A stretch of 55,116 nt of DNA, counting the filler, from Bipalium vagum (lineage: Eukaryota): assembly GCA_037834085.1 (NCBI GenBank). It is 3 parts of 3 records of this genome, joined end to end, with 100 filler letters (N's around TTAATTAATTAA, not from the genome) between each part and the next. Parts side by side here need not be neighbours in the genome. Positions count along the whole stretch, not along the records: positions 20,325 to 36,634 come from JBBMKC010116700.1; 2 more parts are not named here. One strand, written 5' to 3'. Shown piece after piece: positions 1 to 55,116 of this stretch. The first letter of the stretch is position 1; every line of letters starts with the position of its first letter. The notes under the pieces were generated by a model that saw only the letters and a list, made by a program, of their open reading frames with translations, did not search any database and was not told where the DNA came from. Position numbers and translations under genes: made by a program.

Positions 1-67
<67 letters not shown>
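1..67. repeat. (TTA)n microsatellite
   Basis: Perfect TAT/TTA trinucleotide run at the window start. Confidence 0.98.
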
Positions 68-393
68 CTTTTATTATTTATTTTTAATTTTTAAATTAAA
101 ATATATTTCCCATAGGTTTTCATATTTCAAATTTTAATTTTTAACTTAACTTCTAAAATGAAATTTGTACGATAACTTTTAAAAACTAACTTCGCTCAAA
201 AACTCAAGATCATTCATCAGATGATTGCACATTTATCTTTCTTCAAGGAAAATATAAGGTTTCAAATAAATAAATTCAGTGATTTTCCAAATAACTGAAG
301 AGTTCAGATAATTCGCAAGAAGATAGAAAGACAAGAGACCACAAAGTTTGTCACATATGATGAAAATAACACTTCCTCAAAATCTATACTTAC

Positions 394-3300
394 TTCATTT
401 GGTATGCTTTGGGATTCTGACGATAATACGTTTTGATTCTTGTTACTGATCGAGAGGGAAGAATCCAGAATATTCAGATCAGAATGAAGGGTTCCCAGCC
501 GATGATCATTGATGGAGAAGTAACCAGAGGATTTGGTAGTACTAACAGCCGTTCTTCCGAGTTCTATGAACTCACAGTTTTCATTCACCTATTTATTATG
601 GATTAAATTTCGTATTTTATGAAAAGAACGAACTTTGTCTATTGTATCCTTTTCTTCTGAAAGAGAGTCTTGTATTTCTTTTATTCGCTTTATAATTACC
701 TTAAGTTCTTGAAGACTTGTGTATTTCTAGAATAATCTTTAAATCAAAAATACTTAATATTGACCATATTTCTATTTCTGGTAATGTAATATTGGTAATT
801 TCACAGAATAAAAGATTCAGTTCATGAAGACTAGAAAGACAGTAGAAAGAAAGTTCGAGAAATTGGACGAATTCAAAATAAGGATATGATTTTGATATTA
901 ATATTTTTTTCCTGTAAGGTGTTCGATAGGTCACCTCACAATTTTAACCTTTTGTAAGTGTGAGATAAACAAAACTGAAAATCGATTTTTGCGTATTTAC
1001 ATTCCAAAAAACAAAGTTTACAATGTAACATATATATCGACAAAACGATGTTCATTTTGTCAATATATAGAATAAAACTAGAAATAGAGTTTTCCACAAC
1101 TCTGCCAGTAATCTATTCATTTATTTCATGGAAGTTGTCAGATAACGAAACCCAACATGGTGCTGGTTGCATGAATCATCATGACTGCATTTCACAAAGT
1201 CATGAAAATCCCTAGAAATCACATGAAATGCACCAAAATGCACTGTTTAGATGGTAATCTGCTTTAAAAATTTACTTTTAAGTTAACACTGTGAAAATAG
1301 AAGATTATTAACTAATACAGAACTTTAAAGAACAATGTTGAGGACTCATATTTTCAAAAAAATGACACACCTATTAATACATATGAGCATAACAATGCTT
1401 AAGTTTCTTATTAAAAATTTTCTCAAAGACGGATTAATCGTGAAGGTTGGACTAGTTGAACATAAAGGAACTCAGATCCTACCTATTGAACTTTTTCCTC
1501 TAGGAGCTTAGTAAGAGGAAGCATACAAAATGATGATTTTTTCATTTTTGTTTCAGTGATTCCGTGGAATGCGGAATGCAATAACTTTCTTTGAAAAAGA
1601 ACTTCCATTATGAAACTTTATGTTTGGAAAATAATGGCCTTCAGATAAAAATCTAAATTCTGTAACCAATCAAATTTTGAATAATACTTTTGCTTAATAC
1701 TTATACAATAACAATGAGTTTTAAACTGATCCAGACAATATCACTGTAAAAGTATCTTATAATAAACTTGTTAAAGATGTTCTTTGTCATACAAAATATA
1801 ATAAACTTAAAATTAGCTCAAAAAAGTAATCTAGGCCTCTCATTGAACAGTTCAATACCCTGACAACATTTGCTAAAAAGTTAACTACTGAGAAGACCCT
1901 GTTTATGTATTGCATTCTATAAGTTGAAAACAAGAATTAATCTTTCGTACAATTTTCTTAAGACATGTTTTATCCCTTTAAATTAGAGTGGTAAAATCTA
2001 GAAATTTTAGTTGATCATTTTCTGTTTTCCTTGTGTCTTGGATTTGGTCCTTTTTATAATTTCTTTTAATTAATTTTAGTGTCTTTCGGAGAACCGACTT
2101 CTAGATGACAGTCATTGAGCAAATTTACCATCAAAACTGAGGTTTCAAAAAAATGTTTCATTCTGCAACATTGACATACACACAGTGTGTCAATGAAGTA
2201 ATAAGACTGTTCACATACACGATAAAGTTTGGATCTTTAGCTATTGTGTAATAAAAATTTTATCAGTAACCAGAGGTATGCCTTTTTTAACATAATAACT
2301 TTTTTTCTCATGTCGAAAATTACAGATGGAACAAAGAACAGCTATAAAATTTAATGCCAAACTGTGAAAATTTTAAACATTCCAACTGATGCATCAAGCT
2401 TACGATGATCTATGTCGAAACAGGTCCAATGTTTTGTTATGGCATAAACGTTTTTTGAAAGGCAGAGATTCGATGGAAGATAATGAAAGTGCAGGAAGAC
2501 CCGAAACACCAGAAATGATTGAAAAAGTTTCACATGTTGTGACAAACAATCGATATGCGTCACTGCGTATGATGGAAGAGGCTTTAAAGGTCAATAAAGA
2601 AATAATCAGGGCAATTGTACACAAAGATTGAAAAACAGGAAAGTGTATGAGCTAAATTTGTACTACACTCATTAACAGACGAACAAAAATCCAGTAGAAT
2701 TGTACATTTTACAGACGTCATTTCAACTTATAGAAATGATGTAAATTTCCTGAAATCAACTGTAACTGGAGATGAAAATGGTCCTTTCAATATGACCCAA
2801 AAACCATAAGACGAAGTGCAGAATGGAAGACAAAGAGCTCACCATAATCAAAAAAATTGAGAAAAGTTCCATCAAAAACCAAAACAATGCTCAGCCCTTT
2901 TTTCGATTGTAAAGTTATTATCCACAAAGAATATGTTCCATCTGGACAAACTATCACAGGCGAATATTTTAAAAACATTTTGATGGCCAGAATTCATCGT
3001 ATTCTAAACAGTTGGTTTTGTTACACTATAATGCACCAAGCCATATTACTAATCATTGTTTCTCCGTTTTTAGCAAAAACAATCTCTGTGTTGCATCATC
3101 AACCGTATTCGCCTGATTTAGCGCTTTGCGATTTCTTCTTATTCCCGAAAATCAAAATGAAGTTAAAAGGATGTTATTTTGATGATGTTCCAATTATACA
3201 AACAGTATGGTCTCGCATTTTGGAAGAAACCCACAACATGAGCTAAAAGCGGCATCCCAGTTCTTATTGAATCGGCATAACCGGTGTATTGAAGACAGGG

Positions 3301-6300
3301 ATAACTGTTTTAAATAAATAAAATCTTTATATATTATTGTTTTCTTTTGATTTTACAAACAGTCTAAAAACTTATTTGACACATTTCGTATTTTGTTGAT
3401 TTTTAATATTGTCATTAAAATACTGGATGAATCAAAACACCCACAACAATCCTTAGCCATTCATTATATCTTTTACATTATTAAAATTATCTACAACAAA
3501 GCTGTTTTCTTTGAGTCTTGGAACTTTATGATTTATATTTGAAATGAAAAAGACTACGAGAAATTACCTTAGTACACAATTCGCTCAAGCAGAATTCCAT
3601 ATAATAACAGACCCTTGCTGAATAAATTGCCAATTCAGATTTCCGGTCTGCCGACTGACACTCACTTTCACCATTGTTAGCAGTCTTAAAGTTGGATATA
3701 GCGTTGATGAAGGTGGACATTTGATCATTATATATTTGGCAATGTAGGGACACAGAGTGCATATAGTTCTCTTTCGAATCATCAATTCCAGAAAAGTTGG
3801 CAATGTTTTGAACACATTTTGCTACCTATTTTTAATCGATGAGTTAAGCAATTTTTTAAAATTTAATTATTCAATTTTTTGAAATAAAAAAATGATAATT
3901 GAAATCCTCAGAGATCCTTAAAGATAAAAAGATAACGATTCATAAACTTATAAGAAATACTCATTATACTAGGGTTTGTGATAAAAATTATATATTTATT
4001 TTATCTTCAACAATACACTTCTCTTCAAGATAAAGTCTATTAGCGACAATGATTTTACTCTAATGACTTGCTAGTATTCCTATCTGGTAAAAGTTCCAAT
4101 TTCTTTATTTAGATTTGAAAAACCTTTTCCAGGCGACCTCAATTTCAGCTCCAGATTGAAGTCTGTGTCCTCTGAGGAAATGTTGCATAGATCAAATTAA
4201 TCCATAATCAGAGGATGCAGCATCAGAACTGTAGGCAGGATGAGGCAAGATCTCAACTTCCAGGTTTTCCAATTTTTCTATGGTTATCCCAACAGGGTGT
4301 TGTTTGGTATTATCCTGGTGAAATAATGCCCGTAGGAGGAAAGAATACTTCAGCTTAATTGCATTATAAACAAAATCAAGCTGCTAGCAATAAAGCTATG
4401 TATTTATGGCTTTACAATTTGGAACCAGTTCATAATGAAGAATTCCTTCAAGATTCCATCAGAAACACAGCAAGAACTTTTTGACAAACTTGGATTGACC
4501 TGCGGATATTGGCTTCTTGAAACCAACTGTTTTTCTCGGTTATGACTGACTAAGTATATTCATTTTTCATATATGTAACAATACGCCTCAAAAAGTGATC
4601 ATCTAGCGGGTTCCCAAGCAGTTCTTTTGCACACATCAACTATATTCATCGCTTACATCACATTTAGATAGTGTGGATCTTGTCGTGATTTTTTGTAAGT
4701 AAATGTCTCAGGACAGTTTTTTGATGTACACCAACATTTACAGCCAAATCGCGTAAATTTAAAGAAGATATAATCAGTTCATCATCCACTACCAGTGAAA
4801 GTTGATCTAAACGTGGCTTGTCTTCTGGGTTCAAATTTAAATTATTTAAGGGTTTGAACCACTTACCAGCAGTCCTCTAAGCAATAATTCCTTCACCTCA
4901 AACTCACAAATCTCCTTACAAGCATCCATCATCCTAAAGCCTATTTTTTAATAGTGGCACAACAACACTTTTATCTCAAATTTTGTAGAAGTTATCTTAA
5001 TGACAAGATTTGAAAAACTATTTATTGATGATTGAAAACTTACAGTCAATATTTCAATATTTAAACAAATGAAAAATTTCTACATAAATAAAATTATACA
5101 TTTTAAACATAAATTGTCCCTATTAAATTTTAAAAATAACGGTAAAACCCTATTGAAGTTAGTAGATGAATATCCTCATATAAATAATTCATTAAAAAAA
5201 TATGACAAATGTATTATGAAAAAAAGCTTGAGAACATCTAATATTTATTGGTAAAATGAGTATTTGAATTTTTCGACAAAATTACCTTTTTATATTAATA
5301 AAAACAGTAATTGGTAAGAAATAGTATTCTAATTAGTTTAATTAATATGGTTAATTTATTTTTACCTTATTGTTTGTGTTTGGGAACATGAGTTGTTACC
5401 AATGTAAAATTATTATATCATCTTTGGCTTGAAATTCAATTTTTTTAAAGCTATAAAGGATTTATTCGTATCATGAGAATTTTTTATTTTAAAATTATAA
5501 TTTATATTATAAGACAAATAAGTTTAAAATGATAATATAAAAATTATTATAAATACATAATTTAAATATTTGTTATAAATATTTCAATTTAGGTAACATT
5601 AACAATTTCTTGATTTTAAATGTTAAAAAATATCGAGTTTTAATAAAACAATTACACTTTATATTAAATTAAATCAAAATTTTTAAGAAAATAAGAAATT
5701 GAAAATTCTATTGGATAATCTGAAAACTCCTCTCTGTGAATTAAATAAAATATTTGTCTTGGTAATTAATCACTTTATTAATGAAATCTTTCTCGGATAA
5801 GGCATTTGAATATCGAGACTTAATTCAAGTCTTTCCATTTTGTTTATCAGCATCTTGTTGTGATTTTATATCATCAAGGTGCTATTATATTCTTTTCTGT
5901 TGAATTTGAGATATTTTGTACTAAAAATACACGGTGTAAATAAGATTAGTACTCGATTTTAGAGCTCAGCAAAATATATCAAAATTAAATACATATACAT
6001 ATGTATTCAATGTATATTTTCTAAGAAATTATAAAATTTAATGTAACTGTGTAATTGTTTTAATGAGTCGATATTTCCTGATTTAATTGCAGTAAATTAA
6101 TATTTTAATAATTTTCTCCATTGAGGAAAGAGTGTAAACTGTTTTACTGATAGGCAAGATGAAATCGCTCACAGACGGCATATAGAACACTTGATACGGT
6201 GAAAGATTCATACAAACAATGAAGATATTTGAAAAATTAAATATAATTTGGAGTTTTTGTGATCTTTGGAAGTCTGGAAGATAATCAATTGAAGATGAAG

Positions 6301-9300
6301 AAATATGCGAAATAAGTCAGGCTAATAAAGAAACACCTGAGGCATCGTTAAGAAATGCTGTTAAAGAAGACAAATGCAGTTTTAAAGCTGTATACAACGT
6401 AGTATGAAAAGATCTTCAACTTTATTCATGTTACATGACGAAGATTTGCTGAAAGAATTGTAATGTGAAAAATCTTTATTAATGAGATCGACAATAATCA
6501 ATCTTTTCATTGATGAAGTGACATTTTCTTTAAATGAATATGTCAACAAACAAAAGATATTCAATACCTGAAAGGCATTATTCAAATGGATACAGCCAGA
6601 ATATCCCTTGAAATGTGTCAAAATGTTTTGAATGACTTTTTTAATCGCTTACATAAATTTATTAAAGTTAAAGGTCATTTCGTAGAAATATTTATGACCT
6701 ATCAAAAATTTTCAGTCTTCAGTGGAGTATATTTTATGGTATTACATTTCAAAATCGAATACTTCCTTTAAACACACTCTGTATATTTATTTTCAATGTG
6801 ATTGTCTTGAAAATTTTATTTTTCCTTCCAATTTATAAATCATCATCGATATCAATGCTGACTCTAAGAAACAATATTGTTGGTAGCACTCATCAAAGAA
6901 AATGAATGTCAAAAAATGTTATATTTTTCTGAAATCATCGGAAAGTTTTTTAATTTAATAAAAAATAAAAAGAAAATATTATTTTTGTGAAATAATTTCT
7001 TCACACTATCCGGAAAAATAAACAGTACATCTTACCAGAGTTAGAGATCTGTTAACCAGACAGTTTTCAGAGTAATGGGGCATTAATTGAAACAGATAAG
7101 GTGTCATGATTGCAGGACAAACGAGTCGCAAAAAGAAGCAGGCCGAAATGACTTTCTGAGTAAATTCCAAATTGGTTATTCCAAATTGTTTTAGTTTACT
7201 GCGAAGTCGGCTGAATACAGTTTGGACACGGCTGAAACAAGAAAGCTGTGAAACGTTTCGAAAAAATGAATATAAATAAAGAATGATTGCATTTTCATTA
7301 GTATTAAAATAGTATTTTAGTATTTAACCAAAAGAAATTAATTAAAACAATATTTCAGGAATTTTTATTCGAGAAGAATTTCAACAACTTTATGAAAAAG
7401 GACAATATTGAGAAAATAATAAAGAAATAAGTGGTGTTTAAGATAAGTGGAGTAAACATATCAATAAAACTATTGTGATAACGGCTATAGGTTGAAAAGT
7501 ATTAAGTCGTTCAAAAAGTTTTGCACGCTTTTGTTTATATACTCCAAAATTGTAAATAATTCAAATAACTTATTTAAACATTATTAATATATTATGTAGC
7601 ATTCACAAGCTTGTATATTTTTCTCTTTACAGTATTAATATGTTGTGCTTTTAAATTAAAATTTGAGTATCCTTTTCCCATTTTAATGTAGGATCTCGTG
7701 TCGTGATTTGCACAAAGTTTATTTTTGAGTCTCAACAAGGTACAAAAGTAGTTGAAACTGCTAGAAAAATTAATGAACTTTGTGGCCATGGTCAGTCAAC
7801 AGGACGACGTTGGTACCAGAAGTTCCGTAATGGACATTTATCCCTGAAGATGTGAAATGCATTGGCCGTCCTTCCAAACTTGATGAAGAGGATACGTGAA
7901 CAACAATAAGAAAATTTGCCAAAGGTCCAGATGTCCGTAATGGAACCGTTTCCAGTCATATGAGCAAAATAGGTAAGAAAAAGAAGCTGGACACGTGAGT
8001 GCCACATGAGCTAATCATAAAAAACAAAGGGAAGCGCTATACGATATGCTTGGAACTCATTTTGAGAATTAAAAACGAGTCATTTCTTCATCGTGTGATT
8101 ACCTGTAATGAAAAATGGTTGCTATATAAAAATATTAAACATTCATTATATTGGTTAGACATTTGTGAATGTCCCAAGTCCTTCCCAAAACCAAGTCAAT
8201 AGTTGTTCTGGCACAAATTATTGGGTTAACCAAAGGCACCGAACGAGTATAGTAAAAGTAAATGGAATACAAAGGGTTCAATCATTAGCAATAATTAATA
8301 ATAATGTTATTAAACGGTTATTATATAAGACAAAATCAATAATATTTGTTTATATTTATTTGTTGTCCTATTTAGAAATTTTCATGAACTTTAAAATTTT
8401 ATTTCTGCACGATTCAAAGTGTTTTATCCACACAACACACCATAACAATGATGTTAAAACATAGAAAATAAAATAAGCATTATTTAGTAATAATATATAT
8501 TGAATAGTCTATAAAACTAACTATGGAACAGTATCGACACTGGTGAATATTTTCGTTAAAACGCTACCAACAACGTTTTCAAGTTTTTTGATTCTCTTCT
8601 TGATAGCCGACGCCGATATTGGTTCATTTCGTTTCATCAATTGAAAATGATCAATCTCCAGATCTTTCTGGTGGATCACTATGTCACTGATGGTATTCTG
8701 GAGAATACTTTGCAAATACTAATTTTAAAAGAAAAAGGAATGACCATTAAAGCTAAACATTTCAGGTAAATTACCATTTGACATTCCAATTTTAAGAAGC
8801 ATTCAACGGACTTAGATGCCATAGTGTTCCCTCGCAGAATAAGGTTTATGTCTGGATAAAATTAAACTTAAAAAATTCATTTATCCATTCACTTTAAAAA
8901 AATAAATAAATAAACATATGGCATGAAAAGTTTTACGGGCAACATTCTTAGAACAATATATGATTCTAAATGTCCCCAAGATGTATTATTTCACTATTTC
9001 ATGAGAACACGCTCCAAATTTAGTATGTCATTCAGAATTGAACCCTTTGAAATTGATATCTTGATTTAATTAAAAGAAAAGACAATTATGTCTCATAGTT
9101 GAAATTACAATCCAGAAATTTTTAAGCCTTACAAATAATTTTGACGGTATAAATCGTAGAAAAGGATGATTTACAGAAGAAAATTGTTTTCTTTTATGAC
9201 AATTTCATTGGTTTGACACGGGATAATCTTGAATTTCTGTAACTTCTATCTCTTAGAAACCCTTAAACAATTCTTCTCTGGATAGAATTTGTCTTTCAAT

Positions 9301-12300
9301 GAAGAAGTTACAGTCATAAACGACTACTTTATGCAACTAAGATTTGGAATAAAATCAGTGGGATAATAAGCAACTCTTGAGTTTCAGAGGAATTTTTCAC
9401 AAACTTCTTTAAACGACAACCAGACTATTTTATGTCTTCAGTCATTATTTTAACAAAGTTCTTATCGCGAAACAGTTTTCGTATATCATAGCTCACAAAT
9501 TAATTCCCCATTCTGCTTGAAAGGTGGAAGAAGGAACTAATTTTCCCTCTATGCCTGACTTGCTCAATTAATTACTACCAGATTGAAAGCTGATTTTTTA
9601 AAATAATAACAAGTCTTTTGTGTGGCATGCCCTCTACAAGATTCTAAAAGGTTAAAGGATACTCTAGTAGACCCGGTCTACTTTAATTGAGGTCAATCCC
9701 AAGTAATACTTTTTTACTTGGTGTTATTAAGTCATCTAATTTGTAGTGATTCGTATAAGCATCATATCGAATTAATTTCATCTCTATGTGGATTCTAAGA
9801 TTCTCCATTTTTCACTGGGTGATTGCAATTAATTGATTTTAAGTATTTACAGAGTCATCGAAATATATTGGAATAAACAGCTATAAAGTGCATCAGGCTT
9901 ATATCAAGACATTCTATTTTTGCTTTAATGGCAACTTCTGAGTTTATATTGATTTTTAAATAGTTTTCTTTGTTATTTATCGATTCAATAAAGTAATACA
10001 TTTCTGAATTCTATATTTGCTTCGCGAACCAAGCAATTATATTTTTGAATTCATATAAATTACGCGCTTGGCTAATATTTAAAATATTAAAAAGATGCAT
10101 ATTTTCTTAGTTTACAAATTGCCTTTTATTTCAAAAACCAATCGTTGCCTTATTTAGTAGATAAGAATGTTTCTGAATACCATCTCAGCAGTAAAACCAA
10201 ATACAAAAATCTGCTCATAATATAACTGCTTATAATACTATTATATTTATTATCATTATATTATCAATAGATTTTACCAGAAGATTGGGCCTCCTTTAAA
10301 ATCAATTCTGATAAAAATTCCACCACCCAATTCTCAATAGTCGAGAGTTGTATCATTGGTAAAAGAAGCAATTCTCGATATTTCGCCTTAATTTCAGACT
10401 CCATTTCTCTTAGGATATTCAGACCGTTTAATTTTATGAATTCAATGAACTCCGTGTAATATTCAGGATTCATGACTTTTAATGAGAAATATTTTGATTT
10501 TACACGAAAAACTGGAGAGGATTCCATTATTTGACTTTGCATTTTTTGATGATTAGCTGGGAGATCAATGACATCACACGTAGCAGAAAAGCTTAGATTG
10601 TGGGTGAGCTTCGGCGTCAATTTTAAGATGCAGACAGAGGGGAAGTACCATTTCTCCGTTAGACAGTGTCTGCTTATACTATCTATTGGAATATTGACAT
10701 GACCTATCATCAATTGGTGTACCGTTTTATATTATAATAGATAATTCAAGATATCTTACATACTATATGAGGGACCTTATATCTATCCTTTAATCGAGGC
10801 AAGCGCCATAAGATAATGGAAACCACTTCAATTTCTGAAGAACTTCTGAAAAAACATGCGGGTAATTATATTCCCACCAACTAAAGAAATATACGTTAAT
10901 TCAAACTCTTCCCCCCAAAACAAAAATTCTTTCATTTCTTTGACACCCGTTCGAGCATAAATGAGATCGTCCAGAAATATTTCACAATAATATCTAAAGA
11001 GTGTGTCTTGTTTAATAAACATTCAAGGTATACAATACTTGGTCTTTTGTGTTAAATTTCGCAGTTCTTGGATTCCAATGCTAAGCATATTCTCCTCGAA
11101 ATTTGCTGATGTCGTAGAATTGTAAATAGTGGATCTTATTCTTAAGAAAATATTGAAAATGAAAAATAAATTTTAATAAAAATTGAAAATTTTACTGATT
11201 TTTTATTACCGGTAAACCAAAAGATAAAAAAAGTATGACATTAGATCAATATTGATGATCAGGTCAATAAAATATAAAGTAACATTTCCCTTTTTTATTA
11301 TTTTATTAAATAGATCTCTGTTAAGATCAAATAAATGCCATAAATTTATATGACAGTTTTGGACACGTTCCAGACTCGCATAGGTTATCACATTTTTAAA
11401 ATATAAAAGAAACGTAATAACATTAAACTGTGCAAGATGTTAATGGAACAATAAAATATTGTCGAAAAAATAAAGAAAATATTATTATTTTGTCAAGTTG
11501 CAATGATTTTTGTGATTGTCCACAATAAAAATATAATTGATTAAAACAATTTTTCATACATTCTCCAAGAATGCTTCCATTAAAATGATTTTCAATCAGC
11601 ATTAGCGATAAGAATTGTGATAAAAGAACCAGCGACTAATTAAACTTATTTGAACAATCGATATAATCTAAAATCAATGATAATGTCAAGTAATTTATGT
11701 TTAATTATTTGTTTATATGGTTCAAAAATTATTAATGAATTCCTAAATGAAAAGAATGTGGATAATAAATAAAACTGAATGTTTCGAACTAGGTTCTTTA
11801 TTCACAGATCTCTGAGGATATCCTTCAAAGATTTGTAATACTCAATGGTAATTATTATTGTTTTAATGTTCTGCGAAAATAAGAATAAGAGAATTTCCAA
11901 TTACCTTTTATCTTTCATTTAATATTTTAACCGGTTTTTGAAAAATTTTCTCCCTTACTATAACTGTATTTTTTACTTTATTTTACCGGTAAACTATTCT
12001 TTATACAATTTTAATATTAAAAATCATAAAAAAGATAATATAATAATATTATAACATAATAATATAATAATTATGAGTATTTAAACTGATTTCTAAGTTT
12101 TGAATTTTTATATCGTGACTAATTTAAATTTTTAATTAATTGTAAATTTAATTTTAATATTTATTTAATTTAATTTTAAATATTTATTTTAAAATAAATT
12201 TTTAATGGCACAATATATTAAATTATTAAGAATGGAAAATTTGTTTAAGTATTATTGTTTTAAAAACCATTCAAGAATATATTGTTCAAACCATGACTGA

Positions 12301-15300
12301 TTTTGTTGATATCGCATCTAACAATAATATAATAATATAATAATATAATGATATAATAATAATATAAAATAATATTTCTTGATCCTTTTAAATTATTTAT
12401 CCTTTTTTAAAATAATTTCTTAATCCACGTGTCTGTAAAATTAATAAATAAATTAAGGATTTTTAAAAAATCATTTTTATCTGACAACTAGCAAGAAATA
12501 ATTTCTAAACATTGTCCCTTAGATATGTATTAACTATCCAGTACCAGTTTCGAAATAAAAAATTAATAAAATAAAGGTTTCGACTATGATTATATTTTTA
12601 TTTCTCAATTATCTAAGACTTAATGCTACGCTGGGTATTTAAAGACGTTGTAGACCTCAAGAAATGATTTTTAAAAAAATATTATAGAAATTCACAGAAT
12701 ACAAAAAATACACGACGATGGTTAAGGCATTTTATAGAAATATCGATTACTTGAAAAAATAATATTAAAATAATAATGCACAATAAAGAATGAAAAAAAA
12801 TTCTTCACATTAATTATTGGTTAATGATTTTACTCATTAATTATTAAGTACTGAAAATCATCCATTGTCAGTTATTCCTTTCCATTCCATTCCACTGACT
12901 TTAGAAATTCAATTATCAAAAATATCTATAATAAAAACGTTGAAACAAACTCTTGAATGTGGTAATCTCTTTCTGCTTGACTTGCACAGAAGAAGACAAA
13001 CGATTTCTTTTCACTTGAACCATTAATGACAACAATCTGAAAATATAATATAAAATAAAAAGAAATGAGCTGCTGTTTTAAATTATGCATTCGAGCACAA
13101 ATCAAATATTATCTGGAAGAAAAGGCAGAATATTTGAATTAAATATTATTTTTATATTAATTTTGCTTTGGGAGAGAAATACAGTTTCGAGAAATAAAAA
13201 ACAAAATATAATAATTTCAAAAGCAAAAGTATATTTCATTTCATTTGATGTTCCATTAATTTAATTATTTCCATTGAAGAAAAATATAATTTTAATTCTC
13301 TTCGAATTTTAATGAATTTTTTGAAAATTCTTTCCCGGAGCCCTTTTTAAATTTGATTTAAGAACGTTGGCAAGCAAAATGTCAGTTCACTTTTTAGCTC
13401 AAAAGAATTCAATTATTTCTCAAAGATCATTTTAGCTTAATTCTATCTTTACTTCTCAGAAAATTACTTAATAGAAAATATCAATAATGTTACCATTTTT
13501 GTTTACAGTTTCAATTATTTATGAAGGTTTGAAAAATGAAAAATAATTCTACAATTTCTAAATATTTTCAACTCAAAACTTTGGAAAATCAAAATAAAAA
13601 TAGGTCATAAGTATGAATGTCGGTTTTTATAAATCTTATTTATTTAATGTTATTTGGAAATGAATTTGCTGTTGTTTAAATACATATTATATATCATTTT
13701 AAAGCGTTCAATTTAAATTATATTTCTGCAGTCAATTCATTATTATTTAATTTTAAACAGCGTTAAAATAATATTTTAAAGATAACACGGTAAATAATCA
13801 ATTTATGACATTTTTTATGAGTCTAAAGTGAGACAAAAAGCAGCGGAAGCAATTCGCAAATTCAATTTGAACTTTATATTTTATAAATTTGATTCAAAAA
13901 GTTTCGGGATAAGACCTTCGAGAATAAAGAGGATTTCAAACCAACGACTTCAATCTGACCAACTAAAAGCATTGGTAGAAGCGACGTCATCTACCACAGT
14001 TAAAGACCTTGCAAAAGATTTAGGTTTTACAACTTGAACAATTTCGAATAGTCTGAGAGAAAATAGTAACTAAAAAATGCTCGATAAATGGGTTCCATAG
14101 GACTTAAATAAAAATTTTAAAAATTCGTCGGTTTAGTTGCATCTCAGCGCATTTTGCGCAAAAATAATGATTCTTTTCTCGACCAGATTGTAACCACTAA
14201 TGAAAGTAGATATTGTAAGAGAATCAACAATGGTCAGCTCAATGTTTGGACCATGAACAACCCGCAAACATTTTGTAAAGTCGAAGTTACATCAAAAGAA
14301 ACTGATGGTGACTGTTTGATGGTCTGCATCCAGTTTAATTCATTACAACTTCTTGAATCCGAGTAAAATAATTACGGAAGAAATGTACTATCAGCAACTT
14401 TAAAAAATACACCTAAGCTTTCAACAGCATCATCCAGTATTATTCAATAAAAACGGGACGATTCTGCTCCGAAATACCTCCAGTGATTTCATTTCCTCGA
14501 GAACTCCGGAATTTTAGGTTAGTGGCATAAAAAATCTTGTGTTTCGTTGTAAGATACGTATTTAATTTTGATTAATAAAGTTTTGCTTTACTTGAAATAT
14601 TTACATTAAAAGTTTAAGGTCTAAAATCGAAATTTATTTTTAAATAACCTATAGTGGTATTATCGGGAATTTAAATATCGCTGAATTCTCAAAAACATAA
14701 AATAAAGTAAAATTTAAAAAAAACTATTAAAGATTATTACAAATCATGTCTTTTATTATTTACGTTCAGGGCTAAAAGTACTCAAACTCTACCAGAAATA
14801 TTGAAGATACTTAAAAAAATTTTGCATGTTAAATAATAATCATGTATATTAATGATTGGTTAAAATAATCGAATTTTTGTTTGCACTAGATTAGATCAAA
14901 TCACGAAAAATTATTAAAAATATGGAATATCGCAGTGTGATTCCATTTTAATTTCTCAAGGATCCAGCAAAAAGGGAATCATTAATCTTCTTCAAGGAGT
15001 ATACGGTGAAAAAGCCCCATCTCAGACGGCCATTTTAAACTGGATGCGAGAATTTTTAATGCAACCAGAAAGTGGAAGACCTGTCGAAATTAGTGAAATA
15101 ATGACTATAAAAAAATTGTAAGATGTTGTAAAAAATGAACAAATAATTACACAAACGCAGTTATCTGAGAGGTTAAATATATGTAAAAGAACCGACCGAC
15201 TGCTTCTAAAGAAAATTGGAGAGAACTTTCGGTTAAGATATAATAGTACCAAATGGAGAATTGTGGAATTTTAACGGAATCTCAACCAAATTATATTTCA

Positions 15301-18300
15301 GATAAATAATAAACGAATGACAAAATTTTGATAATTTTTCACATTTTATATTGAAAAAATAAAAAATTAGTTAGACCTTTTTCAACATATTGATTATTTC
15401 TTTAATAAATAATGTTATACTCCAGAAATTTTCATTTTAAAAATCTATCACGTCTTTTCTGACGATAATGTCAAATACATACTGGATAGAAGGGTTTCTT
15501 GGTAATATTATTAAAAATGTCAGGTGATAATGTGCTGTTACGATAGTTAACAGCTGAAAATTAGAGTTTTTACAGGTTTGTGTAAATATATTCTTTGTTA
15601 TCTTTAACGGGGTAATCGGTTATATTGGCTCCATAAAAATGGTGTTCACAAACAATTTTATTATTCAAGAATTAGAAAATAATCCAAACATTTCACATTT
15701 ACTTTGAAGCTGACACAGTTGCAAAGAATGTTTATTCAAAAATATTTCTTTCCATTCCGTTTAACAATTTTTATTATTTTACACAGTGAAGAGCGTCATG
15801 CTATCTAAAGTCTGATATCAAATTAACAAAATATTGGTTTCAGGAGAAACGTTGTGTACCTAGCTGAAAATCAGTGAACAAATTATTCTATATCGATTAT
15901 TGTTTCAGAAGTCCAGTTCACTTAACTCGTTTAAATTTTAAGACTTCATTAAACAAATTGCGTAAATAAATATGGAAAAAATGTCAATAATTTGGAAATA
16001 TGAACGAAATATCATATCGAAAACAATTTATCCTATAATGAAAACCGACACCAGAAATTAATTTAAAATGCTGAACTTTAGAGCACTGTGATTTTAAAGA
16101 TTATAAAAAAATTAATTAATTAGAGATGAATCAATATTTCATTCTTAAAAATATTATTTATCTTAATATAATAATAATAATAATATAATATAATATTAAT
16201 TTTATTTTAGATTATTATTACAGATTAAAGGAAATGCAACTTAGCAACGCGAGTCATCTTCTGTCCGGAATAAATGACAAATGGAGGATTTTTAAGTTGA
16301 TTATCAATTTTTCATTGCAAAAACTATTTTGTCTCATACAAATTCATTTCTAACCCTAAATAAATTCATTGTTCTTCGAAACAATAGTCATACTACGAAT
16401 ATTGTGGTTTATAAATCATATACTCTTTCCTATAGAGACGGTTACTGAAACTGTAGGTCTGAGTTTTCATCAGTAAATGTATCATTAGAAATCTTTCAAT
16501 AGAACATCATCATCATCAATCTTTTCTTGATGCACTGGGCATGGAAAAATTGTTGAACATATTTCACTACAGGCTCGTTGTTTGTGTTATTATCGATTGA
16601 GTTTGGGAGAAGTGATGTATGAAAAACTGTCTTTTACAGTCGGTTATAGATCTGTATTCTAAAACTTTTCAATAATAGAAAATGTTAACATGCTTCAAGG
16701 TCTTCCCTTTGGTTTTGAGATACTTATTTTCTTCAATGGTATCATGAATGTTATAGCCTTATCTTAAGTACCAGGTATTGTCTCCAGAAAATATGACTTT
16801 TCTAAATACTTTTCTGTTTTATTAAAGGAAAAACCTACACTATTATTTATAATAATAAATAATTTTCTTGAACTGTTTCTTGGCAATAACTACTGGAAAC
16901 TGTTAAAAGCCATTCTATGTAATATCAAGAATAGTTACTAGTTATTTTTGTTTCTTGCTAAATTTTTAGTGTGACATTGATTGAGTTCTGACAGTATCTC
17001 ATCTTTTTATTGACTTTAAAGACGTAGTCTTTCCTTAGCAATTATCAGTCTTAAAACATACAAATCAATCTTTGTTCTGGTCAACACTAATTGATAGGTC
17101 ATGAAGTTGAAGCTTGACTTGTAGACGACAATTAATATTGGATGTTACTCTTTTGAACAGTATCATTTTCTCGATGCCAGTCATATATTTTCTTATAACA
17201 GCAGTCGATTTTTACTTCTGGTGTAAACAGTAGCTTGGTCAATTCCTCTTTCGTCTAATTGACAATCAAATCAAATGGTGTTTGATCTACGTTACATTTT
17301 TTTGTTTTGTGTTCTCAATTGTTTGGTGATAAGATTTAAAATATTGTCATTTCGAATTTTCATTTATTAATGGCTGCTCTCAGTTGCTTCAATAAAGGTG
17401 TGTCTATCCAAATCTTAAGGTCAACCTCACTGTGGTTCTTTATACTATTTTGAGTATTAAACTTCCATTACTTTTCACAAATTGATTTTGAAATACACAA
17501 CAGAAAATGCTTATTCATAATAGAACAATTCATAAAAATTGCTCAAATGAAATACACATGACACAACGCCCTTAACTGAACTGCTGGTCAAAGGATTATG
17601 GCAATAATTTCAACCTGTGACAAATAGGAGTCATTTTTCTGGAAAGGAATTTGAACATTTCTGAAAATAATGGGTAGTTCTCTCCTAGGTGTTTTATATT
17701 ACGTACTTATACTTCATTAGTTAGCTGTTTAACATTGATTTAAAACGTTTACGTTTAATACATGGTGTGTATAAGCAAGTACCCAATTGTAAAATGTAAC
17801 ACCGTAAAATATACTCCAATGAAGACTGCGAATTTTTGACAGTAATATTTTTCTACAGAATAAGAAAAGCGACTAGAAAAGACATTCATAACATTTTGAC
17901 ACTTTCTAGTGATATTTTGGCTGTATCCATTTGAACAATGTCTTTCAGGTATTGAATATCTTTTGTTTGTTGACATCCATTTAAAGAAAAGGTCACTTCA
18001 TCAATAGAAATCAGATTTTGAAAAAAAGATTGATTATTGTCGATCTCATTAATTAGGATTTTGCACATTGCAATTCTTTCAGCAAATCTTCGTCATGTAA
18101 CATGGATAATTTTGATCTTATACGGATAAAGTTGAAGATCTTTTCGTACTTCATTGTGTACAGCTTTAAAATGTCATATATCTTCTTTAGCAGCAATTCT
18201 TCATAAAGCTGACTATTTCGCATATTTTTTTATCTTCAACTGAAGATCTTCCTGATTTCCAAAGATCAAAAAAATACCCAATCAGATTGAATTTTGAAAA

Positions 18301-19192
18301 TATCTTCTTCATTGTTCTCGCTGTAGGTATCTTTTATCATTTCAAGTGTTCTAAATACCGCCTGATTGTGACTGATTCCATCTTACCTATCACTAAAACA
18401 ATTGCACTCTTTCCTCAATGGAGAACATTATTAAAATTTGAATTTACTGCAATTAAATTAGATAACATCGACCTTTTAAAACGATAAAACACTTGCATTA
18501 AATTGGGGAATTCTGTTTCTTAGAAAAATGTACGTTGGATATATTTAATTATGATATAGTTATCTGATACATACTTTAAGTACACCCTTTGCTACATTAT
18601 CGTTTTGAGAACATCGATTTTTTCCGAATAATCTTTGAGAATCTTTTTAAAAGAATTTTTCGAAACTTAAAACCACATTACCTATATTTATAGTTGCAAT
18701 TCTGAACTGTATTTTTTTAAATGTTCCATATTTACTGAAAGACCATTGGATAAAAATTCCAAAATATTCGAAAAACAAAGAAGTTACAAAATACGTTAAT
18801 AAGTGAAACGAAATTTACCCGGTAACAAAACCTTTGGCCCCAACAGAGAGAATGGTGTATTTGACCGACGGAGGAAATTGCGGAAAAATTTATGCAATCA
18901 TAAGTGTCACTTTCTGTCAGTCGAAAACTGATGATTTTTTCCTTGCGATTTACGAATTGATTGGCAGCAAAAACGATATTGTACTGATCATTGATAAATT
19001 TTTTGGAAATTAGTGAAATGTCTACCAACTGATCCGAAGATAATGAGAGATTCCTGGTGAGTAAATAACAAGCTCAAATAACAGTAATTTTGAAAAAAAC
19101 GAAAAACAATAAAATAAAACAAAGAAGGTTATCAAAAGTCCTTACGGATATTGCGAAATATTCCTGTTCAGCTGGACACAGCACAAGCTCAT
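394..19192 (-). CDS. Ras GTPase-activating protein, SynGAP/DAB2IP/RASAL2(nGAP)/raskol family (partial PH - C2 - RasGAP), >=699 aa, 3' end uncertain
   Basis: Phase-consistent GT-AG model, exons 5'->3': 19192-19146, 19053-18819, 13036-12951, 11140-11039, 10993-10895, 10845-10760, 10703-10278, 8851-8775, 8718-8522, 7231-7036, 3825-3568, 726-634, 588-394. PH motifs: IHHSLCWGQRFCYR and FFCASQAERD. C2 motifs: YYCEIFLDDLIYART, FWGEEFEL, VNIP...TEKWY. GAP motifs: arginine finger LILRGNTMASK, FFLRLVCPAIMTPYLF, RSLTLVAKCVQNIANF. The first exon and the last two exons are less certain. Confidence 0.9.
1190..1530 (+). mobile_element. Highly decayed Tc1/DD37D-like transposase fragment
   Basis: Residual HENP..HE, YFQKND.P and INREG..NSDPT..FF-like segments echo W.ENP/FQQDGAP/WIGR.G/RSPDLTPLDFF, with many stops and frameshifts. 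Confidence 0.4.
2179..3390 (+). mobile_element. Near full-length degenerate mariner (DD34D) element
   Basis: Motifs MEQRTAIKF, ESAGRP, VTGDE, FFDCKVIIHKEYVPSGQTITGEYF and HQPYSPDLALCDFFLFPKIK. Degenerate TIRs (tgtgtcaa..aagt....agactg) at about 2181-2210 and 3360-3388. Stops and frameshifts present. Confidence 0.93.
3968..5125 (-). mobile_element. Degenerate mariner element
   Basis: The minus strand reads HQDNTKQH...LEVEILPHPAYSSDAASSDYGLI*SMQHFLRG (4320-4170), and also FLRRIVTYEK and GILHYELVP. Ends approximate. Confidence 0.88.
5930..6781 (+). mobile_element. Internally deleted Tc1-like (DD37D/DUF4817-type) non-autonomous element, copy A
   Basis: TA-flanked TIRs (cacggtgt...agtactcgatttt versus the reverse complement of aaaatcgaatact...acacactctg). 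Motifs FSIEERV, KSGR, IDEVTFSLN.YVNKQ, and C-terminal ISLEMCQNV...RLHK..VKGH. Homologous to 17761-18588. Confidence 0.85.
7501..8210 (+). mobile_element. Mariner 5' half remnant
   Basis: Motifs RWYQKFRNG, GRPS and VPHEL...FLHRVITCNEKWLLYKN; TIR-like attaagtcgttcaaaaagtt at 7501. Confidence 0.88.
9100..9400 (+). mobile_element. Mariner 3' fragment (irritans-like)
   Basis: NFYLLETLKQFFSG*NLSFNEEVTVINDYF resembles the DF.LF..LK..L.G..F.SNEEV..VN.YF tail; similar to 40449-40640. Confidence 0.5.
13599..14653 (+). mobile_element. Degenerate mariner element (Hsmar1/cecropia-like)
   Basis: Motifs KWVP*DLN, SFLDQIVTTNE and KLHQKKLMVTV*WSASSLIHYNFLNP. TIRs taggtcataagtatgaatgtcggtttt and aaaatcgaaatttatttttaaataaccta. 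3' internal deletion. Confidence 0.9.
14920..15300 (+). mobile_element. Mariner N-terminal fragment
   Basis: MEYRSVI.F.FLK, LQGVYGEKAPSQTAILNWMREF and PESGRP form a mariner helix-turn-helix region. Confidence 0.7.
16480..17460 (-). mobile_element. Possible highly decayed non-LTR retrotransposon (reverse transcriptase) fragment
   Basis: The minus strand has IPLKK...KGRP...LKSFRIQIYNRL (about 16745-16635), resembling the LINE RT motif IP.K...RPISLL..K..E..IYNRL. A-rich on that strand, with many stops. Confidence 0.3.
17761..18588 (-). mobile_element. Internally deleted Tc1-like element, copy B (inverted relative to 5930-6781)
   Basis: The reverse complement aligns by eye along copy A. Motifs MFSIEERV, WKSGRS, LQLYPYKIKI and FQNLISIDEVTFSLNG, then the same junction into KDIQYLK. 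Confidence 0.88.
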
Positions 19193-20152
19193 TGTTTCAG
19201 AAATGTTGAGAAATCAATGCACATTTGTAATTAAGCAAAAAATGATTACACATTTCTGATTGTGTCGTCATTCATGGCCAAACTGATCAATAAGACAACG
19301 TAAGTCGCGTTTGCATGTGTAGGTGTGTAGAAAGATTGATGTGTGTACGTGTTCCTTGCATGTTCTCGTGCATGTGTATGTGTGTATGTGTGACAAATAT
19401 GTGGAGTTGTCTGTGAATTGGGAATTCTTTTCTTGTCTACGATTTCATTGTTTGTTATTAATGAGATATTTTACGGTGAAATTCGTTGAAAATTGAAAAA
19501 TCAAATTTTAATCCAATATTTCATATTGATTTGTAGAAAAATAAAAGATTACATTTACATCCGTTTTTTCCGATTTTCTTTATTAAGTCACTGGAATTAT
19601 AATTTAATTATGATTTTTGAATTTCGAAAGGAACTTGAAGACAGAGCTGACCATTAATATGCCGAGTGTTTCGTATGTATATCTCATGTCAGATTTCATT
19701 ATAGGAAATAAATTAAGTGAGTAAATTTCACGTTGGAAAAATTCCTCGGAAATAATAATAATAATAATAATCTCAATTTAATTTCAGTCTATTTCATTCT
19801 GGAAAACTGTAGAAACCACTGTCAATTTTCCATTTTACCACAACCAATTAAGAATTATTTTCTGTAAATGTTTTTGAAAAAATAATTTATTGCAGAACTC
19901 ACTCTAAATGAATGATGTACCAGATGGATTATCTTCCTTTAAAATACATTTGTTGTGTTTGAATAGGAGTCTTGAGAATAAAAGATTTGTTTCAATAAGC
20001 ATAAAACAATTGATTTTTACAGAAATATATGGCAAATATAATGAGACCATTTTGTTAAAATATTATCTCTATAAAGATATCTATTGGTTTTGATGTTGAA
20101 ACAATAGAGTTGGTACCAATAATTAGTTCTATTCTATTATGTTCGTTTCACT

Positions 20153-20154
<2 letters not shown>

Positions 20155-20224
<70 letters not shown>
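20155..20224. repeat. (AAT)n microsatellite at contig end
   Basis: Perfect run directly before the N spacer. Confidence 0.98.
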
Positions 20225-20324
20225 NNNNNNNNNNNNNNNNNNNNNNNNNNNNNNNNNNNNNNNNNNNNTTAATTAATTAANNNNNNNNNNNNNNNNNNNN
20301 NNNNNNNNNNNNNNNNNNNNNNNN
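20225..20324. other. Assembly spacer N44-TTAATTAATTAA-N44
   Basis: Exactly 100 nt; the 12-mer gives stops in all six frames; identical to the second spacer. Confidence 0.97.
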
Positions 20325-21478
20325 GAATGGAACCAGATAAAACTTTGGCATCAAAAGTAGTTGAAGGAAGGAAAAAAGATAAGACTAGAATTACAATTGG
20401 TCTGTGCTGTAATGCTACAGGAACTGAAAAGATGGAACCACTTATTATTGGTAAATATTCTAGTCCCAGATGCTTTAAAAATATAAATCTGGTAAATATT
20501 GGAATAATTTATAAGTGTAATAGCAATGCGTGGATGACGCGACTGATATTTCAAGAATGGCTATTTTACTTGAACAATTATATCAAATTGAAAGATTCCA
20601 CACGCAAAGTTCTACTCTTGATTGACAATGTAACAAGCCATTATCATATGGACTATACATTGAGCAATATAAAGATTCAATATTTAATTCCCAATACAAC
20701 CTCGAAGCTCCAGCCTCTGGATGCAGTCATTATTGCTGCTTTAAAGTAATGTATAGATACTTTTTTAATAAAGAACTGGTGAGAAAAATTGATGAAAACG
20801 ATAATATTAATGGACGAGGAAAAATCGATTTAATTACAGCTGTTAGATTTATTACAAAATCATGGGAAAAAATCAGTTCTGAAACAATTAAGAATTGTTG
20901 GAATCACACAAAAATTATAAAAATTGAAAATATCAACAAATGTGTTCAAATACCTTGTGAATATGAAAATGATTCGATGATCTCGTCTTTAAAAATTGAT
21001 AGCCCGATGTCTTTTGTAAAGTATATGATGGTTGACAATGATGATTTCAACGAGAAAATTTTGGATGAAACAAATGATAATACAGTAAGCAATAATGATG
21101 ATACTGAGGATTCAATAAAAGAATCAAGAACATCATCAAAAACGGCCTTTGAATGTTGCAATCTGTTGGTCCAATATTTTGAACAACATCCTGTACATTG
21201 TACACAAATGATTAGATCATTAAGAACCAACAAATCTTTCATTTAAAATAAGAAACAAAAAGGTTTGAGGCAAATGTCCATAATGGATTTTATTATTTAA
21301 TTAATTTGTGTCATATATTTTGTTTATTTGTATATTCTATATTTTGTATTTTTCTATATTGTTTTTGAGTAATAAGTTACGTAATTTTGACTTTTCCATT
21401 TTACACCCTATAAATTCACGTTCCACAAATAGTTAAATTTCGCGGGACGGAAAATGTGAAATTATACAGTGTTGACTG
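20325..21478 (+). mobile_element. Tigger/pogo DNA transposon, 3' part (DDE_1 transposase with one frameshift)
   Basis: Motifs GRKKDKTRITIGLCCNATGTEK, IGKYSSPRCFK, NSNAWMT, LLLIDN..SH, PNTTSKLQPLD and ISSETIKNCW. Right TIR gtgaaattatacagtgttgactg followed by TA at 21479-21480. The 5' part is lost at the gap. Confidence 0.95.
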
Positions 21479-24266
21479 TATTCTTACTTTTACAATGTAA
21501 ATAAGCTTTGAAAATCTGGCTTTTATTTGAAATTAAACTTTGAATCGTATTAGTGCAGGCTTAGTTATGACTATTAGTCTTTTAATTTACTTTTGTGGAG
21601 GTTTGAATTGTCTCCATCTGTAGGTTTACTGTCTAGTCTGAACTTGTCTGATCTAGGTTGTATATTTTTTTTGTTTCTGTCTTTCTTGTAATTTTTGTTT
21701 CCTTTTATACTATCCTTTTTACCCTCTTTTCTGTAATTAGTAACTCTCATTTCATTAATATAATTCTGCTATCCTTTTTTTATTTTTATCATTTTCTTAT
21801 AAAAATTCTTACCTAATTTCTATTATTAGTAAGTTAATGTTACATTAATATAAATTTTCTTTAAAATATAAATAAATAAATATAATCATAATTAATACTA
21901 ATGTTAATGATGTTATTTCGCAAAATATTATTACATTATACATTATATTATTTATAATGGTATTTCTTTTTCTTCTAATTCCTTATTTATTATCACTTAA
22001 TTATTGTTTTGTTATTTATTATTTTATACAAATCAGTCAAAGCGATTTTACAATATATATTTTAAACTTGGAATTATATTATACACAACACCAAATACTG
22101 ATCAAAATTAAAAAGATAATGTCAAAGATCATATAAGAAAGGAGAATATCAGTGTTAAGGATCAGTTTTTGTATTGCTCCGGATCGATCATTTGAATTGG
22201 CACTGGTTGCTCTTGATTTGGTTGTAGTCTCCATACATTCATAAATAGAACATAATTATTTACTCTATCACTATGATTTATTGCTGTATGTATATAAGCA
22301 ATTACAGAATAAACAAAACATTAATTATCATTATTTTTTATAAATTATGATTTGAATTGTAATTTTATATATGATGATCCAACTAAACATTGATATTTAA
22401 ATAAATTTAATCTAATTGATATTATTTTATCTAATTTCCAATTTTCGTTCTATAAACTTATTTAATTTTTCTAAAGTTGATAAGTGTATTTATTTTTTCT
22501 GGTTGTGAAAAAATTGATTTATTAATATTTCATTTGTTTCTAAAGAAATTTTGAACGGCAAATTGTGTGGATATTCAATATTTGGTATTTAATATTGATT
22601 TAATTGGAAAATTTCAAACCCAAATTGGTGGTCACAATTGGCAATTTTCCCACTACTCAATGAAAATGAATAGACGAAAAATCACAGTACCTTTAATATT
22701 GAGTAGATTAATATATTAACTTTCTTTGTAAATCTAGAGATACTTATTTCTTGAAAGGCTATTATGGAAATGAAGCTTAGATGTCAATCAATGTCTGCAT
22801 TCATTTGGATGCGCTATATACCCATATATCTTACAATCCTTAGTGATTAATCAAATCTTGTAAGTAGAGATAAGCTGATTACATCATACAACAGTAATTA
22901 TTTATAGAAGTGAATTTAAATTACTTTTTAAATTAAGCATTGCAGTAAAAATATTATCACGAATATCTTTGGTTAAATTTTAGTTTTATTTTTATTCATA
23001 AAAATATGTATATATTATATGCATCCCTTGTCTAAAAAATAACCATTTTGTCAAGCATTTTCAATCATTCTATAAAATTAATGACGAAATACTTAAATAT
23101 ATTGTTGAGAATACGAATTATAAATAAGAGAAATGAAATCTATATAAAAATAAAATCATTAAAATGAGATGACATTGAATTTTTCATTTTAATAATATCA
23201 ATAAATCTATATTTAGGACTTAAATAGTACTATTTAATGAAGATTACGTTAATAAATCAGTGATAAATAATTAGCACTCTAAATAAATACACTCAACACT
23301 GGTTTTCTATGAATTTTCTTTCATCCAGAAAATATTGCAAAGGAAATCAACCAGTTTAAGAAAAGGAAGAAATCATCATGACCTACGCTAGAAAACTACT
23401 GGAACATTAAAATTCACTTTTCTACTAGACACTTCAGATAAGTTCAAGTTCATAAAAGAGTAAATCAATCAAAAAATAATTACACTGCTCAAATCATCAT
23501 TTAAAAATTCGTTAGCGTACAAATATTTTTAATAATTTTAACGTAAGCACTTTTCAAAGAACTTAAATATGATAAACCCTGTGATTGAAGAAATTCCACT
23601 CAAACTTATATTGAATAAAATTAAGGTTAATATCATATTTTATTTAATAAATGTAAACATCAAAAATCGATTCCAATCGTCTACATAGATAGTCACATAC
23701 AAAAATACAACAATATGAAAAATTATAATCTCCAACTAGAATATACTACACATTTTTTGCCTATCTAAACTGTTTTTCATAAAGAATAGTTGCAATATAA
23801 CTAATTTAAGAATTATAAATCTATAAATATATATATATATATATCGAATTTGTACTGTCACAATAAATTGTGCTTCATTGGTTTTTCATCCGTTAAAGTA
23901 CCCAACAAGAATATTTGAAAAAAGAAAATCACAAAAACTAACAACATTAATTAAAAATGGACGCCAAAGGAAAACAAATAATAATATAAAACTAAACCCT
24001 CTCATCATTATCATCATTTTTATGTTGCGAATAAAACCCGATAGATATATATTAACGATTAATAATAATATCAAGAGAATTAATAAAAAGAGTTATCGAT
24101 TTTTTTTAAAATCACGAAATATTTATTGTCAACATTTACTGCAATCATCTACAATTAAATAAGATCCACGTAGCATACAAGATAACATCTATATCGACCA
24201 ATAAACGACAATAAAAAAGTGAATTGACATCGTTACCTCCGAGAGATGAAAATTGGAATAATAAAT

Positions 24267-27200
24267 TTAATCCATTTGAACTGTACCCCTGACGACATTG
24301 TCCCGCAATTGCTGAAATTTTTAATGATTTTTTATTCAGTAATTAATAAACTGAAAACGTTGTACTAACACAAATAAAAAGTAAAAATATTTATAACAAT
24401 ATTACTTCTAATAACATGTCTATAATTTGGTGACAATCTTGAAATTGATTTTTTTATCATGTAGGAATAATTTATAATTTTTATAATTATTTTATAGCAC
24501 TAATTAGCTTACCTGATTTTTTATAATCGATTGAAAACAGTATTTGTCATTTAGCGATAATTTATTTTTTATAATTAAAATTATGAAAATATTTTAATTG
24601 AGTATGTAATTAAATTATATTAGTAACATTTTACTTTTGAAACAATTATTCCTTGAGAAGTGATAATAATTCATTAATTTATCGATAATACTTATTATCA
24701 ATGTTTTTAAAATAAGATTAATATCTGTTTTAATGTTTTCATTTATTGATAATTTAAAATATTCAATTAATAATTTTTATTTCATAATTTAATTTATCAA
24801 TATATTCTTAACTAAATTATAAGCGGTATCCTTATTAAAATATAAACATTAATTTATGCTAACTTTATATATTTATAAAATATTAATCTTATTTTAAAGA
24901 CATTGATATAAGTATTATCGATAAATTATATTCATTGATTTATAATTAAAAATTTCAATCATTGATAGTTAATTAATTTTTCATTTATTTATTAATAATA
25001 AAACATTAAAAATTTAATATTTCTTATTGATTAATAGTTATTAATTTTAGTTACATTTGAAATATTAATAAGTCGATGATTTATAATTTAAATCAGTTAG
25101 TGATTTTTGTTTTAATTGATAAGCTGAAATTTGAAATGTTACTGTAACAATAGTTGAATTATTATTATTATGAAAAAAAAACCATTACAATGAATAAAAA
25201 TGTCACTCTACTCAGTTATTGTGTTTTTCAATTAATTTCATGTTTCATAAATCAATATCGAAAAAAAAGGATTTATATTAAAAATGAACGTTTAAAAAAT
25301 TGACCAATTAAATATTACTTCATCTAGTTCCTTCTTCGCTCTGTCTTCGATAGCTCGGATATCTTCCATTGTCAACCCAAACCATTTATCCATCCAACAA
25401 AATACCATTCGATGAAAGTTTGTGAAAATTCGTTTCTCTTGCTAAAACACCATGATCATTAAAATCTATCTTTATTTTTTAAAAAAGCAATATATACTTT
25501 CATAATAGTTTTCTCGATTTGACTCTGTAATCCAAACCATTTGAAGTCACAATAAACCAATTTGTAAGCACACATTATAGGAGAAGTATGATCCTGAAAA
25601 GAAATTTTTTTCAATAATAAACTTTTTGAGAAAACAAATTAGTTGGATCAATAATAAAAATGTATAACTAAATATTTTTCTCTCTTCATTCCAATTATTT
25701 TTAACTTTTGTCAAACAAAATTACATTCGCTATTTAGGTCTAACATTGATTTTCAATAATTTTACGATTGAGGATTATTTCCCACGCTTTTAGAAAAATT
25801 GCTATTAATTTTTGAAAAAAAAACGTCACAGTTTTGTTTTGGAAATCTAATCAATTGGAACAAATAAATTAACGTGACAGCCTCAACAGAAGTGTGTAAT
25901 TTGTAATTCTACCCAATAAATCTGGACCAAATTTATAACGACCAGATAATTACTTCTACAACCAATTCAACGATATAATAACAGGCCTGCTAAAAATAGT
26001 CCGTTGTTGATAAGGAGATCAAGCCAACAAAAACTTAAGTGCAAAACGAAATAAATTTATTTATCTGAATTTTGTCATCAATTTCATTATTTCAATTTTT
26101 TTATATTTATCGATTAATTATTTATTAAATGATAATTTGTGTAACACTGTGAAGTTCTGATTTTCTTTCAGTCAATAATTGTTGAAAGAAATACACAATT
26201 TATAAAAGATCTCATTATCGTTCATGAATTAGTTTAAAAACAAAATGTAAAATCAATAATTTTTAAAAAACTATTTTTTAAAAAACAGAAATCTATAAAT
26301 GTTCAATATAAAATTAACAATGACAAGAGATTTTAAAAGCTTGATTACTGAAGTTTATGAAGATTGATGATCGATAATAAATTCCAAAACTGATTTGACA
26401 GCTACATTTCTCATAACAAATGTCTTTCAAGTGATCTAAATCCATCAATAAATGTAAACAAAATCTACCACAATAAAAAATTATTACTTTTAGTGATCAA
26501 AAAGGATTTCTATTTGCTATTTTAGAACAGTTATTATTAATTTTTTGTTACTATAAACTCATAATATGACCTTTATTGATAATGTAATTAGATTAATAAA
26601 TAATTGTCAGCAATTTCTAATCCTTTTTGTTTTAATGTTTCTAAGAATAGTAATTATTGATAACCATTTCTGTCACTCTCTTTCAAACAAGTACGCCCAC
26701 AATCAATCGTTGATGTCGATGATTAGATGTACAACACGAGAGCATGGAATTAATAGTATACCAATAACTGCCTGCAGCTTTAACCAGTTTCAATATTTTT
26801 AGTGTTTTAAGATTATTCCTTTGAATTTTGATCGATTTTCTCATTACCAAAATTCATAAAATACACTTATTTACATCATTAAATCAACACTTCAATAGCA
26901 AAACTATCAATATAATCCCGCAACCGAATTTCACAATGAACATTACACGAGCAATATATCGAAAGTGTGAATTTTAAGTGTAAATCAATATTTTAAGCTA
27001 AACCAGATTAAGTTCACTTAATAAATCAATAAGATTTATTAAAAAGAGAATATTCAGCACATCTCAAGTACTCATAATTCTTCACCTTGTGTTACAGCTT
27101 TTCAAAATTAATAGTTGATAAGTGAAACGTGTCATATGATTCGAATCGATTGTGCCTTTCATCAATGATTATTTTTCGTTTCAAAAAAATTTCTCAAAAC

Positions 27201-28708
27201 ATAAAATTTTTAATCAATGATTCAAATTAATTATTTTCAATTTAAATAATCGTCAGAAAATCAATCAAAACTCTATGTTGAGTGATATTTGAACGAGAAC
27301 GTTTATGTCACAGCACAACACAATGAGAAACATTGAAAATTTTATTTTTCAATGTGCTTCTTTTTGATTATCATTGAATAATTAAACAATAATTCCGGTG
27401 ATGCAACCCAACACACATTTGAATGTTAAAAATTGATTTTTACATTTTATAAGTGATTTTTTTAAAGAGAAAACAATAAATTACTTTCCACCACGGTTTA
27501 TTAATCAAAGGTCCTCGGTCGGTTTTTTGAGATCTGAACAGTTTTGGATCCTGATCCGCTTTGTAATCGGCATATGCATAGAGATCATCATTGGCAATGT
27601 CAATGATTATGACTTCCCTTTTGGCCAGGACGTCAGCGGGTAACTGATGGGCCTGAAATTTTTCAGAAGGAAAACACATTATACAATTTCGTTTTGTAAA
27701 AAATGACTAAACATTGATTTTTTTCAGAATCCATCGTCATGGTTACATCATTTCGTGAGTCACAGGTTAGTTTAATCGAATAAGAAACGAAGAACGATTT
27801 TTATAGGAGCACGTGATAGAATAAAGTTGAAATAAGAATACGTTAATAGATAATATTTTACTAATAATGATGACCTCAAAGTACAAAATTCAATTATCAA
27901 ACATAATTTATATTAATTTCAAGAATTCTCCTCAAAATCCCAAAGAATTTATTCAATTATTTAGAGTTATATTTGATAATACTGTTTAGAATAAAGAGCA
28001 GAAAAAATATGGTTCGAGCAATGATCTTTTACAAACAAATAATATCAATAAAAATATTTTCATTCAAAGACTTTCATTTGGTTTTGAAAGTTTTAAAATA
28101 AGCTCAAAATATTTCTCTTATAACTAGATTAATATTAAAAGTAATCAATAATTTATCTATTTTATGAAAAAATTTTCGACTTTTTAAAAAAATAATTGCT
28201 TACATTTTCAGAAGTTCCATCATCTCCTATATGCATACTTTCTATCTTAATGAAAAATTTATCTTTCATATAACCTGGGTTCTAAATATGTGATAAGCTC
28301 AAATACATATTAAATAATGTCACATACTGTTAATACAGTGCGACAATATGGATATGCGTTCCAAGCTTTTTCTTCCAATTGCAAAGCTTCTTTTGGAGCA
28401 AGATAGCGCACTATTCTAGGCACCTTGTTAATTAAATGATAAATTTTATATGTATATTGGCCAGTTTGGAATCTGGGATCACCATTTAACAGTTCGGGTT
28501 GAGGTACATGCTTCGCTTCAGTGAATGGTTCATTATTGAGTACTTCTATACCTTCACCACCACCGGTTTCATTTTTAGAAGCCTCTGCTACTGACCACAA
28601 CTGAGCTACTTGATATTCTTCAACGGTCATAGGAAGAATAACACGACTTTATTATTGATTAAAATTTAATGTTAATTTAGTAAAAACTCACAATTCCTTT
28701 ATCAGCAT
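24267..28708 (-). CDS. PITPNA: Class I phosphatidylinositol transfer protein (PITP alpha/beta, vibrator-like), 281 aa, 7 exons
   Basis: Exons 28708-28692, 28646-28328, 28281-28204, 27652-27485, 25593-25498, 25441-25319, 24311-24267, all GT-AG and in phase. Translation: [41 protein letters not shown]...[10 protein letters not shown]...[14 protein letters not shown]...RGPL...MCAYKLV...FKWFGLQ...[24 protein letters not shown]...VVRGTVQMD*. The symbol denotes the family; alpha versus beta cannot be resolved. Confidence 0.96.
24675..24928. repeat. Inverted repeat (about 50-bp arms, 155-bp spacer) in last PITP intron
   Basis: 24675-24724 is the reverse complement of 24880-24928 with one mismatch and one indel. 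Confidence 0.85.
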
Positions 28709-28980
28709 TTTGATTAAACTATTTTGGTTAAAATTTTGTAAATAAATTTAAACCTAAGTTCCTTTCACGTTTTAATTTATAAGTGATTTAAACTGAAATA
28801 GTAAAACAAACGTGTACACAAAAATTAATAAAAATATAATTACTATACTAATATATTAAAATTTTAATTTAGATGTTAAGATAATTTTATTTAATTTAAT
28901 TTTTAATTTAAAATATTAATAAATTTATTATTTTATTTTAAAATATTATTTTATAGTGAAATAAAAAAATACATACACAA

Positions 28981-29508
28981 ATGTTTAACTTTTGTGAGTA
29001 ACTTACTGTGTGCTGAGTATTTAAGTGATGATTTCACACAACATTTAATAATCAGCAAAAAAAATTTATATTAACAAAATATACATTCCAAAAGTATTTA
29101 TTGATATATATAAATATATAATCAATTCATCGATGACAGTAAGTTCATTTATAATTTTTAAGATATAAACATATTACCGGTAAAGATTGAAATTGGAGTA
29201 GACTCGAATCGTTATTTGGATAATGGAGATTGTTTGGAAATTTGTGGAATTATTGGTGAAAAAAGGTAATTTTTTAATATATAATTAAAAATAATCAAAT
29301 TAAAATTCATTTCAGTTTCGAAGTCATTTTATTATCAGATAATAAATCAAAATTTAAATTTTCAATAAATCAGAACTATGGTTGGGATGTTTACACCTGG
29401 GGTAAATCTACTTGTGATATTGATTCCGGATCAAATTGTTCATTTTTGGAGTACTATTCAAATAATCTATTTACTCTATGTTTACAAATCAATTGCAATC
29501 AAATTTTG
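28981..29508 (+). CDS. Putative spliced gene, divergent galectin-fold-like protein; last exon unresolved
   Basis: Exons 28981-28993 (ATG TTT AAC TTT T|gtgagt), 29163-29265 (ttttaag|...AG|gtaatt) and 29316-29508 (tttcag|...TTG|gtaaat) are phase-consistent, with one 50-bp intron. Product: MFNFYINILPVKIEIGVDSNRYLDNGDCLEICGIIGEKSFEVILLSDNKSKFKFSINQNYGWDVYTWGKSTCDIDSGSNCSFLEYYSNNLFTLCLQINCNQIL. The fold call is by-eye pattern recognition only. Confidence 0.55.
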
Positions 29509-30270
29509 GTAAATCATTACTTGGTTATTTTAATTAGTATATTTTTAATTTGACAAATTGGAATGCTTGTAGGCTTTTAATTCTAACTTGTCATTGATAT
29601 CGTTGAATATTTACCAAAACAAATTTTTATTGATCATTTTATTCAAATATAAAAAAATGACAAGCCTTTATAAAGAAAAATGCGTGGTTATAAAAATATT
29701 TATATTTTAAGATAAATTAATGTAAGAATATATCATAATGATATATAATAGCAGTTATTAGTTGCGAATAAATAAAAAGTATGTTGTTACCTTATATAAA
29801 ACTCAATATAATTATTTTCCAATTTATTGAAATAATGAATCTTGCATTTGATTAATGTATAAATATATTGACATCTTTTAGTACTCAATAATATTTATTC
29901 TGACTGGACATGTTATCTTTTTAATTTATATTATTTATTTAATATAGAAAAATGAATATTGTCTATGTACTTACCATATATAATATATATTTACATTTCT
30001 TTTCTCGTAAATTAGGCTGCTGTAACAAAAAACGAAGTTCATATATGAAAGAAATAAACATTTTCATTATTTGTTGGCAAAACAAATCGGTTTTATTAAT
30101 AGATAGATGAAAATTTAATAGGCTTATCTTTATTTAAATTTTTTATGAACTTAAGACCAATATTCTTCTAAACACGATATCACATTGGGTGATAACTTGA
30201 ATATAAGTTGTTCTAATAGGTAAATTTCAAATACTTGAAGAAAAATCTCTCTCCTTTCAGTTTATTAACT

Positions 30271-30390
30271 ATCAGGTGTACAAATTAATTCCCGCATTTT
30301 TTACGCGTTTTCAATTTAGTGAAACTGAATAAATTTATTAAGGATGTTTATTACAAATAATTTCCATCGTTTTTATGAACATTTCCTCAA
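30271..30390 (-). mobile_element. Mariner 3' terminus fragment
   Basis: TIR-like atcaggtgtacaaattaattcccgc next to a minus-strand NVHKNDGNYL* transposase tail. Confidence 0.55.
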
Positions 30391-30539
30391 AAATTTATTG
30401 TGGAATTCATTACGTTTCTTAATTTATTAAATAAATAAATAAATAATATTTTCAATAGCAGATTTACTAATTTTCATTTAAATTATTAAATATTATTTTG
30501 AAAATCTCCCAATTGGGTAATTTCTAAATACAATATATA

Positions 30540-31771
30540 CGTGGTGTGTCCAATATGGTAAAAAACAAGAAACGATCACAAAACAATTTTGTATTAATAA
30601 CAATGAATTTCCAGGTAATTATTTTTCAACAAAGTTCCCAGAAACGTAAACAAAATTTTTCCTACGAGTCATAAGTTGCGAGAAGGCATTTTTGAAGAAA
30701 TCAGGAGATTTGTCGTTCAGATAATGAGTGAAAGTCTTCTGCAAATCGTCTTTTGATGAAATTTTTACCTCTTAGTTCCTGCTTGAGGTGTTTGAACAAA
30801 AAGAAATCTGAAGGAGCCAAGCCTGGACCGTGGGAAGGATGCGGGAGCAAAATCAAGCTATAATTCTTAATTTCTGTTGTGGAAAATGTAAATATGTGCG
30901 TTGTCATGCAGATAATATAATTCAGAGACTCGGTTCTTCCTTTTCAGTGTCCTAGCTTGTTGCACTGTTGAGACGAACAAGTGATTCAACAAAAACGGTG
31001 AGAATCACGCAATTATGATCCAAAAAAATGAAGAGCATTAAGTTTTTTATGTGATGATATGTTCATCTTTCTTGAAATGGTCTCTCCTGGAAGTTTCCAT
31101 TCTTTTGATTCCCTTCTAGACTCCGGAATATAGAGAAATAAAGGTGTCTCATCCATCGTGATAATGTTATCCAGCATATGGTTCCCAACCCGTTGTAAAG
31201 TTTCCAGATTCTGTTGGCAGCACTCCAAACGGTGAGCTTGCATATCAGCAGTTAGAAAACGTGTCACGAATCGTGAGCACAACTTTCTGATGCCACTACT
31301 TGCCAGTAATGACTGAATAGTAATTTGCTAACATTTAGACGCACAGTGAGCTATCTTGTGATTTTTCTTTCATTTTGTATAATTTAATGTAGGTTTTCTG
31401 TTATTTTTTTCGCTGATTTCGCATGGCCTTCCTGATTTTTCTATGTTTACCACGGAAGTTCTTTCAGCTTTTAATTCATTGGACCATCGTTTTGTTGTAG
31501 TCCATGAAGGACTACCGTAAACTTCATCTAATTCCTTTTGAATTTCTTCTCGAGTTTTTTCTTTAAATAGAGGAAACGAATGAAGCTCCGATATTGAAAA
31601 TTTATTAAAGACATTTAAAAAATATGCGATTTATATGAAAACATAAAATAATATATTAAGACAAATATCTTACATTTACCTATAAAATATATTGCACTTT
31701 ATATAATTATAATATATTTTAATTTACATTAACCTTCCTACATTAGGCTCACTACTTATTGGCACACCATG
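30540..31771 (-). mobile_element. Full-length degenerate mariner element
   Basis: TA-flanked TIRs cgtggtgtgtccaata and tattggcacaccatg. Motifs QYRSFIRF, EKSGRP, CSRFVTRFLT, IITMDET and LLPHPSHGPGLAPSDFFLFKHLK. Confidence 0.93.
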
Positions 31772-32199
31772 TAAATAGTCATGACATGAGTTCTGTATCA
31801 TTCTGTAGCTCTAATATTCTTTTAGAGAAAAATAAAATACATTTATTTTAAAGTTCACAATGGTTAAATTTAGAAAATCATTGTTTTCCGGAATCAGTCT
31901 TAAATGAAATATAGAATGAGGAATCAAAGATATTGACTTTACAAAAATGCAGAAACTCATAAAACGAATTAATTATTATTAATTAATCAAACTTTAAATT
32001 ATTTAAGAATTTTAAGATTAAACTTCTTTTAGTCCTATTAATGGGTTTTTTCTACATTCATTTCAAATGTGTAACCTAAAATAAATATGACATATTTCAA
32101 CAAAATTAAAAATATATCCTACTATATATGTTGTTTATTAAAATCTATAATGCGATAATGAAAAATTATTTTTATTACCTTAAAATATGAAGAAAATGT

Positions 32200-32400
32200 A
32201 TACTTTCAAATAAAGCAATTACTTTCCGAATAACCTAAAAGTTAAAACAGTTGTTGAATTAGAGATGGATATAATTAGTGTTGCCAATGAGATCTTCGGT
32301 CTCGATGTTTAAGAGTCTATCTCAACGCAAGAGGTTATTATTTTGAATAAAAATATATTGAGATTTACGACCGTTCATAGTTACTAGGATTTCAATAAAA
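32200..32400 (+). mobile_element. Short mariner 3' tail remnant
   Basis: NARGYYFE* tail followed by aaatata, as at mariner 3' ends. Confidence 0.3.
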
Positions 32401-32886
32401 TTAATTTTTCCAATTTTACGTGCAATGTTATGATAAAGATAAACAAAAATATAAATAATTTTTGAAATAAAATCTGAAAATTAAAATTTATTGTTAAAAT
32501 AAATTAGACGAAAAAACGGATATACATTAAAAGTTAAACAATTTAAATTATTATTGTAAGAGTTAATACGTATGTATAAAAATTTATAATGTTCATAATT
32601 TAAATGAAACTAAAAAAAATTTATAAAAGATACATATAATTAGCTAATCAGTTTCCCAAAGTCGAAAATCGATTATAATTATTGTGAATCGTTTTATAAT
32701 ACTTGTCAATGATCTACTTGATTTTATATTCTGGAAATCAATTTTAATCCCTTGCATTATGAAATTTGAAAAGATGAAGGGAATTTTCTAAATTTTTGAA
32801 TTAGTTATGATTTTTGACAATGTATATTTAGGATATTTATCGATACTAATAAGTTTATATTTAATCTAAAGCTAACAGTAAATCGG

Positions 32887-34060
32887 TTGATAAATGAAAG
32901 TCCTAGTTTTGAAATGAGCGTTAATTTTTATCAAGATAGAGCCAACCGATTAATTGAATATTTCCAAGGATATAATAGAAATCGTAAATTGACAATTGAC
33001 CAATTTTTTACCGAAAATGTGCTAAGAAGATCAATGCAAGGCATTGCGGTTAAAGCGATTTATAGATGAAGATCATATAGAATTTATAAAGAAATCTGGT
33101 CGTCCAAAAACAATAAATACCAAAGGAAATTAAGAGAGGGTGAGATCCTCATTCATAAAAAATTCGTCAAGAATTGGTTCGCAACGCTAATGAAAATTTG
33201 GATATTCATTATAGTAATGTTCACAAAATAAAACAGACACTCGGTATGAAAACATATACTAAAAAGAAGAAACAAAAGTATATCAAGAATTAAGAGCACG
33301 AAAATGGAGCAAGTACATTTACAATAAGTAGTACCATCTGGTGGAAATTTTATTTGTTTCATTGATGATGAGACTTAAGTACCAGCAGATCCAAACCAAG
33401 TACCTGGTAAAGAATTTTACTCAGAAATACCTGGAGTTCAACTGGATTCATCAAAAAAGGTTATTAAAAAAGAAAAATATTATAAAAAGTTTTAGCATGA
33501 TAAGCAATTTCTTCCTCGGGAAAAATAAGCTTGCCTTACATTCAGGAAGGTGCAATCAAAAGCGATATTTAATTAAAAGAATGTATTAGAAAAAGATTAG
33601 TTCCCTTTATGAAATCTGTTAATGTCGAAAATGTCTTCTTTTGACCAGATTTGGTCCTTATACATTATACAAAAGATGTATTGGGGGATTTAGAGAAAAA
33701 TAACATGAAATATGTATCGAAACAAAAAATCCTCCTAACTTACCTCAAGCACGTCTTATCGAACATTTTAGAGTTTGACTAAAAGAGAATTTAAATAAAG
33801 TGTAAAAAAACAATATAATCTTAAAAATTTCAAAACCATTTGGCCTAGAATATCCAAGAATGTGGCTCAAAATCATGGAAAATCACTATTTAACAATTGG
33901 ACAAAGAAACTAAGTCAGATTTATAAAGGTATTTATCATATGTAGTTTATGTATCAGTTTGTACATCTCTTCTTTTTTCATATAAAATAAAAATATTTGA
34001 AATATTATGGTTTAAAATTATTGTTGTACGAAGTTCGCGCTACTACTTTTGAAACACACT
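32887..34060 (+). mobile_element. Degenerate ITmD37E-like (DD37E) transposon
   Basis: Motifs KSGRPK, IDDET*VPADPNQVPGKEFY (33361-33420) and F*PDL..HY.K...NPPNLPQARLIE. There are 37 residues between D and E after restoring one base. Confidence 0.85.
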
Positions 34061-35199
34061 ATATCTTTAAGTTTTTCAGACTTGATAAAATCTCTAAAAA
34101 ATTATAATAATTAAATTTATTACATTATGTGCAACATAAACAAATCAATGTTGAATTTGAAAGTAACGGATGATTCTGTTTAAAGACAAACCAGTTCTAA
34201 CAAGATAGATTACATTTCTCTAGATTCTGAATCCAGTATTCATTTATATCATGATTAAATTTCTAAGCTTGTTTTTCTATAGAAATATTATTTATTTTTT
34301 ATATTTTTAAAGAAAATAGAAACTTATTGAAATTTCATGAGACTTCTTTTTAATTATTTACAACAATATTTGATTGAATAAATTAATTTATGCTAATTAC
34401 TTTATCAATTGTAATGGAGTTGACTATGTTTATATAAATAAAAATAACTATATTAAAAGTTTTAAATAAAAATTATATATAAATTTTTATTTTCCAATGA
34501 ATTCATTGATTAGAGGTAACATGACAACATCAGATTTTGTCTAACTCAATTTTCTATCAACTTTCAACCAAAATAAATTCAAATAAATAAATAAATGATT
34601 ATTTAAAAACTAAAACTTTTTAATTCTAAATTTGAAGTCTAGAAAATAAATTTTTATTTTACTAAATATAAAAATATTTCCTAATGTTTCTTTAAATTTT
34701 AGTTTTAATAAAGGTTATTATCGAAATTTATTGTTTTAATAACTTATTTTTAAATATTACTAATATTAAAATATCATAAATAAAAAAATATACATAGAAA
34801 GTAATTTGATTTTAAAATATTTACTTTAAATATAGTGGAATTTTATTGATTTCTACTTCATATATTTCACAGTGTTTATGGTTAGATGAAAATAAAAAAA
34901 AATCATTAGTATTGAGGATGGCTTATTTAATATTATTATATTACCTCTAAACCATGAAAAGAAGATTTGTTATTTTACAATAAATAATAAAAAAAGTTAT
35001 TTTTCAAATATCAACCTGACATTCCATTTTATGAGCTGAAAATGATAGCAAAAATTAAATAAATATTAAATTCAAATATACTATCTATTAAAACAAAATA
35101 TCAATATACCTATTAACAAAAAGTATTAGTGAAAGCCTTTAATTTATGAATATAATTTTAACTTTAAAAAATTCTCATGAATTATTCCTCAACTCAACA

Positions 35200-36000
35200 G
35201 ATCCGCAATAATATAACATTAATAGAAGTTATTCATGTTTAATATTTACATCCACATCTCTGGAATCAATAATCTGGTTAATGGTACAAGATTTCGTCCT
35301 GAAAATAGAAGTAAGTTCTTCTTTGATAGACCGAAATTCGACCCACAATTCATTCAGGTTATTGCAAATAGATTTTGGTATCGTTTACTTAAAGAATGAA
35401 AAAAAATCCAATATCACTTACGTTTAATTCTGAAGGTTGAACCGATTGATTTGTAACAATTACTGTTGGAATTGTACTGTCCCCAAAGTCATATAACTTT
35501 TGAGCATTGTTTTACCAACATGTTGACGAGCATTATCCATTTGAATGAAAACGTTTTTGAACCAGTTTATCCTATTTGAAACTGCAGTCATAATTTCATC
35601 ACACATCAGTTCGTAAAAATCAGTTCATTTCAACTTTTTAGCTTCTTGATCATCTGATAGAAGTGGACATGTTCTTCGAGATACGAGTCTGAATTTTTCA
35701 TCTTTAATAATTCTTTTGATACTAGTTTTTAAAATGACAATCTACTATGAAATGTCACAGATGCTACTGGAGCAACGTTTATAAATGACATTTTTACTCC
35801 TACGATCATACTCCGTACTTTTCATAACAAAGTCTTCCAAAGTCTTGTTTTCTAGCAAATGAACCACTTTTCAAAAATTTGTCTCGAAAATTTTTTTACA
35901 TAGTTTTTAAATACATTAAATGTCTTGCATAAATTTTAGACCGTTCAGTATTTCGGTTTCCATCCTTAACAGTAATCTATTATAATTGAATATTAAAAGC
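35200..36000 (-). mobile_element. Degenerate DD39D/DD40D-like (plant-mariner-type) transposon, internally deleted
   Basis: Motifs RTCPLLSDDQEAKKL, VFIQMDNARQHVGK and NQSVQPSELNVSDIGFF; compare IFIQQDNA..H and QPPNSPD.N.LDLGFF. Confidence 0.72.
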
Positions 36001-36544
36001 ATTTTATCTTTTACAGATAGAGTTGAAATTTAAAGTCTTCTTAAAGTCTAATAAAATATCTATTTAAAACAACATCTAAATCATTTGATGAAAATTAATA
36101 TAATTAAAAAATCCACTTTTGATGGTTTTGAAGTAGTATATAAATATTATAGTCAGTATAATTAAACAAATAAAATGAAGACTTCATATATGTACTTTAT
36201 AATAAATTCATAACGCAGAAATTATATTTTAAATACATTTAACAATTGTGAAAATATTTATTATGTATTTAATGAGTTTTTGTTTTAAATATTTGTTTTT
36301 TATATTTTCTATTAGTGAACAATTAAATTGATTTTAAATGAAAGGTGCCAATTTGTTTTTATACTGTACGTATTTCATAGATATTTAACATTTATTTAGA
36401 TAACGAATCAAATAAATAAATAAAAATATATATATATAAAGCAGAAAATTACATATTTGCTTATTAAAAGAATAAATCTGTAAATATTTCAATATTATTA
36501 AAATTGTGAAAATTGAATTGACATTTGAATATTCTAAGTTTTAA

Positions 36545-36584
<40 letters not shown>

Positions 36585-36591
36585 GTTATTC

Positions 36592-36634
<43 letters not shown>
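36545..36634. repeat. (TTA)n microsatellite at contig end
   Basis: Near-perfect run before the second spacer. Confidence 0.97.
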
Positions 36635-36734
36635 NNNNNNNNNNNNNNNNNNNNNNNNNNNNNNNNNNNNNNNNNNNNTTAATTAATTAANNNNNNNNNN
36701 NNNNNNNNNNNNNNNNNNNNNNNNNNNNNNNNNN
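36635..36734. other. Assembly spacer N44-TTAATTAATTAA-N44
   Basis: Same 100-nt construct as 20225-20324. Confidence 0.97.
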
Positions 36735-36990
36735 GTACGGAATTAAATGTTCAAATAAAAGAGGTGTTCAGCTAACAAAGGTGTTCATTTATGCAGGTTT
36801 CACTGTATTATGAAATTATATTTGCAAGTCTTATCTAAAATTGTCACTTTTAAATTAAGATACAATTAAAATACAGTGAAACCTCATTTATTCAAAATGC
36901 GCTGGACACAATGCTTTGGAATAAATTATCCGAGTCCTTTGGGACTTAAAACAGTTTTCGAATTAGCAAAGTTTGCGAAATAAAGATGTC
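36735..36990. mobile_element. Two pogo/Tigger-type termini (CAGTGAAACCT) back to back
   Basis: aggtttcactg+TA ends at 36805-36807, and TA+cagtgaaacctc starts at 36872-36874. Confidence 0.6.
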
Positions 36991-38141
36991 TCATTGTGGA
37001 GACTCAACTCAACCAGCGTCATCATTTCCCAGGTCGTTAAAAACACCCAAAATCTTCCCACAACCAACCAAATTGCTCCCCGTGGCAACAGAAAATGCTC
37101 CGGCCAAAGAGCAAAAGAAACAATGACATTTAGAGATTATATCCTTTCATGATAATATCTGTGTATATTCTTGCATGTAAAAATGTCTTTTATTTGTGTG
37201 TTTTTGGTTTAATAAAAAAAATTGTAATTATATTGTAAATCGTTCTTGATAGATTAATTAATTAATTAATTAATTAATAATAAATAAATAAAATATTTTA
37301 TATATTTGTACATTTAATAAAAAAAATTATAAAAGGTCAAATAAAAATAACTAAAAATAATAAAAAAAATAAATAAATAATAATATTAGCAGGCAATAAA
37401 GAAAATAAATTCCTAAATAGAAATAAAATAGGTAAAAAATAATATAAAGGAAAAAGCAATTTCTATTTAAAGAAAGTCAAAGAAAATTATTACTATAAAA
37501 AGGACGATTGGAAATTTAAGAACAACAAAAACCTAAATAAAATTCTTGCAAAGAAACAGGCAATATTTCAATACAGCACAAGTTATAACTCAGAGAGACA
37601 TTTCAACCATCAACATCAATAAAAACAAGTCTACAGATCCTAAAAATTAACGCACTGAAGATTTTTAGTATAAAATAGAACCTATCTTTAAAAGGATGCC
37701 AAAAATTAAGAAGATATGAAACGTCTGAAAGAAACAGTATTCCGAAGGCAGTCGTCAATCAATCCGAAAGCCGAACTTAACAGAACTCAAACATCATTCC
37801 AATAGCAGTCATTATACTATGGCTATAAGTAAGTTTCTTTTTGGTAATTGAAAAATAAATAAAAAATTATTAGTCTTGTTTTAATTGATTAAAGCAAAGA
37901 AATTGCACAACATTTTTGGACTTCTAATAATTTGTTCAATTCTTTTAATATTCAAGTGAAACAAAGTGTTAAAACAGGAAAGTACTAAATATTTGTGGTC
38001 ATCTAATAATATGTTCCACTCTTTTAATATTATTATTTTTATATAAGTGATATTTCAACTTGTTTCAAAGTATAAAAGATATTAAAAAAAAAGTATAAAA
38101 GTATATAAATAAAAGTATATAAATAAAAAGTATATAAATAA

Positions 38142-38686
38142 ACCATCATATACTCTACAAAAGACATCGGGCTCTCAATTTTTAAAGACGAGATCTTCGA
38201 ATCAATTTCATAGTCATAAGGTATTTGAACACATTTGTTGATATTTTCAATTTTTATAATTTTTGTGTGATTCCAACAATTCTTAATTGTTTCCGAACTG
38301 ATTTCGTCCCATGATTTTGTAATAAATCTAACAGCTGTAATTAAATCGATTTTTCCTCGTCCATTAATATTATCGTTTTCATCAATTTTTCTCACCAGTT
38401 CTTTAATAAAAAGTATCTATACCTTACTTTGAAAGCAGCAATAATGCCTGCACCCAGAGGCTGGAGCTTCGAGGTTGTATTGGGAATTAAATATTGAATC
38501 TTTACATTGCTTAATGTATAGTCTGTAATTAATGTATGCGTAATTATTTTTAAAATTATTTGAAAAATTATGGGAAATTATGGAATTTGTGAAAATAGAG
38601 GTTTTGTTAAAATTTTTAAGGACAAAAAATGTCCCAAAAGCTTTTTGTAAAATTATGCCGAGAGTGAAATTATACATTGTTGACTG
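38142..38686 (-). mobile_element. Tigger/pogo deletion derivative, same family as 20325-21478
   Basis: 76 of 84 aa are identical to the 20749 ORF. The same TIR (gtgaaattatacattgttgactg+TA, ending 38686) is joined through about 150 bp directly to the middle of the transposase. Confidence 0.93.
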
Positions 38687-39709
38687 TATATGCTTAGTAC
38701 AGCACAACACGGTGGACTTATAAAAAACACTATGTTTGAGTTACTTTCATTATTCATTAGATCGTATCTTCAAAGGGGTCAAACAATTATTTAGAGTCCT
38801 GAAAGAAAAAAATCATGTGTCTATCTACACTTCTGACAAAATAATAGAAAGGGAGATTTCTTTGGAAAGAAAAAACTCAGCTCAATGAGATCAGGAAGAT
38901 ATGGCATATTATAAGAATGTAAAACCAATTGAAACTTTATTTTGATTTAAAAAGCCGACAAATAACCAAAATATCTTAAATGATCAATATGGACCAAACG
39001 ACGAAATCACAATTTTGATTCTTAACAATTCATAGATATATTTTAAAACACTGTTAAAAATTGTGTTGGTAATTGCGGACTTTATATACTCATATGTATA
39101 CTGGTATATCAAAACACATGTTCACAGACCACCTTAAGTATTTTCTACAAATTTGAAACCAAGAGCAAAAGTCAGTGTACAGACTTAGCTAAACTTTGTC
39201 CAGTCCTTTGTACATCATTTGATGTATCAGACTGGTATAGAAAGCACTTTGATCGTTTTCAAGTCATCGGAAATTGGCTATGAAAAGAAATGTATCGGTA
39301 GAAAAAGTTTGATAGGGTTACCAAAATGATAACCGTTCTCATTTTAATTGCAGCAGATTTGTATCAGAATTGGTACCTTTTTTTTCAAACATCGGAGATA
39401 ATTGTAAAACATCCGATTGTATAATTAAGTTGAAGTTACATAATCAGACTTACACGTTCAAGCGGTGACATGGTCGCCGTAATATCATTTAAACAAACAT
39501 TTTCATTTAAAATAAAAAATAACCATTTAATCAATGAATGGTTATTATTTGAGTGAAAAGTTAGGAAAGCAACACTTATCAAACAATGAAAGAGCAAACA
39601 TTTCTATGCTAATACCATACATCATGTATCACAATCACATATGTAAAAAAATTTAAATCAATCTCATTATTGCTTATCACATGTTTGAATTTGATTTTTC
39701 ATTTTTATA

Positions 39710-53449: not shown

Positions 53450-55116
53450 GTAATTTTCAGTTAATTGTTCGGGATCGAGATTAATTTTTGGAATTTGAGC
53501 TAACATTTAATTTAATGTATAATTAAAGAAACTTATTTCATTTTGCTCAGAAATTCTTTTCTCTGTCTGAGTTAAATTTGCAATTAAAAACGAAGCCATT
53601 TAAAAAAAACGGAATATTACAGTGATAAACGATCTCATTTTTTATATTTCCTTTTCTTGCTGGAGTCAATTTGTGAGCTTTATACTTTTCTTGCGTTTAC
53701 ATCTCGGGAAATAAATAACTCTTGCACATACTTCTAAGATGGACATTTTCTCGGTTTGACAACAGTAACTTAAGCACCACGTCCCACGATTGATATTCAC
53801 TTTATTTTTTAAAATAAATAATTTTAAAAAAATCACTCTATAAATAAAAAATGCGATTTTTTTAATGTTTACAAAGTAATAAATGGATAAAAGTATTAGA
53901 AAACGGTAAAAAAATGTGGAGTGGTCATAAAATCCTTTATTTATACAAAAAAGTTTTTCAAAAATCTGTTGACCTCAAACCTAAATTATAAATCATAAAA
54001 TACATTAGACAAGTAATTGAATTCGCAAAACATTTTATAATTTTTTCCTCCTTTGAAAAAAAAGTCTTTTATTATATATATTTTCTTCGAAATTGATTTT
54101 AAGTAATTCTTTAAATCTATTCACTTGAAAAATTAAAAAATCTCAGAATTCTTTGAATGATGATGAGCTTCTGCTTAACTGGGTAAAATGTTTTGTTTCA
54201 ATTTGAAGTATAAATAAATAATTTTACGTCTTAACAAAAACTATGTAAACTATAAGTAAAACTATGTTCTTAACTTCTGAAAATTAGTTTTAAAATTATA
54301 TTCGAATTAAAATATACTCTTAACATTAAAAGTAACATTAAAAATTAAATTAATGAAATTGTTAAAATATGATAATTAATTAATTAATTGTTTTATTTTT
54401 ATTTCTAGTTTAGCACAACCATAAATGAAAAACATAATAATTTTTTAAAATTTTGTTTATAATTAAATTTTATTTTTCAAATTCCATTATAAAAAATGAC
54501 ATTTATTGATTTAATGAAAATTAGAACACAACCTTTTGATATTTCATTTTAATTAATTTACTTAATTAATTTAAATTAACACGATTTAAAAATATGTTAT
54601 TATTTAATTAAATTATAAATGAAGTGAAATTTTTATTAAATTTGCATTTCACAATGATTCTCACTTCCACAAACGAAAATAAAATTAATTGATTTTCACT
54701 ATTTCAATATTTGAAAGTCTCTTAAAAATAGGAAATTTTTTAAATTATGAAATTGATGTTACGCTATTAAAGATATTTTACATGATTTATGTTAAAAAAA
54801 ATTACTTTATTGCGGTCAAAACGGTTTCCGTTTATTTAAAGGATTTTAAATATTAATAATTTGTTTAAATACACTCGAATTTAATGTGACAAAAATAATT
54901 TCTGAATTCAAAAAGATTTTTATTATTTTTTTTATATTTAAAACCTATTAACTGATATTTGTGGTAAGGTCTCCCTTTTGCAAGTCAACAAGTCAACTAA
55001 CAAATGTTAATCATGAAATTGTAAGTGTTTGGTTCGACCCGAGATCTAATCTCGAAAATATAAAAATGCTAACACTATTAATATAGGTTAGAACTGGGCT
55101 CACCAACTACGTCAAA

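Follow-up and report, generated by a model that had tools for sequence, protein, structure and literature searches.

A candidate four-exon gene head-to-head with PITP in Bipalium vagum and its possible galectin ancestry

The sugar-binding site of galectins carries the signature H-x-N-x-R, N, W and E-x-x-R. GRIFIN and GRP are described as being without carbohydrate binding (PMC3396283), and galectin-related proteins with an altered binding motif are likewise reported not to bind carbohydrate (PMC10343441). LGALSL2 did not bind any array glycan significantly, and protein contacts were proposed for it (PMC13696195). On the gene level, the domain of galectins and galectin-related proteins is divided among three exons, of which the middle one covers S3-F4 or S3-F3. 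A middle exon running from strand S3 to strand F4 occurs in scallop galectins and is thought to be ancestral (PMC10343441). Among flatworms, Smp_140590 of Schistosoma mansoni is a hypothetical protein noted as 'similar to Galectin family' (PMC5818524), and it was found in exosome-like vesicles (PMC5818524, PMC11349301). PMC3155867 raises the question of whether planarian galectins read the Gal-Fuc glycans of these animals. Literature searches on galectins in planarians, Schmidtea, triclads, platyhelminths, trematodes and cestodes gave no planarian protein of the kind described below among the matches listed, and supplements may list planarian galectin-like transcripts. The portions available of PMC4413821, PMC4795655 and PMC10744797 contain nothing on a planarian galectin-like protein.

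The window analysed in this study is the whole stretch of 55,116 nucleotides from Bipalium vagum, composed of three joined stretches. The candidate locus sits in the second one (20325-36634, GC 25%), corresponding to assembly contig C116700. An initial annotation had proposed here a spliced gene for a Cys-rich, galectin-like beta protein lacking the sugar-binding signature. On the opposite strand lies a PITP gene (Pfam IP_trans, E 5.9e-40), of which six exons join into an open frame across introns of 45, 46, 551, 1891 and 56 nt. Its exon 2 carries an insert of about 13 residues relative to mammalian PITP-alpha/beta. The two genes are arranged head-to-head with their start codons 272 bp apart, and the GC content of the 300 bp upstream of the candidate is 14%. 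Judging from its position, the gap between the genes likely serves both of them as a shared promoter.

25322..28708, minus strand: PITP gene next to the candidate, traced over its first six exons, with its start codon at 28708
28709..28980, no strand: AT-rich gap between the divergent start codons, 272 bp

The coding part of the candidate has one match in the assembly and is single-copy. Its own-genome search gave no second copy; locus L002, drawn from that search, is an unrelated frame of 471 codons. The read depth of the candidate in run X1 is 17-23, the level of unique DNA, and that of a repeat nearby (piece at 30.5-31.0 kb) is more than 2000. The contigs of run X1 continue through the proposed introns and show no joint there; the run therefore behaves as DNA and is silent on expression.

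Other features were observed in the window. A RasGAP-domain gene (PF00616, E 4.4e-6) occupies 7009-7323 on the minus strand with nearby exons to about 11022. A coding-like frame at 53281-53481 on the plus strand had no Pfam match at E 0.1 and resembles an exon of a Cys-loop ligand-gated ion channel. Decayed pieces of DNA transposons are found at 20327-21246, 2377-3246, 30270-31700, 32800-33900 and 41235-41940, and the first two of these gave matches to DDE_1 and Transposase_1.

The best model of the candidate is composed of four exons encoding 148 aa, with an uncertain 5' end and an uncertain exon 4.

28981..28993, plus strand: exon 1 with the ATG, 13 nt, preferred but uncertain
28994..29162, plus strand: intron 1, 169 nt, GT-AG, phase 1, from its splice words
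29133..29185, plus strand: alternative 5' end with ATG at 29133, two codons and a 47-nt intron (29139-29185), from the top-scoring gene-finder model
29163..29265, plus strand: exon 2, 103 nt, from its GC content of 30% and its coding score
29266..29315, plus strand: intron 2, 50 nt, phase 2, directly 5' of a Phe codon, donor 8.3 and acceptor 6.4
29316..29508, plus strand: exon 3, 193 nt, the candidate S3-F4 core exon without sugar-binding residues, from its open frame and anchored profile score
29509..29572, plus strand: probable intron 3, 64 nt, phase 0, donor 5.4 and acceptor 3.8
29573..29710, plus strand: probable exon 4, 45 codons plus stop, open-frame chance 0.011
29767..29772, plus strand: AATAAA, a possible poly(A) signal 57 nt past the stop, common by chance in such DNA

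The three exons of the initial annotation, with the ATG at 28981, exon 2 at 29163-29265 and an exon-3 frame open to 29553, were recovered together with their phases and splice words. The splice sites of intron 1 (donor 5.2, acceptor 4.2) are within the range of 29 training introns. Exon 1 is nevertheless not secure, since the gene finder prefers the ATG at 29133 and picks that at 28981 only when models of at least 140 aa are considered. The alternative 5' end removes the Pro-containing first strand. Exon 2 has a GC content of 30% compared with 10-22% in the introns around it, and it would encode galectin strands S1 and F2. Exon 3 provides 64 open codons, for which the chance is 0.004.

For the 3' end, either read-through or a splice to 29573 had been suggested, and both frames are indeed open. 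The read-through frame reaches a stop at 29551-29553 and yields 117 aa with six Cys, as counted initially, and the donor at 29509 joined to 29573 yields 148 aa with seven Cys. Read-through was judged less likely because the tail (29509-29553) has a GC content of 14% and a negative coding score, and the tail is more likely intron. The top gene-finder model nonetheless uses this tail; intron 3 appears in the models of 120-130 aa, and the 140-aa model takes a donor at 29524. Exon 4 is the weakest part of the gene model, with a coding score of -8.9 and a first-position GC of 13%. A better last exon was sought among 116 downstream acceptors to the contig end, and only transposon-like DNA at 33.3-33.4 kb appeared. 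The hydropathy maximum of the 148-aa model is 0.83 within the N-terminal 19 residues and 1.53 over the whole chain. By hydropathy only, the product is predicted to be soluble and to have no signal peptide, in agreement with the initial annotation.

The comparison with galectins was carried out using a profile of 37 domains from 22 galectins, mostly molluscan. In local alignment the spliced core scored 4.1 bits, a value reached by 6/2000 shuffles, and two probable chance matches elsewhere in the genome outscored it with 8.0 and 6.0 bits. The best local match lay in the register of the F3-F4 hairpin, not in that of the initial annotation. The unanchored whole-domain alignment was weak (20/300 and 22/500 shuffles as high). 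HHalign against galectins returned 1.7-2.5% locally and no match globally, where 132/200 shuffles were as high. No significant match to the PF00337 domain was obtained with Pfam on single exons, our own profile or HHalign.

With exon 3 fixed to profile columns 40-112, z was 3.1-3.3 and 6/1000 and 0/1000 shuffles were as high, for a galectin family and register chosen after sight of the sequence and with shuffles that leave strand alternation uncontrolled. The anchored exon 3 also beat 607/607 kinase 64-mers and 868/869 stop-free 64-mers. The other exons behaved differently. Exons 1-2 added little (112 and 156 of 1000 shuffles as high), exon 2 alone was not significant with z about 1, and exon 4 did not match (-3.6). 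With free ends, exon 3 alone moved to columns 100-143 or 59-121, and 55/400 shuffles were as high. For the 103-aa core with all ends free, two gap settings were compared and one of them placed it on columns 40 and 112; 1/400 exon-3 shuffles landed on both of these columns. On the primary structure alone, the galectin call fails. To the galectin skeleton described initially, the fit of the borders and phases of exon 3 to an S3-F4 exon adds a new argument, but the sequence match reaches significance only if that register is imposed.

The exon borders give a separate and suggestive line for the galectin link. In two galectin gene pieces, L003 and L043, a phase-2 intron lies directly 5' of the strand S3 Phe. 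The galectin exon of L043 covers profile columns 40-112, runs from phase 2 to phase 0 and ends in strand F4. Exon 3 of the candidate starts in phase 2 at Phe and ends in phase 0, 13 residues past an F3-like Phe, as in L043. Both borders and both phases thus match if the S3 register is right, a register that shifts with the gap settings.

The absence of the sugar-binding signature was borne out. In the S3-S4 register, the positions of His, Asn/Asp and Arg, as taken from the alignment, hold Lys, Ser and Asn in the candidate, and the Glu and Arg of the binding site were absent when exon 3 was compared with the galectin alignment. The Trp-Gly pair of the initial annotation comes about 10 residues too early for the conserved galectin Trp and corresponds to it only if a strand of about 10 residues has been deleted. 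Because neither a significant profile match nor the signature was found, the candidate cannot strictly be called a galectin.

The explanation we favour, tentatively and somewhat short of an even chance, is a likely living four-exon planarian gene with a possibly galectin-derived product of about 148 residues, which would form a beta-sandwich and would not bind beta-galactosides. The gene may be transcribed from the promoter shared with PITP. It would descend from a one-domain galectin gene and keep the ancestral exon plan, namely a tiny ATG exon, an S1-F2 exon, an S3-F4 exon and a last exon. Its product would be a cytosolic, soluble beta-sandwich that has lost galactoside binding. By analogy with the proposal for LGALSL2, it might act via protein-protein contacts, and its cysteines would be free thiols. 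Given a real gene, galectin descent has about even odds.

A somewhat unlikely alternative is that the gene is real and restricted to a planarian lineage, and encodes a small Cys-containing beta protein that has no relation to galectins. Its resemblance to them would then be due to hydrophobic alternation in the strands and a chance coincidence of two intron phases. The evidence for the gene is independent of the galectin link, and every unanchored galectin test was weak or negative. The residues encoded by AT-rich codons are preferentially Phe, Ile, Leu, Asn and Lys, which mimic beta-strand patterns. An unrelated protein would require, however, that both borders and phases of exon 3 match by chance, together with an anchored score above that of 868/869 natural 64-mers.

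Searches for homologs used single exons of 33-78 aa, and their reach is limited accordingly. Pfam scanned with exons 2, 3 and 4 singly gave no family at E 10. A PDB sequence search gave seven matches at E 10, none of them a galectin. Among 1.84 billion representative proteins, exon 3 matched a single bacterial repeat protein, which was judged spurious. No candidate was found by a word-index search with exon 3 among proteins of 50-160 aa, and no homolog in metagenome contigs. The ESM Atlas gave no galectin match and none above noise; its RCC1 matches at 0.80 were at the noise level and built on one short motif. Two AlphaFold models of exon 3 alone, predicted without an alignment, had pLDDT values of 55.7 and 37.7 and were uninformative on the eleven-stranded beta-sandwich fold of galectins and galectin-related proteins.

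The lack of homologs among the representatives, the 50-160 aa proteins and the metagenome contigs would also suit an unlikely reading of the locus as a gene already dead or in decay, perhaps a pseudogene derived from a galectin, in which exons 2-3 keep their signals, a proper first or last exon is missing and no protein is made. The ambiguous 5' end, an exon 4 that is not coding-like and the failure to find a better last exon point the same way. Against a pseudogene, the 148 spliced codons at 20-30% GC contain no stop or frameshift, and the splice sites are canonical at all three introns.

The coding potential was scored using a codon model, trained on those 19/30 kinase frames from this genome that have a GC3 below 0.40, and splice matrices from 29 introns, composed of 24/34 kinase intron calls and five PITP introns. 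Many kinase domains of this genome (G000) are found in long frames uninterrupted by introns; of the top 30, 27 have no internal stop, and some of the loci are near-identical pairs. The training introns are 40-85 nt long in 21/29 cases, and the 50- and 64-nt introns of the candidate fit this range. Exon 2 scored +12.7 bits, the best of its six frames, and 11/632 stop-free frames, itself included, were as high. Exon 3 scored -3.0, also the best of six and unremarkable, with 55/88 frames as high. As controls, two PITP exons scored +22 and +25 and a RasGAP exon -5.2; the codon model therefore misses some true exons.

The crude gene finder, trained on this genome, recovered intron 2 exactly and unprompted in every model. 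Its best gene-model score was 2.7, and the local shuffles reached a maximum of -16.4 (0/150 as high). Of the 96 tile-strands of the window, 10 scored as high, counting that of the candidate, and among the remaining ones several coincide in part with PITP exons or remnants of transposases. It is improbable that there is no gene at all and that one is imitated by chance open frames with splice-like words, in a patch of slightly higher GC, or by the remains of a transposon. The unremarkable coding score of exon 3 and transposase remnants that score equally high in the gene finder speak for this reading, but shuffles keeping the local GC did not come near the gene-model score, the phase-consistent frame is the best-scoring one for exon 2 as well as for exon 3, and the locus is single-copy at unique-DNA depth next to a repeat of far higher depth. 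Taken together, the spliced gene of the initial annotation is very probably real, living or recently dead, and probably it is a living gene.

Galectins elsewhere in the assembly were sought with PF00337 and a snail galectin. One clear galectin exon was obtained (L003; G000 C87592:7-165, minus strand), on a contig of 260 bp with a GC content of 40%, and it is possibly foreign, perhaps prey DNA. The search went exon by exon with a loose first look and thus cannot demonstrate an absence of galectins from the planarian. Two further matches, L004 and L005, look like chance, and L004 has internal stops. At about 1500-1620 of L004 (G000 C249063:13628-13744, plus strand), a gapless 39-residue match to galectin F3-S2 with 8 bits and two in-frame stops suggested either chance or a decayed galectin-like piece.

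At least three distinct COX1 sequences are intact in the assembly (L006 C253947, L007 C246471 and L008 C253320, all G000), which contains broken copies too. The top COX1 match has AAA at 5/5 places where Asn is expected, as in the flatworm mitochondrial code. Two of the sequences are flatworm-like and the third is like another invertebrate, presumably a mollusc. On the COX1 evidence, a planarian is the most likely source of the genome, alongside some admixed foreign DNA; the assembly is a mixture, perhaps of predator and prey.

If the galectin link is true, the candidate would provide an example, from a free-living flatworm, of a galectin that abandoned sugar binding, and intron positions could place an orphan gene missed by profiles. 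Even so, no new mechanism would be involved, because non-lectin galectin-related proteins are already known. If the link fails, the candidate is one more unannotated small gene. A bolder and doubtful proposal is that this planarian lineage lost its ordinary galectins and kept one descendant past profile detection, a Cys-rich non-lectin scaffold that is expressed together with PITP and betrays its origin only through the ancestral S3-F4 exon.

GRIFIN, GRP/LGALSL (HSPC159) and LGALSL2 resemble the candidate in having one small domain, no signal peptide and an altered binding motif. They differ in that they are vertebrate proteins which sequence searches clearly detect and whose exon is of the short S3-F3 type, whereas Pfam does not detect the candidate and its exon would belong to the S3-F4 type. 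Smp_140590 is a flatworm protein labelled as galectin-like; annotation recognises a galectin domain in it, but not in the candidate. Compared with the one-domain mollusc galectins (Mya arenaria P0007, Sinonovacula P0006 and the gene piece L043), the candidate is 23% identical along exon 3 when three rows are aligned, and pairwise comparison gave no significant match. It lacks the Asp/Asn, Arg and Glu of the binding site, its exon is eight codons shorter and it has 6-7 Cys. On the other hand, the one-domain bivalve galectins have 146 aa and the candidate 148, and Asn-Tyr-Gly follows the S4-like strand in both. If the S3 register is right, the core exons also agree in opening in phase 2 ahead of the S3 Phe and closing in phase 0 within F4.
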